Source of the DNA: a virus
Lineage: Duplodnaviria; Caudoviricetes
DNA: 64,000 nucleotides
IMG/VR virus record: IMGVR_UViG_3300047160_003205
Location: 14,845 to 78,844 of that record
Reading direction: 5' to 3' (one strand)
Under the pieces are notes generated by a model. It was not told the origin of the DNA. It saw nothing but the letters and a program-made list of their open reading frames with translations, and searched no databases. Positions 1 to 64,000 of the stretch are shown in pieces (position 1 is the first letter of the stretch; each line of letters opens with the position of its first letter). The position numbers and the translations under genes were made by a program.

Positions 1-12
1 TTCTCGGAATAC

Positions 13-450
13 TTACCTATCAGCGCGTTCTGTGAGAGCAAAGTAGACCACCTTTTCCACTTTGGACCGTTTGATCTCCAGAACCGAACCGCTCGCGATC
101 AGCTTTTCGTTGAGCTTTTTGATCGCGTAATCAGTCCCCTTTCCTTCTGGGTTGAGCGCACTCGCCGGAACCGGCGAGGGGGCATTTTCCGAGAGAAGCC
201 TGTAGATGTCGGCCCGCTTCGTCCCAGGACGAAGCTTCAGTTCGCCATTCGTGTATTGGTTGGTCAAGTGCTGCTCCTTAACGCGGGACTGCTCCTTGAA
301 CTTTCTTACTTCCCCTTCAAGAGCCTCGCAACGCCTTTCCGCTGTCACTCTGTCACTGAACCGCTTGATCTGCGGCTTGTTCAAAATCGCTGCCAACTTG
401 TTGTAATAGATGGCTAGACTTTTAACTGAGGGTTGCGAGTATTGATCCAT
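13..450 (-). CDS. Hypothetical DNA-binding protein, probable C-terminal winged helix
   Basis: 145 aa with N-terminal 'IKRFSDRVTAERR' module. C-terminal VP-x15-KKLN-x10-EI has the same spacing as the ATT-start ORF at 29073. Confidence 0.55.
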   Translation of the reverse strand: MDQYSQPSVKSLAIYYNKLAAILNKPQIKRFSDRVTAERRCEALEGEVRKFKEQSRVKEQHLTNQYTNGELKLRPGTKRADIYRLLSENAPSPVPASALNPEGKGTDYAIKKLNEKLIASGSVLEIKRSKVEKVVYFALTERADR

Positions 451-480
451 ACCTAATCTCGAATGGCACTTAACGCGGTA

Positions 481-1002
481 TTATCCCGCTTCCTTTTTGG
501 AAAAGAAAGTATTTCCTTCCTGCAGAATCTGTTTAACTCCTTGCCAATCCCAATTGGTTGGACCCCCGCTGCAAAACAAAAGGTGTGGTACGCCACGCAA
601 TCCATTCTCATGCAAGAGCCGAATATCTTTACCGTGTAAGAAATAAAGCTGATCATCTGGCGCCTCAGTCGGACTGCCCTTATAAATACGGCGAACGGCA
701 ATGTATACGATGCCGCCCGCTCGGAGATGCCGCTCAGTCCAGGCTATTTGCTCTGGAATGACGGTTGGTTTCCAAAAGTAAGTAAGCTTGTTCTCAACCC
801 ATAACTGGTGCCCATTTAAGCAAACGTTCATGTCTGGGACGCCCTTCTCCGTCGTCCAGGATTCAATGCTAACAATGTGGGCTTCAGGGATATGTTCCTT
901 GAAGAACTTCCGCATATTACCGTCTGGCAACGCTAAACTCCATGGCCATTGATTTGATGGTGAGGTCGATATCCAGCCCATCACCCTTATGGAAGGATCC
1001 AT
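481..1002 (-). CDS. PD-(D/E)xK nuclease, VRR-NUC/resolvase-like
   Basis: GVPD...WVENK...EQIAW...AGG motif order. True start probably downstream of 1002. Confidence 0.65.
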   Translation of the reverse strand: MDPSIRVMGWISTSPSNQWPWSLALPDGNMRKFFKEHIPEAHIVSIESWTTEKGVPDMNVCLNGHQLWVENKLTYFWKPTVIPEQIAWTERHLRAGGIVYIAVRRIYKGSPTEAPDDQLYFLHGKDIRLLHENGLRGVPHLLFCSGGPTNWDWQGVKQILQEGNTFFSKKEAG

Positions 1003-1192
1003 TTAGGGGAAGAGCCTTGGGATCAAAGCCATCCTGTCGAAGAATGATGTAGGCAACTGTACATGTTTGATTGAAAAAAATAGGGTTGATGTCGTCCTCA
1101 TCAAAGGACGCTACCCCTAGTAGGTCACCATTCATTGCCCGGGCTTCAATCTCACCGCGATTGTTCGAGTGATCGTAATTCATCTTGCCCAT
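917..1192 (-). CDS. Hypothetical protein
   Basis: 91 aa ORF between dnaE and the nuclease, co-oriented with both. Confidence 0.35.
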   Translation of the reverse strand: MGKMNYDHSNNRGEIEARAMNGDLLGVASFDEDDINPIFFNQTCTVAYIILRQDGFDPKALPLNGSFHKGDGLDIDLTIKSMAMEFSVARR

Positions 1193-4100
1193 CGAGTTCT
1201 CCTAGATACTTGATGGCGGACACTTTGATCATGCGAAAGTCGGGTGGTACAGTGCCCTTTATGGCGTACAAAGACTTCCCCGCACGCGCTTTATCCAACA
1301 TCTTCCGACCGATGCGCTCATAGTCAAACCGTCCGATCTTGCAGAAGATTTCATCCGTATCGTCGCAAAAGTAGGTGTTGAGAACCTGGGTGGGCCCGTT
1401 CAGCTTCCGCCCGTCCCGCTGCGCCAGCTTTTGGGCGTCGTTCTCGTCACGCCACTTAATGCGGCGAGCCATCGCTAAGATCACTACGTTGCCTTCAACT
1501 CCTGGCTGGACCCTCTCAATCGGTAGGATCGGGGTCACTATGTTGAGGGGCGGGGCGGACGTATCTGGGTGTAACCTCCGTATTTGAGCCTTTATGGGGT
1601 AGAGATCATCAATCTCTGTGCGCGCCTCAGTCAGCATTCGCTTAAGGGCTGGCTTGAGCTCGCGTCCGTCCTTACGACTAGCGAGCACTTCAAGAACTTT
1701 CTTCGGCCCAATGCCTTTAATCGCTGTGATGGGGCCGACAAGAACCTGACGTCCATCTTTCTCCGCAATGGACCAACGCTCAGTCGAAGCCTCGGGGTCA
1801 ACTGGGGTGTACGTGATCCCTTCTTTATCAAGCTCTCTAAGTATTGCCAGTTGGTTAGCTGGCTCAGCCTCCGCATCGAGTGTAGCGGCGGCGAACTCCA
1901 GCGGGTAGTGTGCTTTGAGCCAACAGCAGTAGTAGCTGACGAGACCATAAGCGATGGAGTGCGAGTTATGTGTGATAAGTCCATTCTCCAGCGCGAAATT
2001 ATGCTGCTCGGGCATCTCAATATCATAAGTCTCGCGGATACCGGCATCCTCTATCCTTTGGAGCTTCTTAATTGCTTGCTTATAGCCGTTCTCCCATACC
2101 TTAGTCCGGCCGTGGGCATAATGCCGCTTCTTATGGCAACTGTTACAGAGCCAAACTAGGTCTTCAGGTTGGTCCTTACCTGCATTAAAGTCGGTGTGAT
2201 GAGCTTCCATCCGGACTTTGAACTTCCCGCAATCTTCACATGGATCGTCCTGCCTTCGTTCTATGAACTGATCCTTGTAGAAGGCGACCCCGGTTGTCCA
2301 ACCTTTCCCATGTCCCTTTCCCTCTCCAGTAGGTTTATAGCAAGGGATCGGCTCAAACTCGACCGAGGTGAACTCGTCCCCCAAGCCAGCTTCCTTAATA
2401 GGTTTCCACTCGCCACTGATGAGGAAGCGATGCTCGGGCGTACATACGACTTGGCTTCCGTCATCAAATGTGTACCGCTTACAAAGCTTCTTGCCTGATT
2501 TGATGATCCGAACGGCCTTCTGCGGGCGGCCACGATCATCGGGGAACAGGCTGACGAGCCAAGGCTTGGACTTTTGTTGCTTTATCCAACGAGAGGGGGC
2601 TTCCTCATACTTCTCATACAGTTCAGCGATAGTTCTTTCTTGAGTATTGCAGCCTGCTATACTAAGTCTAAGCCTAGTCTCTCCATCTAAACACTTATTG
2701 AACGACCATGAGGCGTATGTACAAATCTGATCCCATATCTCTTTTGCCTTATCTTCTTCAATACCTTGAGATGTCGCTCCTGCTCTAAACTTTATCCAAT
2801 ACTTACCAAAAAATTCATCACCCAATATACCACTCATCGCGTGTCGAATGGCACCCGTATCTTCCCACGAGAACTGACCGATTTCACGAACAATACGTAG
2901 AACTTGCTCTTGATACAGTACAACCCCATAACTATCCTTAGTCAATTCAAGTAATAGCGGGTGTACCTGCGTGATCGGCTCCTCACCCCGCTTCCTCCGA
3001 ACCCAACGCGACGTTCCGCCCGTCGCGAGGGGGCCGGGACGGACGAGGGCCGTCATCGCCGCTACATCCTCAAACCGCGTGAACGTCACCTGGTTCGCGA
3101 CCGAACGCAGGGCGATCCCCGCGAACTGGAAGATGCCGGCGAAGTGTCCGTTATTGAGTACGTCAAATGACGCTTGATCATCGAGAGGAATTTTCTCTAG
3201 GAAGCCATTGGTTGGCTTCTCGCCGATCAACTCTAGGGTGCGCTCAAAGATTGAGAGTTGCTTCAGTCCCAGCGCGTCGATCTTTAAGAGGTTGAGCTCA
3301 GCCGCATCCTTCTTATCACACATGACAGACTTCGACCGCGCGTCCATGGCGACGAAGTCAATGAGGGGGTCTTCAGTGAGAACGACCCCCGCCGCGTGCT
3401 GGGAGGCATTTACAGGGTGTCCTTCGAACTTAGCGGCGATCAGGACCTCAGGATACTCATTCAACAAGGCCTGACCGGCCGCTGTCTCCTTCAGGGTATC
3501 TTCAAGGGTATTATTCGCGCGGCTATCCCCCGAAGTGCGTTCGATAAGGTGGTCCATAAGCTTGTCGGTGCGCCAGATTGGAATTCGTAAAGCTGCGCCT
3601 GCCGCTTTAAGGGCTGATCGTCCCTTGAACATCCCAACCGTTCCGAGCCTCGCCACCCGTTGGCTGCCATACTTTTCCTCCGCATATTGGAACACTAAGT
3701 CCCGGTTGATGTCCGAGAAATCCACATCGATATCAGGTAGCTCAAACCGATTAGCATCAATGAAGCGCTCAAACAGAAGATCGTGCTTGATGGGATCGAT
3801 CTCAGTGATGTTAAGACAGTAGCACACCAGGCTACCACCTGAAGACCCGCGACCAGGCCCAACCACCATCTTGGTCTTCGCCCAATTGACGATGTCGGCG
3901 AGGATGTAGAAGTAGTCATCGAAGTTCTTGTCACTGATGAGCTGTAGCTCGCGCGTCAGGCGCTCCTCATACGTTGGATCAGTGAGGTCTAGTCCTTTCG
4001 TGATAGCGCCATCCTCGCACATCTTCCGCAGGCTTATGGGTTTTTCTGGGACGAGGAGGTGGGCTTTCTTTAGTTGTGCTCGGCAGGCGTCTATCGCCAG

Positions 4101-4823
4101 GTTCCGGTTAGTGAAAGCGTCCGCGATCAGGTCGTCATCAAACCCCACGTTCAGGAAGTGGGCGCGAAGCTCATCATCCGAGAGGATGTAGCGAGGGTAG
4201 GATTGCGTGGAGGCCCGAAAGCCGAGAGCGATCCTGTACTCGTCCTGATCAGTGTCCCGGGGGAAGTAGTTGTCGGATGTGGCGATGAACCGCAGCCCCG
4301 CATTCCGAACGCGACGTACAAGACCAACAGGAGAACTAGGAGCGAGACCGACAAAGTAATCAGACCTCGCATCATAAGCCTCGCCCGGGAGACTATCCAG
4401 GAGCAATCGCTCCCCAGAAATCTTGATCAGCCCCGGTAGCTTAACGGCTTCATCTGCACTTAGCGTCGGTTCCTTTCCGGGGTTCCATGTGGCTTTGTAG
4501 ATGGCTCGATGAAGGTCACTTAGATCATCCTTCGCGAAAAACGACCAGTAGTCCACGGGCGGCTTGTTGAGCCCTAGGCTCGGGACCACCCCGATTTCCA
4601 CCCCATAAAGGGGGCGGATACCCGTCGTCTTACACATCTTTGTCCAGCGGACGAAGGCGAAGGTGGAAAGCCGGTCACTTATCGGCGCGACTGGTGATCC
4701 AATCTCCTGGAGTCGCGAGAGGACGGCTGGAAGATGGCCATAGGCGGTCTTGAAGCTATACCCGGTTCTGACTCGCATGGCTTTTATGCTGCCTCGGCGC
4801 AAACGCGATGAGATGGTGATCAT
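1152..4823 (-). CDS. dnaE: DNA polymerase III alpha subunit (family C), intein-containing
   Basis: PHP-like N-terminus (TGYSF, ATSDNYF), GPGRGSSGGSLV, LLFERFI, PDIDVDFS, SQHAAGVV, KIDALGL, LVRPGP, SFNK/SHSIAYG. Confidence 0.95.
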   Translation of the reverse strand: MITISSRLRRGSIKAMRVRTGYSFKTAYGHLPAVLSRLQEIGSPVAPISDRLSTFAFVRWTKMCKTTGIRPLYGVEIGVVPSLGLNKPPVDYWSFFAKDDLSDLHRAIYKATWNPGKEPTLSADEAVKLPGLIKISGERLLLDSLPGEAYDARSDYFVGLAPSSPVGLVRRVRNAGLRFIATSDNYFPRDTDQDEYRIALGFRASTQSYPRYILSDDELRAHFLNVGFDDDLIADAFTNRNLAIDACRAQLKKAHLLVPEKPISLRKMCEDGAITKGLDLTDPTYEERLTRELQLISDKNFDDYFYILADIVNWAKTKMVVGPGRGSSGGSLVCYCLNITEIDPIKHDLLFERFIDANRFELPDIDVDFSDINRDLVFQYAEEKYGSQRVARLGTVGMFKGRSALKAAGAALRIPIWRTDKLMDHLIERTSGDSRANNTLEDTLKETAAGQALLNEYPEVLIAAKFEGHPVNASQHAAGVVLTEDPLIDFVAMDARSKSVMCDKKDAAELNLLKIDALGLKQLSIFERTLELIGEKPTNGFLEKIPLDDQASFDVLNNGHFAGIFQFAGIALRSVANQVTFTRFEDVAAMTALVRPGPLATGGTSRWVRRKRGEEPITQVHPLLLELTKDSYGVVLYQEQVLRIVREIGQFSWEDTGAIRHAMSGILGDEFFGKYWIKFRAGATSQGIEEDKAKEIWDQICTYASWSFNKCLDGETRLRLSIAGCNTQERTIAELYEKYEEAPSRWIKQQKSKPWLVSLFPDDRGRPQKAVRIIKSGKKLCKRYTFDDGSQVVCTPEHRFLISGEWKPIKEAGLGDEFTSVEFEPIPCYKPTGEGKGHGKGWTTGVAFYKDQFIERRQDDPCEDCGKFKVRMEAHHTDFNAGKDQPEDLVWLCNSCHKKRHYAHGRTKVWENGYKQAIKKLQRIEDAGIRETYDIEMPEQHNFALENGLITHNSHSIAYGLVSYYCCWLKAHYPLEFAAATLDAEAEPANQLAILRELDKEGITYTPVDPEASTERWSIAEKDGRQVLVGPITAIKGIGPKKVLEVLASRKDGRELKPALKRMLTEARTEIDDLYPIKAQIRRLHPDTSAPPLNIVTPILPIERVQPGVEGNVVILAMARRIKWRDENDAQKLAQRDGRKLNGPTQVLNTYFCDDTDEIFCKIGRFDYERIGRKMLDKARAGKSLYAIKGTVPPDFRMIKVSAIKYLGELDGQDELRSLEQSR
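1965..2693 (-). mobile_element. Intein (243 aa) with HNH homing endonuclease, inside DnaE
   Basis: Starts CLDGETRL (Cys codon 2691-2693), has block B TPEHRF, ends ITHN before Ser+1. Internal CEDC...EAHH.D.N...LVWLCNSCHKKRH. Removing it restores SFNKSHSIAY. Confidence 0.93.
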
Positions 4824-4971
4824 CGCAATACGACGATTTTAGCCGACGCCGCTTTCCACAGAATAGAGCGTCAGCCATCTTCCAACGGCCTGGATCGTCA
4901 ATAATCCACTTGCAGCCATACTTATGTAGCTGCATCATCGTTAAGCCTTTGATGGGTGCTTTCCTAGCCAC
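4756..4971 (-). CDS. GcrA C-terminal-domain-like protein
   Basis: MMQL...GCKWIIDDP...FCG...SYCDDHHLIAF follows the GcrA C-terminal Cys/His pattern (CKWPIGDP..FCG..YC..H..AY). Confidence 0.7.
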   Translation of the reverse strand: MARKAPIKGLTMMQLHKYGCKWIIDDPGRWKMADALFCGKRRRLKSSYCDDHHLIAFAPRQHKSHASQNRV

Positions 4972-5035
4972 CGCTTCGCCTCGGACGAAAAAGAAAGTTT
5001 ACCCGAAACGAGGCTGTTTAAGCAATGAGAAAGAA

Positions 5036-5569
5036 TTAAAGATCACCCCTGCAGAACAGTTCGATACAACACTTTACTAGTGCGTCCACATCCGCTTTCG
5101 CCCGGTGTGCTCCCGTGAATCCTTCAGCAAAAAGCTGCTTATGTAGGTCCTGGAGCGATAGCCGGTAGCCCGTCATCCATACCGTCTGTTCCACTGTGCA
5201 CAGTACCCGGGGCCAGCGGATAGCGCGCTGAAGGCGCTGGTACTCTACCTCGACCATCTCAGTATCGAAGGACACATTGTGCGAGATGACGAGGGGGGCT
5301 GTCTCTAAGGTGCGCTGGATAAGGTCGGCGAAGTGGGGAAAAGGCGGCCTCTCGGCCACCATGTCATTAGTGATGTTGTTCTTCTTGGTTATGTCCTCGG
5401 GGATGGCCCGGATGGGCTTGATTAGCTCATCAATCTCACTGAGCCGGTCGCCCGTCTTCAGGTCCACGAGGACGCTGTTGAACTCGATTATCTCAGGCTG
5501 TTTATCGAGGGGGAGGGTACGATTGTTAAGGAGACCCGTGGTCTCCGTGTCGAATACTAACGCTAACAT
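5036..5569 (-). CDS. DEDDh 3'-5' exonuclease (Pol III epsilon-like)
   Basis: VFDTETTG, HNVSFD, HRAKADV (Exo I-III). Confidence 0.9.
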   Translation of the reverse strand: MLALVFDTETTGLLNNRTLPLDKQPEIIEFNSVLVDLKTGDRLSEIDELIKPIRAIPEDITKKNNITNDMVAERPPFPHFADLIQRTLETAPLVISHNVSFDTEMVEVEYQRLQRAIRWPRVLCTVEQTVWMTGYRLSLQDLHKQLFAEGFTGAHRAKADVDALVKCCIELFCRGDL

Positions 5570-5799
5570 TAGTTTTCGACTTCAGCACTGTATTCGTTAT
5601 CCCCATCCGCCAAATCATAGGTTTCTTCTTCAGGTTCGAAGAAGTCTTCATTCCAGTCTAGGACTTTTTGCCAAAAATCGCACCATTCCCCCACCCCCAG
5701 GTAATTAGGCCGTTTGACAATGCAGTTTTCTATCTCAACATAGTCACGGTATAACTCGATCTGGGCTATCAGACTCATGTTGGTTCCCCGTCTCGTCAA
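5569..5799 (-). CDS. Hypothetical protein
   Basis: 76 aa ORF abutting its neighbours in the operon. Confidence 0.45.
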   Translation of the reverse strand: MTRRGTNMSLIAQIELYRDYVEIENCIVKRPNYLGVGEWCDFWQKVLDWNEDFFEPEEETYDLADGDNEYSAEVEN

Positions 5800-6064
5800 G
5801 GGCTGCTAGGATTGCTGCATAGACGATCAGGTCTTCAATGCTATCAGGGTGGCCACTCGACCAATTAAACATGTATCGGCCGAGTTTAGCGACCATCGTC
5901 GTTAACACATGATAACGAGTGAAGTCCTGAGGGGACCGTAGGCGAACTCCGTTGGGAAAGAAAGTGCTAAGTGCCGCCCCGACACGCTCATAGTTGGCGC
6001 CATAAAGCTGTTCGCGTTCACTAAAGAGTGCTGCGGCAGCACTTAGCTTAGTTGGTGGACTCAT
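5744..6064 (-). CDS. Nucleotide-modification-associated helical protein (MazG/dNTP pyrophosphatase-like)
   Basis: ER...YG..Y...KLGRY...H.DSIEDLIVYAA pattern typical of small phage helical proteins found beside nucleotide-metabolism genes. Confidence 0.55.
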   Translation of the reverse strand: MSPPTKLSAAAALFSEREQLYGANYERVGAALSTFFPNGVRLRSPQDFTRYHVLTTMVAKLGRYMFNWSSGHPDSIEDLIVYAAILAALDETGNQHESDSPDRVIP

Positions 6065-6459
6065 TAGATTGGGCTATTACTTCCACCTGGACCATATGAA
6101 GTCCCGTCTGGATCAATCCACCAGTAAGGGCCATGGTCGCCATCGTTGGTCGGAACACGACGGACTTCATAGTGAATATTCCGAAGAGTGTCCTGACCTA
6201 CGAATTGTCCATTCGGTTCAACAAAACGGACATAACCTTGCCAGTTTTCTTCATCCTCAAGGTCCAGCCCCTTTTGAAGGGCTTTAGCATTAAGGGCGAA
6301 GTGTTCACCCATAGTCTTGCTACGAGTGATCTCAATAATAAGAACTTTCAGCTCTCGATTGTAGATGATTCGATTTGGGAAGTATCGTTTGGTGAAAGCC
6401 TCAGCTTTCGGCATGTACTTCCAGGCTCCCGTAAGGGAGGTCAAATCCTTCTGTCGCAT
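6064..6459 (-). CDS. Hypothetical protein
   Basis: 131 aa, translationally coupled to 5744-6064. Confidence 0.5.
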   Translation of the reverse strand: MRQKDLTSLTGAWKYMPKAEAFTKRYFPNRIIYNRELKVLIIEITRSKTMGEHFALNAKALQKGLDLEDEENWQGYVRFVEPNGQFVGQDTLRNIHYEVRRVPTNDGDHGPYWWIDPDGTSYGPGGSNSPI

Positions 6460-6484
6460 TGCACTCCTCCAGGGTGTCAGAGCT

Positions 6485-6991
6485 TCAGATCAGTTCAACA
6501 CGCTTGATCATCTTCAGATAGACGCCAAGCACCCGGAGAGTACCGTAAATGCGGTAATGGTAGAACCGCTTTCTTTCGATCAGATATGGATTGGTATGGG
6601 CTTCAGTCCACATCTCATAAATGATAGGAAATTCAAAGTCCTCAGGGAACTCCTCGACATGGATACCAATGTGGCTGAGGAAGGAGGGGTTCTTGCGGAA
6701 CCGCTTTTGCCAATAGGGGCTTTCAGACCCAAAGGTAACAATCTCAAGCTCAATGCCTAAATCGTAGTTGAACTCTAACAATGCAGCGACGGACCTGTAT
6801 TCTCTTTTCCGATGAACGGCTCGACCCATTGCTACATCGGTAATCCACTCGGCATGCTCTAAGCCGAACAGTTCCTTCAGCTTCTCCCGCGCGTCCGTAT
6901 CTACTGCATACCAGGCAACCTGATCAACAATCGCTTTTCCGAAGCGACCGATCAAGGGGGTCGCCATTGCTGGGGGAATTTCAGCCGCCAT
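6485..6991 (-). CDS. VOC/glyoxalase-like protein
   Basis: IVDQVAW...IELEIV...FLSHIGIHVE pattern of VOC metal-binding strands. Confidence 0.5.
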   Translation of the reverse strand: MAAEIPPAMATPLIGRFGKAIVDQVAWYAVDTDAREKLKELFGLEHAEWITDVAMGRAVHRKREYRSVAALLEFNYDLGIELEIVTFGSESPYWQKRFRKNPSFLSHIGIHVEEFPEDFEFPIIYEMWTEAHTNPYLIERKRFYHYRIYGTLRVLGVYLKMIKRVELI

Positions 6992-7679
6992 ATGGAATGT
7001 CTAGTCCTGCTAGGTACTTGTGACGTTCCTTCGTACTGAGAAGGAATGCGATGAACTCCGCCAGCACTTCAGGATCAATCTCTTCCCCCGCCTTTAGCGC
7101 GGCCAGTTGGTAGGCTTTCGCTTCTTCCTCGCTCCAGCCGCGCGTCTCCATCACCCGCTTCTCAATGAGACGGCTCATCTCCGTCCCCCTCAGCTTTCCC
7201 GGACTAATGGAGAACGCGGTGATGTTGTGAGTGACCTTAAGCTCACGCGCGAACTGGGCGGTTAGTATCTTGGCCGCGCCCTTACTCGCATTATAGGCCG
7301 CACTCGCAGTCATCGGTACGGTCGCCGCATTCGATACAATGTTAAGCACGGTTCCGCCGCGAAGGTTCTCCAACAGCGCCTTCGTGACAATGAAGATACC
7401 CTTCGCATTGGTATCCATCACCCTGTCCCAGCTATTACTGGAGAGGTCAGGAAGGTAAGCGACCTCATTGACCCCGGCGCAGTTGATGAGCCCGTCCAGT
7501 TCCAACCCTTTCAGGACCGCCGCTTCCTTAGCCACTGCCGCTTCGTCGGTGATATCCAACCCCGGCAGAGACCAATCAAAGATCGTGATCCCATTCGAGT
7601 TGAAGTGGCCAAACATGGCCTGGTAGATCGCCTTTCCCAATCCTGAGGACGCTCCGGTGATGACATAGCTCCTAGACAA
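6981..7679 (-). CDS. Short-chain dehydrogenase/reductase
   Basis: ITGASSGLG, INCAGV, YNASK (YxxxK), ISPG. Confidence 0.92.
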   Translation of the reverse strand: MSRSYVITGASSGLGKAIYQAMFGHFNSNGITIFDWSLPGLDITDEAAVAKEAAVLKGLELDGLINCAGVNEVAYLPDLSSNSWDRVMDTNAKGIFIVTKALLENLRGGTVLNIVSNAATVPMTASAAYNASKGAAKILTAQFARELKVTHNITAFSISPGKLRGTEMSRLIEKRVMETRGWSEEEAKAYQLAALKAGEEIDPEVLAEFIAFLLSTKERHKYLAGLDIPYGG

Positions 7680-8112
7680 GCTCAGGCCTCCGTGCCCTAA
7701 CCAGTAAGGTTGTGATGCCCTCCTCAGCCCAAGCAGCCGCTATCGCCTCATTATCCTCTAGGATCAGGCTGATACGGCGAAGATCACCGCCCATGGAAGT
7801 CCGGGCGATGTCGAGTTTCATGATTGCGGCTGGGCGATAATCGTCATTGCCGCGCATGTATAGCTCGGCGAACTCGACCCCGTGGTGAATCAGCCAAGTA
7901 AGCGTGATCCCCCGGTACTTCTCTGGCCGCCCGGTAAGGCAGATGACATGGTGCCCCGCTCGCGTGAGCGCGTTCACGAGGGCGATCATCTCAGTGATCG
8001 GCTCGTCGTGGACGGACGCTAGGTGGAAGGCGTCCCAGCCATCCTCATCGATCAGCTTCTCCCGGTGAAAGCCTGCGGAAAGGGTGTTGTCTACATCAGC
8101 GACGATTATCAT
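7672..8112 (-). CDS. HAD phosphatase (T4 PNKP phosphatase-like)
   Basis: DVDNTL, LTGRPE, LYMRG.DDYRP, LEDNE. Confidence 0.85.
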   Translation of the reverse strand: MIIVADVDNTLSAGFHREKLIDEDGWDAFHLASVHDEPITEMIALVNALTRAGHHVICLTGRPEKYRGITLTWLIHHGVEFAELYMRGNDDYRPAAIMKLDIARTSMGGDLRRISLILEDNEAIAAAWAEEGITTLLVRARRPELV

Positions 8113-8306
8113 TGGCCTTTGTCGGGTTCATAGAGGGTTCTTACATCAATGTCACGTGCGTATCCTGGATACTTAGAAGCGAATTGAAATCCATACAGGA
8201 AGCCATTCAGGAAGCTTTCCCGATCCAGTCCGGGTAGCTTCTCACGTGCATGATTATATGCATGCGCGATGACGTCTATTGCTTCGTCCTTGAGGATGGT
8301 GCTCAT
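8109..8306 (-). CDS. Hypothetical protein
   Basis: 65 aa with a 4-bp overlap to the next gene. Confidence 0.45.
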   Translation of the reverse strand: MSTILKDEAIDVIAHAYNHAREKLPGLDRESFLNGFLYGFQFASKYPGYARDIDVRTLYEPDKGQ

Positions 8307-9050
8307 TCATGAAGCCTTGATTAGATCAATCGCCTTAGCAATCTTTATCTTGGTCTCATGGTCGAGTGTTAAGGCGACCTCTTCTAGCATCCGTAGCCCC
8401 TTGTCGTACTTGTTCTCGAAAAATTGAGACGACCAAGGCCACACTCGCAACGTCTCCGCTTTCATCTGGCGGACAATATCTACATAAGCCCCTTGAACTC
8501 GGAGTGATTCACGCTTCTGAACCAGCTCCACAAGCGTGCGAAGGTTGTACTTAGCGATCCCATTCGTGTGGATGCCGCCCGGCAAAAGGTCACGGGCATC
8601 CTCTAGTGGCGTACCTCCCGCAACCTCATTTGCATAACAAGCAACGGCTTCTTCCATCGCTCTATCAAACATACCAGGAACGCCATTCCGGGTCGGTTTG
8701 GTCGCCGTCCACTTTGGTGTATCCCACGTCGCCTCGCTCATATCCGTGACGCGCTGGGACTGCATGGCGTAGGAGCCTGTGCGAGTACGGACCAGTTGAA
8801 GGCTCGTGTTTCGGCTCATTCTCTCGATGCAAAACACTAGGTCAACCATCTCCCATGAGGAAGGGATGGTCCCCGCCATGTACTCCATCTCGTCTAATAT
8901 GTTGCTCTCCGGTTCACTGAGCCGGAAAGCCCCCCAATTTCCCGGGGTTAAGCTGAAACGGGTGTTCTTCGTGAAGGCTAGGAGCCGGGCCGCATATAGC
9001 GGGTCGGGGTGCCCTTTGCCGGTGTAGTCGATGAGCGTGACTTTAGGCAT
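8307..9050 (-). CDS. thyX: Flavin-dependent thymidylate synthase-like (ThyX)
   Basis: QLVRTRTGSYAMQSQR (RHR-x7-S motif with H replaced by T), EDARDLLP, NLRTL. Confidence 0.8.
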   Translation of the reverse strand: MPKVTLIDYTGKGHPDPLYAARLLAFTKNTRFSLTPGNWGAFRLSEPESNILDEMEYMAGTIPSSWEMVDLVFCIERMSRNTSLQLVRTRTGSYAMQSQRVTDMSEATWDTPKWTATKPTRNGVPGMFDRAMEEAVACYANEVAGGTPLEDARDLLPGGIHTNGIAKYNLRTLVELVQKRESLRVQGAYVDIVRQMKAETLRVWPWSSQFFENKYDKGLRMLEEVALTLDHETKIKIAKAIDLIKAS

Positions 9051-9369
9051 CGATCTTCTCCGGGGTCTTCACTGGCCCTTCGGGAGCCTTTGTCCACGGC
9101 TTCTTCAGGGACTCCAGGACCTTTTGGAAGTCATCATTCTTACTCAACCGGCGGAAGCGTTCAGCATAATAGCCAATCTCCGGAATCACACCCAGGCTGA
9201 TTTCTTCCAGGTGGACTCCTTTCTCCCGCCCATCCTTTACCACCTTCCTGATCGTGTACTGGGCGTTTAGGATGAGAAAGGAACACATCCACGCTGATGC
9301 TTCCTTGTTCGCTTTTGGGGTGACATCGACGCAAATGACCACGTCACCTTTTCCTAGATCGTCAGACAT
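9043..9369 (-). CDS. Hypothetical protein
   Basis: 108 aa ORF downstream of a TATAAT element. Confidence 0.5.
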   Translation of the reverse strand: MSDDLGKGDVVICVDVTPKANKEASAWMCSFLILNAQYTIRKVVKDGREKGVHLEEISLGVIPEIGYYAERFRRLSKNDDFQKVLESLKKPWTKAPEGPVKTPEKIDA

Positions 9370-9383
9370 TACAATCCTCCGCG

Positions 9384-9398
9384 CCTTTCTTTATTATA
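9384..9398 (-). promoter_or_regulatory. Putative -10 element TATAAT followed by AAAGAAAG
   Basis: Minus strand reads GGGGTATAATAAAGAAAGG in the intergenic gap upstream of 9369. Confidence 0.5.
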
Positions 9399-9424
9399 CC
9401 CCGGATCAACGCTGCTATAGAATG

Positions 9425-10423
9425 CTAAAGAGAGAACGTCCAGCGCTGTCTCACCATATCATAGCGCCCGGCGTCCATCCATCCGGCAATGAGCCTGACG
9501 TCCTGTATGAGGCTATCCAGCAGCAGCCCAGGCCTCGCCGTCGCATAGCGCCCGAGCGAGAACACATTGTGCTTGTCGGTGGCCCAGTGGATGAAGAACC
9601 GCCGGGCGGTCTCTCGCACAGGCAATATCTTCTGGTAAGCTGAATACACCACTACCACTTCGCTCAGGTCTTCGTATTGCATCCCCAACAACTCCATGGC
9701 CTCAGTCGCAAGTTGGACTGCTACGAAGTTCTCTATGAGCTGGACATCTGGCACTTCTACAATGAGCTCATTCCCAGTTACAGTGATGCGAGTGAACCGA
9801 AAGGATGGATCAGGAACCAGGAGGCTGACATACGCCTCGCAATCCTTAATCCGTCCACGAATGTTCACGCCAGGGATATTCCTGAACTTAATATCCTCCT
9901 GATACGGATAATTGAGCGCGGCGGCGAGGGAAGGCATGGGGATCGTACTGATGTAAGGCCCCTCGCCACTGAAGTCGGCTGTGTGGCCAAATTCCAGGGC
10001 TCCACTCAACGGCTCCGCGAGCCTGGCAATGAAATCGGGTGGAGCGATATACCTAGTCTCAGTGACTAGTCCTTCAGTTATACTTCGATCAGACCGGCGA
10101 ATACCAGTGTTCTTGAAACTGTAGGAGAGGCAGTCTGCGATTGGATTGCGCCATGGAAGCGTGCCCTTGATCATGAGGACTTGCTTGAACGGGATACCAG
10201 TGGCATCACCGACCGCCCCCGTCCGGAAGCGGAGGGTGGCGGAGTGATTGTTGGGGAGTTCGGACTGTGATTCGAGGATGGTCGGCTTCCGGCGCAAGAG
10301 CAGGTTCCCTGCTAAGAGCCCTGCCATCCCTGCGCCAATGATTGTTACCATTCCACCCTCCGGAACGACGGCTGGGACATCACGCCCACTTACGGCTTGG
10401 AAGGCTCGGAGAGGACCTAACAA
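9425..10423 (-). CDS. FAD/NAD(P)-binding oxidoreductase (UDP-galactopyranose mutase-like fold)
   Basis: TIIGAGMAG dinucleotide-binding motif; C-terminal NVFSLGRYA. Start probably near MVTIIGAG. Confidence 0.72.
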   Translation of the reverse strand: MLGPLRAFQAVSGRDVPAVVPEGGMVTIIGAGMAGLLAGNLLLRRKPTILESQSELPNNHSATLRFRTGAVGDATGIPFKQVLMIKGTLPWRNPIADCLSYSFKNTGIRRSDRSITEGLVTETRYIAPPDFIARLAEPLSGALEFGHTADFSGEGPYISTIPMPSLAAALNYPYQEDIKFRNIPGVNIRGRIKDCEAYVSLLVPDPSFRFTRITVTGNELIVEVPDVQLIENFVAVQLATEAMELLGMQYEDLSEVVVVYSAYQKILPVRETARRFFIHWATDKHNVFSLGRYATARPGLLLDSLIQDVRLIAGWMDAGRYDMVRQRWTFSL

Positions 10424-10465
10424 GCACCGTCGCCACGCGCACCTACGCCTGAGACCGGAGCGGTG

Positions 10466-11269
10466 TCACATAGGCGCGCTGTCTGGATCCACTTCTTCGA
10501 ATTGGACGGGGGTCTCTACCATCTTCTCACCCGCCTCGAATGAGTTGTTTAGTTCTTCGCCCCGGTTGTATTCATCCTGCTCCTGGACCCAACCGGCATC
10601 CGAGATGTCCCAGGTCATCCAGGTTCCAGCCGCATTGGTGCGCGGCTTCGTCCGCAGCCGGTAGAGGCAAGCCCATGACGGCGGCTTCACCCCAAACGCC
10701 TTCTTCCGGTTCATCATAAACATCCAGTTCCGAGACACCGTATGTCCCGAGGATGTCATGGGAATGACGTAGGGGATCGCCATGTCTTCAAAGATGACAT
10801 AGCCCGTATGATAGCGCGTCTGTACCACCTCATTCCCATTGGGACGAACCCATCGGAACTTGTTGGGGTTCTGAGGGTCTTGCTTTTGCTCAGCGTCAGC
10901 CGGGCGCTCTAGGTGACGGCCTACAAAGCCGCCGCCTTTTGACCTGGGTATCCATTCAACCCAATCAACATGGAAGTAGCAAGGCTGGAACAATATCCCG
11001 TCATCCCCATTGATAGCGGGGACACCACTGTTCCGAAGCCATATTGCCCCCGCCTCTCCCCCTTCAACATAATTTGGGTCTTTCCTCTGAGCCTGTGGGC
11101 TTTGGGCTTGAAGGATATAAATGAGAGGGACGAGGTTGTCCTCCGCCCGGGTACTGACCCCCTTCCCGGCATCCTTAACGACTGACTCCTTGAGGAAGGC
11201 CGGAACAGTTCCGGGTTCGGGAACGGATGGAAGGTTGGTTTCTTCTGAGGCTGCTGCTTTCGCCATCAT
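10466..11269 (-). CDS. Putative ssDNA-binding/annealing protein
   Basis: Replication-module context, aromatic beta-rich core (YVEWIPR.KGGGFVGRH) and an acidic C-terminal tail. Confidence 0.5.
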   Translation of the reverse strand: MMAKAAASEETNLPSVPEPGTVPAFLKESVVKDAGKGVSTRAEDNLVPLIYILQAQSPQAQRKDPNYVEGGEAGAIWLRNSGVPAINGDDGILFQPCYFHVDWVEWIPRSKGGGFVGRHLERPADAEQKQDPQNPNKFRWVRPNGNEVVQTRYHTGYVIFEDMAIPYVIPMTSSGHTVSRNWMFMMNRKKAFGVKPPSWACLYRLRTKPRTNAAGTWMTWDISDAGWVQEQDEYNRGEELNNSFEAGEKMVETPVQFEEVDPDSAPM

Positions 11270-11895
11270 TTCTGGTCCTTGAGCTTGACGATACGGCCCA
11301 CTGTGCCGCCGATCTTGTCGAGGTCCGGTAGCTTGTGTTTCACTTCCACCTGTTCTTTTAGCCAGGCGGTAAGGGTCATGTTATGAACTGACTCGGCCAC
11401 AATGGGAAGATAACCCATTGCTTGGAGCTTCATGACTAGCTCCTGAGCCCGGGCGCGGTCCTCGCGGTTGAAAGGGACGGTGACGATAGTCTTGATAAGG
11501 TCTTTCGCATCCATCCCTTCCAGGTACGCGAAGCCCTCGGTGCGCTTCGTGTGGTCCCATTCCGCGCTAATGTTAGCGCGGTAGTAGGGGGAGGCCGTCG
11601 CGATCACCCCTGGATAGTTGCCCTCTGGGGGAAGGCTAATGCTATCGACCCCGACCTCATCAAACAGATCAGGCAAGTCTTTCATGTAGAGATTGTAGAG
11701 TGCGATGTTCGTCTCTTTAAGGCGGGCCTCTAGGTCCGCCTTCTCGCTTTCCATCGCTCTCGCGCCCGATACGGCGTCGCGGAGCCGCTGTAAGCGGTCG
11801 GCGCTAGGGGTAGATCGGTCCTCGGTGAGAAGCCGCCGTAGAGCCTCGGGCGGGCCGGAATTGGTGTCCGGGCTTTTTCTGGGCAATTTGGCCAT
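11266..11895 (-). CDS. Phage replication-module hypothetical protein
   Basis: Coiled-coil N-terminus, LPDLFDEVG and VHNMTLTAWLKEQ motifs; coupled to 10466-11269. Confidence 0.55.
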   Translation of the reverse strand: MAKLPRKSPDTNSGPPEALRRLLTEDRSTPSADRLQRLRDAVSGARAMESEKADLEARLKETNIALYNLYMKDLPDLFDEVGVDSISLPPEGNYPGVIATASPYYRANISAEWDHTKRTEGFAYLEGMDAKDLIKTIVTVPFNREDRARAQELVMKLQAMGYLPIVAESVHNMTLTAWLKEQVEVKHKLPDLDKIGGTVGRIVKLKDQK

Positions 11896-11990
11896 ATGGT
11901 AGGTGCTCCGTCGATCTCAGGAGCCTAATCCATATGGGAGTAGAAAGAAAGTGGAAAGTTATGGACAATTCATCTGTATGACATATAGAC

Positions 11991-12038
11991 AAAAAAGATG
12001 CGTCCCAGGCTTCCGGGGCTGTGGAAACCTGGGACGCC
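11991..12038 (-). terminator. Intrinsic terminator
   Basis: GCGTCCCAGG/CCTGGGACGC 10-bp inverted repeat followed by a T-run on the minus strand. A second hairpin lies at about 12039-12079. Confidence 0.6.
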
Positions 12039-12086
12039 GCTAAACCGCCAGTGGGTGGGGCTGGGGGCGGTTCAGCGAACTGATGC

Positions 12087-12485
12087 TTACTTGGGCTCCT
12101 TGATCAGGACCTCAGTCCAGAAGAAGCCCTTTCCAGGAACATAGGCCAGAACCCAAACGCTGGGCTCATCCTTCATTTCCGGAATCACAGGAAGCTGGGT
12201 CGGGAACAACGGGTGAGAGGGCGTGCCCGGGGGTAGCTCCGGAAGCTGATCCGGATAGATTGGCGCTGGAAGATGGGCCGGGAAGGATGGTTCGCCCGGC
12301 GCTGGAAGGTGCGACGGGTGGCCTGGGCCAGGGCCAGCGATGGGATGCTCCGGCGTGCCCGGGGGTGGCGCCACTGGCGGGGTAGGTGTAGGACGAGGCT
12401 CACCAGGCGGTTCGGCGATAGGGTGAACCGGGTGAGCGCCTGGATCTAGCTCAACCCAGGTAATCAGTGCGAGGTGCGAAGACAT
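12087..12485 (-). CDS. Pro/His-rich repeat protein
   Basis: HPI/HLP-P repeats, ending in WVLAYVPGKGFFW. Confidence 0.6.
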   Translation of the reverse strand: MSSHLALITWVELDPGAHPVHPIAEPPGEPRPTPTPPVAPPPGTPEHPIAGPGPGHPSHLPAPGEPSFPAHLPAPIYPDQLPELPPGTPSHPLFPTQLPVIPEMKDEPSVWVLAYVPGKGFFWTEVLIKEPK

Positions 12486-12624
12486 TGGTACTCCTAATGA
12501 GGGGAAGGCGGCGGACAGTAGTTGACCAGCACATAAGCCGCTCTTTCTGGCTGGTCAGTCGGCTGCTCCGGTGGCGGTGTTGGACACCCCTGCAACACCG
12601 TCCCGAGGATTACGGCCACAAGCA

Positions 12625-12849
12625 TCAGCGACGATGCCTATGGTGATGGTGCCGGTGCCTATGGTGCCCGCGCCGGCAGTCGGTCGCCAATTTGTACGAG
12701 GCCGGGATCATCCGGGGGCTCGCACTAGGCGGCGCGGCAGTCGACATGGAGATAGGGGCCGGGGACACGGGCTTCGGCATATCGACGCTCGTGGTGGGAG
12801 CCCCGGTCAGGAGCACATAGGCGGCGGCGTAGATGACTCTGTCAAGCAT
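12625..12849 (-). CDS. Small exported protein with His/Arg-rich tail
   Basis: Hydrophobic N-terminus; C-terminal CRRGHHRHRHHHHRHRR. Confidence 0.45.
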   Translation of the reverse strand: MLDRVIYAAAYVLLTGAPTTSVDMPKPVSPAPISMSTAAPPSASPRMIPASYKLATDCRRGHHRHRHHHHRHRR

Positions 12850-12898
12850 GACACTCTCCTAGGAATGAGCGCGGGGGAGTTTACCCCCCGCGTCATTA

Positions 12899-13843
12899 TC
12901 AGCCGCGTGGCGTCTTGGGCACCTCCTGCGTCGGTGGCTCGGGCGGGGGAGCCGCCTGAGGAGCCGCTTCCGGCGGTGGCGGAGGGGGAGCGCTGTAGAA
13001 GTTGATCGGCGGCGGCGCGGGAGGCGGGGTTGGCGGCGCGGGCTCGTAGGATGACGGCCCTTGCTGTTGATACCCTGCCGTTCCCGGACAGGGGCGTCCC
13101 ACCTTCTCGAAGGCTTCCTCGATCATCTTATCGCCGCAAAGGACGGCTCGCGCCGCTTCACGGTCGCCGGTCAGGTTCGCAACTTCGCGGGCGTTCAACC
13201 GGCGGACGCACGACTTGTCGGTCCAAGAGGACCCCAAGCTGAACCCCCAGCCCATACCAGCACCCCCAGCCGACGTAGAGCCCATACAGGTATCCGTGAG
13301 GGTCGTCGTCAGCGCGGGAGCATAGACATTTGGAGTTGACGTTACCCGCGTGCTCGTGTGATCGGGGATCGCCGGGCTGTTGAGAGTGATATCCTGGCGG
13401 TTCCCGGCGTTGGATGCCTGGTTCTGAGCCGACGAGTTGGCGTTCCCCCCCGTCGCGTTTCCCCCGTTGGCCTTCGCGACCGAAGAAGTGGAGGCCGACG
13501 AGTTGGCATTGCTGGTGGAGGTATCAGGTCCCACCGTGGTCGTCTGCGGCCCTACCGTCGTCGTCTGAGGACCGACAGTGGTCTGTTGACCACCGTTATT
13601 GGCGTTCGACGCGGACCCCGAGTTGGCGCCGCTCGTGGAGTTGGAGTTGGAGGTATCCGGGCCAACGGTGACGCCGCCGTTGTTAGCGGACGAGCCTCCA
13701 TTGGTAATGGAACCCTGCGTCTGGGTCTGGGCCTGGTTGGCGGCTGCGCCGCTATTCGCGGTGGAATCCGAGGATTGCTGCGCGAGCGCGGACCCTCCCA
13801 CCAGGACGAGAGCGAGGGCGCTCGTCAGAAGAAGCTTTTTCAT
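12899..13843 (-). CDS. Secreted N/S/G/Q/T-rich protein with Cys-containing C-terminal domain
   Basis: Start reassigned to MKKLLLTSALALVLVGGSALA (signal peptide, RBS AGGGG). TCMGS...DKSCVRRLNAR...LC...GRPC domain and Pro-rich tail. Confidence 0.75.
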   Translation of the reverse strand: MKKLLLTSALALVLVGGSALAQQSSDSTANSGAAANQAQTQTQGSITNGGSSANNGGVTVGPDTSNSNSTSGANSGSASNANNGGQQTTVGPQTTTVGPQTTTVGPDTSTSNANSSASTSSVAKANGGNATGGNANSSAQNQASNAGNRQDITLNSPAIPDHTSTRVTSTPNVYAPALTTTLTDTCMGSTSAGGAGMGWGFSLGSSWTDKSCVRRLNAREVANLTGDREAARAVLCGDKMIEEAFEKVGRPCPGTAGYQQQGPSSYEPAPPTPPPAPPPINFYSAPPPPPPEAAPQAAPPPEPPTQEVPKTPRG

Positions 13844-13916
13844 GGTGCCCCTATTTGAGGATGTTTTAAGACTGGAAAGGGCGGGGACCAAAGCCCCCGC
13901 CCCCCCAAAGCGCCCT

Positions 13917-14258
13917 TTAGTGCGCGGAGGCCGTCGCCGTGCCGTTTCCGGTCTGGAACGAGAACGAGCCGGTGAGGGCCGCGCCCGTCGAGCCGTTGAC
14001 GTTGACGGCCGAGCCAGTCGTGGTCGTGCCCGCATGCGTCGCCGAGAACACCGGCTGAAGGCTCAGCGCCTGAGCATTCGAGTTCGTGGTGTTCGTCGCC
14101 GTCGAAGCCGAGCCCGAAATGCCCGGACCGACTTGGACCGCTGCGCCGCCGCTGGCGACGGTGCTGGAGGCGGTCGCGGTCGTATCGGCGGCCGCAAGCG
14201 CCGAGCCCGCACCAGCGAGCACGGCAAAAGCGGCAACCGTTGCGAAAAGCTTCTTCAT
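13917..14258 (-). CDS. Secreted Ala/Ser/Thr-rich protein
   Basis: Signal peptide MKKLFATVAAFAVLAGAGSALA; low-complexity beta-prone mature part. Confidence 0.75.
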   Translation of the reverse strand: MKKLFATVAAFAVLAGAGSALAAADTTATASSTVASGGAAVQVGPGISGSASTATNTTNSNAQALSLQPVFSATHAGTTTTGSAVNVNGSTGAALTGSFSFQTGNGTATASAH

Positions 14259-14403
14259 GATTCGAGGTTCCTCTGCCCTACGTCGGGAATATGATCTCGG
14301 GAAGTGGCGTAGGGCGTCCCCCCACCCGAGAAACCGAACTTTCTTTATCCTACCCTAAGCGTTCTGCTTCCGCGCTGGTTTTCGTTCGCCCAGACGATTT
14401 TTC

Positions 14404-14619
14404 TCATTTCGAGCATGGCGGCGGTATGATCGTGACATATCGTGGCCTGACTTGAATTGAGATTGCCCAAAGGAGGAGCAGGAACCAGCCCAGCACCGTC
14501 CAGCCGAGTATAACGTTCAGAAAGAAAAGAGGAACAAAATCCCATGATCTTTTGCTGAGCGCTATCGACGTTGGCAGGAAGTACGCCGCCAACAACAACA
14601 CTAAGAGAACCCACTCCAT
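14404..14619 (-). CDS. imm: Superinfection immunity protein (T4 Imm family)
   Basis: YFLPTSIA...FFLNVILGWTVLGWFLLLLWA signature. Confidence 0.85.
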   Translation of the reverse strand: MEWVLLVLLLAAYFLPTSIALSKRSWDFVPLFFLNVILGWTVLGWFLLLLWAISIQVRPRYVTIIPPPCSK

Positions 14620-14658
14620 TGGACTTACCCCCTTTCAGCGACGGAACGGTAAATGCGC

Positions 14659-15894
14659 CTAAAACCAGGTGCGATAGTTGAAGTGTGACTCGCGGATTTT
14701 GACGAGGACGATGCGATAGCCCTTGTCGTGGACGACGACCTCGGTCATATCGTTGTTCATCTCCACGCCCTCTTTCTGGGTCAGGTCAATGGTAAGAACC
14801 GTCCGGACCCGCGTGCGTCGCCCGTTCTTATCACGGGCATAGACGGTGATCGGCCACTTCCCGTCGCCCTTCCCGCTGAAGGGGCTCGCGATTTCCGAAG
14901 GGAAGTAGTCGTCGCTCATCTTTCTTGACTTGGGAGCCCCCTCTTCATCCTCCTGTTCGTACATTTCCATTACTCCATGGGGGTCTTCCCTAAACCCATG
15001 TTCACCCAGCAGCATCCCCTTGGGATCGTACACTTCCACCCGGTACTTCGCATTCGTGGAGACGTAGGTGATATTGAGGATGTCGAGGACATCCTTCACA
15101 TCCTCGCCGTAGCGGTTGAGTTCCTCGGTGATGGCCTGGAGCATGTCGAAGCTGAAGTTGAAGATCATGGCGCCGAGGCGGACGACCGCTTCCAGCTTGG
15201 ACTTGTCTTCTAGGTTGACCCCGAGGTACTCGCGCACGAACGCCTCGTCCAACCCGCCGAACTCTAGGGCGTAGAAGATGCGGCCGGGGCGGTTGAGGAA
15301 GTTCTTGTCGATCTTGTACTTGTCGTTGCTCGTGATCACCATCAGCTTCTTGCTACTGAACGCGCCGTCGAACAACGTGAGGAGGGCTTCCTGCTTATCC
15401 TCCTCATGGTACACCTTCTCGAACTCATCGAACAGGACGAGGGCCGGTTGCTCGAACTTCCTGATGAACTCGTTGAAGTCTGAGCCCGCATAGGGCTCGT
15501 CCACCAGGAAGATCGGGTATCCCGCGTCCACTGCGAGATTGGCGAGGAGCTTCAGGAGGAGGGACTTGCCCGCCCCCTTGTTTCCGAACAGGAGCACGCC
15601 CGTCGTGGACGGGCGATCCGCGAAGGTGTTAAGAAACCGGGTAGCCATCTTCGGGCAAGAGCCATAGATGCGCTCCGGCAGTTCGAAGGGGAAGGTGCGA
15701 GTGAGGTGATACCCCACCAACTGATTGAAGTTGACGAGGTAGAACCCTGGCGGCACCCGGTCCAGGATGTCGCCGTCCAGTCGGGACGACACGAAGATGC
15801 GGGACCCGGTGGATCGGAAGACGGTGGGCTCTGCCGTTCCCTTCACCTTCCGCCTAACTTCGTGGATATCTGCTTTTTCCAACATTTTGTTCAT
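14659..15894 (-). CDS. AAA+ ATPase
   Basis: Walker A GNKGAGKS, Walker B LFDEFEK, sensor TSN, NRPGRI. Confidence 0.9.
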   Translation of the reverse strand: MNKMLEKADIHEVRRKVKGTAEPTVFRSTGSRIFVSSRLDGDILDRVPPGFYLVNFNQLVGYHLTRTFPFELPERIYGSCPKMATRFLNTFADRPSTTGVLLFGNKGAGKSLLLKLLANLAVDAGYPIFLVDEPYAGSDFNEFIRKFEQPALVLFDEFEKVYHEEDKQEALLTLFDGAFSSKKLMVITSNDKYKIDKNFLNRPGRIFYALEFGGLDEAFVREYLGVNLEDKSKLEAVVRLGAMIFNFSFDMLQAITEELNRYGEDVKDVLDILNITYVSTNAKYRVEVYDPKGMLLGEHGFREDPHGVMEMYEQEDEEGAPKSRKMSDDYFPSEIASPFSGKGDGKWPITVYARDKNGRRTRVRTVLTIDLTQKEGVEMNNDMTEVVVHDKGYRIVLVKIRESHFNYRTWF

Positions 15895-15920
15895 GCTTTA
15901 GTCTCCGCTGATGGGGTACG

Positions 15921-17348
15921 CTATTGAGGGATGGCGTAGTAGCCACCCCCCTGGTCGATAACCTCTTTCGCGAGGATCATCTTGTGGAAGGTCGCGTACA
16001 GGGGGCCTTCCTTGATATTATGCTTCTCGGCGAGCGACCGGATGTCGCTCGACTTGAAGTCCTTTCCTGCGTAGATCGACATGTCGTCGAGGATCAGCTG
16101 GCGGATATCATCGGTCGGCTCGGGGTCGGGGGGAGGCTGTTCTACCGGGACCTCATTTACCTGAAGCGGCGGAAGCCCATCCGCTAGCAGCGAAGGACGC
16201 GGCGGTAGCAACCGCAACTTGCCGCCCGGAAGCTCCTCAAATCGTCCGATATGGACGAAGTTCCGAACTTGCTTAAGGAGGGTGGAGCGCCCGAAGCCCT
16301 GGTGAAGAAGGCCCTCGGTGACCTCTAGCTTGTCGAAGGGAGCGCCGTGAAAGGACTCAGCTTTCGTTGTTATCGCTTCCGCCGCTTCCTCGCCCTTGAA
16401 CCTGAAGGGGGCTGGAGACGACGGCGGCTTAGGGGGGACCTTGGCGGCCCGGCTGAAGCTAAGGGGTTGATTACCCGGGACCTTGAGTACCCTGTACTGG
16501 CCCGAGCGGAACGGGCCAATCGACTCAAGATACCCGTTCCTACACAGCTTCGTGACCGCCACCGAGATAGAGCTCATCGACTGAACAAGCTCAGCCGCGA
16601 ATGGGTTAAGGTCCTGAACCTGAATAAGCTCCCCCACGACCCGACCCATCATAATCCGGTCCGCCATTGTGACCTTTTCAGAGGGGACCGCAGGGGCGGG
16701 AGTAAGTACTGGGATCGGAGTAGGCCGGTCGGGAGTAGGACCTGATTCCTCCGAGGGTTCCGCGTTTGGTCCCAAGCGATAAGTGGGCGGCGTGTCACTG
16801 ACGCGGACAATCCGCCGTAGCTCGGTAAGTTCTGAGAGCGTCTTCGGGAGCGACCCGATGGGGCGGTCGTCGCGCTGCCATGCTTTTACGATGTCATGGC
16901 GGGTTAGCTCGCCAGTGGAACTCTCCGCGATCTGGTCCACGGTGAACTGGCGGTGGGTCGCGTACTTCGGCTCAGGGTACTCGGGGTAGACGACACCGTC
17001 ATCCTTCGCCCGCTCCAGCGCCGAGTCCAGCGCTACCTCCATCAACGTTTCAGCAGGCACCTCGACCGTGACCTCCGGCAGGAACTCCGGAGGTTTCAGT
17101 AGCTCCGGATTGAACGCCGGAGCCGGGGGAGCCAACATTGGCGGCGGCTCTACGCGCGTAGGCTTAGACGGAGCCGCAACGACGGCCCGAACGGTGGCTT
17201 TACCGTCGCCGTTGATGTTCTGGACCCTAAAGTCCCAACGGGACGTCAGGAGGATTTCGATGAGGGCGAGCGCAGGCTTGTCCTCTAGGTCAATGATAAT
17301 GCGCTTACGCATGGGTGTTTTCCTGATTATCGAACTTGTCGAGTTCAC
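15921..17348 (-). CDS. Multi-domain protein with several short winged-helix-like units and Pro-rich linkers
   Basis: Repeated helix-helix-'YRL/YRV/LRLL/YYAI' units separated by Pro-rich spacers. Start probably MRKRII. Confidence 0.5.
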   Translation of the reverse strand: MNSTSSIIRKTPMRKRIIIDLEDKPALALIEILLTSRWDFRVQNINGDGKATVRAVVAAPSKPTRVEPPPMLAPPAPAFNPELLKPPEFLPEVTVEVPAETLMEVALDSALERAKDDGVVYPEYPEPKYATHRQFTVDQIAESSTGELTRHDIVKAWQRDDRPIGSLPKTLSELTELRRIVRVSDTPPTYRLGPNAEPSEESGPTPDRPTPIPVLTPAPAVPSEKVTMADRIMMGRVVGELIQVQDLNPFAAELVQSMSSISVAVTKLCRNGYLESIGPFRSGQYRVLKVPGNQPLSFSRAAKVPPKPPSSPAPFRFKGEEAAEAITTKAESFHGAPFDKLEVTEGLLHQGFGRSTLLKQVRNFVHIGRFEELPGGKLRLLPPRPSLLADGLPPLQVNEVPVEQPPPDPEPTDDIRQLILDDMSIYAGKDFKSSDIRSLAEKHNIKEGPLYATFHKMILAKEVIDQGGGYYAIPQ

Positions 17349-17591
17349 ATGTGATGAGGTGGACTGCCTCGTTTAGCTTCCTGATCTGCTCCTCGTTACT
17401 GTTACGCCTCCCGGGTTCTGGGATGAAGGGCGGAGCGTTGAGAAGCTCCCGCTTCCGCTTCTTCATCATTTGGCGAGCCGCAAACTGGAGAATGTGCCAG
17501 TGCTCGCGCCGAAGGGTTATTTTGATGGGCTGCTGGTAGTATGCCCGCTTCTTGGGGCTATTCGTCACGTCGCGTTTCACGCCGGGAGGTT

Positions 17592-17777
17592 TCATAGCTG
17601 GACTGTCACTCCGTCTGGAGAGATACGGTACAGCCTCGCGCTGGATTCGCCGGGACGGGAGAAGTGGAGGATGATGGACCGACCGTCGCGGCCCTCGCGC
17701 GTGGGAGGAGCCCCGTACTTCCTCGCCAATGCCGCGAGCGCCGATTTCTGGGCCGCTGTCTTCTTGATTTCTACCAC
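17592..17777 (-). CDS. Hypothetical protein
   Basis: 61 aa downstream of a TATAAT at 17795-17800. Confidence 0.45.
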   Translation of the reverse strand: MVEIKKTAAQKSALAALARKYGAPPTREGRDGRSIILHFSRPGESSARLYRISPDGVTVQL

Positions 17778-17831
17778 TTCCGGTCCTTCCCGCGATTATA
17801 GCCGAGGCGGCTAGGGAAAGAAAGCCCCTCA

Positions 17832-18014
17832 TTAAATTGTTATCGTTGGACGGGCGGAAGGCAGTTTCGCCGCTGCCTCTTTGAGGACTTTCAGTAGCTC
17901 CGTGTGGATATACTTGCGAATATGGAGGCGAATACTGAATATCGCCACGGTGTGTCCGAGCAGGTAGCCTGCTCCTGCGACCCCAAACAGGGCCGCCCAA
18001 TCTTCATGTATCAT
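17832..18014 (-). CDS. Small membrane protein
   Basis: 60 aa with one hydrophobic helix, downstream of TATACT at 18060-18065. Confidence 0.45.
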   Translation of the reverse strand: MIHEDWAALFGVAGAGYLLGHTVAIFSIRLHIRKYIHTELLKVLKEAAAKLPSARPTITI

Positions 18015-18139
18015 CTTTTGTCTCGCTTTTTGGAAACGGCGGGGGTTCCCGCGAGCTTAAGTATAGCCGAGCTACAATCTGAAAAAGAAGGCCCCTCAAC
18101 CCGCTGCAAAGGTTGAAGGGCCTGAGTTTCTCCCCTCCA

Positions 18140-19303
18140 TTAATTGATGCTTCGACCTTCAGTATCGTCATCTTCCGGCGGCACTTCCTCAGTGGAAGCG
18201 GCCTGGGTCATGGCCGGAAGTTGGGGTGGAGGTTCCGTGGACGGAGGATCAGCGTCCTTCGTCATTTCTTCCAGAAGGAGATCAGCCACCGTCTTCTTCT
18301 GCTCAGAAGCCGTCTTCCGAATGGCATCCAGTGAGGACTCAGTAAAGCCCATCGTCTTGAGGATGTCGGCGATGAACTCCGGGTTCTCCTTCACGTAGTA
18401 GCCCAAGGTGCCATAGCCGGGATAGCGGCTGTAGAACTCAGTCTCCCTCTGATAGGTCTTGGAGTTGGTGGTAGGCTCGGCCCAATTGAAGTAATGGGTC
18501 GTCTTCCGCTCGGCCGGGTCACGGTGGGCCTCTAGGACGGACCAGTCGGTACGGCACAGCTTACCCCTTAGCGCCATCAGGAACTTGACGTCCTGTTCCT
18601 CGCGGGGGCCGTGCTGAGAGAAGTAGCCCACGCTAAGGTTCGTGCACTCGGGGATAATGTCGATGTAGTTAGCCGTATCGGTGAAGGTCCCAGTCGGGTC
18701 TGGCTTGTACTTGCCGCCGAGAAGCATGCTCATTTGCTTCGCGAACGCCTCGGAACAACACCGCCCTCCCCATTGCTGGGTAATGACGGAGTCATAGCCG
18801 CGCCGGTCCAGGGCGACCGCGAACTTGATGCCTTTCAGAAGCTCGGCGTGGAACTGGGAAATGTACTTACTGCCCGTGCCGCCGGACTCCTCACCGCGAT
18901 GGAAGAGGTAAAGGCCCGGAACCTGCTTCTTGATCATATTCCAAACCAGCCAGAGCCCGGCGCCATCGTCCGCGCCTAAGCACTCGCCGATCTTGGGCTT
19001 GGTGAGCCGCAGGAAGCCGTCACGGAACTCGATCTCCTGGAACCCTGGCCGATGGTGCACGGTATCAGTATGGACGGACCACATGATGTTAGGGGCCGAG
19101 CCATCCGCGTTCACGACCCACTTCCAGTAGTTCCCGTGCCCATCGACCTTAACGTCGAGGGGGAGGATGAAACGCTTGATGAACGCGATCTCAGTCTCGC
19201 TATTGCCGGGGCGCTTGTAGCTCAGCATCGCCATAAGCGCTGGCGGCGGGGTAAGCGTGTTGGCTTTCTTTGGTGCCGGAACCGGCGCCGCATTGTTGTC
19301 CAC
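18140..19303 (-). CDS. Zn-dependent M28/M20-family peptidase
   Basis: HTDTVH, LGADDGAG, HRGEESG, NLSVGYFSQH. Confidence 0.8.
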   Translation of the reverse strand: MDNNAAPVPAPKKANTLTPPPALMAMLSYKRPGNSETEIAFIKRFILPLDVKVDGHGNYWKWVVNADGSAPNIMWSVHTDTVHHRPGFQEIEFRDGFLRLTKPKIGECLGADDGAGLWLVWNMIKKQVPGLYLFHRGEESGGTGSKYISQFHAELLKGIKFAVALDRRGYDSVITQQWGGRCCSEAFAKQMSMLLGGKYKPDPTGTFTDTANYIDIIPECTNLSVGYFSQHGPREEQDVKFLMALRGKLCRTDWSVLEAHRDPAERKTTHYFNWAEPTTNSKTYQRETEFYSRYPGYGTLGYYVKENPEFIADILKTMGFTESSLDAIRKTASEQKKTVADLLLEEMTKDADPPSTEPPPQLPAMTQAASTEEVPPEDDDTEGRSIN

Positions 19304-19328
19304 AATGGACCTCCTCTTGGATTGTGTT

Positions 19329-21014
19329 TTATTCAGGCGGTGGTGGAGGGTTTTCCTCGATTACGTCTCCTATGATGTTAAGGTCCAGATCAACGACTAT
19401 GCGGCGCCAATTGAAGTTGGGAACGCGCCGAACCTGTGGAGGATCGCCAACAATGGTCCAGGCTGTATTGACAGTGGTCACGAGGTGCTCCAACGGCGTC
19501 TCTTGGAGAAGGCTCTCATTCCGCTCGCCCCCTTTTTGAGGGTCGTGCTCGCGCGCTGAGGCCGCTGCGCGCATCTTCTTCGCTTTCACGACCCAGGCGT
19601 CCGCCTCATCGACACGGATGTAGAACTCGCCAACCGTCTTCGGGCGATAGGTGAGGCCGCCTGACTTAAAGGCGAGGGGCGACCACCATTCCTTGGTTCC
19701 GTCGAGGCGATAGACAATCTTGCCTTTACATTCGACGCGGGCCGTCCACCGAGTGCCAGCCTTACCGCATACGATTGTGTGCTTCCCCTCTAGGGCCCAG
19801 GCCTCAATGACTTGAAGGGTGTGTGCTATATAAGTTCCATTGTAGCCGCTCTCCCGCCAGTCCTGAACTTCGATCATCCGCGCCGCCGGATTGGCGGGAT
19901 TTATCAGGATGGTCTGGTTCGACCCGTTACAGATTCTGATATGACCTTCCCGGCTATTCAACCGATAGCACGGCGCACAGCAACGTTCCTCCACTGCGTT
20001 TAGGAAGCGGCGGAAGCTACCGCCATTGCCCTCGTTGAAGAGATTATTGCACAACCGGCATCTTACCGGCTCGGGCGGGGCATTCATCCAGCCGCCGTTG
20101 GAGCTGCCGGTTATCGTGGGATTATTGGTTAGGCACCAGTACTTGTCGGGCTCAGTCGGGTGCGTCGTAAGGCCGTAATAGTCGAGGTAGGGCATCATGA
20201 AGTAGCGAAGATGGGTCCCGGAGCCGCGTATCTTGCTTAGGCGGGCACCGTTGAAGATCGAGCGTCGCTCGGTCACGGAGAAGTATCCGAGCTCACGGAA
20301 GTGGGTCTCCATGGCACGGACAAACTCATGGGAGCCGTCGAAGTCGCCGCTATTAGGGTAGATACGGCCCAGGGCCTTCTTCTCAGGCCACACGACGGCG
20401 CGAGCCGCGTACTTATAGGGGCACCGCGATCCCGGCGGCTTCTCGATGTAGGCGATAGCCAAGTCGCCCGCGCCGTACACCTGAACCGACTGCTGATTCG
20501 ACATGCACGAATGCGGCCCGTTCGCATAGATGTCGATCATCTTCTTGGGGTCCTTGGTCATTTGGACCTCGTGAAGAACCTTCGGCGCATTGCCAGTCTC
20601 GAACCACTTGACGTAGTATTCAATCTGGCTGTCGCTCAGGTACTTGTAGAACTTCTTCAGGTAGCGGCCGGGCTTGAGGATGACGTACTTGCCGCGAGCG
20701 CCGTAGTTCTCATCAGGCGTGTACGCGATCATGGTAGGGTCCTTCTCCGCATAGTGGGCGAAGTGACCGGGGATAGCAGGGAGGCGGGCGCCCCACGACA
20801 GGGGCTTGTATTTCTTGCTCTTTATGAAATACTGCTCGCGCTCGCCGTAGAAGACCTCGAACACCTTGTACCTTATATCAATGTAATGGTATTGGCCACC
20901 AATGCCGAACTGCTCATACCACTTCGCCCATGCTGCCTCTAGGGTGTCCGCATAGAACTCATCCGACGGCGGATGATCCCGCGAAGTGGTGGAGAGCTTC
21001 CATAATTTCGCCAT
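19329..21014 (-). CDS. Hypothetical protein (561 aa) with Cys clusters
   Basis: Y.NGPHSCMS...ARAVVW...GRIY core and CRLC/CCAPC pairs; co-oriented with the peptidase. Confidence 0.6.
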   Translation of the reverse strand: MAKLWKLSTTSRDHPPSDEFYADTLEAAWAKWYEQFGIGGQYHYIDIRYKVFEVFYGEREQYFIKSKKYKPLSWGARLPAIPGHFAHYAEKDPTMIAYTPDENYGARGKYVILKPGRYLKKFYKYLSDSQIEYYVKWFETGNAPKVLHEVQMTKDPKKMIDIYANGPHSCMSNQQSVQVYGAGDLAIAYIEKPPGSRCPYKYAARAVVWPEKKALGRIYPNSGDFDGSHEFVRAMETHFRELGYFSVTERRSIFNGARLSKIRGSGTHLRYFMMPYLDYYGLTTHPTEPDKYWCLTNNPTITGSSNGGWMNAPPEPVRCRLCNNLFNEGNGGSFRRFLNAVEERCCAPCYRLNSREGHIRICNGSNQTILINPANPAARMIEVQDWRESGYNGTYIAHTLQVIEAWALEGKHTIVCGKAGTRWTARVECKGKIVYRLDGTKEWWSPLAFKSGGLTYRPKTVGEFYIRVDEADAWVVKAKKMRAAASAREHDPQKGGERNESLLQETPLEHLVTTVNTAWTIVGDPPQVRRVPNFNWRRIVVDLDLNIIGDVIEENPPPPPE

Positions 21015-21114
21015 GCTATATCCTCAAACCCCAGCGTGCGACCGCTACGAAAACGCGGCCCCTTTAAGATAAAGGAAGCCGCGCCCGACAGGAAGCGAAA
21101 GAAAGAAGGCAAGC

Positions 21115-21486
21115 TTAGACAGGTATGCTGTCCTGGCTTTCCTGAAATGCCTCAAACATTGCATCAGCCTCGGCTGAGGCATCCACCCAGTCGAGGACGG
21201 ACATGACGCCGATGCGCTTGAGAGCCGCCCACAGGTCACTGTGGGAGCTGTCAATGTCGGTATCATATTCATCCGGATACCCCGGATCACCGTTGGGTAA
21301 GGTGCGGACGCCGGGGATGACGGTGATACGGATGACGTCCCAGGTCTTCAGGCCCAGATGTTGTTGCTCCGGGTGCTCCGGGGAATACAGGTCGATGCCG
21401 TTCACTTCCCAATAATGGTTCTCAACCTTCCGGTAGGGGAAGCCATGGGCAAGGGCGAAGCGGCTAATGGTCTCATCGACATTCAT
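21115..21486 (-). CDS. Hypothetical protein
   Basis: 123 aa, coupled to the upstream ORF. Confidence 0.55.
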   Translation of the reverse strand: MNVDETISRFALAHGFPYRKVENHYWEVNGIDLYSPEHPEQQHLGLKTWDVIRITVIPGVRTLPNGDPGYPDEYDTDIDSSHSDLWAALKRIGVMSVLDWVDASAEADAMFEAFQESQDSIPV

Positions 21487-21701
21487 GAAAGGTTATCCAT
21501 TGCTTTAGTGGCGGCGAGGACGCGGTTGGGGCAGGGCTCAAGCTTACGACGCTTGCAGGTACAGCTGTCAGGAGCCTCATAGCGGACCTGACTGTTGAGG
21601 ACCCGCTCACAGCAGGCATAGGCCATCTCCCAATCGAATGGGGGTGTTCGCCGCGTGATAGTGGCGAACTTGATGGTTCCTGGCATCTTAGGGAAGCGCA
21701 T
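21483..21701 (-). CDS. Hypothetical protein
   Basis: 72 aa with RBS AGGAGG. Confidence 0.5.
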   Translation of the reverse strand: MRFPKMPGTIKFATITRRTPPFDWEMAYACCERVLNSQVRYEAPDSCTCKRRKLEPCPNRVLAATKAMDNLS

Positions 21702-21709
21702 GGTGCCTC

Positions 21710-22057
21710 CTATTCCAGTGTGGAGATATTGTCGAACAGGCCCTTTATGAAGGCCCCCGAGGCTTTCGCGTGCTTATAGAGGGCACGCTTCATGTTCGCC
21801 TTCGGGAGCGTAGAGAAGGGGAGAGAGACACGGACCTGCTCATCGCCGAGCGTCCCGTGGCAGTAGGTAATGTCCCACTCGGGGTAGCCGGGGTCGGAGA
21901 CCATCCGCAGGCGCGTGATGTAGAGACCCGGCTCCGTCCAATCAACGGTGCGCGTCGGATTGAAGTTCCTGTCGGCGTCGGATTGTGGATTGGTCTCGCG
22001 TACCCCGACGCGGGCCAGTTCCTCGGGGGTCCATGTGGTCATTGGTCTTTCCCCCAC
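21710..22057 (-). CDS. Hypothetical phage protein
   Basis: RLRMVSDPGYPEWDITYCHG motif; operon context. Confidence 0.55.
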   Translation of the reverse strand: MGERPMTTWTPEELARVGVRETNPQSDADRNFNPTRTVDWTEPGLYITRLRMVSDPGYPEWDITYCHGTLGDEQVRVSLPFSTLPKANMKRALYKHAKASGAFIKGLFDNISTLE

Positions 22058-22299
22058 AGGCGCTTCCAGTCGGCGTCGTCTAGGCCGCTCATCAGGAACT
22101 CCCGCTCCTCATCCGTCAGGTACGGGAAGGCATTTTGGATAGACATGCCGTCCTGCCACGCCTGATAGTCAGCGTAGTTCATCTTGAGGTGTCGCGTCTT
22201 AGTAGCAAATCCCGGCATGATCGGATAGACAGTGACGTCGGCTCCGAGCATATCCTGGTCCCACATGATCTCGCGGACAGGTTGATGCATTCCCGGCAT
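22039..22299 (-). CDS. Hypothetical early protein
   Basis: RBS AGCGGAGAACAC and TATACT element at 22344-22349. Confidence 0.6.
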   Translation of the reverse strand: MPGMHQPVREIMWDQDMLGADVTVYPIMPGFATKTRHLKMNYADYQAWQDGMSIQNAFPYLTDEEREFLMSGLDDADWKRLWGKDQ

Positions 22300-22479
22300 T
22301 ATCGTGTTCTCCGCTTTTTGTCGGCCTTTTCCGGCCTAACTTAAGTATAGACCGGAGACAGCGGGGACAGGAAGAAGAAAGAAAGGCGGACAACGGGGGC
22401 AGAACCAGCTGGGAGGCCCGTAAGCAGTTTTCTTTCTCCATGAACGGCGCGAGGGTCCTGGGTCGGTAGGGAGGACCAA

Positions 22480-24795
22480 ATGCCAAAGTTTCAGCATCCT
22501 CAGTCAGTGCTTGATTATCTCGGGCGCATTGGTGCGGAGGTGCTGAACGCAAGACGCGCTGTAATTCGCGAAACAGGGGGCAAGTATCCTAAAGACATTG
22601 CTAAGATATACATTCATCCTGACGGAACTGTAATCGCTTCGGATAAGCAATATGCCCCTAAGGAGGCTGAAGCCGAAGTGATGACGCTAGACCTGGTTAA
22701 GGTAACATTTCCTAAGTCACTAACAGTCCTCGATATGGATGGCTTAGTGGGGGCCGGGGCCAATCGTGGTATGCTAATCCCATTTTATACGCATAAGGGG
22801 GAAGCCGACCAGCGCATAAGCATGGTCCAGGAGTTCTGGATCGATGCTAATGGGGATAAGCAGTTTGTTTCTTGGACCTATATGAGCGATGAAGGGTGGG
22901 TAAAGGCTGAACCCGACGAAGGGCTCCCATTCTGGAAGCCTAAGCATCGGCGAGGAATGGATTGGCAACGGATCATGATACATGAGGGGGCAAAGTCGGC
23001 ACGAGCAGCGGATACGATTGTAAAAGAGCAGGTCGAGCATCCTTGGATTGATGTATTGTCGAGGTATGTGCATTGGGGGCTGATTGGGGGAGCCAACAAT
23101 CCAGGACGAACGAACTATGAGGAACTCCGGGATGAGAGACCGCGCGAAGTTGTGTATGTGTGTGACAATGATGATCTCGGGAAAAATGTCGTAAAGGAAG
23201 TCTCACGACTCTATGGACATTCGATGAAGGAAATAACCTTTGGTGAGGACTTTCGTGATTCATGGGATATGGCAGATCCATTGCCAGAGAAGTTCTTTAC
23301 AGCGACCGGGCGATATGTCGGTCCTGACTTAAAAAGGATGATGCACCCCGCGACCTATGCTACAAGGCAATTCGCTATAGATGGAAAGAAAGTAACAACC
23401 ATAAACAAAGACTTCCGAGAAGAATGGGTCTATTGCACAGAGCCTGAACTGTATATCCATCGAGATCATACGCATCGTATTCTCGGTACAAAAGCTTTCA
23501 ATAATCAGCTACGGCCCTATAGTCATGTACCTGACATCGCCTCGTTAATGAAGAAGGAGAAAAGCAACCAAACAACTCGGATACGCTACAATCCTAGTCA
23601 GAATCCAGGCATCTATAATGATGGACGGGGTGTCTATGTAAATACTTATGCTAAACCGACAATCGAAGCAGAGGAAGGGAATGTTGATATCTGGTTGGAC
23701 TACCTGAACGGATTTGTTGCTCAAGACTATGATCGCGATGAAATGTTTCGCTGGATGGCAACGCTTATCGAACGGCCTTCAATACGAATGAAGTATGGAT
23801 TGTTGCTAATAACAGAGACGCAAGGAACCGGGAAGAGCACCCTCGCCGCGAAGATACTGACTCCATTGATTGGAGAAGATAATACATCAGAACCTACTAT
23901 GTCTGATCTTATGAACCCTAAGTTTGGGAACTGGAAAGCTCATAGCCGCCTGGCTATTACTCACGAGGTCTATAGTAGTGGTTCTTCTATTCCTTATAAT
24001 ACATTGAAGAGCGTAATAACTGAAGATACGGCACCAGTAGAGAAGAAGTATCAAGATCCATATACAATTGAACTATGGACTCATGTTGTCGCTTGTTCCA
24101 ATTCGCGGCACGCCTTGAAACTAAAGGATGAAGACCGTCGTTGGCTTGTTCCTGAATTGAGGGAGGCTAAACGACCACAGTCCTTTTGGAATGCATTCTA
24201 TAATTGGTTAAGCCTTGAAGGAGGGCTGGGGAAGATTAAGTGGTCATTCATTGAATACCTAAAAACGCAGCCTCCTGTTTCGCGAGGGGCCGAAGCGCCT
24301 CTGACAGCTGCTAAGACTTCCATAATCAACGACAATCTGTATGCTGGAGGGTTAGCTGTTTTGAATGAATTGGTAAGCTATCACAAGGCTGTTAAGCATA
24401 ATGAGAATGGAGGGGGCATTGATCCTCTGTATTGGAAGTATGAACTACCATTCACGCCAAATGGACATGTTCGCGGGACGACTGAAATAGCGGACTTAGC
24501 AGCTAGGCGAGGTGCTGTGGTGTTTGATACTGATATGATCGATATGATTAAATGTCGCGTTTATGACAGAAGATTGCCAAATCACCCGATTGAAAGACTT
24601 CAGGATGTTCGGAAGATTGCTAAGTCTGTAGGGTTTAAGGCAGGAAAGAACCGTTGCTGGATACCCGAGCTTGGCTATAAGCGTCGCGGGGGGGTTGTTC
24701 TAAGTTTACAACAGGAACTTGTTGACATGACGATACCTGAGCTATATGAGAAAGGGGTCCCTATCATAGTGTTGAATATGGGACCTAACATGTGA
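22480..24795 (+). CDS. Primase-helicase (Toprim-like plus SF3/D5-like NTPase)
   Basis: IHEG.KSA, CDNDDLG, WDMAD; Walker A QGTGKST, THEV, VACSN; RBS GGAGG. Confidence 0.85.
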   Translation: MPKFQHPQSVLDYLGRIGAEVLNARRAVIRETGGKYPKDIAKIYIHPDGTVIASDKQYAPKEAEAEVMTLDLVKVTFPKSLTVLDMDGLVGAGANRGMLIPFYTHKGEADQRISMVQEFWIDANGDKQFVSWTYMSDEGWVKAEPDEGLPFWKPKHRRGMDWQRIMIHEGAKSARAADTIVKEQVEHPWIDVLSRYVHWGLIGGANNPGRTNYEELRDERPREVVYVCDNDDLGKNVVKEVSRLYGHSMKEITFGEDFRDSWDMADPLPEKFFTATGRYVGPDLKRMMHPATYATRQFAIDGKKVTTINKDFREEWVYCTEPELYIHRDHTHRILGTKAFNNQLRPYSHVPDIASLMKKEKSNQTTRIRYNPSQNPGIYNDGRGVYVNTYAKPTIEAEEGNVDIWLDYLNGFVAQDYDRDEMFRWMATLIERPSIRMKYGLLLITETQGTGKSTLAAKILTPLIGEDNTSEPTMSDLMNPKFGNWKAHSRLAITHEVYSSGSSIPYNTLKSVITEDTAPVEKKYQDPYTIELWTHVVACSNSRHALKLKDEDRRWLVPELREAKRPQSFWNAFYNWLSLEGGLGKIKWSFIEYLKTQPPVSRGAEAPLTAAKTSIINDNLYAGGLAVLNELVSYHKAVKHNENGGGIDPLYWKYELPFTPNGHVRGTTEIADLAARRGAVVFDTDMIDMIKCRVYDRRLPNHPIERLQDVRKIAKSVGFKAGKNRCWIPELGYKRRGGVVLSLQQELVDMTIPELYEKGVPIIVLNMGPNM

Positions 24796-24995
24796 GTTTG
24801 AGGGTAGTTAATAATGGTTCTTAGCTCTATCTCTATTTTTACAGCTACTTTCCTATTCTGTTCAAAAAAGAGGTAATAGAATATAGTAAAGGTAAAAGGC
24901 ATAGCAAAGGTAGGGGGGGTATATAGGGGGCAGTAATAGGAAGTCGCTGTGATTTTCGAGCCCGAGCTAGGAATCATTCTTAGGAGCTGGTGGAA

Positions 24996-25169
24996 ATGCC
25001 TTCGAAATGGGAAAAAGTTGATGAGTCTGAATGCGAACAAACTGATCGATTGAAGGTAGAAGGGGGTTATCTTTACAAAACAGTTGTTTGGAGTTTGAAT
25101 ACCGATAATGCATTGGCAGTTACAATGGTCTTTGTACCCGCTTCCCCTGTGACACAAATTCAGGGATAA
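24996..25169 (+). CDS. Small phage protein (57 aa, absent from ORF track)
   Basis: MPSKWEKVDESECEQTDRLKVEGGYLYKT...TMVFVP; upstream AGGAG. Confidence 0.55.
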   Translation: MPSKWEKVDESECEQTDRLKVEGGYLYKTVVWSLNTDNALAVTMVFVPASPVTQIQG

Positions 25170-25177
25170 TAGCTGAC

Positions 25178-25738
25178 ATGTCTGTTGGAAATGACCCTGA
25201 CCGTAAGACGCACGCGGTTGCGGCTACGGGGAAGCCCCTGCGCGGGTATCGGAGTGAGAGGCCATGGCCTGATAATGTGTTTGAGCTAATTTGCCAGGAG
25301 TATGAGGGTTCGAGCAAGGGCATTGACAAAATCTGTGAATCCCATCACGACTGGCCGTCGTATATGACGATTATGCACTGGATGGTAGACGATCCAGAGC
25401 TTCAAGCGCGGATGGAGATTGCTCGCCAAATTCACGCTGACTTCCTGGTCGAAGAGGCAATGATAATTGCCGATGACAAAACCCTCGACATCATTGAGAC
25501 TGAGAAGGGCTTCGTTATCAACAATGCGGCGGTGAACCGCGCCAAGCTTCAGGTTGAAACTCGCAGGTGGACAGCTGGAAAGCTTCATGCTGCGCGATTT
25601 GGCGAGAAGATGGATGTTCGGGGGGCAGGCGTTCAGCTTACCCAAGTCTTTGCTATGCCTAGCAATGGACGGGATGATGATGGGAAAGTGATTGAGGGCG
25701 ATAAGCCCAAATTGCTTCCATTCTCGAAGGATGACTAG
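25178..25738 (+). CDS. terS: Terminase small subunit
   Basis: N-terminal HTH, ARQIHADFLVEEA..IADD, RAKLQVETRRW...KL...FGEK (Sf6/P22-like). Confidence 0.85.
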   Translation: MSVGNDPDRKTHAVAATGKPLRGYRSERPWPDNVFELICQEYEGSSKGIDKICESHHDWPSYMTIMHWMVDDPELQARMEIARQIHADFLVEEAMIIADDKTLDIIETEKGFVINNAAVNRAKLQVETRRWTAGKLHAARFGEKMDVRGAGVQLTQVFAMPSNGRDDDGKVIEGDKPKLLPFSKDD

Positions 25739-25947
25739 ATGCGGTTGGGCCGTCGATAGGTCCCAACGCCGCCTACCAAAGCTGTTCTTATGCCACCTTG
25801 GACTGGGTTATGCCATTGGTGGTACATTGGGACCCAGCCTTTGCCGTTGTAGGCGCAACGCTTACAGGTCCATTTCCCTTCGACCTTGTGGGTAGCCACT
25901 GACCCGCAACTAGGGCATGGATAAGGATGCCTCCTGGGGAGCGTCAT
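25735..25947 (-). CDS. Small Zn-ribbon protein
   Basis: CPSC...CKRC. Confidence 0.45.
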   Translation of the reverse strand: MTLPRRHPYPCPSCGSVATHKVEGKWTCKRCAYNGKGWVPMYHQWHNPVQGGIRTALVGGVGTYRRPNRI

Positions 25948-26102
25948 TGCCCTTCCTCTTTCTCACGCTTCCGCTCGCGGTCAACGCGGTCGAGGATGCC
26001 TCCGCGTTCGCGAATCACTTGTCTCGCTTCCTCGGCGGCGCGGGGAGTGCCCCCGCGCCTCTCAAATTCACGGAACCATTGCTCTTTGTAGCTTGACATG
26101 TC

Positions 26103-26384
26103 CTACCTATCGAACGGAGGGCAGTCGCGGCCCTCGTTGAACCAGATGCCAATGGCGGGGTCGATCTGCGATACGCGCGCCAGGGTAGCGAAGGCATCCC
26201 ACCAGGAGGTGAAAGGTCCTGCCAGTTCAGGTTGCCCCCATTCCTCCCAAGGGGGGACCGCCGGGTGATCGTAGTAGTTCATCGCCTCGATGACGATGCC
26301 CGACTCGTAGTCGGTTTCGTTCACTTGGCAGTAGATGGTCAAATTTGCCCCCTTTAGACCATGTCCGGACGAACGAGCGTCCAA
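26103..26384 (-). CDS. Hypothetical early protein
   Basis: Part of a run of small minus-strand ORFs. Confidence 0.45.
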   Translation of the reverse strand: MDARSSGHGLKGANLTIYCQVNETDYESGIVIEAMNYYDHPAVPPWEEWGQPELAGPFTSWWDAFATLARVSQIDPAIGIWFNEGRDCPPFDR

Positions 26385-26563
26385 AAGCCGTCGTAGTCGC
26401 AGACGCAGAACTGCTTCCCTTCAGGGCCACAAATTCTAACGTCACCGTGGATTGCCTCGATATGGATCCACCAGTTGTAGTAGGGTCCATCCTTGTTAGT
26501 AACCAGCTTGATCGCCTCTGTTACGGCCGCGTTCGTAAACTCCAAATTCTCCGCTATCGACAT
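26354..26563 (-). CDS. Hypothetical early protein
   Basis: RBS GGAGAACAC and TATACT at 26587-26592. Confidence 0.55.
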   Translation of the reverse strand: MSIAENLEFTNAAVTEAIKLVTNKDGPYYNWWIHIEAIHGDVRICGPEGKQFCVCDYDGFWTLVRPDMV

Positions 26564-26609
26564 TGTGTTCTCCCCGACGACGCTCTAGTATAGCTTAAAG
26601 GCAGCTGAA

Positions 26610-26825
26610 TTAGCTATGCCTTTTATTAGCCCAAATTTGGCGAGCCTCTGCCGTCCAGCCCGAAGCCCATGCCGAGTGGGAAAGTGTGCCGGCTGTATAC
26701 GGGTTCAGATTCAATCCGAAATCATGCCGACGGGCATCTCTCCCAGCTTCTCGCGCCAATCTAATGTGTTCCGGCTCCCAACCCACGGGCCAGGAGGACG
26801 GATCGCCAAGATCGATCACGGGCAT
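26610..26825 (-). CDS. Small protein with ribosome-modulation-factor-like motif
   Basis: AGRDA...NPY...SAWASGW resembles the RMF G..A..G...CPY...W..GW pattern. Confidence 0.45.
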   Translation of the reverse strand: MPVIDLGDPSSWPVGWEPEHIRLAREAGRDARRHDFGLNLNPYTAGTLSHSAWASGWTAEARQIWANKRHS

Positions 26826-27025
26826 TATGCCCCCTTCTCAAATGTATGCCAGTCGAGGCCAGCTGCCTTAAGGCGCTTGCTCTCCTGGTAGCGTTCGTTG
26901 CGGGTCTTAAACCATTTGACCCTTAGTTGATTTGTCTCTGGATCGCGGTCCCCCTTAACAGCGATACCCCAGAGGGTATTGCCCTCGCCTACGATGTCTT
27001 TTGCTACGCCGAACCAGTCGGTCAT
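26825..27025 (-). CDS. Hypothetical early protein
   Basis: RBS AAGGGAGG; 1-bp overlap with the next gene. Confidence 0.55.
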   Translation of the reverse strand: MTDWFGVAKDIVGEGNTLWGIAVKGDRDPETNQLRVKWFKTRNERYQESKRLKAAGLDWHTFEKGA

Positions 27026-27036
27026 ATTGCCCTCCC

Positions 27037-27432
27037 TTATTTGCGACGAACGCCGAGGCCCGGAGGCACGCGGCAGTCGGCGTCGAGAATGTTCCCGAAG
27101 AGGCGAGCAAAGCGAACAATAATCTCCGCTTTGACGTCCTCGGAGTAGTTTGCGGCGTCGAGGATAATGTTCTGTAGAAGATCGAGTCCACAGGTGCCAT
27201 TGTCGTCGCGGTCGCGCGGGAGGGCATTAAGCGAGAGTCCTGCCTCGAAAGCTCTGATAAGCTCGCGCCCGTCTGTATCGGCGGGCGGGTCCGCTGCGAA
27301 AGCGATGTTGTCTACGGGCAGGGCTAGGGTCGCGAGGGTAGCGGTGTCTATCTCGTCGCCGTAGACAGAACCTAGCCTCTGGCGAAGCTCGGGGCTGAGA
27401 CGTACTTTTTTGTAAGGGTCGAAAGGCTTCAT
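27037..27432 (-). CDS. Hypothetical early protein
   Basis: RBS AGCGGAGAACA. Confidence 0.6.
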   Translation of the reverse strand: MKPFDPYKKVRLSPELRQRLGSVYGDEIDTATLATLALPVDNIAFAADPPADTDGRELIRAFEAGLSLNALPRDRDDNGTCGLDLLQNIILDAANYSEDVKAEIIVRFARLFGNILDADCRVPPGLGVRRK

Positions 27433-27486
27433 TCTGTTCTCCGCTAGGGAAAAGGAAAGGCAGCCGAAGCTGCCCTAGTTGTTTGA

Positions 27487-27771
27487 TTAGAGCCCCTCGA
27501 ACTCAGCGAGAAGCTCTCTGTCAGCTTTGCTTAGAGATAGGCCGCATTCGCGGCGGTCGTAGGCATTACCGAGGCGGCGCTCTTTGCTCGCCGTCCAGCC
27601 TGCTGGGCGCTCTTCGATTGTAAGGCGACGGCCCCAGTTGTCTACGTAGGTCCGGTCCCCGTTTACAGGGGGACGCCCTAGCTGTTTTTCTAGGCCCTTA
27701 AGGGCAGAAGCCTCGTCCGGGTACACATGGGAATGAACCCCGTCTTCGGCCGATATAAGCAGTACCCACAT
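27487..27771 (-). CDS. Hypothetical early protein
   Basis: RBS AGCGGAGAA. Confidence 0.6.
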   Translation of the reverse strand: MWVLLISAEDGVHSHVYPDEASALKGLEKQLGRPPVNGDRTYVDNWGRRLTIEERPAGWTASKERRLGNAYDRRECGLSLSKADRELLAEFEGL

Positions 27772-27799
27772 TTGTTTTCTCCGCTTTGTTATGTTCGGT

Positions 27800-28111
27800 T
27801 TACTCGGAAATAACGCGCCAGCGCCGCCGCCGCTCTTCAGGGGTTAGGACTGGGCGGTCGTTCGCTTTGAACTCGTCCGCGATCCCGAGCTTCGCAGTAA
27901 TGTCCGCGAAGCGAGCGAGCGCATCCTGGTGTTCGGGCGAAGCCTTAGCTCGCATTTGGTCGATAACATCCTCGTCCTCGTCTGGGTCGAGCCCCTCGAT
28001 TCTGTCGAAGAAGTCTTCGAAGTTCTCGGCAGTCCAGCCTTCGAACCGACTGTCTGCCTCGTAGGCGTCGAGCAGATCGGCTAGTTCGGGAAGCATTTGT
28101 TCGGGTCGCAT
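27800..28111 (-). CDS. Acidic hypothetical early protein
   Basis: RBS AGCGGAGAA; first gene after the TATACT promoter at 28139-28144. Confidence 0.65.
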   Translation of the reverse strand: MRPEQMLPELADLLDAYEADSRFEGWTAENFEDFFDRIEGLDPDEDEDVIDQMRAKASPEHQDALARFADITAKLGIADEFKANDRPVLTPEERRRRWRVISE

Positions 28112-28138
28112 TCTGTTTTCTCCGCTAGAGACGCCCCT

Positions 28139-28180
28139 AGTATAGCTTCGAGACAGCTGTAGCGTCTATGTCTTTCTTTA
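28139..28180 (-). promoter_or_regulatory. Leftward early promoter
   Basis: Minus strand AAAGAAAG-aca-TAGACG-N18-TATACT; same architecture as the plus-strand promoter at 39618-39657. Confidence 0.6.
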
Positions 28181-28193
28181 TCCCAGATACATA

Positions 28194-28449
28194 CACAAAT
28201 TTGGGCGCTTATACAGATACCCATCCAAATTTGGGGCCTGATACAAACACAAATTCTCGTATGTATACGGATGGTATAGTACACACAAATTTGGGCTGTG
28301 TACGGATTACCACACAAATTTGGATTAATGTAAAGCTTTATTAGATGTTAGCTTTATTCATATACGTCCACAAATTTGGTGAGCTAACGTTGTCTATGCC
28401 GGAATTCAGGCACAATGGTGACGCTTAGGCCACAAATTCCACACAAATT
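28194..28449 (+). repeat. CACAAATT(TGG) repeats (8 copies) in an AT-rich non-coding region
   Basis: Copies at 28194, 28226 (CAAATTTGG only), 28248, 28284, 28313, 28369, 28431, 28442. Core CAAATTTG is palindromic. Confidence 0.85.
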
Positions 28450-28561
28450 ACAACAACTTAGCTGACCTGGCTAGGCAATAGTGTCCCGTGGCTAGGTTTG
28501 TTCTTTCGTCCGTATAAGGACTACGGCTCAGCTGTCCCTGGACACTCGCAGATGGGCCCAG

Positions 28562-28611
28562 ACAATCCATCTGCTGACATACAATCCATCTGTTAAAGGA
28601 CAATCCATCTG
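28562..28611 (+). repeat. ACAATCCATCTG x3, 19-bp period
   Basis: Exact copies at 28562, 28581, 28600. Confidence 0.9.
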
Positions 28612-29072
28612 TGTGCCCCGCAGAGCCAGAGGACAGCGGCAGAGGACAGCGAACAGCTGTCTCTGAGCTCTGTCCGCCCCACCAGCGCCCACCAGGCAGG
28701 GCACAGCCGACAGCGCCCATCGGACATGCAGGCAGAGGCCATGCAGACACTAGTACAGTGCAATGCAAGATACCCAGACCCGATCCAGCGCTCAGCCGCG
28801 ACGATCGGTCGCGGTTCACAGGGGCGCGGCGGATCGTCGCGGAACGAAAGGGGAACGAGTATAGACGCCGAGTATTCGTCGCGAATACTTAGGCGAATAC
28901 TTCGAAGGGGGGCGCGGCGAAACGTCGCGGGCCTAGCTCCGCTATAGGGCTTCTCCCCTTCGCCTAGCTCGGCTATATCGGGGGTCCGGTCCGGTCGGAT
29001 CGGGGCTCGGGCCGCTCGGCCCGGGCGGAACGGCTCCCGAAGGGGAGCCCTAGCTAGGTAGGAGAGACCCCT

Positions 29073-29789
29073 ATTTCCGTCTATTCGAACGTCCCCCGCT
29101 ATCCCTTCTCCGGTTTCCGGGGAACCCTCTTCGCCGCCGTTCTCGCGAGCCCGGGCCGCTTCGTCCCGGTCCCGGAAGCGGTCGGGCGCGGCTTTAACGC
29201 GACGACGGCCGCGAAGAAAATTAACCTCCGCTTCGCCCGCGACGCGGCTCCCTTCGAAATCCGGACGCTCGGCCCGGCGAAGGCTCCGACCGAGGTCGGG
29301 CTCTTCGTCGTCGGGGCTATCGGCGAAGGCCGCGTCTCCCGCGATAGCCGCTCGGGCGAGCGGCGAACCGCCGCTAACGACGGCGCCGAAAACTTCGGGA
29401 AGGAACGGATCGTCCCGACGCTCGTCCGCTTCGCCGAGAAGCGCGAGGCCGTTTTCGCCGCTCGCGGCGAACGGATCGAAGCGGCTAAGGCCGTTCTCGC
29501 CGAAGAGGAGGCCGAGGCCGCTCCGGAGGCCGCGCCGCTCGCGCCCGAGGCCGCGCCCGAGGCCGCGCCCGCGCCCGAGGCCGAGGCCGAGGCCGCGCCC
29601 GAGGCCGCGCCCGAGGCCGCGCCCGACGCGCCCGACGCGCCCGAGGCCCCGACCGAGGCCGAGGCCGCGCCCGAGGCTCCCGCGCCCGAGGCCGCTCCGG
29701 AGGCCGAACCGACCGAGGCCGAGGCCGCGCCCGACGCGCCCGAGGCCCCGACCGAGGCCGAGGCCGCGCGCCCGCGTCGCCGCCGCTAA
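29073..29789 (+). CDS. ATT-initiated protein (238 aa): wHTH-like domain, acidic EAAP-repeat tail, RPRRRR end
   Basis: TAGGAGAGAC-N4-ATT; open to TAA 29787-29789; motif spacing shared with ORF 13-450. Absent from the ORF track. Confidence 0.8.
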   Translation: MSVYSNVPRYPFSGFRGTLFAAVLASPGRFVPVPEAVGRGFNATTAAKKINLRFARDAAPFEIRTLGPAKAPTEVGLFVVGAIGEGRVSRDSRSGERRTAANDGAENFGKERIVPTLVRFAEKREAVFAARGERIEAAKAVLAEEEAEAAPEAAPLAPEAAPEAAPAPEAEAEAAPEAAPEAAPDAPDAPEAPTEAEAAPEAPAPEAAPEAEPTEAEAAPDAPEAPTEAEAARPRRRR

Positions 29790-29794
29790 CCCTT

Positions 29795-29820
29795 TCGGGG
29801 GAGGCTCCGGCCTCCCCCGA
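29795..29820 (+). other. Perfect 11-bp hairpin between the two island genes
   Basis: TCGGGGGAGGC-TCCG-GCCTCCCCCGA; no T-tract on either side. Confidence 0.75.
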
Positions 29821-29852
29821 CCCCTTCCCTCGCTCCGATAGGAGAGACGACG

Positions 29853-30044
29853 ATTAAGACGCTCCCGACCCCGACCCCGGAAGCCGCCGCCTTCCGCCTT
29901 CTCGCCCGCCGCGCCGCCTTCGAAGCGGCCCGGCTCCGCGCCGCCGAAACCGGGCGCGCTACCGTCGCGGCGATTTACGCGCCGCGCGGGTTTCGCTCCC
30001 TCGGCGAAGGCGGGTTCCGCGCCTCGCCGGATTACTTCGACTAG
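29853..30044 (+). CDS. ATT-initiated protein (63 aa), Ala/Arg-rich
   Basis: Identical TAGGAGAGAC-N4-ATT context; MKTLPTPTPEAAAFRLLARRAAFEAARLRAAETG...SPDYFD. Confidence 0.7.
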   Translation: MKTLPTPTPEAAAFRLLARRAAFEAARLRAAETGRATVAAIYAPRGFRSLGEGGFRASPDYFD

Positions 30045-30050
30045 CCGCGC

Positions 30051-30122
30051 GCTATACTTCGCGGGCCGGGCGAATACTTCGCTACGGCCCGCGAATACTT
30101 CGCCGACCGCCGCGAATACTTC
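30051..30122 (+). repeat. GCGAATACTTC direct repeats, 21-bp period
   Basis: Exact copies at 30070, 30091, 30112 and a partial copy ending at 30060. Related copies at 28881 and 28893. Confidence 0.9.
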
Positions 30123-30256
30123 ACACACACACCCGGGGGCACGCTTCGCTCCACCACACTGCTTTCCAATGTCGTGAACCTTTGCTGTACACACGGCGCC
30201 ATAGAGCCACACAGTCCCGGAGGATGTAACCCACATTGATGCGGAATTGTACAACT

Positions 30257-30603
30257 TAACCATACCACACCCAACCTCACCCGACCAAGGAGGACCGAAC
30301 CCGACCAAACCCGACCAAACCCCACCTGACCACGTTGTGCCACACCAATCCAAACCTTGCCTCACCGTCCCTTACCAGCAGCAGACCAGACCGTACCTTG
30401 CCACAGCAGGGATTCACCGCACCTTACCACACCGAACCTCACAATAGCATACCTGACCGTACCCGAACAGACCAGACCCCGCCACACCTAATCTTATCAT
30501 ACCACACCTCGCCCAATCAGACCGTGCCGTACCATACCCGATTTTACCAAACCTGACCAGACCACGCCGCATCGGACCAAGCCCGACCACAGGATACCCT
30601 GCC
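30257..30603 (-). ncRNA. GGY-NN pentamer array, candidate guide RNA (VIPR-like)
   Basis: 67 pentamers in three phased blocks (38+5+24), 53 starting GGT/GGC. Begins at the first base after the RAMP gene stop codon. Confidence 0.8.
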
Positions 30604-31233
30604 TTAAGGTTGCGATAGCTCCCACTTAACCACTACGAAGCGTCCGAAGGTTGGCCGCATGTCCCCAAGCCCGACCAAGCGCCCCGCGTCGTCAATCACG
30701 CGCCGAAGAAACACTGGATCGATGTAATCTGACAGTTGCACCATGAACTGGAAGTCTGCTCGCCAGCCAGCCTTGATAGCTGGCCGTGTTCGGGTAACGG
30801 CACCCCGTTGCACCATTGCCCGTCGCCGGTCCTCGTAGTCCCACTTCGTGATTCCCAGCGAGGAGAGGTCATTCAAGCTGATTATGCCAGCACGGAACAG
30901 GTCCATTGCCGACTTTCTGGGCGACCTGGGGTCCTGTTGGAACTTGCTGGCATTGATTATGGAACCTCGCAGGTACTCCCCAGGAATAGAGATTTCCATA
31001 TCAGCATTGCGATAGACATAGGACTCCAAATTGTCAACCTTCTTGGCCTTCGACCCTTTTGGGGCCTTGGCCTTTGCCTCGACCTCATCCGTATTGTAGC
31101 GGTGAAACAACATTGGAGATGACCCCTCTAAGGTCATATCAACAATGTAGGGGACGCTCGCCTGAATAACGGGTTCGCCCCCATTGGAGGCTTGCTCCTC
31201 GGCTAGGTTAAGCAATTTGTCTCGGTTCAACAT
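30604..31233 (-). CDS. Solitary Cas7/RAMP-like protein (Vipr-like)
   Basis: IVDMTLEGSSPMLFH (RRM beta1), ISIPGEYLRGSII (like IPGSSLKG), C-terminal Gly loop GRLVGLGDMRPTFGRF. Start MLNRDK with RBS GAAGGGGG; alternative start 31269. Confidence 0.75.
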   Translation of the reverse strand: MLNRDKLLNLAEEQASNGGEPVIQASVPYIVDMTLEGSSPMLFHRYNTDEVEAKAKAPKGSKAKKVDNLESYVYRNADMEISIPGEYLRGSIINASKFQQDPRSPRKSAMDLFRAGIISLNDLSSLGITKWDYEDRRRAMVQRGAVTRTRPAIKAGWRADFQFMVQLSDYIDPVFLRRVIDDAGRLVGLGDMRPTFGRFVVVKWELSQP

Positions 31234-31272
31234 CGCCCCCTTCATTGGTTGTTGGTCCTTCCTCCCCAAACA

Positions 31273-31506
31273 TCATATCGAGCAGCCGCTCCTGTTGGGC
31301 TTCAGCTTCCACTGGATGGACCTGCTCCATGTGGTTGAGCATGCGAGGCCACCAGTTCTTTCCACCTTTCCCCTTAAAGGGCGGGATGGCGTAGTCACAG
31401 TAGCGGGCCTTGATGAGCCGCCCCTTCGCCTTGTAGTGCGCCTTGACATCCGCCACAGTGACCCTGGGGGTCTCTTCGATTGGGGTCTCAGCCATTCATC
31501 CACCAA
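31273..31506 (-). CDS. Hypothetical protein (frame ambiguous with 31208-31495)
   Basis: Two overlapping candidate ORFs directly upstream of the RAMP gene. Confidence 0.35.
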   Translation of the reverse strand: MVDEWLRPQSKRPPGSLWRMSRRTTRRRGGSSRPATVTTPSRPLRGKVERTGGLACSTTWSRSIQWKLKPNRSGCSI

Positions 31507-31858
31507 TTCATCAAGCGTTCAATAGCAATCCCGAGCCCCCACCCAGCCATTGTGAGCAGTATGAAGCCCCCGCCATAGACGATCACTCGCACAGTCCACT
31601 TCCCAGCTAGGTACGGGATCGAGGGCTTCAAGTCTTCATGCTCCCAGGCTTACGGAAGGCACTTTCAGGAATGCTTTTACTCCGCTGCCGGAGACGCTGA
31701 ATCGTTTCATTCCAGGCCTTCATGCGGCCATCTAGGCGCGTGCGAGCCTTCCGTAGCTTCCTCCTGGGATGCAATCCGTTCAGCTTCCCCACCATCTTCC
31801 TCCGTTCTTTCTTTATCCTACCCCGTCACAGCGTGCGTAGTCTATGCCCTTTCGACCT

Positions 31859-32113
31859 TCACCGTCCGCTACTTAACATATCCAGCATGAAGTCATGGGC
31901 CCAGTTCTGCTTATACCCACACACTGGGCAGGCCCACCCCGACCGGGTAGCCACCAGCTGGCCCAGGTCTTCGCGGTGCTCCAGGGCATAAGCCCGGTGT
32001 TCCTCGTCGCCTCGGTTGTCACCACATGTGAATGGATGCATGTACGGGGAGTTCTGCCACTGGTTGAGGGCCACGCACTGCTCCTCCGTGAAGGGAGCGT
32101 ATATCTTCACCAT
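31859..32113 (-). CDS. Hypothetical Zn-binding protein
   Basis: HPFTC...WACPVCGYKQ; RBS AGGAGG. Confidence 0.6.
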   Translation of the reverse strand: MVKIYAPFTEEQCVALNQWQNSPYMHPFTCGDNRGDEEHRAYALEHREDLGQLVATRSGWACPVCGYKQNWAHDFMLDMLSSGR

Positions 32114-32191
32114 TTCATTCCTCCTATCAGCAGGATCAGGCCAATGGTAGATGTCGTGAGACCAAACACCACCAGGAACAGTAGGAGCGCC

Positions 32192-32458
32192 TTAGTGCGC
32201 ATTATCGTTGGCCACTTCTTCCTTCAGGAGCCAATCGTAGGAGCCGTAGACGACGCTGTCGTCCTCCTCCATTGCCTGGGTGATGGCTTCATCCTCCACC
32301 ATCCCCAGCGAGATGCGCTTGAGCTTTATGAATCGCTTCCGCAGGTCGTCTCGCTTCACGAACTTCAACAGCCTCTCCCGCGTCTCCGCCGGCAGGCGGT
32401 TGGCCTTGTCTAGCTTTAACATCAGCCTCGCCTTCTCTAAGTCAAGCTGTTTCATCAC
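32192..32458 (-). CDS. Hypothetical protein
   Basis: 88 aa helical ORF in the operon. Confidence 0.5.
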   Translation of the reverse strand: MMKQLDLEKARLMLKLDKANRLPAETRERLLKFVKRDDLRKRFIKLKRISLGMVEDEAITQAMEEDDSVVYGSYDWLLKEEVANDNAH

Positions 32459-32461
32459 CAG

Positions 32462-32758
32462 CTAGGTCCAATCGGGCCATAAACGTGCCATGCATACCAC
32501 CAGTACTTCATTAGGTAGTGCTCCAGCCTGGGGTTGCGCGTCCTGAAACTGTTGAGCTTCTTCCGCCGGTACTTGCGCATCCGGTGGATGTGTGTCCACG
32601 GCCTCTTTCCCTTGGAGGTCCCGCAGTCGCTGTATGGCAGGCTCGAACCCACTGTATGTACTGTCTAGTACCCAGGTCCAATGTGGGGTATAGTAGCCAA
32701 TCTCAACCCGCTCCTCCATAACCCGGTAGACCCACATGCTCTCCGCCCTCCTGGCCAT
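32462..32758 (-). CDS. Hypothetical protein
   Basis: 98 aa ORF in the operon. Confidence 0.45.
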   Translation of the reverse strand: MARRAESMWVYRVMEERVEIGYYTPHWTWVLDSTYSGFEPAIQRLRDLQGKEAVDTHPPDAQVPAEEAQQFQDAQPQAGALPNEVLVVCMARLWPDWT

Positions 32759-32856
32759 GGTGATTATCGTTGTCGCTGTCGCGATTGTGTGGTGGATACT
32801 TCAGCAAATGCCGCTCCCCGCCCAGTTCCGATGGATTGTGAACATCCTTCTCGGAC

Positions 32857-33165
32857 TCATCGCTTTGCTGGTGCTCCTGTACTTTGTGGCGCCAATGTTG
32901 CACCTTGTCCACTAGCTAGCACATGTAGCTTGTGGTAGATATACACTGACCCTATCGTAATCACGACCGTCGCTACACTTATCAATGTGAGAAAGAGCAT
33001 TCCAAGCGCCACCCCCATCCAGCCTTCGGTGAACCAGCTCCAAACCCGCCGAGCCCTTCCCCACCCCCGCTTCGCGCACTTGCGCACCTGCCACCACCCC
33101 ATACGGAGGTCTTCCTTCAAGTCTTCCCACCAGCTCTCGCGGACCTCGTCACTTGGCATGATCAC
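32857..33165 (-). CDS. Membrane protein
   Basis: Long hydrophobic segment MGVALGMLFLTLISVATVVITIG. Confidence 0.5.
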   Translation of the reverse strand: MIMPSDEVRESWWEDLKEDLRMGWWQVRKCAKRGWGRARRVWSWFTEGWMGVALGMLFLTLISVATVVITIGSVYIYHKLHVLASGQGATLAPQSTGAPAKR

Positions 33166-33397
33166 GGATCCAGCTATCAGCGACCATCCGCATGAAAAAG
33201 CTTATGGAGAGACGTAGCTTGTGGGCGGCGTCCCGCACAGCGACAAACTCTCCGGGTGGGAAGTAGACACTAACTGCCACTGTCCTATCCTTCCCGGCCT
33301 CCAGTTTTCGCTGGAGTGCCTCTTGTCCAAGACTCCGCCGATTGTAGGGACGTTTCATCTCCGTTACGCTCCGTCCCCCTAGTCTAGTTGAAAACAA
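33149..33397 (-). CDS. Ribbon-helix-helix-like protein
   Basis: VSVYFPPGEFVAVRDAAHKLRLSISFFMR. Confidence 0.45.
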   Translation of the reverse strand: MFSTRLGGRSVTEMKRPYNRRSLGQEALQRKLEAGKDRTVAVSVYFPPGEFVAVRDAAHKLRLSISFFMRMVADSWIRDHAK

Positions 33398-35112
33398 AAA
33401 GAAAGTCGATGACCCGAGGAATTGTCGCGTGGCCTACATGGGGAAACACGAACTTTGTTGGCCAGTACCAGGCCGAGGAGTGGCCTGAGCCCCCGGAAGA
33501 CTGGGAGGCTACCCCGCAGCACGACCCGGAAGCTTTCAATGGCAGTGACCTTCCTCCCGAGAGCGACGCAATTCTGGCGGATGACACGGAGGAGGTGTAC
33601 CATCCCGGTCTTCACTCCTACGAGGGCGACAAGGGCTACGAGGACCCCGCTGAACTGACGGTCCTGAAGAGACGGCACGGGCCACTGAATGTGACGGCTC
33701 CTCAGCCGGGTCCCCAGATGAGGTTCCTGACGACGGCGGCTGACATCGCCATCTATGGCGGGGCGGCGGGCGGCGGGAAGACATGGGCGCTGTTGTTCGA
33801 GGCGTCCCGGCACATTAAGAACCCCTACTATGGCGCCGTCATCTTCCGCCGTACCAGTGTGCAAGTCCGGAATGAGGGTGGCCTGTGGGATGAATCTCTC
33901 CGCATGTACCCCGGCCTGGGCGGGGCTCCCCGCGAGCATGACCTTTGGTGGAAGTTCCCGTCCGGGTCCAATATCTCCTTCGCCCACCTGGAGCACGATA
34001 AGAATGCTCACGACTATCAGGGGGCACAGATCCCACTGATCGCCTTCGATGAGCTGACACACTTCACGGAAGCCCAGTTCTGGTACATGGTTAGCCGGAA
34101 CCGCTCCACATGTGGGGTGAAACCCTACATCCGTGCTACGTGCAACCCTGACGTTGACAGCTGGGTGGCAAAGTTTATTTCCTGGTGGATAAACCAGGAC
34201 ACTGGCTATGCTTACCCGGAGCGTGCGGGAAAGCTTCGGTACTTTGTCCGCATTGGTGATAAGCTCCACTGGGCATCTGACCCTAAAGCTCTGTCCCGCT
34301 TCCGCAATCCAGTAGACGGGAAGCCCATCAAGCCCAAGTCTGCCACCTTCATCCCGTCTAAGCTCACCGACAACAAGGTCCTGACCGAGTCCGACCCGGG
34401 GTATATGGCGAACCTGTTGGCGCTCCCTCTCGTGGAGAGGGAGCGGTTGCTGAATGGTAACTGGAAGATACGGTGGACGGGTCAACAATTCTTCAATGTC
34501 CAGAACCTACTCGTGAACGGGAGGCCGGTGGCGAACCCCACCAATACGGACAGTGTCTTCGCTGTACTCGACACAGCAAGTAAGACTGGTCATCAACACG
34601 ATGGCACGGCTGTCGTCTGGGTTGCGAAGAACAAGTACACTGGATATCCGCTGACGATACTGGATTGGGAGACGCTGCAGATCAGCGGGAACCTGTTGGA
34701 GAAGTGGTTGCCGTCCGTTTTTATACATGGTGAGAGACTGGCTCGTCGTTACGGCGCACGCGAAGGGTTCGTGGGTGCTTGGATTGAGGACAAGCAATCC
34801 GGAACCATTCTCCTTCAACAGGCACGTCGGCGGAACTTCAACGTCTTCCCGATTGAATCCAAGCTGACCCTCTTGGGCAAGGACGAACGCGCACTGAGTG
34901 TGAGTGGGTATGTTGGAACGGGGAAGGTCAAGGTAGCTGAAACCGCCTTCAATAAGACCCTCACCTATAAGGACATAACGCGGAATCATTTTCTCTCCCA
35001 GGTTGAAAGTTTCTCTATTGCCGACCCGGACAATAAGTCCCGGGCCGATGATTTGCTCGATTGCTTCTGCTACGCTGTCGCTATCGGCCTCGGCGATTGG
35101 GAAGGGTTCTGA
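33388..35112 (+). CDS. terL: Terminase large subunit
   Basis: YGGAAGGGKT (Walker A), FDELTHF (Walker B), RATCNP, DTASK, DDLLD nuclease motifs; acidic N-terminal extension. Confidence 0.93.
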   Translation: MKTKRKSMTRGIVAWPTWGNTNFVGQYQAEEWPEPPEDWEATPQHDPEAFNGSDLPPESDAILADDTEEVYHPGLHSYEGDKGYEDPAELTVLKRRHGPLNVTAPQPGPQMRFLTTAADIAIYGGAAGGGKTWALLFEASRHIKNPYYGAVIFRRTSVQVRNEGGLWDESLRMYPGLGGAPREHDLWWKFPSGSNISFAHLEHDKNAHDYQGAQIPLIAFDELTHFTEAQFWYMVSRNRSTCGVKPYIRATCNPDVDSWVAKFISWWINQDTGYAYPERAGKLRYFVRIGDKLHWASDPKALSRFRNPVDGKPIKPKSATFIPSKLTDNKVLTESDPGYMANLLALPLVERERLLNGNWKIRWTGQQFFNVQNLLVNGRPVANPTNTDSVFAVLDTASKTGHQHDGTAVVWVAKNKYTGYPLTILDWETLQISGNLLEKWLPSVFIHGERLARRYGAREGFVGAWIEDKQSGTILLQQARRRNFNVFPIESKLTLLGKDERALSVSGYVGTGKVKVAETAFNKTLTYKDITRNHFLSQVESFSIADPDNKSRADDLLDCFCYAVAIGLGDWEGF

Positions 35113-35169
35113 TGCTCATTGGATTAGTCTCTTGTCGCTATCGGCCTCGGCGATTGGGAAGGCTTCTAG
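35076..35169 (+). repeat. 30-bp exact direct repeat of the terL 3' end
   Basis: TGTCGCTATCGGCCTCGGCGATTGGGAAGG at 35076 and 35133, followed by gttcTGA and cttcTAG. Confidence 0.9.
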
Positions 35170-35424
35170 CTCCAGGTTGAACTTGTCCTCCTCCGGCAGC
35201 ATGTCATTGACGCTAAACAGCAGCGAGTTCATGACAGCCTTCATAAACTCGGCCTTCTCAATGTTGCTTTGAAGCTGGGTGAAGCGCCGTCCTACGATGG
35301 CGCCCAGCACCATACACACCGAGTGAACGGCGTCCCAGCCCTCCATGCCTTTGAGAAGCGCCAGTATCTCGCGCGCCTTGGCGTTTCGCACCTTAACGGT
35401 TTCATCCTCAGTCATAGCTGTCAT
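35116..35424 (-). CDS. Hypothetical protein
   Basis: 102 aa; its 3' end overlaps the second repeat copy. Confidence 0.5.
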   Translation of the reverse strand: MTAMTEDETVKVRNAKAREILALLKGMEGWDAVHSVCMVLGAIVGRRFTQLQSNIEKAEFMKAVMNSLLFSVNDMLPEEDKFNLELEAFPIAEADSDKRLIQ

Positions 35425-35758
35425 CCGTGTATTCTTGGGTTACGTCCGCCCACTCGCCCTCCTCAATGCCATTTATCTCCATCCACTTGTCCCAGATGTG
35501 AAACATGTTCATGATTTCCATGCCGGTCTTCGGCTGGTTCTTCAGCTTATACACTCGCCCGGACGCCGTGACCCCTTCATGCTTGATGGGGTCCCATTCC
35601 TCGATTGGGCTGCTCACGCGCCCGCTCATGGTTACATGGTTGAACCCCATGAAGTGTCGGGTGACGGTTGTCCCTTTGACGCGAACTTCAATCACGCGCC
35701 AGGGCGATAGCTCCGCCACGGGTTCATCCGAGACGGGGGCGGGAATGTGAATGGGCAT
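35408..35758 (-). CDS. Hypothetical protein
   Basis: WRVIE...RHFMG...GRVSSPIEEWD...TASGRVYKL motif; RBS GGAGG. Confidence 0.6.
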   Translation of the reverse strand: MPIHIPAPVSDEPVAELSPWRVIEVRVKGTTVTRHFMGFNHVTMSGRVSSPIEEWDPIKHEGVTASGRVYKLKNQPKTGMEIMNMFHIWDKWMEINGIEEGEWADVTQEYTDDSYD

Positions 35759-35901
35759 GCTAGCCTCCTCCAGTAAAGGTATTCGCGATCACATCTACGA
35801 TGAAGATGATCCCCATCAGCAGGAGTAGCACCAGAAAGCACAGGCCTAGGGCGGCAGCAATGAATCGCATCGCGTCCCTCTCCGCGACAGCCCTCTCGAT
35901 C

Positions 35902-36936
35902 TTAGTCGTCATAAGCCCTCTCCTCCCGCGCTTTTGCCCGCTCACGCGCAGCTTTCTGCTTAAGGGCCACGGACTTCATATGCTGCCGCCGCCGCTCGCG
36001 CTCCTCATCAGTGATCTTCATCCTCCAACCAATGGGGTGTAAGCGGCCCACCCTGTGTGTGGATTGAATATCGGGGAGCGGCCCGAGGTCGGTGGGAATG
36101 TCGGGCGTCGTCCCCAGAGGGATGGGTAGCCCCTTCCCCCGCGCGTATTCATACCGCCCTCTATTCTGCGCCTTTAGCATTTCCTCATTTGTCAGTGCCC
36201 GGGGCTTCCGTCCCCGTTTCGCTGGATTGTTCACTCGTTGATACCCCCGGTAGTTCAGTGACAGGTTCTTCGGCAACATTATCCTGTAGCGACGCACGCA
36301 CAACACCAGGACCTGGCGGATGCGCTCACGCGACACGCCGTGAACCTCCCCGGTCGCTTTCAGCGTCTCCAGCCGGATGTAGTCCCGCACGATATTCGCC
36401 CAGTACTCGGGCATGGACGGATAGATCGCGGCATTGTGCTCCTCGATCTCACGCGCCCGCGCCTTCTCCGCGTCATGCGCGAACCACACCTTCGCTTCCT
36501 CTTCCAACCGCGCTTCCTCCGCTTCCCTTTTATCCAGTGCCCTGATGTCGTCCGCCTTCAGTGTCGCCTCCGCCATCACTTCCGGGTCCGTCAACCAGAA
36601 CTTACTGACCGTGATCGGGTTCACGCCGCCGTACTTGTCGTACACATGGGATGCGACCCGGCCCGCGAGGATTTCGCTCACCACTGCGACCTTAAAGGCG
36701 TGTGGATACCTGGAGGGATACTTTGGCGCGCCCCATGCCGCCGCCCGCTCGCGGCGGCGCGCGTGCCCCAGCTTGCGGTCCTCGCGGGTGAAGCGGACCC
36801 TGTAGATTTTGGCGGCGGACTCCAGCTGTTTCACCCGGAAGCCCAGGGCTTTCGCGATGTCGATGCGGCTCACCCCTTCGGCGGCCAGCTTCCTGAGAAG
36901 CTTCTGCTTCTCGTCCGTCCAAATCCGCCTGCCCAT
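35902..36936 (-). CDS. Regulator with GcrA-like N-terminal HTH and sigma70 region-4-like HTH
   Basis: WTDEKQKLLRKLAAEGVSRIDIAKALG; TLKATGEVHGVSRERIRQVL. Confidence 0.65.
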   Translation of the reverse strand: MGRRIWTDEKQKLLRKLAAEGVSRIDIAKALGFRVKQLESAAKIYRVRFTREDRKLGHARRRERAAAWGAPKYPSRYPHAFKVAVVSEILAGRVASHVYDKYGGVNPITVSKFWLTDPEVMAEATLKADDIRALDKREAEEARLEEEAKVWFAHDAEKARAREIEEHNAAIYPSMPEYWANIVRDYIRLETLKATGEVHGVSRERIRQVLVLCVRRYRIMLPKNLSLNYRGYQRVNNPAKRGRKPRALTNEEMLKAQNRGRYEYARGKGLPIPLGTTPDIPTDLGPLPDIQSTHRVGRLHPIGWRMKITDEERERRRQHMKSVALKQKAARERAKAREERAYDD

Positions 36937-36982
36937 CGGCCCTTCCGCTCGGATATAGTCTAGCCGGTCGGAGAAAGAAAGT

Positions 36983-37393
36983 CTATGGCCCCGGTTCGTA
37001 CATCGCCGCGACCTTCAGCAAGACATTGAGCGTTTCCTCAGCATTGCTCACCTGCTCGGCATATTTCTCTAACCGCGCTCGCGCTGCGCTAATGTCGCGC
37101 TTCGCGGCCCGCATGTCACGCTTCCAGTACTTGATGTCATCCTGGATCTTCTCGATGTAGTAGTCGTAGGGCGTGGTCTTGACGACCACTTCCTTCGCGT
37201 CCGTCAGGCCGGGGATGTTGGACTGTGACAGCGATGGCTGAGCCAGTCCCTCCCCGATGTCGATTGCGGTCTTAAGGTGCTCAGCCGCTTGCCGCGCTAG
37301 TTCTCGTGCCTCTGGGCCCACAGGATCAGTCCTCTCCGGATAGGGGTTAGTGAAAGTCGCGTTAGCCTTGCCTATGATGTCTTCTTCAGCCAT
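36983..37393 (-). CDS. Coiled-coil hypothetical protein
   Basis: 136 aa in the operon. Confidence 0.5.
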   Translation of the reverse strand: MAEEDIIGKANATFTNPYPERTDPVGPEARELARQAAEHLKTAIDIGEGLAQPSLSQSNIPGLTDAKEVVVKTTPYDYYIEKIQDDIKYWKRDMRAAKRDISAARARLEKYAEQVSNAEETLNVLLKVAAMYEPGP

Positions 37394-38109
37394 GGGAATA
37401 GCCTTTCATGCCACCCCCGTCGCCTAACCACATGGACCTTTGCCAGTGGGTACTTCTTCCTTAGCTTTTCCGCCATTTCCTCAGTACGACACATCAGTTC
37501 GCGGATGATGACCCGCTCGGCGCGCCACCCCCGAACTCCCAACACATAGCGGTCATAGCGTTCCACGACCCCGGTGATAATCTTCACTTTATTCCCCGCC
37601 GGGCGGCCAGCGCTAGTTATGGCTTCGCCCCGGTCGGGGTGCCTCTTATGCATCCAGTTTCGCGGCAGCAGCCTCGCATGGATTCCGGCGTGCCCCCGCG
37701 CGCCTAGGTCCTCATCGTCAAAGTAGTTCGCTTCCAGTTCTTCGTCGGGCCACGGCGTCCCTTGGAAGGGCGAATATAGCCCTTCAAACTTCTCGGCCCA
37801 CATGCCGTAGTGCTGCGATCCGTCAGGACGGATAATCATGCGCGGCGCTATCCGGAAGCTTTCATACCAGAACCAGAACTTCCAGCCCAGGTGACTTCGG
37901 CGCTTCTCCCATGGCCAGAGCCACCAGCGTATAGACCGGCCCCAACTCATGCGAGCGAATGCCGCGATAATCCCTATGGTGATGAGAGGCGTGGAGGCCG
38001 AAGTGATCCAACCCGTTATATGGAAGGCGTCCCGCACGCCTTCCACCACGAGTATCAGGCCGAGGTTGAGCGCCCCCGCCGCGACGCCCATAAATAGTGG
38101 GCGCTTCAT
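37372..38109 (-). CDS. Membrane-anchored hypothetical protein
   Basis: Two N-terminal hydrophobic helices; HAGIHA motif. Confidence 0.55.
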   Translation of the reverse strand: MKRPLFMGVAAGALNLGLILVVEGVRDAFHITGWITSASTPLITIGIIAAFARMSWGRSIRWWLWPWEKRRSHLGWKFWFWYESFRIAPRMIIRPDGSQHYGMWAEKFEGLYSPFQGTPWPDEELEANYFDDEDLGARGHAGIHARLLPRNWMHKRHPDRGEAITSAGRPAGNKVKIITGVVERYDRYVLGVRGWRAERVIIRELMCRTEEMAEKLRKKYPLAKVHVVRRRGWHERLFPWLKKTS

Positions 38110-38288
38110 ACACGCTCTTTCTCGCGGGCTGGAGTCTTTAGGGGCTCACGCGGCGTCGGCACTTCCCGCTTCGCAGGCCAGGGCGGCACCTCCACCTTCC
38201 GGGTTCCATGCTCAATTACCTTGCCGATGTCCACGGTTTCCTCTTGCGGTTGTAGATTTTCCCCGACGCGATGGTCTTGGGGCGGCAT
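38106..38288 (-). CDS. Hypothetical protein
   Basis: 60 aa, coupled. Confidence 0.4.
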   Translation of the reverse strand: MPPQDHRVGENLQPQEETVDIGKVIEHGTRKVEVPPWPAKREVPTPREPLKTPAREKERV

Positions 38289-38333
38289 TGCCCTTGCGGC
38301 GACCGCACAGCCCTAGCGATGGGATTGCGCACC

Positions 38334-38759
38334 TTAACCTTTTTCATCTTCAAGGCCGAGTGCCTCCCGTTCCTCAGGCGTGAGCTTTGCTAAGGCTGCG
38401 CGCTTGAGAATTGCTTTTGCCCGCTGGTTGACTCGCGCCAGTTTCGCCTTCGCATCCGCCCGCTGATGCGCTTCCCACCAGTCGGCCAGCCTTCTCGCGA
38501 TTTGGACATGGGCGTCATAGACGATGGTCTCCATCTCCAGTGGCGCTAGAGCCTGCAGCCTCGCACACATGAACTGGGCGAGCTTATCCAGGTCTGCGAC
38601 CTTTCCCTCCCCCCGCTCCACCTTGATGATCCACACCGGGACCGTCTCGTGAAGCTCAGTGAGAAGGTAGGCCGCCATCTTCCCCATCCGCTTCAGCCGC
38701 GCTGGGCGCGGGTCGGGGCGGGCCGGCACCCCATTGTCCCAGTTATCATGGCACGGCAT
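38334..38759 (-). CDS. Hypothetical protein
   Basis: LARWWEAH...AKLTPEEREALGL type motif. Confidence 0.55.
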   Translation of the reverse strand: MPCHDNWDNGVPARPDPRPARLKRMGKMAAYLLTELHETVPVWIIKVERGEGKVADLDKLAQFMCARLQALAPLEMETIVYDAHVQIARRLADWWEAHQRADAKAKLARVNQRAKAILKRAALAKLTPEEREALGLEDEKG

Positions 38760-38915
38760 CTATTCAGTCCTCGTAGTGCCGCAAACGGTGCAGCGGTAGC
38801 GCGGTTGATTGTTGTTGCCGGTGGGGGGGCGCTTATTCATAACGCGCCGCGCCCTCCCATACTCGTGGTCCTGGAAGGTGGACTTACAGTCCGGGTTAAC
38901 GCAAACGAGAATCAT
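38760..38915 (-). CDS. Small Zn-finger protein (51 aa, absent from ORF track)
   Basis: MILVCVNPDCK...YRCTVCG. Confidence 0.55.
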   Translation of the reverse strand: MILVCVNPDCKSTFQDHEYGRARRVMNKRPPTGNNNQPRYRCTVCGTTRTE

Positions 38916-38928
38916 CAGTCATAGCCCC

Positions 38929-39276
38929 CTAGTTGGTGATCTTCTTCATGTCGGTCCGCAGCTCCTCGTCGGAGAGCTGGCGCGACTTGGCCGGGTCGCC
39001 CTCCTTCATGGAGATACCGGCGAGCTTTCCGATATGCGGGTCGTTGCCGACGAGCTTGTTGCCTTCAAGCTTGAGGACGCCCGACTGTAGCAGGCCATCG
39101 ATGAGGGTCAGGATGGTCGTGCCGGGCGGTAGGTTGTTGACGATCTCAGGGGGAAGCACGAACTTCATCCCCATGACCTCGTAGGTCGTCCAATCCTCGG
39201 GTGGCGTCTTCTCACCGGCCTTCTCATAGGCTCCGACGAGCTTTTGGACGACGAGCTTTTGTTTCTTGGTCGCCAT
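38929..39276 (-). CDS. Hypothetical protein
   Basis: 115 aa with RBS AAGGAAGG. Confidence 0.55.
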   Translation of the reverse strand: MATKKQKLVVQKLVGAYEKAGEKTPPEDWTTYEVMGMKFVLPPEIVNNLPPGTTILTLIDGLLQSGVLKLEGNKLVGNDPHIGKLAGISMKEGDPAKSRQLSDEELRTDMKKITN

Positions 39277-39575
39277 CAGTTCACCTTCCTTCGGGCTTGT
39301 TCGTATTCATACATTCGCTTCATCCCATCCTCGGTTACGAGGAAGGTGATCTTGAATTTGCGTTCCCCCAACACGAGGGCGGACGCGACAGCGTCCACGA
39401 AGAACTGGTTCTCGCCTGCTGCCGCCGCGAGCGCCTGAATCCGTTCAGGCTTCACCCACTCGGAGGTCCCGCCTGATTGCCACCCCATGAGTAGCATGAG
39501 GGCACGAGACATGGAGCGTCCTTCCGTCACACTCGACAACATTGGGACCGACGCCGTGAATTCTTCTAGGGTCAT
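39276..39575 (-). CDS. Hypothetical protein
   Basis: 99 aa with RBS AGCGGAGA. Confidence 0.55.
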   Translation of the reverse strand: MTLEEFTASVPMLSSVTEGRSMSRALMLLMGWQSGGTSEWVKPERIQALAAAAGENQFFVDAVASALVLGERKFKITFLVTEDGMKRMYEYEQARRKVN

Positions 39576-39617
39576 CGCAATCTCCGCTCGATCTTCTCCT
39601 TATTTTACCTCGAAAGG

Positions 39618-39657
39618 AAAAGAAAGTATAGACTTACAGCGGCGCTTCCCCTATACT
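39618..39657 (+). promoter_or_regulatory. Sigma70-like promoter
   Basis: AAAAGAAAG-ta-TAGACT(39629-34)-N17-TATACT(39652-57). Confidence 0.65.
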
Positions 39658-39663
39658 CGGAAA

Positions 39664-39809
39664 GCTAGGGGCCTCGCCCCGACAAAGCAGAGGAGGTTGG
39701 TGTTCTCCGCTCCAACTGGATGCGACCCTCCCGCCCCCCAGCGGTAACGCATCCCCCTAGTGGACCCCCGACGTAGAGCCCCCCAGCCCGAGCGTCGGGG
39801 GTCCTTTTT
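39664..39809 (+). ncRNA. Candidate small RNA (about 145 nt, four hairpins)
   Basis: Own promoter; stems 39696-700/39712-16, 39718-24/39748-54, 39762-73/39793-804, then TTTTT. No ORF. Confidence 0.6.
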
Positions 39810-39811
39810 CA

Positions 39812-40405
39812 TTAGATACCGAACACGTCGCGGACTTTGTCAATGATCCCGCGCTTCTCAGGATCAGGCGCGGGTTCAGTCACCTTCGGCACTGGATCGG
39901 GGATGCGTTCCACCTCAGGCTCCTCAATCCCACACCATTTTTTGACCCCATCATCATTGACCTTCACCGGCCCGTACTTGTTGATGAGCCGCCGAATCTC
40001 ACCAACATTGGGGGCTTTACTCCCTTCCTTCTCCATCCGCCGGTACTCCATGTCACGGATGAACCCGTAGGCCAGGTGCGCCGCCCTCGCCTCGGGCCGG
40101 ATTTCACGGGTTCGGTGCTTCCGGAGGCTCATGTATTCCTCCATGAGGTCGTCGGCTAGGGCTTGGTTCTGGTTCCGAACGGCCCAGGGGATACGACCAC
40201 CGACCCGCTTCTTGGGACCGATGACGGGAACGCCAAAGTGTTCTTCTTTTGAAGTGAAAGCTGCGATTGTAGCCTTCACCTTTTCCGGCGTGTCCTCGGG
40301 ACTACGCCGCTTCTTGCCGAGAAGTTTTTGTTCTTCGATGCGGATGCGCTTGGCTTCAGCCGTGAGGCCCGCAATCTTGACTCTGAGATAGCTCAACATT
40401 TCCAT
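39812..40405 (-). CDS. Phage hypothetical protein
   Basis: LRVKIAGLTAEAKRIRIEE...EARAAHLAYGFIR. Confidence 0.65.
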   Translation of the reverse strand: MEMLSYLRVKIAGLTAEAKRIRIEEQKLLGKKRRSPEDTPEKVKATIAAFTSKEEHFGVPVIGPKKRVGGRIPWAVRNQNQALADDLMEEYMSLRKHRTREIRPEARAAHLAYGFIRDMEYRRMEKEGSKAPNVGEIRRLINKYGPVKVNDDGVKKWCGIEEPEVERIPDPVPKVTEPAPDPEKRGIIDKVRDVFGI

Positions 40406-40500
40406 CGTTCCTGTGTGTTGGGTTGTTGCCTGAGATCACAGGAACTAAGGAGGCCACAGCGGGTATTCAGGTGAACGGCAAGTTATGCGCCTATCAGGAA

Positions 40501-40573
40501 TGGCGGCCTCGCCTGAGAGTCGAACTCAGCGGTATCCAGGATTGAAAGCCCAGCCGGTCCCACGACGCGAGCC
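40501..40573 (-). tRNA. tRNA-like element, anticodon TTC (Glu), shortened D-arm
   Basis: T-arm CTGAG-TTCGACT-CTCAG, anticodon loop CTTTCAA, acceptor GGCTCGC/GCGAG(G)CC and encoded G-CCA. Confidence 0.5.
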
Positions 40574-40615
40574 TCCGGGGAAAAAGAAAGCTTACCCCGG
40601 AGGCCGTTGCGGCGT

Positions 40616-40873
40616 CTATGTTAAATCAATCTTGAACCCGTGCGATTTCGCCGCACAGCGATGAAGCTCGACACGTTGCTCAGGCGTTAGCCCAGTCGCC
40701 GTGGCGATAATGTCGAGCCATTGGGGTGATGGGAGCTTACGTCCGTGAATCACCTCATTGAGATAACTTACGGACGTTCCGCTGCTCCTTGCTACCCGGT
40801 ACTGAGACATTCCTGCTGCGTTGAGTGCCGCCGAGACGGAACTCCCCAGCTTATTGTCACTTGAGGTCGACAT
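40616..40873 (-). CDS. XRE-family HTH protein
   Basis: MSQYRVARSSGTSVSYLNEVIHGRK; start reassigned to MSTSSD. Confidence 0.75.
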   Translation of the reverse strand: MSTSSDNKLGSSVSAALNAAGMSQYRVARSSGTSVSYLNEVIHGRKLPSPQWLDIIATATGLTPEQRVELHRCAAKSHGFKIDLT

Positions 40874-41600
40874 TGTCCACAATGGGCTCCTCGGGTTTCC
40901 CAGGGGTCGGAATGGGGCTAAGAGACGCCATGGGAGGTAGGTTGGCGCCGAGGGGCGCATTCTTCTTCCACCCAGTCGGGTCCCCAGAGGCCAGCTTCTG
41001 AGCGTCAGAGTAGCCGGCACTCATGGATGCCCCCCGCGCGAAGCTGGAGGTGTTCTGGGCGGTCGCCGCGAAGGCATTCTGGGTCGCTACGCGGTCCTTA
41101 CTGTAGCTAAGGGTGCTACCCCGAGCGATCCCGTACTGAGATGCCTGGGCATACGCATCGACTCCGCACCCCATGAAGATGAACTGCCACCCGAGGGCGG
41201 TCTTCTCCTTAATGAGAGACTGAAGCTCGATGGTCGTGTGCTCCCGGGAAGCGTTCTCGACCCCATCCGTCTGGATGGCGATCACGACCTTAGACCCTCG
41301 GTTCTTCTCCAGGGCCACCGCTTCCTCGACCGCCTTAATGGTCTTTACGGCGGCGTCCACGAGCGGGGTCCAGGCTCTCGGCAGGTAGGTCGTGCCCGTG
41401 AGCTTCGGCGCTTCGCTCACCGGGACATTCTTACAGGTCGTCTCGATGCTGATGGAATCGAACTGGACCAGGCTGAACGTCATGTCGGCTGGGTCTTCCT
41501 GGAGCTTGTCCAGATAGCCGTTGTAGGCTCCGATGGTGTCGTCTTTTACGGCCTCCATTGAGCCGCTCTTATCAAGCAAGAAGGTTACAATCGTTCCCAT
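40857..41600 (-). CDS. von Willebrand factor A domain protein
   Basis: MIDAS LLDKSGSM, TPLVDA, IQTDGVEN. Confidence 0.88.
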   Translation of the reverse strand: MGTIVTFLLDKSGSMEAVKDDTIGAYNGYLDKLQEDPADMTFSLVQFDSISIETTCKNVPVSEAPKLTGTTYLPRAWTPLVDAAVKTIKAVEEAVALEKNRGSKVVIAIQTDGVENASREHTTIELQSLIKEKTALGWQFIFMGCGVDAYAQASQYGIARGSTLSYSKDRVATQNAFAATAQNTSSFARGASMSAGYSDAQKLASGDPTGWKKNAPLGANLPPMASLSPIPTPGKPEEPIVDNVDLK

Positions 41601-41669
41601 TGCGGGCTCCTTTCGCTACCGGAGAATACTACGCTAGTAGCGAATGAGCCGCAATGCGATTTTTACTGG

Positions 41670-42071
41670 TTAGAAGCGGTCACGGTCGTGATCGCGGTCG
41701 TGGCCTCGGTCATGATCGTGTTCGTGATGCTCGCGGTCGCCGTGATGCTCGCGGTCCCGGTCGAAGTCGTGATCACGTTCACCCCGGAACTCGCGTCCAT
41801 GCCCGCGTTCCCAGCGGTCGCGGTCCCAGCCTCTCCAGCCTTCGCCACCGCCCCAACCATAGCCACGGTACCAGGCATAGTCGCACCAGTACCAGCCGGG
41901 GCCGTTCCAGCCATCGTCGTACCAGCAGTACTGATGGCCATTGAAGACGTAATCCTCAATGTCTTCGAAGGGATCGAAGTGTCGAAAGTGTCGCCATTGA
42001 GCCTGGGCCGGTGGCGCCATGCCGGTGACGACGAGTGAGGCCGCCGCAGCAGCCATAAGGGCTAGTTTCAT
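41670..42071 (-). CDS. Exported Trp/Gly-rich protein of alphaproteobacterial type
   Basis: Signal peptide, YCWYDDGWNGPGWYWC core, RDHD-repeat tail. Confidence 0.75.
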   Translation of the reverse strand: MKLALMAAAAASLVVTGMAPPAQAQWRHFRHFDPFEDIEDYVFNGHQYCWYDDGWNGPGWYWCDYAWYRGYGWGGGEGWRGWDRDRWERGHGREFRGERDHDFDRDREHHGDREHHEHDHDRGHDRDHDRDRF

Positions 42072-42126
42072 AGGAGGTCCAATCCTTTTGGAGCTTCACG
42101 TTCGGGGATGATAACGCCGGTGCAGA

Positions 42127-42141
42127 TTAACCGATCCTTAA
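42127..42141. promoter_or_regulatory. CtrA-type binding site
   Basis: Perfect TTAA-CCGATCC-TTAA in the divergent gap upstream of the portal gene. Confidence 0.6.
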
Positions 42142-42215
42142 AACTGGAAAGCAGGTTGAATGCCCTGGTATTTTAGGCTCCTACTAATAGTATACAGCGT
42201 TGGGGCCGATACTAC

Positions 42216-43808
42216 ATGGCAGAATTATCGGCCAACGGCTTAACATCCTCGCTTCAGGATTTGATCGACAATGGCGATATAAAGCCAGGCGAATCAATCA
42301 GTTACCAACTTTGTAAGGACCTTTACATCTATCACCCAATGGGGGCCAAGCTCGTGGATGCCCCTATCGCATTAGCCCAGACCCAAGAGCGTGAGATCGC
42401 CGTTCCGGCAGGGCCGGAAAGCCGTCTTATTGAGGCTTTCGAGCGCGAGTGGGAGGAGCTAAATGCTGACCGCTACATCGCGAATATTGCGCGATTGGCT
42501 CGGGTTTATGGGATTGCTTCTATTGCTGTCATTATTGATGGTGTTAAGGCGAGTACGCCCCTCGAATACAGCAAGCTCTATAAGCAATCGATCACGTTCT
42601 CGTGCTTCGACCCGCTGAATACGTCTGGTTCTTTCGTCCTTAATCAAGACCCCTTGGCCATTGACTTCCTGAAAATCATGGACATTCGGGTCCAAGGTGA
42701 AGCTTTTCACCGATCCAGGTTCGTGGCTATACAGAACGAAGACCCAATCTATATTGCGTTTAACACATCTTCTTTCGGTTTTACTGGCCGTTCTATTTAC
42801 CAACGGGCGCTGTTCCCGTTGAAGTCGTTTATCCAAACAATGTTGACTGATGACTTGGTGGCATACAAAGCTGGGGTTATTGTCACTAAGATACGCCAGC
42901 CAGGCAGTATCATTGACAAGGCAATGAGCTATATTGCCGGCCTCAAGCGAATGTTCGTGAAGGTCGCGGCAGTCGGCAACATCATCAGCATCGCCCCGGA
43001 CGAGGCGATTGAGACATTGAACTTCCAGAACCTCCACAATCCCTTCCAGATGGCTCGCAAGAACATCATTGACAATATAGCCTCAGCGGCGGGGATGCCG
43101 GCCCTCATCATCAATGAGGAGCCCCTCACGGATGGGTTCGGGGAAGGCATCGAGGACGCGAAGAAGATTGCCCAGTGCATCAACGGCATCCGCTTGTGGA
43201 TGCAACCATTGTATGCCTTCTTCGACAAGATCACTATGCATCGCGCATGGAATGAGGACTTCTATGCGGCGATCCAGCGGGACTTCCCCGAGGAGTATGG
43301 CGATAAGGACTACAACACGGCGTTCTATGAGTGGACCAATTCGTTTGATGCTATCTGGCCAAACCTCATCCAGGAGCCTGATAGTGACAAGGTGATGGTC
43401 GCCCACGTCAAGTTGAAGGCGGCGATTGAGCTGTTGGAGGTTTTGACGCCCCTCGTGGACCCGGAGAACAAGGCCCGTGTGATCCAGGCGACGATGGACA
43501 ACATCAATGCCATGAAGGACATGTTCTCGACGCCGTTCGAACTGGACTATGATGCGATCGCAGAGTACGTGCCGCCTGAACAGGAGATGATGCTCGCTAA
43601 GCAGGAAGGCGCGTTCGGGGGTGGTAATGGCGCAGCAGGCCCACCGAAGCCCAAACCACCGAACCCGATGCAGGATCGAATCAAGGGTAAGACTGACTCC
43701 AGCACCGCCGTCGCGGACCTGGCAGCGTACCAGAAGAAGATTAGGGATTCCAGACATTTTAGGAAACCGAGCCCCCGACTCACCTATGGCGACAGCAGCA
43801 ATGTATAG
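42216..43808 (+). CDS. Portal protein (DUF1073/Acb1-like family)
   Basis: ARVYGIA, FHRSRF, GFTGRS, IASAAGMP; first gene of the head operon. Confidence 0.85.
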   Translation: MAELSANGLTSSLQDLIDNGDIKPGESISYQLCKDLYIYHPMGAKLVDAPIALAQTQEREIAVPAGPESRLIEAFEREWEELNADRYIANIARLARVYGIASIAVIIDGVKASTPLEYSKLYKQSITFSCFDPLNTSGSFVLNQDPLAIDFLKIMDIRVQGEAFHRSRFVAIQNEDPIYIAFNTSSFGFTGRSIYQRALFPLKSFIQTMLTDDLVAYKAGVIVTKIRQPGSIIDKAMSYIAGLKRMFVKVAAVGNIISIAPDEAIETLNFQNLHNPFQMARKNIIDNIASAAGMPALIINEEPLTDGFGEGIEDAKKIAQCINGIRLWMQPLYAFFDKITMHRAWNEDFYAAIQRDFPEEYGDKDYNTAFYEWTNSFDAIWPNLIQEPDSDKVMVAHVKLKAAIELLEVLTPLVDPENKARVIQATMDNINAMKDMFSTPFELDYDAIAEYVPPEQEMMLAKQEGAFGGGNGAAGPPKPKPPNPMQDRIKGKTDSSTAVADLAAYQKKIRDSRHFRKPSPRLTYGDSSNV

Positions 43809-44202
43809 CGTCTCTCCCGATGAAGCCCGGAAGATGGCTTATAAGATTGAGTGCTTAGAGGAGAAGGTTGCCTACCTAGAGGCCGAGCTGGGGCTGAGTG
43901 ACAGCATCCAGTTAGAGATGAAGATGCGATCAGCGTTTGCCCTGATGCCCACTGACGCGAAGGTCTTGGCTACCTTCTACAGCGCCCGCGCCGGGCGGCC
44001 TCTCACTCGGGAGCACCTCGACGACATCATCTCGACGTTCTCCTGCCGTGAGCACGAGACGAAGGTGGTAGAGGTCTACATCTGTCGTATCCGCAAAATA
44101 CTGGGCTATGCCTCGATAGAGAACATCTGGGGTCGCGGCTACCGCTTGTCTCCTGAAGGGCGCGAGAAGGTGTCCTCTGCGATTGAGCCTGTCTATGCAT
44201 GA
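43801..44202 (+). CDS. OmpR/CtrA-like winged-helix DNA-binding protein without receiver domain
   Basis: KVVEVYICRIRKIL...IENIWGRGYRL; N-terminal coiled coil; overlaps both neighbours. Confidence 0.8.
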   Translation: MYSVSPDEARKMAYKIECLEEKVAYLEAELGLSDSIQLEMKMRSAFALMPTDAKVLATFYSARAGRPLTREHLDDIISTFSCREHETKVVEVYICRIRKILGYASIENIWGRGYRLSPEGREKVSSAIEPVYA

Positions 44203-44984
44203 ACTATTATGGCACGCTCACGAAGGCGCTGGATGACGTCCTAGAGCATGGCTACGATAGCCCAGCGCGCGTCGCCTACTGGGCGGGGCTGCTGAAGGAG
44301 ACCGCTGAGGATAGCTTCAAGGCTCCTGGCGAGATGGAGGGAAACCTCCGAAGGGCGCTAACGTCTACCTACAGCCGATTGGTGGACCGGGGTGGGGTCC
44401 TTCAGCTTCACCCCCACCTCAGTAAGGTCGCCCTCGACCGTTTGAAACCCCAGCTACAAGTGGAGCTAGACCGCCGGATCATGGCGGCGGCCTCGGTCGT
44501 GCGGATGCGGCGGGATGAGGCGATCCAATCGACCCTGCGGAATTTCATTGGGTGGGCCACCAGCGTTCCCAGCGGTGGTACTCCTTATATATATAGGCGC
44601 GCGAAGAAGGCTGAAATCCGCAGGCCGCTGTCTTCCGCGATGTTGTCCGAATCCAATGTGGTTATTGACCAGACGGGCAAGCTTACCTCCGCCGTTCACC
44701 ATTGCTTAGCCCATGAGTCCGGGGCCATCGCCGCGCAATGGCACTCTAAGTACCAACAACCAGGTTACAACTATCGCGAGGACCATAAGGAACGACACGG
44801 ACATGTGTACATTATCCGTGGCTCATGGGCCCATCAGGATGGGTTGATCGGACGGGGCGCGCGGTTTACCGACAGCATTACGCTGCCTGCAGAGGAGCCG
44901 CACTGTAAATGCAGATACAACTACCTGTACCGGCTAGACGAACTCCCCCCGGAAATGCTGACCCGCAAAGGTCGCGCGCACTGA
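44199..44984 (+). CDS. Head morphogenesis protein (SPP1 gp7/MuF-like)
   Basis: WHS...YNYREDHKER...PAEEPHCKCRYNY. Confidence 0.8.
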   Translation: MNYYGTLTKALDDVLEHGYDSPARVAYWAGLLKETAEDSFKAPGEMEGNLRRALTSTYSRLVDRGGVLQLHPHLSKVALDRLKPQLQVELDRRIMAAASVVRMRRDEAIQSTLRNFIGWATSVPSGGTPYIYRRAKKAEIRRPLSSAMLSESNVVIDQTGKLTSAVHHCLAHESGAIAAQWHSKYQQPGYNYREDHKERHGHVYIIRGSWAHQDGLIGRGARFTDSITLPAEEPHCKCRYNYLYRLDELPPEMLTRKGRAH

Positions 44985-45355
44985 GGAAGTGCGGGCCGTG
45001 TACGTTTTGCTGTACGGCGATGGGGATTGACGCCCTAGAGAAGCCCGGTTGGCAGCATTGTAAGCATGCTAGGTCTAATGGTTGCTCGATCTATCATGAT
45101 CGCCCGGATGAATGTCGGAATTTTAGCTGCTTATGGTTGTTGGGTTGGCTTCCGAGAAACATGCGGCCTGACAAGGTTGGCGGATTGGCTGCTATGTTCG
45201 CAGGAGAGAACTACATTTATGTCACTGGACGACGAGACGCCGGTATAATCGAAGCCCTGCGGGCCATGGGCTGGAGAGGCTTGATCAAGGTAGATAACTC
45301 GCGCTGGACGCCTGCTGAGCGGCGCGAGATGGGAGAAGGGTTCATACATGGCTAG
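44909..45355 (+). CDS. YkgJ-family Cys-cluster protein
   Basis: CGPCTFCC...CKH...CSIY..RP.EC..FSCLWL; start uncertain. Confidence 0.75.
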   Translation: MQIQLPVPARRTPPGNADPQRSRALRKCGPCTFCCTAMGIDALEKPGWQHCKHARSNGCSIYHDRPDECRNFSCLWLLGWLPRNMRPDKVGGLAAMFAGENYIYVTGRRDAGIIEALRAMGWRGLIKVDNSRWTPAERREMGEGFIHG

Positions 45356-45857
45356 CAGAACTGCATGGACGGCAGGTAATGGCGTTGGCCTAACCTGGAC
45401 CTCCTGTTTCGCTTCTGCCGATCTTCAAAGCTTAGCATACTTTAGCTCGGTTATGAGTTCGTCGGCCGACATCGCCAACGACACTTACCTCGATCAATAC
45501 GCGGATGTTGCCTGCCAGTTCACAATCGCGTCGTCTACCATCGCCGCTGGCGCCTACATGGCCCTATACCTGTTGGACAGGTACAACATCGATGGAACGA
45601 ACACTTGGTATGGTGGCGGCCTTTATGCTTCGGGCGGGACCCAATCGACCACTAACTTCCTGAGCGGTTTCGTAGGCTCAGTGGCCTTGGATACTAGGGC
45701 CACAGTGACGCTTATCCCGTGTATCTTCAAGGGCATCGTCCTGCCTCCGAGGCCATTCCGGTTTGGTATTCAAAACGGATGTGGGTTCACATTGAGCGCC
45801 ACGGCAGGCTCCCAGCGGATTTACTACACGACGTATAACGTCAACCTGAACAACTAA
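45348..45857 (+). CDS. Putative virion accessory protein
   Basis: Beta-rich, S/T/A/G-rich 169 aa, directly before the LamG/repeat gene. Confidence 0.55.
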   Translation: MASRTAWTAGNGVGLTWTSCFASADLQSLAYFSSVMSSSADIANDTYLDQYADVACQFTIASSTIAAGAYMALYLLDRYNIDGTNTWYGGGLYASGGTQSTTNFLSGFVGSVALDTRATVTLIPCIFKGIVLPPRPFRFGIQNGCGFTLSATAGSQRIYYTTYNVNLNN

Positions 45858-45861
45858 AGCG

Positions 45862-48800
45862 ATGGGGCACCTGCTCCTCCCAGGGCAAGACTGGGACCGC
45901 ACCGTTGTTAGCGGCACCCGGTTTAGTTCGCACCCGTACCCAGCGGCACGCATAGACTGGTCACACCCACTGACCGAAGGGTTGACCTTCTATTGCACCT
46001 TCGGCCAGGGCGGCCGGGAAATCGACCTTATCCGACAGGGTGCGTCGGCCAACAATGCTAGCCAAGCTATAATAGATGTGGGGACGGCTGGCATTGGGAT
46101 CCTGGCTAATTCCACCACTTCGAAGTCAGCCTGGGCCTATACCGCTCTTCCAAACATGTCGACTGGCGATTTTACCATCGCCACCTTGATGTGGGTCGGC
46201 ACTATTCCATCGAAGAAGGCGGTTACGATCTGCGGTCAGGATACGGCCGGGAGTACGCCCAACCTGGTATTAGGCTGGTCCAGCGCCACGATCCCATTGG
46301 TAACGTTGACGGTGGGCGGCACGGTAGTCACTCATACGGCTAGCCCGGTGGCGAATGCCGGAATGCAGATGTTCGCCGGCACGCGCCAGGCAGGCTCAGT
46401 GACTTGCTACTATCAGCAGGAAGGCCACCAGCTTCAGGCCACTACGCCGACGACCATTACAACTTCAGTCAGTAGTTCTACTACCCTTCCGTTCTTCGGT
46501 GGCTCGGGGTCCGCCCTCAGCGGAAGCTGGTACTATCTCGCCTTTTGGAACCGAGGACTCCAGGTAACTGAAATAGCGGAGCTGTGGAATGATCCATACC
46601 AGTTCCTAAGTTTTTACAACGACCCGGGGAACTTCACCCCATGGATGATGCCCCCATCAGGGCAAATCTATACCCGAAGTATATCAGCAACCAGCACTGA
46701 GTTAGTAAGAAGTTACATTGGAAGTCGTGGCAAGTTCTTCGGGGTTACGGACCATGAAATTATCTATTCACAGCAGGGGATCAATAAGAACGTCGGATCA
46801 TCGACGCCTATTCAGTCGATTGCCGCTGCTAAAGTGGCCAATAGGTCCATTGTTGTTGTTGCTACCAGTATGGCGGCTGCTGCTAAAGCGGTCTGGAGGG
46901 CCATTGCTGCCGTATCAACAAACCAGGTTGCAATTACTAACCAAGCTGTAAAACGCATCATTGTGACGCAGTCTCACATGGTGAGCGCGATTAAGGCATT
47001 GAAGAAGGGTGTTATTTTAACAACATCCCAGATGGTATCGCATATTAAAGCCGCGACAAGATGGCTTACGGGCGCCACTAATCCTGAAGTTGTTCATGTT
47101 ACGTCCACCCGTGCCCGCTTCCTGACGCCCATCTCAGTCGCGTCCGTTGAAGCCGTCCGAGTGTTGAAGGCCATATCGAGAGGGGTCAGTATCACTTCTG
47201 CCGAGGTTGTGAATGCTGTTTTCTCAATTGCTCACAACCTGATAATGACTATCGCGTCATCCGAAGTGGTGAATGCGGCGAAGGCTATCGCGAAGACGCT
47301 GGCCGCGATCATTGATCCTGAGGTGGTCGCCGCTACCGCTAACAAGGTGGTGGGTGCGCATAATGTCAATGTGAATGTCATTACAACCGAGGTCGTTAAC
47401 GCTTTTAAGGCGTTCGGGAAGGGCATTGGTGTAGTTTCCACTGAAATAGTGGCAGCCTTAATGTCACTATTGCGGGTTAGGACTGTCAACATATCCCAGT
47501 CTGAGGTGGTTAATGTTGCTAAAGCATTGACAAAGTTCGTGGGTTTAACCTCCACGGAAGTGGTAAATGCGGCGAAGGCCGTGGTTAAGGCTTTCTCGAT
47601 AACTGATCCGGAGAGCGTCAGCGCGGTCGCGATTAGGTCTTTCCTCAGGGCAGTCTCTGTTGTTTCTGCTGAAATAGTCAACGTTCCGAAGGCGGTTGTT
47701 AAGTTTATTCACGTTACCTCCACACAGCTGGTCAATTCGGCAAAGGTGATTGGGAGGGCGATTGGGGTTACGTCTACTGAAACGGCGGCCGCATTCGCCC
47801 AGAAAGCCTTCTTGAAAGCTTATGGAGCGGTATCTGCTGAAGTAGTGAATGTTGCGAGGGCGGTGGTAAGAGGGATCAGTCTTACCTCCACGGAAGTGGT
47901 AAATATTGTTCGGCAGCTGTCTCTAAGCCGAGTGTTGAATGTTTCTTCGACTGAAGTAGTCAACATTATAAAGGCGATTGGGCGTGCTATCAGCGTTACG
48001 TCCGCTGAAACTGTGGCGGCAACAGCTCAGAAAGCCTTCCTGAAATCTACGGGAGTGATATCCACTGAAGTAGTGAATCTGACTAGGGCGTTGGGTAAGG
48101 GAATTGGCCTTATCTCCGCTGAGCTGGTAAATGTCACTAGGCAGCTGACGTTAAGCCGTCTTCTGGGGGTACTATCCTCTGAAGTTGTCAATGCTTCGAA
48201 GGCGATAAGTAAGGCTGTCTCAGGGATCGTGGACCCTGAAGTGGTGAATGCCTCGGCGATGAAGGCATTCTTACGTCCGGTTGGTGTGGTATCAGCTGAA
48301 GTCGTGAATGTTGCTAGGACAGTTCTTCGGAACCTATTGTTGTCGGTCTTTGAGGCCGAGGCCATTGCTACGACTAAGAATGTTGGGAAGCGTGTTGCTT
48401 TATTCAGTACCGAGGTGGTTAATGCACTGAAGGGCTTTGGGAAAGCCTATAGCATCACTGACTCCGAAGTGGTGAATGCGACCGCGCAAAAGGCATTCTT
48501 ACGACCCGTTGGCGTAGTGTCTAACGAGGCGATTAACCTCTTCAAGAACATGGCGAGGGCCATTGGAGTCGTCTCCAATGAGGCGTTCGCAGTGGCTAAA
48601 GGAGTGGCTCGCTCCTTCGCTGTTATCTCGGCTGAGGTGGTTAACTCCACACAGACTCGGCCTGTCTCCAGGCTTTTTTCAGTCGCCAGCCCTGAAGTCG
48701 TCGCAGTCCTGAAAGGCCCGATAGGCAAGATCATAGGCATTACATCCAGTAGTGCCATTAATATTGTTAAGCTTATCAACAAGTTCTTGCACCTATTAGC

Positions 48801-49272
48801 GCCTCAGAAGGTCGGCATCATCTGGGTACCACCCTACAAGATCGTGGTGGTGTCCATTACGCAGGCCGAAGCTGTCCTTACTCTCAAAGCAACTGCCAAG
48901 ATTATTGGCCTGACGTCCCCTGAATATGTCATCAATATCTGGGGTCGCCCCAACAAGGTCATTATATCGACACAGATCGGACAGTCGTCTGTTGTTAATG
49001 TAATCCCGTCTGTCTATCCATTCGTCCCACCCGTCCCCCCGATCTCTCCACCCTTTCAGCCAGTTGGATGGTGGACTGCAATCCATACGCCTGAGACGGT
49101 GGCGATTGGGGATGTGTCTCCGCCTCTAGCGTATGCTGCTCCTTACAATGTTCACTGGCGCCGGACCCATGCTCCGGAGCCCGTTTTGACGGGCGCGTTG
49201 GCGCCGCCCGAACCTTTGAATATTGCTGAAATCTATTGGGTCAAGATGCACAAGCCAGAAACGGTGAATTAG
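45862..49272 (+). CDS. Fibre-like protein: LamG/concanavalin-like head and about 40 repeats of 18-20 aa
   Basis: FTIATLMW...LAFWNRGL..TEIAELWNDPY, then S[TA]EVVNxx[KR]Axx[KR]xIxVT repeats. Confidence 0.7.
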   Translation: MGHLLLPGQDWDRTVVSGTRFSSHPYPAARIDWSHPLTEGLTFYCTFGQGGREIDLIRQGASANNASQAIIDVGTAGIGILANSTTSKSAWAYTALPNMSTGDFTIATLMWVGTIPSKKAVTICGQDTAGSTPNLVLGWSSATIPLVTLTVGGTVVTHTASPVANAGMQMFAGTRQAGSVTCYYQQEGHQLQATTPTTITTSVSSSTTLPFFGGSGSALSGSWYYLAFWNRGLQVTEIAELWNDPYQFLSFYNDPGNFTPWMMPPSGQIYTRSISATSTELVRSYIGSRGKFFGVTDHEIIYSQQGINKNVGSSTPIQSIAAAKVANRSIVVVATSMAAAAKAVWRAIAAVSTNQVAITNQAVKRIIVTQSHMVSAIKALKKGVILTTSQMVSHIKAATRWLTGATNPEVVHVTSTRARFLTPISVASVEAVRVLKAISRGVSITSAEVVNAVFSIAHNLIMTIASSEVVNAAKAIAKTLAAIIDPEVVAATANKVVGAHNVNVNVITTEVVNAFKAFGKGIGVVSTEIVAALMSLLRVRTVNISQSEVVNVAKALTKFVGLTSTEVVNAAKAVVKAFSITDPESVSAVAIRSFLRAVSVVSAEIVNVPKAVVKFIHVTSTQLVNSAKVIGRAIGVTSTETAAAFAQKAFLKAYGAVSAEVVNVARAVVRGISLTSTEVVNIVRQLSLSRVLNVSSTEVVNIIKAIGRAISVTSAETVAATAQKAFLKSTGVISTEVVNLTRALGKGIGLISAELVNVTRQLTLSRLLGVLSSEVVNASKAISKAVSGIVDPEVVNASAMKAFLRPVGVVSAEVVNVARTVLRNLLLSVFEAEAIATTKNVGKRVALFSTEVVNALKGFGKAYSITDSEVVNATAQKAFLRPVGVVSNEAINLFKNMARAIGVVSNEAFAVAKGVARSFAVISAEVVNSTQTRPVSRLFSVASPEVVAVLKGPIGKIIGITSSSAINIVKLINKFLHLLAPQKVGIIWVPPYKIVVVSITQAEAVLTLKATAKIIGLTSPEYVINIWGRPNKVIISTQIGQSSVVNVIPSVYPFVPPVPPISPPFQPVGWWTAIHTPETVAIGDVSPPLAYAAPYNVHWRRTHAPEPVLTGALAPPEPLNIAEIYWVKMHKPETVN

Positions 49273-49308
49273 GGCGGCAGAAAGACCTTCCCCCGGAGAA
49301 TACGAACC

Positions 49309-49650
49309 ATGCCATTGACCGCCAAAGGCAACAAGATAATGAAGTCAATGGTGGAGCAATATGGCAAAAATCGAGGTAAACGCATCTTCTACGCATCCAG
49401 AAACAAGGGAACGATTGCCGGAGTTGACATGGTTGATGATGATGGTGACTTGATTATCAAGCATCTTTCTGATGATGATAATGAGCGGATGGCCGCTTGT
49501 CACCATCGGATGGATGATCTCAAGCGTCGAATGGACGCTGTAGAAGAACGGTTCGCTCGGGAACGGATCGACAAAGGGCACTGGATCGCCCGCACGACGA
49601 TACCTGCCGGGGAAAAGATTGAACGTAAAGTTAAGCAAGGCCGTGGCTAG
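49309..49650 (+). CDS. Small head-module protein
   Basis: MPLTAKGNKIMKSM..QYG...FYAS.NKG motif. Confidence 0.55.
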   Translation: MPLTAKGNKIMKSMVEQYGKNRGKRIFYASRNKGTIAGVDMVDDDGDLIIKHLSDDDNERMAACHHRMDDLKRRMDAVEERFARERIDKGHWIARTTIPAGEKIERKVKQGRG

Positions 49651-50690
49651 TGCAACAGTGCGCCGGCATCCTCATCCTGTCGGAGAACAATAATGCCCTC
49701 TTCCTTCTCCGATCCACTAAGGGAGATCACCCATTCGAATGGTGTCTTCCAGGCGGAAAGAGCGAGGATGGAGACGCCTCTCTCGAAGACACCGCCTGTC
49801 GGGAAACCAAAGAGGAGTGTGGCTATCGCGCTACTCCGGAGCGTATCACACTTCTCACTCGTACAGTCAATGAGGCGGAAGATACCGACTTCACCACCTA
49901 CCTGTGCCGAGTGAAGGGTGAGTTTGAAGCGAGGGTTGATGATGAGCACTTGGGCTATTGTTGGGCTCCCCTTGAGCACCCACCTGAACCTCTTCTTCCT
50001 GGGTGTAGGGTTGCTTGCCGCCGCATTGGTATGGTGGAGATTGACGTCGCTAAGGCTATGGCCGCCGGGGAGCTGGTGAGCCCTCAGACCTACGAAAGCA
50101 TCACCCTGTTCGCCGTTCGCATAACCGGCACTGGAAAGTCCTACCGACATAAGCTGGACGAGCACGTTTGGCGCGATCCAATCTTGTACCTGAATCCGGA
50201 GTTTCTAGAGCGTTGCAATGGGCTCCCGGTGATAATGGAGCATCCTCCCGGCTCGGTTCTGGACTCTAAGGAGTTCAACAAGCGGATGGTAGGGACCATC
50301 CTTTATCCCTACATTAAGGGGGAGGAGGTTTGGGGCATTGCGCGCATCATGGATGACGCAGCGATAAAGATGTTGTCGGATGCACAATTGAGCACGAGCC
50401 CGGCAGTTACTTTTGATTACCGCTCAGAGAACATTGAGGGAACGACAAAGAATGGTGAAAAAATCCTGATTGAAGGGAAGCCGTCGCTGGTAGATCACCT
50501 CGCAATATGTATGGAAGGCGTGTGGGATAAGTCGGGACCGCCGGTGGGAATTGATCGCACAGGAGCTGAAATGGCGGTGGCTGATTCAGTCGCTATTGAT
50601 TTTTCTGGGATAAGTGAGCTGACAAGTCAAATCAAGATGTTGGACGTTCGAATTAGCAACCATTTATCACGACGACATGCACACAATTAA
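49650..50690 (+). CDS. NUDIX hydrolase fused to DUF2213-type prohead protease
   Basis: GGKSE...TACRETKEECG Nudix box; NGLPVIMEHP, LSTSP, DHLAIC..GVWD. Confidence 0.82.
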   Translation: MQQCAGILILSENNNALFLLRSTKGDHPFEWCLPGGKSEDGDASLEDTACRETKEECGYRATPERITLLTRTVNEAEDTDFTTYLCRVKGEFEARVDDEHLGYCWAPLEHPPEPLLPGCRVACRRIGMVEIDVAKAMAAGELVSPQTYESITLFAVRITGTGKSYRHKLDEHVWRDPILYLNPEFLERCNGLPVIMEHPPGSVLDSKEFNKRMVGTILYPYIKGEEVWGIARIMDDAAIKMLSDAQLSTSPAVTFDYRSENIEGTTKNGEKILIEGKPSLVDHLAICMEGVWDKSGPPVGIDRTGAEMAVADSVAIDFSGISELTSQIKMLDVRISNHLSRRHAHN

Positions 50691-50771
50691 ATCCTTCGTA
50701 AAGCCGCTACCTCAAGATTGCGATTTATCGCTTCACACGCTCATGCGTGGTTCCAATACTGGAGATAGGAA

Positions 50772-51875
50772 TTGGTCCAGGATTCAAGGTTGATCCGCGC
50801 GGACGATGACGATGACAAGAAGCGCCATGACGATGACGACGATGATCGTCGTGACGATGCGTCGGCTGGAACCCGGCTGAAGAAGTTCATCACAGATGCC
50901 ACTTCCGCTCTTGATAGTTTGGCTAAGCGCATGGATGCGCTGGAGCGACGTCATCGAAAAGATGATGATGACGATGATGACCGGAAGGACGATGATGACG
51001 ACCGCCATCATTCCAAGAAGGACGATGATGACGACCGCAAGGATGACGATGACGACGACCGGAAAGACGACGATGACGACCGGAAGGACGATGCCCTTCC
51101 AAAGGTGAAGATCAAATCCAAGAAGGACGACGACTTGCCTGAGGGTGAAGAGCCTGAGGAAGCGGAGAAAGTCGCTGCTGATAAGAAGAAGAAGCGTCAC
51201 GATGATGACGATGACGATGACCGGAAGGACGATGCGAAGAAGACACCGGCTGCTTTCCTGAAGCACATGAAAAAGGACGACGACGACGACGACCGGAAGG
51301 ACGATGATGACGACGACCGAAAGGATGCTGGTCCGGTGGGTGGGCCGAACGCTCTGAAACACATTCGTCGTGACAGTCGGACTGATTCTGACGTCCATAA
51401 GCGCCTACGGCGTGCGGAAGAAGCTCTCCAGGACGTCATTAAGGCCATCCCCAAGCGTCGCACGGATGATGACATCCACGCCCTTTCGGATGTACAGGCG
51501 CGGGCTGATGAGGTTTATACAGCCCTCGGCAAGCGTGGAGCCCCACGCTTCCTGGATGGCGAAGACCTGATGGGCTACCGCCGTCGCATCGCTCGTGATC
51601 TCAAGGTCCATTCTCCGGAGTGGAAGGAAGTCAATCTCCACGCTATTACGGATGATTCGGCATTTGAAATCCTGGAACGGCGTATCTATGCGGATGCAAT
51701 GAGTGCGGCGCTGGCGCCGACGACAGCCGAACCCGGCACCCTTCGTCCGATCACCCGTCGTTCAGGCGGCCATGAGATCACTGAATATGTGGGTGAGCCT
51801 CGGACCTGGATGAATGATTTTTCGGGCCTTGGCCAAGCGGTCACTGGATCTATTACTGTTGGGAATCAACGCTAA
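50772..51875 (+). CDS. Scaffolding protein with Asp-rich RKDDDDDD repeats
   Basis: Position between protease and capsid genes; C-terminal AQARAD..Y..G...P..LDGE..MGYRRR. Confidence 0.7.
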   Translation: MVQDSRLIRADDDDDKKRHDDDDDDRRDDASAGTRLKKFITDATSALDSLAKRMDALERRHRKDDDDDDDRKDDDDDRHHSKKDDDDDRKDDDDDDRKDDDDDRKDDALPKVKIKSKKDDDLPEGEEPEEAEKVAADKKKKRHDDDDDDDRKDDAKKTPAAFLKHMKKDDDDDDRKDDDDDDRKDAGPVGGPNALKHIRRDSRTDSDVHKRLRRAEEALQDVIKAIPKRRTDDDIHALSDVQARADEVYTALGKRGAPRFLDGEDLMGYRRRIARDLKVHSPEWKEVNLHAITDDSAFEILERRIYADAMSAALAPTTAEPGTLRPITRRSGGHEITEYVGEPRTWMNDFSGLGQAVTGSITVGNQR

Positions 51876-52825
51876 TGGTTGCGACTGTTGCTACTAACCC
51901 CTTCGTCACGACGGTTGGCCAGGGCCTCTTTAGCGCGAATGCCACCACCAATGGCCTCGTTCAAGGGACGGCCTATCCGGACCCGAGCACTCGGATTTCA
52001 TTGCGTCGGGGCTGGCTAGCTTTGTCTGAGACCATTCCAATGTGGGGTGGGGTCGCGATCTATGAGAACGTCCCGGGCTTCACCTCCGGACAGCCAAACC
52101 AAGCACTGGGCGTCCAGGTGGGTCGAGCGACTTCAATCTTGGGCGGTTCCACGCCAATCGCGGGGTTCTCGGTCTTCGATCAGGCTTACGCCATGGTCAA
52201 TTCGCCCGCATCCCCAGTTCCGCTGGCGCCGTCGTATGGCCAGGTTAACAGTTATGCCCTGGGCAGCGGAGCCCGTGTCGCAGTCGCTTGCGACCCCGGC
52301 CTCGTGTCGGCCTGGGGTGGCCCGGTCGGTTCTGGCCCGGCATGGCAGAACGTTACCTTTGGCGGCGGTTCGGGTGGCCATCCTCCGATCACTTGGGACC
52401 TGACGAATCAGATACTTGTCCCGTACATTAACACGGGCACCACCCAGAACGTCTCAGCAGTTTCCTACGCTATTGGCACTGGCCTCGTCACCCTAACCAC
52501 TACGGCTCCAGTGAACCTGTCGCCTGGGGATTCAGTCTTTGTGGCGAACATCGGTGGGACTGGTTCGTTTGCCAGCTGCAACGGCGGTCCTTTTACCACT
52601 GTTACGGGTACCACTGGATCCACCGTCATCTACCAGATTGCTTCCGGTCTTACCATGACCACGACTGCGGGTGGCACCACGACAGTGAAGACGGGTACTA
52701 CCCCGCTTCCGGCGGCCCTGCTGGAAGTCCAGGCTTCCGGTTGTATGACTGTGGCTTATACTACTGCGACCAACACAGCCGCTTGGAACTTCTCCGGGGC
52801 CTGTGCTGTTATTCAACTGATCTAA
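51875..52825 (+). CDS. Capsid decoration/cement protein with inserted beta domain
   Basis: GLVQGTAYPDP, MWGGVAIYE, ARVAVACDP; immediately before the MCP gene. Confidence 0.7.
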   Translation: MVATVATNPFVTTVGQGLFSANATTNGLVQGTAYPDPSTRISLRRGWLALSETIPMWGGVAIYENVPGFTSGQPNQALGVQVGRATSILGGSTPIAGFSVFDQAYAMVNSPASPVPLAPSYGQVNSYALGSGARVAVACDPGLVSAWGGPVGSGPAWQNVTFGGGSGGHPPITWDLTNQILVPYINTGTTQNVSAVSYAIGTGLVTLTTTAPVNLSPGDSVFVANIGGTGSFASCNGGPFTTVTGTTGSTVIYQIASGLTMTTTAGGTTTVKTGTTPLPAALLEVQASGCMTVAYTTATNTAAWNFSGACAVIQLI

Positions 52826-52837
52826 TGGGACATTGAT

Positions 52838-53857
52838 ATGACCCTTCAGGCTCCTGCCTATACGATTACCCACCCGTCGTTTGAGGAACCGGAGATTTTA
52901 CTCCAGTACACCCAAGCGTCAGGGTTCCCTGACGTATTGGCGGGTGGTCAGCCCCGTATCCGCCTCGGGGAGGACGACCTGGTAATCTACATGAAGCAAT
53001 TGAATGTCCGCACTCGGGTGGCGGCTAGTCAGGCCAGCACCAACGAGTTGCCGGGTGTCGATATGGCGGCCTCGATGATCTCGACGGCCACTTATCGGCT
53101 TCAATGCCGGTCGATCTACGATCACCACGATGTGAGCGCCGGTGGTCACTGGGGCTTCTCGACGGTGGAAGCTTATCGCCTGGGGATGCGCCAGGCGCAC
53201 TTTACCCTCGCGAGGGATGCCTGCCTCTATGGCATGAACCCGGCGAATGGTGAAGGGCTTGTTAACGTTTCGGGGGCGGTGGCGGTGACGCTACCGGCTG
53301 ACCAGAATGGTAACACCAAGGTCACGACCTACGACAACGGCGCGATGGCCTTCTTCCTCAACCAGCAAATCCTTAACATCAAGACCCGAACCCTGCAACT
53401 CGGGATTGGCAAAGAGTTCACCATCCTCGGTCCCCAACGGACGCTTGGCTTGTTCGAATACTCTATTGTTCAGCTGGTCCAATATCAGCGCGTGGGCTCG
53501 GGGACGAACTCGACGGCGGGCGTGGTGAAGGATGTCCTCATGATGAATGGGGACCGATTGGCTTGGGTCTATGATGACTCCCTGATCGGGCAGGGGGCCG
53601 GTGGCTCGGATATGGTGATCCTCGTCATGCCGGAACTCACGAAGCCCGCTGGGCCTCGGATCAACACCAATGAGTTCGCCAAGATCAGCCCCGGGAACCC
53701 CACGAACACGACAATGTATGCCGATATGGCGGCCCCCAAGGAGATTATCTCACCGCTCGCGGGGGGTGCGACGGACTTCCTGACCGAATGGCGTATCTCG
53801 TCTGGTTGGGGTGTGCGGCCGCAAGCTCTCACTCTAATCAGTATGCCGTACTCGTAA
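52838..53857 (+). CDS. Major capsid protein (DUF2184-like)
   Basis: PEILLQY.QASG, YDHHD, YGMNP.NGEGL, WGVRPQAL. Confidence 0.85.
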   Translation: MTLQAPAYTITHPSFEEPEILLQYTQASGFPDVLAGGQPRIRLGEDDLVIYMKQLNVRTRVAASQASTNELPGVDMAASMISTATYRLQCRSIYDHHDVSAGGHWGFSTVEAYRLGMRQAHFTLARDACLYGMNPANGEGLVNVSGAVAVTLPADQNGNTKVTTYDNGAMAFFLNQQILNIKTRTLQLGIGKEFTILGPQRTLGLFEYSIVQLVQYQRVGSGTNSTAGVVKDVLMMNGDRLAWVYDDSLIGQGAGGSDMVILVMPELTKPAGPRINTNEFAKISPGNPTNTTMYADMAAPKEIISPLAGGATDFLTEWRISSGWGVRPQALTLISMPYS

Positions 53858-53887
53858 GCGTTTACCTATCAGCAGCAGGTATACAAT

Positions 53888-54457
53888 ATGGCTTACCTTT
53901 ATGTTGCGAATACGACGCAACAACATCAGATCGTGTTCTATCGGACTGATGTAGCGCCGCCCGGCGCGAACGTTCCCTTCACCGCTCCAAAACAACAGGC
54001 CATCCCTCCGGGGCGCCAGGTAACAGTGGGTGGGAACCTCGACAAGAATGAGCTTGACTTTGTGATTGAGCAGCTTAACCAGTATGGAATGGTTGGGGAA
54101 GTTGATATCCCCAACAATCTCCAGTTGATGGTCCATCCGTTCATCTTCAACATTGATCGCCCGATCAGCCCCCGGTCTATCCAGACAGTGATGGAACACA
54201 ATATGGGCATTAAGATGAATGAGGGGCAGCGGCGACGTGAGGCGGCGGCGATTGGGGCAAATCAGTCTCTCGCGTTGGCAGCTCAGACCGCGAACGTTCC
54301 GGACCCACGCCAGTTCGACGTAGAATACGAACAGATGGAGCTGACCTCCGACGAGAAGCGGTTGGAACAGGGCTTCCATGTCGTAAAGGATATGGCCGAG
54401 GTTCCAGCTACCAAAGTTAAACGCGGTCCTGGGCGGCCGAGGAAGAACCCAGTTTGA
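53888..54457 (+). CDS. Virion morphogenesis protein
   Basis: LYVANTTQQ.Q...YR; follows the MCP; ends KRGPGRPRK. Confidence 0.6.
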   Translation: MAYLYVANTTQQHQIVFYRTDVAPPGANVPFTAPKQQAIPPGRQVTVGGNLDKNELDFVIEQLNQYGMVGEVDIPNNLQLMVHPFIFNIDRPISPRSIQTVMEHNMGIKMNEGQRRREAAAIGANQSLALAAQTANVPDPRQFDVEYEQMELTSDEKRLEQGFHVVKDMAEVPATKVKRGPGRPRKNPV

Positions 54458-55008
54458 GCGTAACGGGCACCTATCTTCCTGGTGATGTTGGACTGTTCGG
54501 TGTTCCTTGGCCGCTCAATCCACAGCCAAACGAACCAGACTTTGAGACCTGGGTTTACACCTTCATGGGAATTCCCCAGGCAGCCCTGCCGCCGGGGAGC
54601 GTGTATTTTCAGTATGCATTTTGTGTTTCAATGTCGATTGTCAATCCCCAGCTCAATGTGGTTCCTGGTCCGAACTACATGTTGGCGGTCTATAACCTGG
54701 GTGGCGATTGCCTGATTAACTGGACACCCGATCAACCGGGTGTGTATTATCCCTCGCCCCCGGCTCCACCGGGTGGAACACCTCCTAACACAGGCTACTT
54801 CGCCTATCTCCGGGCTCAGTACAATACATTAGGTTTCACTCCAGGTATTATCACCGCTAGCAATGACCAGGGGACTGGGCAATCGATGCAACCCCTGGAT
54901 CAGTATAGAAACTTCACTATCCAGAACATGCAGCAGCTTAAGACGCCATGGGGGCGAGCATATCTGGGTTGGGCCTCAGCAGTCGGGACGCTATGGGGAC
55001 TATCATAA
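54454..55008 (+). CDS. Head-tail adaptor (DUF4054-like)
   Basis: YMLAVYNLGG, L.QLKTPWGRAYL. Confidence 0.7.
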   Translation: MSVTGTYLPGDVGLFGVPWPLNPQPNEPDFETWVYTFMGIPQAALPPGSVYFQYAFCVSMSIVNPQLNVVPGPNYMLAVYNLGGDCLINWTPDQPGVYYPSPPAPPGGTPPNTGYFAYLRAQYNTLGFTPGIITASNDQGTGQSMQPLDQYRNFTIQNMQQLKTPWGRAYLGWASAVGTLWGLS

Positions 55009-55018
55009 AGTAATTCTG

Positions 55019-55171
55019 ATGGATTGGTATGTATATCTTTATTGGGACATTGATGGAATACCTAGATATGTGGGAATAGGGAAACTTCCTAATCGTTGGG
55101 AAGTACATCTAACCAAGATGCATAATAAGCATCTGTATAATAAGATTCAGAAGTTTATCGAGCCAAGATGA
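55019..55171 (+). pseudogene. Truncated GIY-YIG homing endonuclease
   Basis: YVYLYWD.DGIPRYVGIG...R...H; AT-rich; stops after 50 aa. Confidence 0.6.
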
Positions 55172-55247
55172 CTGAACATAACCGACGCATTGCGCCTAAA
55201 GGGAATGCGGCTCGTCTAGCTAATCTAGCAGCCTTGAGGGAAGGCTG

Positions 55248-55715
55248 ATGCATCTTCATCTAGGCGTAGTTGATAGACCGTACCGGACAGTGCGGGGTGC
55301 CGGTCCACGGCGGCGGCGAAGGAGTGGCGCGGTTCGAAAGACGACCACTCAGGTCGCTGAAGCGTTGGAGAACCGCTACCATATCATGGAGACCTTCCTG
55401 GAAATGAAGCATACGGAGATCATGCATGATCTCGGAGAGGTCTCAAAAGACATCCTTGATTCTTCAGTCATGCCGGGTCCGCCTCCGACGCGCCACTACA
55501 GGCGGCTGGAACAGCGAGTTATACAACGCTTCCAAAACTTCATTCGTGAGCGCGAGATGGATGGGGTCATTCCAGGGGTTCCGACAATGGCCTCTTGGCG
55601 AGGGGTTAATCACAACCTCTCCCACCCCTACGCTCGTCGCAATCCCATTCGTCCCTCTTTTATTGACACCGGGCTATACTTGGGTAGCTTCAAAGCCTGG
55701 GTATCAGACGATTGA
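55248..55715 (+). CDS. Neck/tail completion protein
   Basis: LHLGVVD.PY...VAEALE.RYHIMETF...RPSFIDTGLY..SF.AWV. Confidence 0.7.
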   Translation: MHLHLGVVDRPYRTVRGAGPRRRRRSGAVRKTTTQVAEALENRYHIMETFLEMKHTEIMHDLGEVSKDILDSSVMPGPPPTRHYRRLEQRVIQRFQNFIREREMDGVIPGVPTMASWRGVNHNLSHPYARRNPIRPSFIDTGLYLGSFKAWVSDD

Positions 55716-57067
55716 GCTTCATCAACGAAAGCTTGGGCGGAGAAAACGGCCAACTCGCCAGCGCACTCCAAGCAGGCGTCGAGGTTCTAAGTGAAAATCA
55801 GACCGTTACGTTCGTCAAGTACGTTCGTGTCATCCTTCCGTTTGATGGCTATGTTTTCTGGGTAAGGGCTGATATCCTGAGCGAGTCCGCGTTAGAGAAC
55901 GCGGCAATGTACAATGCGCTGATCTTTAACCAGCCACTTCAGTCGTTGGCTGGGGCTCCTACCTTCGTGGCGAAGGGCTCTCTTCACTATGCTACGGCAC
56001 TCCAAGAGGACTTGACTGAGAGCTATGCGCTGAATCGGATGATCTTTACGGCAGAACAGGCGGTGAATCCCCTCGACGCCGTGTCGCCGATGGTTATGTA
56101 CTTGGCGACGATTGGCCCCTTCCGGTATGCGTTCAGCCAGCGTGAGAGCTTCTATAAGCAAGCGGGCCTGTGGCACTACCTAGGGGATACGGTCAATCCG
56201 ACCCTAGAGAACCAGATCATTGACGTTGTTGAGGACTTCGACGCGGACAACATCATCGTATCGAACAGTCTTCCGATATGGTTGAGCCTAAATAGCTTCT
56301 CAGGCACCTATATCCCGATGTTCCCGGCCTACCTGGTGCCAATGAACATGAAGCCGCCGTTCGGGGTGGTGGATGTGTATGAAGGGAGCCCGAGGGCGCT
56401 TCAAGCTTTCCCCCACATCGATCATCGCTCGAACCATTGGCAATTGGTCTCTGATTATGTCAAGATTACCCTTTATGGCCTCAGAAACTTCAACGCCCTA
56501 GACTATCAGGACTACATTCTTGACCAGAGCCTTAACACTGACGTGTTCGGAATCATGAACATGCCAGTGATCCGGGATGAAAAGAAGAAGCAAGTTGAGA
56601 TCAACATTATCGCTCAGAAGAAGTCGATTGAGTTTGAGATCAGCTACTACCAGCCGCGTATCCGTGAAGTCGCCCGCCAGCTTATCCTTCATTGCATCCC
56701 GAACTTCTGGATCTACCCGCAGGACCCGACGATAGTGCCGTTTGTAATTGATGTTCCGCTCTCTTATGAAGGGCCATTCACACAGAATGAAGTTCTGCCT
56801 CGCGTCCTGTTCATGGATACGACGACGCTTACTCGGGGGATCGCTTTCACGGCGAGCACTGGGAACTTTGAGATTGGCTTCTATGACCAGAACAATACGC
56901 TCCAGATCACTGTGATAGGGCTCACGGGACAAAACACGCCTCAGGTCACTTATGTCAATCCGCCATCCATCACCTTCTACATTAACCAATACCTAACCCC
57001 AGTCGTTATACAAGCCGATCCGAACCTGTTGGACCTGGCGGTCACTCTCGGAACGAACCCAACATGA
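55712..57067 (+). CDS. Head closure/tail terminator-like protein with C-terminal extension
   Basis: YV..ILP.DGYVFWV, GSLHY, V.ITLYGLRN, AQKKSIEFEISY. Confidence 0.6.
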   Translation: MSFINESLGGENGQLASALQAGVEVLSENQTVTFVKYVRVILPFDGYVFWVRADILSESALENAAMYNALIFNQPLQSLAGAPTFVAKGSLHYATALQEDLTESYALNRMIFTAEQAVNPLDAVSPMVMYLATIGPFRYAFSQRESFYKQAGLWHYLGDTVNPTLENQIIDVVEDFDADNIIVSNSLPIWLSLNSFSGTYIPMFPAYLVPMNMKPPFGVVDVYEGSPRALQAFPHIDHRSNHWQLVSDYVKITLYGLRNFNALDYQDYILDQSLNTDVFGIMNMPVIRDEKKKQVEINIIAQKKSIEFEISYYQPRIREVARQLILHCIPNFWIYPQDPTIVPFVIDVPLSYEGPFTQNEVLPRVLFMDTTTLTRGIAFTASTGNFEIGFYDQNNTLQITVIGLTGQNTPQVTYVNPPSITFYINQYLTPVVIQADPNLLDLAVTLGTNPT

Positions 57068-57399
57068 GTCAGCAGCACTTCTCGTCCTCTCCTAGCCAGT
57101 TGTTGATGATACGCAATCTTCACAAGGCTTGTCCGGTCTGTGATGCACCAGGAGAGTACCGATCAGATGAGTCAGTTAAGACAGGCTATCCTGAAGACAA
57201 AATTCAGGAGATGGTGGCGTTAGACCCCAGTAAGGCGTCGAAGGTACAATACTATCGACGCGGATGGCCTGAGGTTTGGGTTGAGATGAATGATGAGAGA
57301 CGAGGGCAAGGAGTGGGCGCCATTTGTCCTTGTTGTGGTAGTAAGCGCCCCCAACCGAAGCGTCTTCAGAATATCAGCTTTCTTGGAAGGTTGTTCTAA
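57064..57399 (+). CDS. Zn-ribbon protein
   Basis: CPVC...CPCC. Confidence 0.5.
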   Translation: MSQQHFSSSPSQLLMIRNLHKACPVCDAPGEYRSDESVKTGYPEDKIQEMVALDPSKASKVQYYRRGWPEVWVEMNDERRGQGVGAICPCCGSKRPQPKRLQNISFLGRLF

Positions 57400-57650
57400 T
57401 GAAGTGGACTTATACTGTTAATGGCGTCTCGCAACAGGTTCGCCCTGCTATTGCCACTGTTAATGGCGTAACGGTGAGCGCGCTCGTTCCTGAGGTTGAG
57501 GTTGAACTTTATGACCCACTGGGTCAGCAAGGGTCCGTTCAGCTTCATTTCCGCACTCCGGATGAACAGGCTTTTGCTAAGGCAACCTATAGGGATGGCG
57601 CCACCGTTGAGCTTGACCTGGGCGCTTTGGTAACGGCTCCTAAAGCGTAA
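57399..57650 (+). CDS. Hypothetical protein
   Basis: 83 aa, coupled. Confidence 0.5.
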   Translation: MKWTYTVNGVSQQVRPAIATVNGVTVSALVPEVEVELYDPLGQQGSVQLHFRTPDEQAFAKATYRDGATVELDLGALVTAPKA

Positions 57651-57652
57651 CC

Positions 57653-59053
57653 ATGGGAGTTATTGAAGAGCTTCGGAAGCCCAATGAGGCTGAGATTATC
57701 AGCATTCTCGGCAAATACGCCGAGACGCTACGCCAAGAGCATCGGTACGACACTTCCATCATTGCTGTAAAACGCGCCCTAAAGCTTGAACCTGAACACC
57801 CCGGTCTATGGGGCTCATTGGGCTGTTCCTATTGGCATTATGGAAAGTTTGAAGCCGCCTTGGAGCCATTGCTTAAGGCAGTGGAAGGAGCGCCTGAGGA
57901 ATGTTGTCATGTCGGCAACTTAGGGCTTCTTTACCATTCCTTGCGTGATTATGAGAAAGCTGAGGCTTGCTTTATTAAAGCAATGGCTCTCGCTAAGAAG
58001 AGTCGCAAGAAGGCGGCTCGGGTTGATTACTTGGGGGTCGTCTGGGACCTGGCTCTAATGCGCCTAGAGATAGGGGATTGGGAGCGCGGGCTCCAGGGCT
58101 ATGAGAGTAGGATTGAATTGAAAGCGGCCGGGCTTTACCCCAAAATGCCAGTTCCGATATGGCAGGGTGAGCCCCTGGACGGAAAGACGCTGTATTTACA
58201 GGCTGAACAGGGGTTGGGGGATCGCATCCTGTTTAGCCGATACCTTCAGCTTATCAAGGATCGCTGGCCCACCTGCACCATTAAGGGTTGCTTCAATGAG
58301 GCCCTCGCGGACTTGTTCTGGGAATACCGCGTACTGACCGAGATGTTGCCGCACGGCATCCCTTGGCCTGATGACATCGACTATGGCGTCTATCAAGCCT
58401 CCCTCCCTTACTTGTTGGGGACGCGGGTAGACACGATCCCGCTAGATCCAGGATATATCTACAAGCGTGTCAAGCGGCAGTATGACCTGGGAGGTCTCAA
58501 TCTTCCCTATCCCCGCCTGCCCTCCCTTAAAGTGGGTATCGCCTGGACAGGGAATCCAGGGCAGGCCAAGAATCACCTCCGAACAATCCCATTCGAAAAG
58601 ATGCTAACATTGGCAGAGAATGTCAATGTTACTCTTTACAGTTTCCAGGTTGGTTCTGGATCTGAGGCTATAAAGAAGGCGAATGCTGAAGAATTAGTGG
58701 TAGATATGGGAGCCACCCTGGAACGGGAGGGGTTTGTCGCGGCGGGCGTAGCAATGTTGGAGATGGATCTCATCGTCACCGTATGCACCTCTACTGCGCA
58801 TCTCGCCGGAAGCTTGGGAATTCCAACCTGGCTGCTTTTGAGCTGGGACCCTTATTGGATCTGGCTTAATCAAGGGGACACCACCCCTTGGTATCCCAGC
58901 ATTCGTATCTTTCGCCAAGACCGCCCTGGTGACTGGGATAGTGTCATGAATAAGGTGCTGGCGGAACTCCCATCTTTAATTGTGACACCTTTAACTGCCG
59001 ATAAGGTGGACCCCGGTACTTTTTACCCCACCTTAGAACGGCTGGCGAGTTAA
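57653..59053 (+). CDS. TPR-repeat glycosyltransferase (GT9-like C-terminus)
   Basis: Three or four TPRs, then EQGLGDRILFSRY, GIAWTGNP, DLIVTVCTS.AHLAG.LG.PTWLL...W.W. Confidence 0.9.
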   Translation: MGVIEELRKPNEAEIISILGKYAETLRQEHRYDTSIIAVKRALKLEPEHPGLWGSLGCSYWHYGKFEAALEPLLKAVEGAPEECCHVGNLGLLYHSLRDYEKAEACFIKAMALAKKSRKKAARVDYLGVVWDLALMRLEIGDWERGLQGYESRIELKAAGLYPKMPVPIWQGEPLDGKTLYLQAEQGLGDRILFSRYLQLIKDRWPTCTIKGCFNEALADLFWEYRVLTEMLPHGIPWPDDIDYGVYQASLPYLLGTRVDTIPLDPGYIYKRVKRQYDLGGLNLPYPRLPSLKVGIAWTGNPGQAKNHLRTIPFEKMLTLAENVNVTLYSFQVGSGSEAIKKANAEELVVDMGATLEREGFVAAGVAMLEMDLIVTVCTSTAHLAGSLGIPTWLLLSWDPYWIWLNQGDTTPWYPSIRIFRQDRPGDWDSVMNKVLAELPSLIVTPLTADKVDPGTFYPTLERLAS

Positions 59054-59065
59054 GGAGCAAATCTA

Positions 59066-59737
59066 GTGGCTAACCAAGCAGTCGCTACCTATCCCGGTCG
59101 CTCCCTGATTTGGGGCCGGATGAAGGGCCTGATGACTGAGGCGAAGAACATTGGCTGGGGGACTTCTTCGACAACCGCCTCAACCTATTCAAACGTCAAC
59201 CTGTTTCAGCCAGCAACTGAACCTCGGGTGGCGGGAACTTCGTCTTATGCTTCTCCCGCTTTTGCCCAGTTAGGGGACACTTACCAGGTCACTGGATCGA
59301 TCACTTGTTCGACCGGCGCGAAGACTATCACGGAAGTAGGGTTGTTTGATACGACCACCTCTTCCACTTCCACCACCATTTCGAACTCGCTGGCAGTCGG
59401 TACGACCGTTATCACCTTTGGCGTCAACCCAGGGCCCACCGTCTCCAACTATTATATCCAGGTCCTGAACGAGACGATGCTGGTGTCGGGAGCGAACTCG
59501 ACCACCCTTACCGTCGTCCGAGGGCAGCTTGGGTCGGCGGCTGGTACTCAGGCCTCGGGTTCTCCCGCGACGATTGGTGGCGATGGCGGGGCTTTCGCGA
59601 ATGGTGGTCTGGGTGGTCAGAATGCCACTGTGGGTGCGGCCCAGGGTGGGGATATGTTTATCCACGCCGACTTCGCGGGTGTCGCGCTCAATGTGAATGA
59701 CTCGATTTCGTTCACCATCACTGACACGCTGACCTAA
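59066..59737 (+). CDS. Tail-collar/fibre-attachment-like structural protein
   Basis: IGWGT...EPRVAGT...DTYQVTG..T...TITEVGLFD...DF..VALN.NDSISFT. Confidence 0.55.
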   Translation: MANQAVATYPGRSLIWGRMKGLMTEAKNIGWGTSSTTASTYSNVNLFQPATEPRVAGTSSYASPAFAQLGDTYQVTGSITCSTGAKTITEVGLFDTTTSSTSTTISNSLAVGTTVITFGVNPGPTVSNYYIQVLNETMLVSGANSTTLTVVRGQLGSAAGTQASGSPATIGGDGGAFANGGLGGQNATVGAAQGGDMFIHADFAGVALNVNDSISFTITDTLT

Positions 59738-59743
59738 GAGGAG

Positions 59744-60391
59744 GTGTGGGTGCGAAATGCAACAGGCACCTACGATCCCTCCTTGTTTGATGTTGCTTCG
59801 CTAAAACAAGCCAAGTCCATCATTCTTACGCGCGAGGGGATTGGTGTTGATGAGCGCTGGGAGAAAGAGACAGCCTGGACGACCCCTCTAGTCATTGAGA
59901 AGCTGGGCCTTACCGCTTCGTCCCGGGTATTGGACTATGGGTGCGGGGTTGGACGGATGAGTAAGGCGCTGATCGATGCGATGGAATGTCATGTTGTTGG
60001 TTATGATATAAGCAGCAATATGCTGGGCCTGGCCCAGAACTATGTCAAGTCTCGCAATTTCAGGCCTATCCCAGAAGGAGTGAAAATCCCAGTCGTTCAT
60101 TCCGCCATTTCGATCTGGGTCCTTCAACACTGTTACCATCCTGAGGTCGCTATTGAGGCGATCTACACCGCCCTCGTCCCTGGCGGGAAGTTGTTTCTCC
60201 TTAACAATGAGGCGCGTGCCCTTCCAGTAAGGTTGAAGGATAAGGTGACACGGGCCTTTATGAATGATAGAGTGGACCTTAAGGCGCTGTTGGATGAGCG
60301 CTTTAGGGTGTTGGAAAAGGGGCGACTTCCCAAAGAGCTGATGCCGGTCGGCCCGCAATATAGCTATTGGGCTGTGCTAGAAGCGAGGTAG
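59744..60391 (+). CDS. Class I SAM-dependent methyltransferase
   Basis: VLDYGCGVGR, GYDIS, WVLQH, LVPGGKL. Confidence 0.9.
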   Translation: MWVRNATGTYDPSLFDVASLKQAKSIILTREGIGVDERWEKETAWTTPLVIEKLGLTASSRVLDYGCGVGRMSKALIDAMECHVVGYDISSNMLGLAQNYVKSRNFRPIPEGVKIPVVHSAISIWVLQHCYHPEVAIEAIYTALVPGGKLFLLNNEARALPVRLKDKVTRAFMNDRVDLKALLDERFRVLEKGRLPKELMPVGPQYSYWAVLEAR

Positions 60392-60394
60392 TTC

Positions 60395-62449
60395 ATGGGA
60401 ACTATCACTCGCATTCATACGTCGGCTAGTAGCGGATCTGATACTATCCCCTATGGCGCGCAGTCCGTCTACCTGGAGGTAGGCGGCGGTGGTGGCGGCG
60501 GGGGCGGGGGTTCGGGCGGAGTAAGTGGCGGTGGTGGAGGGGGCGGTGGCTTCGTTAGCTATACCCTGGGACCTTTTACCAGTGCCGATTGGGGTAAGAC
60601 CCTAACTTGGGCGGCTGGGGCTGGAGGTCCCGGCGGGCTTCCGGGTAATGGCGGGACCATAAGCAACTCGTCCTATATCACTAATGGGACGTATGGTGGG
60701 ACCTTCAACCTATCATGCGGCGTTTCGGGCGGTGGGGTGGCTAACGGAGCCGGGGGGACGGGTGGCAATGCATCTGGTGGTACTGTTAACACTCCCGGGA
60801 ACAATGGAGCTAACTCCGTTATTGGTACGGCAGCAGGCGGGGCCGGGATCGCCGGCACTCTCATAACCTCTGGGGCTGGTGGGAATGGGATCATAAACAG
60901 CACCGGGTTAGCCGGAACGGATGGATCTGTTGCCTTCCAATACACTGTGAGTGTAAACCCTACAATTCACAATCCCCAAGCCGCACACGCCTATTGGTCT
61001 CAGAAGGGGTTAATACACACCTCTATCGCTTCCGCCCTATCTGCTATTGCTTATGCGTCGCACTTTATGATTATGAACATTATTAGTGGCGAAGTTGTCA
61101 ATCGGACGAGCACCATTGTAAAACCTCCTTTTCAGGTCACTTCTGGTGAGGCGATCTCACTCTTTAAGGCAGTATCAAGATCAGTTGGCACTTTTCAGGC
61201 TGAAGTTGTTAACCTACAAAAGGCCATTCTGAAACGCTTGGCTATCATCAGCCTCCAGGCCGTTCACTTAATCCGCGCCTTCCCTTTCAGGCGAGCCATT
61301 ACGCAAAGTGAATATGTCATTCGGCAAAGCGCCATAAACAGGACCTTCTCCGTATCGGAAGGGATAGTCCCCAACATTCGGAAGGCTATCTTCCCTCAGC
61401 CCTACCAGGTCGCTACCCCTGAGGTGGTTAACCAGGTTTGGACCTTTATGCGGGGGCTCTCCATAACCCAGGCACAAGCCTTCTCGCTTCAGAAGGGCCT
61501 TACGAAGCTGTATAGTGTTACCACTACTGAAGTGGTAGCAATAATGCGGGTACTGGGGAAGGCTTTCAGTACTGTTGATACACAAGCTCTCAGCATCCAG
61601 CGCGCAATGGCTAGGGCTTACAACATAACCTCACTTGAGGCTGTTCGGGCCATAAAGGCGACGGGGAAAGCCTGGACTGTTGTTTCAAATGAGGTGGTTA
61701 ATGCGGCTAAGTCAGTAGGCAAGCCATTCATTGTTGTTGATACTGAGCAAGTTGCTTTGTCGCAGAAGAACCTCGCGAAGATGGTTTATGTGACGAGTTC
61801 GGAGACGGTCCTCGCGATTGTGCGTGCTGGGAATAAGCACCTTAACCTGATAAGTGCAGAAGCGATTGGGGTGCTTAAGGCATCCTCGCGGACCTACACT
61901 ATCTTCCAGAACCAGTCCTCACGTCTCCAGAAGTCAGTGGTCCGTATCCTTGGCGCTGGAACGGCGCAGGTTATCAACCGCACTGCTGTTGCTATCACTC
62001 GGAGTATCAGCCTCATAAGCGCCGAAGTGGCGAATCAAGTCTCGCTGAAAGCGAAGCTATTCCCAGTGAGCACTTCGGAAGCTCAGGTAATCAATACTAT
62101 CAGGACGCACTACGCGGGCTATGGCGTAGTGGTCCATGTTGCGGAACTCCAGGTCATTAATCGAGCTGTCCTGGTACTACGAACCATTAGCATTGTCAGC
62201 GCTCAGATTGTCTCCGCCGCGCGCCTCTTCCCTCTTCGTGCCGCAGCGATCCAAGCGGAAGCGGTCGCCAACAAAAACATTGTCGTTAAGGTCATCAGTA
62301 TCATCTCCGCTCAGTCTGTCATCCGCATCGGTATCTTTGCTAAGTTCGTCTTTGTTTCCATGAACCAAAAAGTGACCGCTCCCACGTTCTCATTTCTTCA
62401 TCGAAGACGGCAGCTGCTAATGCTAAGGTACAAGAATACCGGCACATAA
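60395..62449 (+). CDS. Gly-rich head plus 18-aa repeat fibre-like protein
   Basis: EVGGGGGGGG glycine-rich domain, then the same xEVVNxxKAxxR-type repeats as 45862-49272. Confidence 0.68.
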   Translation: MGTITRIHTSASSGSDTIPYGAQSVYLEVGGGGGGGGGGSGGVSGGGGGGGGFVSYTLGPFTSADWGKTLTWAAGAGGPGGLPGNGGTISNSSYITNGTYGGTFNLSCGVSGGGVANGAGGTGGNASGGTVNTPGNNGANSVIGTAAGGAGIAGTLITSGAGGNGIINSTGLAGTDGSVAFQYTVSVNPTIHNPQAAHAYWSQKGLIHTSIASALSAIAYASHFMIMNIISGEVVNRTSTIVKPPFQVTSGEAISLFKAVSRSVGTFQAEVVNLQKAILKRLAIISLQAVHLIRAFPFRRAITQSEYVIRQSAINRTFSVSEGIVPNIRKAIFPQPYQVATPEVVNQVWTFMRGLSITQAQAFSLQKGLTKLYSVTTTEVVAIMRVLGKAFSTVDTQALSIQRAMARAYNITSLEAVRAIKATGKAWTVVSNEVVNAAKSVGKPFIVVDTEQVALSQKNLAKMVYVTSSETVLAIVRAGNKHLNLISAEAIGVLKASSRTYTIFQNQSSRLQKSVVRILGAGTAQVINRTAVAITRSISLISAEVANQVSLKAKLFPVSTSEAQVINTIRTHYAGYGVVVHVAELQVINRAVLVLRTISIVSAQIVSAARLFPLRAAAIQAEAVANKNIVVKVISIISAQSVIRIGIFAKFVFVSMNQKVTAPTFSFLHRRRQLLMLRYKNTGT

Positions 62450-62485
62450 AGGGCCTCGATAGGTTGGATCGGTAAGATAACACTG

Positions 62486-62779
62486 ATGTCAGGCGCATTG
62501 CTTCCCGGCCAATTCGCGACTCAGCTGGGCTATGTCCAGATGACGACTATCTCGGCGGCCACCGCCCTGGTCGTTCCAGTGGGCGCGACCTATGCCCTTC
62601 TCCAGGCGGAAGCCCAGGATGTAAGGTGGCGGGATGATGGGACGAACCCGACCACGACGGTTGGGATGCTGCTAAAGGCTGGGCAAGACCCTAGCGGGTT
62701 TACGGGGGATCAGATCAAAGCGATGCTGGTTATCCAATCCACCGCAGGAGCAATCCTCAACATTTCGTACTACAAGTAG
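62486..62779 (+). CDS. Small virion protein
   Basis: LQAEAQDVRWRDDGTNPT..VGMLL motif. Confidence 0.6.
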   Translation: MSGALLPGQFATQLGYVQMTTISAATALVVPVGATYALLQAEAQDVRWRDDGTNPTTTVGMLLKAGQDPSGFTGDQIKAMLVIQSTAGAILNISYYK

Positions 62780-62789
62780 GAGTGAACGG

Positions 62790-63188
62790 ATGCCTCAAGG
62801 TCCACTCAGTACTCTAACGGTTGCGAAGTCCCAGGCCGGTGGCGTGGCGCCGCTGACGGCGGATGCGTCCGGCGTCCCGATGACCACCTCGGGGGGCCTT
62901 AGCTCGGCGCTCAACGTGACGGCGGCAACAGTCATTAAAGCGTCGCCAGGGCGGCTAATCAGGCTGGTGATCCTTACGCCTGGAACTACCTCGGGCGCTT
63001 GGACTTTTAATGACACGACAACCGTGGGCGGTGCGGCAGCAGCCAATGCTATCTTCAGTATGGCCTTTGGTTCGACTGCCAACGTCGCGGGCGCAGTTAT
63101 CTACCTGGATTTCCCGTGTCAGAATGGGATTGTTCTGTCGGCCGTTCCAGGTGGTGGCTCTCCAGTGGCAGCGATTAGCTACGTCTAA
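62790..63188 (+). CDS. Small virion beta-sandwich protein
   Basis: VIKASPGRL...D......YLDFPC.NGIV. Confidence 0.6.
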   Translation: MPQGPLSTLTVAKSQAGGVAPLTADASGVPMTTSGGLSSALNVTAATVIKASPGRLIRLVILTPGTTSGAWTFNDTTTVGGAAAANAIFSMAFGSTANVAGAVIYLDFPCQNGIVLSAVPGGGSPVAAISYV

Positions 63189-63205
63189 GCTCTTGGGAGA
63201 CTAAC

Positions 63206-64000
63206 TTGGCAGTTACATCGACTAGTATTGTCGTCGTTAACGTCACCCAGACGGTAGCGCCGACACCAAGTATTCTCCAACAGTCGGGCGCGTTGATTAG
63301 CCAGGGAGGCACCAATAAGGCGGCTAACACCCTCACGCTGGTCCCGAACCTTTCGACGCTGAATGGTATCCTGGCGGCTGCTAAGCCCATAAGCACATTG
63401 ACCTGGGCTGGTAACGTAGTGACCGCGACCACTACCGCGCCCCACGGATGGACGGTGAGCGATCAGGTCTTGGCCGTGATCGCGGGGGCTTCCCCGGCGG
63501 GGTACAATGGAACCGTCACGATTACCATTACCGGGGCCAGCACTTTCACGTATCCGCTGACCCCGAACCCGGGTACAATGTCAGTTCCGGGGAACGTGAC
63601 GCTATGGAGTGAGTCCGAGCTTCTCCAGATGGGCACCACCTACTTCGCCCAGAATGGTGTGAACGCGGTCTACGTCCTGGAGCTTGGGGAAGGGACGCCC
63701 TCGGAAGGGGTGACGGCCCTTAGTGCCTGGATCAATACCAATCCCGGGATCATCTATTCGTACCTGGTCCCGCGCGAATGGGACAACAACTCCTCCTTCC
63801 TCGCCTTTCTGACGAACTTCAACGCGCCTGCCGCTAAGACATACTTCTTTGTCACGACGACCCAGGCCAATATGGCCAACTATGCGGGGGATAAGTGTGT
63901 CTTCGCGCTCGTGGAAGCGCCTGGTGTGGCGGCGACGGAGTTCTCTTGCGCGGCCCCATTCTCAGACACCCTCTCCTTTAACCCTGGGTCCTCGACCCAG
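63206..64000 (+). CDS. Tail sheath protein (partial; runs off the window)
   Basis: GGGAGA-N5-TTG start; IVVVNVTQTVAPTPSILQQSGALISQGGT, ELLQMGTTYFAQ, YLVPREWD. Open to 64000. Confidence 0.75.
   Translation, partial: MAVTSTSIVVVNVTQTVAPTPSILQQSGALISQGGTNKAANTLTLVPNLSTLNGILAAAKPISTLTWAGNVVTATTTAPHGWTVSDQVLAVIAGASPAGYNGTVTITITGASTFTYPLTPNPGTMSVPGNVTLWSESELLQMGTTYFAQNGVNAVYVLELGEGTPSEGVTALSAWINTNPGIIYSYLVPREWDNNSSFLAFLTNFNAPAAKTYFFVTTTQANMANYAGDKCVFALVEAPGVAATEFSCAAPFSDTLSFNPGSSTQ

Follow-up and report, generated by a model that had tools for sequence, protein, structure and literature searches.

A candidate small RNA gene of an uncultured phage with a loop complementary to a tag shared by ribosome-binding sites of the same phage

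The T4 proteins RegA and RegB act on a Shine-Dalgarno (SD)/start element that is shared by many early mRNAs, and lower their translation. The sar RNA of P22 and the OOP RNA of lambda are phage antisense RNAs which occlude a ribosome-binding site (RBS), each being cis-antisense to one gene. To our knowledge, no publication describes a trans-acting phage sRNA with a loop that reads a tag common to many RBSs of its own phage.

The c4 RNA of P1/P7 controls the operon from which it is cut, acting on a single site downstream (PMC8198154). The 6C RNA of Actinobacteria pairs through its C-rich loops with the G-rich RBSs of several mRNAs in a chaperone-free manner (PMC6486639), and pairing of C-rich loops with SD sequences has also been proposed for the cuckoo/CcsR sRNAs (RSs0680, alpha-r14) of Alphaproteobacteria (PMC4615179). 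Cluster K mycobacteriophages carry start-associated sequences (SAS), a conserved asymmetric motif with an SD core, which is found 3–9 nt ahead of the ATG in some of the non-structural genes (PMC3203893; PMC12699233). The SAS extends past the part that pairs with 16S rRNA, and its reader was left open as “either RNA or protein” (PMC3203893); in 2025 this reader was still undefined (PMC12699233).

The phage analysed here is uncultured. Its record is a 78,844-bp IMG/VR virus contig with 97-bp terminal repeats, and the window, that is, the whole stretch of 64,000 nucleotides that was analysed, corresponds to bases 14845–78844 of this record. The phage is contained in 24 soil DNA sequencing runs, and the runs listed with it are DNA only. 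Contigs from four soil runs are fragmentary and are identical to the window where they overlap with it; bases 39656–40033 are in none of them. At the DNA level, 1.5 kb searched with blastn had no match among 50,697 phage records. The phage proteins resemble those of phages of Proteobacteria as well as Actinobacteria and therefore do not point to a single host. Up to about 42,070 the genes are on the minus strand; the plus-strand genes begin at 42,216 with the portal gene. The candidate RNA gene is surrounded by about 15 kb of minus-strand genes and occupies a 236-bp gap between two of them, 39812–40405 (197 aa) and 39276–39575 (99 aa). The features of this gap are as follows.

39612–39657, plus strand: promoter of the candidate RNA gene, with an A-rich upstream stretch (AAAGGAAAAGAAAG), 9/12 matches and a 17-nt spacer
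39661–39809, plus strand: predicted primary transcript of ~145–149 nt, its start placed from the −10 box and its end at the T5 run
39664–39761, plus strand: predicted four-way junction with the closing stem GCUAGGG (39664–39670)/CCCUAGU (39755–39761)
39701–39711, plus strand: loop of hairpin 2 (11 nt) with the anti-tag UGUUCUCCGCU, complement of AGCGGAGAACA
39724–39742, plus strand: C-rich interior of hairpin 3 in the predicted fold, ACCCUCCC and then the first GCCCCCCAGC
39762–39809, plus strand: intrinsic terminator with a 12–13-bp G+C stem, a loop and T5
39651–39812, minus strand: 53-codon open frame, judged non-coding from its codon score, GC1/2/3 and homology

A plus-strand promoter-like site of the form TAGACT-N17-TATACT had been described in an earlier note on this DNA, and we found it at 39629–39657. 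Its parts are a −35-like ATAGAC/TAGACT (39628–39634), TACAGC in the spacer, and the −10 box TATACT (39652–39657). The terminal stem and T5 run described in the same place are also present, as GGACCCCCGACG/CGUCGGGGGUCC at 39762–39804 and T5 at 39805–39809. The terminator hairpin (−29.8 kcal/mol, z = −6.3) is the most stable terminator-like hairpin beside a T-run in the whole 78.8-kb genome. On the minus strand it is not followed by a U-run and therefore works only in the plus direction; a bidirectional terminator was rejected for this reason.

The fold of the whole predicted transcript has an energy of −70.7 kcal/mol and a z-score of −4.6, most of which is due to the terminator hairpin. The body of the RNA alone gave z = −2.06 on the plus strand versus −0.18 on the minus strand. 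The minimum-energy structure and the centroid structure are the same for the predicted four-way junction, which encloses hairpin 1 (39672–39693), hairpin 2 (39695–39717) and hairpin 3 (39718–39754). Hairpin 2 was found as claimed before, with a GUUGG (39696–39700)/CCAAC (39712–39716) stem and the loop UGUUCUCCGCU, and this loop is predicted to be accessible (ensemble opening cost 2.06 kcal/mol). A repeat in two later loops had been claimed as well: the window has just two copies of GCCCCCCAGC, at 39733–39742 and at 39778–39787, each of them within a hairpin, and the second copy is in the loop of the terminator hairpin.

The gap is G+C-rich, and all six frames in it are largely open. The 53-codon frame has a codon score of −0.02, versus 0.18–0.53 for the neighbouring genes, while spurious frames average −0.13. 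Its GC1/2/3 values (0.63/0.63/0.67 versus a genome mean of 0.59/0.45/0.63) are nearly equal, which indicates that it is without codon periodicity. It had no homologue and no PHROG match, and the genes called on the ENA contig that contains this phage do not include it. Other candidates for the gap were also rejected. A 15-codon plus-strand ORF (GTG at 39700) had a codon score of −0.17 and an SD-to-start spacing of just 3 nt. No tRNA or tmRNA was found by ARAGORN even at relaxed settings, nor was there a match to Rfam RF00005, and the arm sizes are wrong for a tRNA-like molecule (one loop has 11 nt, and a 7-bp arm encloses an interior of 23 nt). A riboswitch or leader was rejected because no plus-strand gene follows downstream.

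At the sequence level the locus has what is generally asked of an sRNA gene, namely a promoter of its own, an intrinsic terminator on the same strand and no coding capacity. These signals give good support to a separate plus-strand RNA gene, since its promoter belongs to a private class, its terminator is the strongest of the genome, its body folds better on the plus strand than on the minus strand, the ORF across it appears to be non-coding and its loop matches RBSs of the phage.

Judged by its sequence, the RNA promoter forms one private class with three mRNA promoters of this phage. The arrangement AAGAAAG-N1-2-ATAGAC-N1-2-TACAGC...TATACT is found in the 78.8 kb only in the RNA promoter and at 28178–28139 on the minus strand. 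The promoter-leader cassettes of the mRNA genes are listed here.

28118–28178, minus strand: cassette promoter and leader (AAGAAAG..ATAGAC..TACAGCTG..TATACT), with the tag AGCGGAGAA
26563–26617, minus strand: third cassette promoter (ATAGCT-N19-TATACT, 26617–26587) and leader, from the genome-wide TATACT listing and alignment
39602–39631, minus strand: divergent promoter-like cassette of gene 39276–39575, a putative promoter that could be aligned to those at 28144 and 26592

All promoters of the cassette family other than the RNA promoter drive tagged genes. The cassette at 28178–28139 precedes the operon from 28111 to 27037, whose three genes all have AGCGGAGAA. The divergent cassette reads CTATAC-N18-TAAAAT, 14 nt, AGCGGAGA (39581–39588), ATG. 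Its −35 and that of the RNA promoter overlap, and the two promoters would therefore be divergent and back-to-back. Because the promoter-leader cassettes are homologous, the tag similarity of the starts at 28111 and 26561 is partly a matter of duplication and not of selection acting independently.

The tag itself, AGCGGAGAA, stands before six to seven minus-strand genes. The tagged start regions, all on the minus strand, are the following.

28118–28126, minus strand: tag AGCGGAGAA before gene 27800–28111
27777–27785, minus strand: tag AGCGGAGAA, 7 nt upstream of the ATG of gene 27487–27771
27435–27445, minus strand: tag AGCGGAGAACA, 11 nt complementary, before gene 27037–27432
within 26563–26617, minus strand: variant tag GGGGAGAACAC before the ATG at 26561
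22304–22315, minus strand: tag AGCGGAGAACAC, 12 nt complementary, before the ATG at 22298, with TATACT 27 nt upstream
15902–15909, minus strand: tag AGCGGAGA, 8 nt, before the AAA ATPase gene 14659–15894
39581–39588, minus strand: tag AGCGGAGA before the ATG of gene 39276–39575

In the window, AGCGGAGAA was observed 7 times versus 0.59 expected. It is the commonest NNNGGAGNN 9-mer genome-wide (8 copies versus 5 for the next), and among SD-plus-start contexts it is also the top extended SD 9-mer. The earlier note had listed start sites complementary to the loop of hairpin 2. We verified those of 12 nt (22304–22315), 11 nt (27435–27445), 9 nt (27777–27785 and 28118–28126) and 8 nt (15902–15909 and 39581–39588), all of which lie 5–9 nt upstream of an ATG. 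The site placed at 26565–26573 needed correction: that span reads GGGGAGAAC, with one mismatch, but a perfect 9-mer, GGAGAACAC, lies at 26563–26571. This 9-nt match and the 12-nt match both make use of G39700, the last stem base of hairpin 2. The minus strand carries AGCGGAGAA at 39703–39711 too, where, as had been said, no workable start codon comes after it; the nearest one, a TTG some 20 nt further, opens only six codons.

A single 13-nt stretch of the RNA has complementarity of at least 9 nt with each of six start regions. At least five such start-region matches were seen in 0.015% of 20,000 dinucleotide shuffles of the RNA (P = 1.5e-4). When the whole genome was scanned in 149-nt windows, the highest count fell to the two that cover this element, and no other reached six. 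The complementarity between loop and RBSs is beyond chance and statistically real. In its placement 5–9 nt before an ATG the tag is like the SAS, as an analogue and not as a member. Unlike the SAS, a 13-bp motif (GGGATAGGAGCCC), it reads AGCGGAGAA and has fewer copies, and unlike the SAS, for which no complementary small RNA has been described, it is accompanied by a candidate RNA reader in the same genome.

When targets were ranked by hybrid energy alone (loop plus two stem bases per side), many G+C-rich sites outside of starts ranked equally high. In a refined prediction, pairing was restricted to the loop region and the opening energies of both partners were added; the 139 start regions used were taken from a crude gene list, which served only as the start-region set. 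Tagged genes then made up six of the nine best among the 139, a ranking that partly follows from the definition of the set. The best predicted target is the start at 22298 (−10.8 kcal/mol). After opening costs, the net hybrid energies are modest, between −5 and −11 kcal/mol.

The best reading, which we hold tentatively and at somewhat below an even chance, is that the locus encodes a phage small RNA which blocks translation of the tagged early genes. The plus-strand gene would be transcribed from a sigma-70-like phage promoter of the cassette class into an RNA of ~145 nt, the strong intrinsic terminator would end it, and the four-way junction and the terminator hairpin would display C-rich loops. 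The loop of hairpin 2, UGUUCUCCGCU, would pair in trans with the start-associated tag AGCGGAGA(A)(CA), which would, in six to eight early or middle genes, cover the SD core. The proposed targets are the starts at 28111, 27771, 27432, 26561, 22298 and 39575, and perhaps those at 15894 and 32737. Pairing would keep the 30S subunit off the tagged sites, and translation would consequently fall as the RNA accumulates. Of the earlier proposal of an sRNA that shuts off early translation, the RNA gene and the complementarity of its loop to RBSs are supported, while we infer the production of the RNA, its pairing in trans and its repressive effect, the shut-off itself included.

Since the RNA shares its promoter type with the proposed targets, it would be made together with them. 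This suggests a delayed brake, taking hold as a stable, strongly terminated RNA accumulates, and not a late switch. Several points count against a block of translation by the RNA, among them that a shared promoter alone does not create a temporal switch and that there is a steric constraint on full pairing of an 11-nt hairpin loop; the modest hybrid energies, the equally high rank of many non-start sites by hybrid energy alone, the duplication of cassettes and the lack of a related copy weigh in the same direction.

The candidate is like the c4 RNA of P1/P7 (PMC8198154), and like sar and OOP, in being a small phage RNA with exposed loops, which would pair with translation starts of phage genes. 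Unlike c4, sar and OOP, it is a separate divergent gene, and its tag lies over six to eight unlinked start regions. In addition, C4 RNA is processed from the leader of the operon under its control, whereas the candidate lies opposite in strand to the flanking genes and comes with a promoter and a terminator of its own, and no Rfam match to C4 antisense RNA was found at E ≤ 10. Unlike in the case of the T4 proteins RegA and RegB, the factor proposed here is an RNA.

It is conceivable, although we put this more guardedly still, that cassettes and RNA make up a self-contained post-transcriptional regulon. Private cassettes would mark early genes with AGCGGAGA(A), and the loop of an sRNA made from the same promoter type on the opposite strand would read this tag and set the duration of translation. 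The locus is a compact pair, consisting of a 190-bp RNA gene and tags of 9–12 nt. If the reading is true, this would be the first RNA reader of an SAS-like motif, a question that has been open for Cluster K since 2011; loop-and-tag pairs could then serve to predict the early regulons of metagenomic phages and could also be employed as orthogonal translational switches.

A real plus-strand sRNA with a different job, for which the match to the phage tag would be secondary, appears unlikely, even though the evidence from promoter, terminator and fold is the same for it as for a translational repressor of tagged genes. Such an RNA might be a cis-antisense RNA acting on read-through transcripts from 39812–40405 into 39276–39575 by transcriptional interference or RNase III cleavage, like lambda OOP or P22 sar. 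In any read-through mRNA the intercistronic part is the perfect complement of the candidate RNA, but the start region of the gene downstream (39576–39595) lies outside it. The RNA might also act on host mRNAs through its C6 loops, as actinobacterial 6C does, whose C-rich loops bind G-rich SD regions of host mRNAs (PMC6486639). For the two GCCCCCCAGC hairpins there was no convincing target among the phage start regions, which favours a role of this kind. A different job, however, leaves the match between loop and tag, which is far beyond chance, unexplained.

The Rfam search that had been suggested found no family at its gathering score in the window. A narrow search gave weak plus-strand matches to the C-rich-loop sRNAs 6C (19.1 bits), F6 and Scr3202, all sub-threshold; this likeness speaks for a host-directed RNA, but the scores are far below the gathering scores. 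The match to 6C (RF01066), one of the best on the plus strand, compares with a gathering score of 47, has E = 1.5 in a 191-nt search, and aligns only the terminator hairpin. Like 6C, the candidate has two adjacent hairpins with loop runs of at least six C (GCCCCCCAGC), the second of which is followed by U residues. Unlike 6C, it has extra 5′ hairpins and a four-way junction, its tag-matching loop is not one of the C6 loops, and it is found on a 78.8-kb virus contig, whereas 6C is chromosomal in high-G+C Gram-positives.

The C-rich anti-SD loops had earlier been set beside those of alphaproteobacterial sRNAs. Like the cuckoo RNAs, the candidate has adjacent hairpins with anti-SD-like C-rich loops that would carry the specificity, while the stems would be free to vary (PMC4615179). 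However, CCUCCUCCC, which is present in every cuckoo loop, is absent from 39661–39809, and there was no Rfam match to this group. The loops of the candidate are UGUUCUCCGCU, CCCUCCC and GCCCCCCAGC, unlike those of the cuckoo RNAs. Moreover, cuckoo RNAs are chromosomal, whereas the candidate is phage-borne and one of its loops matches a private phage tag rather than a generic SD. An alphaproteobacterial framing is unproven, and the weak Rfam likenesses point faintly to actinobacterial C-rich-loop sRNAs instead.

It is improbable that the minus-strand mRNA is the functional molecule and the plus-strand signals are incidental. The gap would then be a structured intercistronic region which shows AGCGGAGAACA in a hairpin loop, either as a decoy or high-affinity operator for a RegA-like protein, or as a processing or stability element. 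The motif is on the same strand as all tagged start regions, the minus-strand RNA also shows it in a hairpin loop, and a protein operator fits this equally well; the start-associated sequences of Cluster K have no known reader, whether protein or RNA (PMC3203893). In a distant relative, a single example, a hairpin directly 3′ of the homologous gene has GGGGAGAUCACAAC in its sense-strand loop. The narrow Rfam search also gave a weak minus-strand likeness to flg-Rhizobiales RNA (17.4 bits versus a gathering score of 55). Nevertheless, on the minus strand the body folds no more stably than shuffled sequence (z = −0.18), the hairpin with T5, the strongest of the genome, is a terminator for the plus strand only, and the plus-strand promoter belongs to the promoter family of the phage itself, all of which would be left as coincidences.

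Relatives of the locus were sought in several ways. Searches in IMG/VR with both flanking proteins and a 247-aa neighbour gave no related locus, and exact and gapped DNA patterns of the loops gave nothing there. A search with the promoter motif gave three chance matches only, in A+T-rich coding DNA. A three-anchor loop pattern had 39 matches among 241 million metagenome records, all unrelated. The 99-aa flanking protein matched only its own near-identical cluster among 5.8 billion proteins. For the 197-aa flanking protein, a word-index search gave its own cluster and one 37% match on a 966-nt contig; it is a member of a large family, with 994 HMMER matches at E below 0.001. The element was absent from the contigs of the nearest members of this family and from 58 IMG/VR loci when searched with nhmmer and blastn, and a covariance model built from this one sequence gave a best foreign match of 16 bits in the same loci. 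The element is accordingly known from a single genome, and no related copy of it was found in these searches.

The lack of conservation of the element in the nearest detectable relatives of the flanking gene would be expected if it had no dedicated function, which we consider quite improbable. The terminator would in that case be a leftover or an insulator, the promoter a by-product of the divergent one, and the loop a decayed relic of a cassette leader. The overlap of the −35 with the cassette of the next gene is in keeping with this, as part of the motif may serve that promoter. However, a promoter, a fold of ~145 nt, the strongest terminator and the best anti-tag match within 190 bp are hard to obtain by accident. 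Least of all do we expect a basic protein of 53 aa, possibly the toxin of a type I toxin-antitoxin pair with the plus-strand RNA, translated from the minus-strand frame 39651–39812 by coupling to the upstream gene through a TAATG overlap: the frame begins exactly at the stop codon of that gene and is fully overlapped by the candidate antisense RNA, but it is without an SD sequence, its second codon position (GC2 0.63 versus a genome mean of 0.45) and codon score are not those of a gene, and its product would be Arg/Gly-rich and not hydrophobic as a type I toxin should be.

The RNA promoter may differ in control from promoters of its proposed targets. CCAAATTTGG sites lie upstream of the cassettes at 28144 and 26592, and the RNA promoter is without them; it may thus escape a control that acts on these two cassettes. 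The DNA upstream of the cassette at 28178–28139 is non-coding over ~480 bp and is rich in iteron-like repeats.

The 197-aa gene (39812-40405, minus strand), which neighbours the candidate sRNA gene (39661-39809, plus strand), was found to be a member of a large phage protein family with 994 matches, which is without a name in Pfam or PHROG. Our analysis of the loci with relatives of this gene (L051-L108, L046, L048, and L049) revealed a tight linkage between the family and tRNA genes. tRNAs lie within 2.5 kb of the family gene in 36 of the 58 IMG/VR loci. About 22 loci involve a suppressor-type tRNA (with CTA or TCA as the anticodon, or with an 8-nt loop), and it starts either 97-274 nt upstream of the start of the family gene or 8-10 nt past its stop, on the same strand as that gene with the exception of one locus. 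In other loci, this position is occupied by a tRNA-Glu(TTC).

A tRNA-like structure was also identified beside the 197-aa gene of the phage itself:

40505-40583, minus strand: tRNA-Glu(UUC)-like cloverleaf, sub-threshold, inside the gap of 210 bp that precedes the 197-aa gene

The T arm of the cloverleaf is good (CUGAG-UUCGACU-CUCAG), its anticodon loop reads CUUUCAA, and a 3′ CCA is present, but the acceptor stem is weak. It was detected by ARAGORN at relaxed settings only and was not detected by the Rfam search. Relatives have a tRNA at the same position, of which the cloverleaf may be a decayed copy.

Two other structured elements were identified. In L047, a locus of a distant relative with a 45% identical homologue of the 197-aa gene, an 8-bp G+C hairpin is located directly 3′ of the stop codon of that homologue (L047:4474-4508). 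Its sense-strand loop, GGGGAGAUCACAAC, recalls AGCGGAGAACA, the hairpin-2 loop of the candidate sRNA region read on the minus strand, a likeness which, as a single example, could be due to chance. The other was the top non-self match of the sRNA covariance model (17.8 bits, E ~0.05) and is probably an ordinary terminator:

11995-12132, minus strand: structured, C-rich stretch that includes a terminator-like hairpin, located in the gap that separates genes 12087-12485 and 11266-11895

Repeats were found near the promoters of the minus-strand promoter-leader cassettes:

28183-28381 and 28559-28615: iteron-like repeats, on the upstream side of the 28144 cassette promoter

Here CACAAATTTGG is present in 5-7 copies spaced about 30 bp apart, and ACAATCCATCTG is contained in three tandem 19-nt units. 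A single copy of CCAAATTTGG lies at 26630-26640, a short distance upstream of the 26592 cassette promoter. Six matches to the repeat were counted vs 0.75 expected, and the RNA promoter (39629-39657) is without one. The array upstream of 28144 may serve as an origin or for the binding of a regulator.

One gene product could be a phage transcription factor:

35902-36936, minus strand: gene of a 344-aa protein with weak, sub-threshold domain matches

These matches were to GcrA (22.4 bits, cut-off 26.9), HTH_28, and sigma-70 region 4. This protein is the sole hint of an alphaproteobacterial host.

The phage was found in 24 soil metagenome runs from 2018-2019 under 23 study codes, with 100% identity where covered, and a 10-kb ENA contig also has the locus. 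The runs and the contig may have come from one common sampling campaign.
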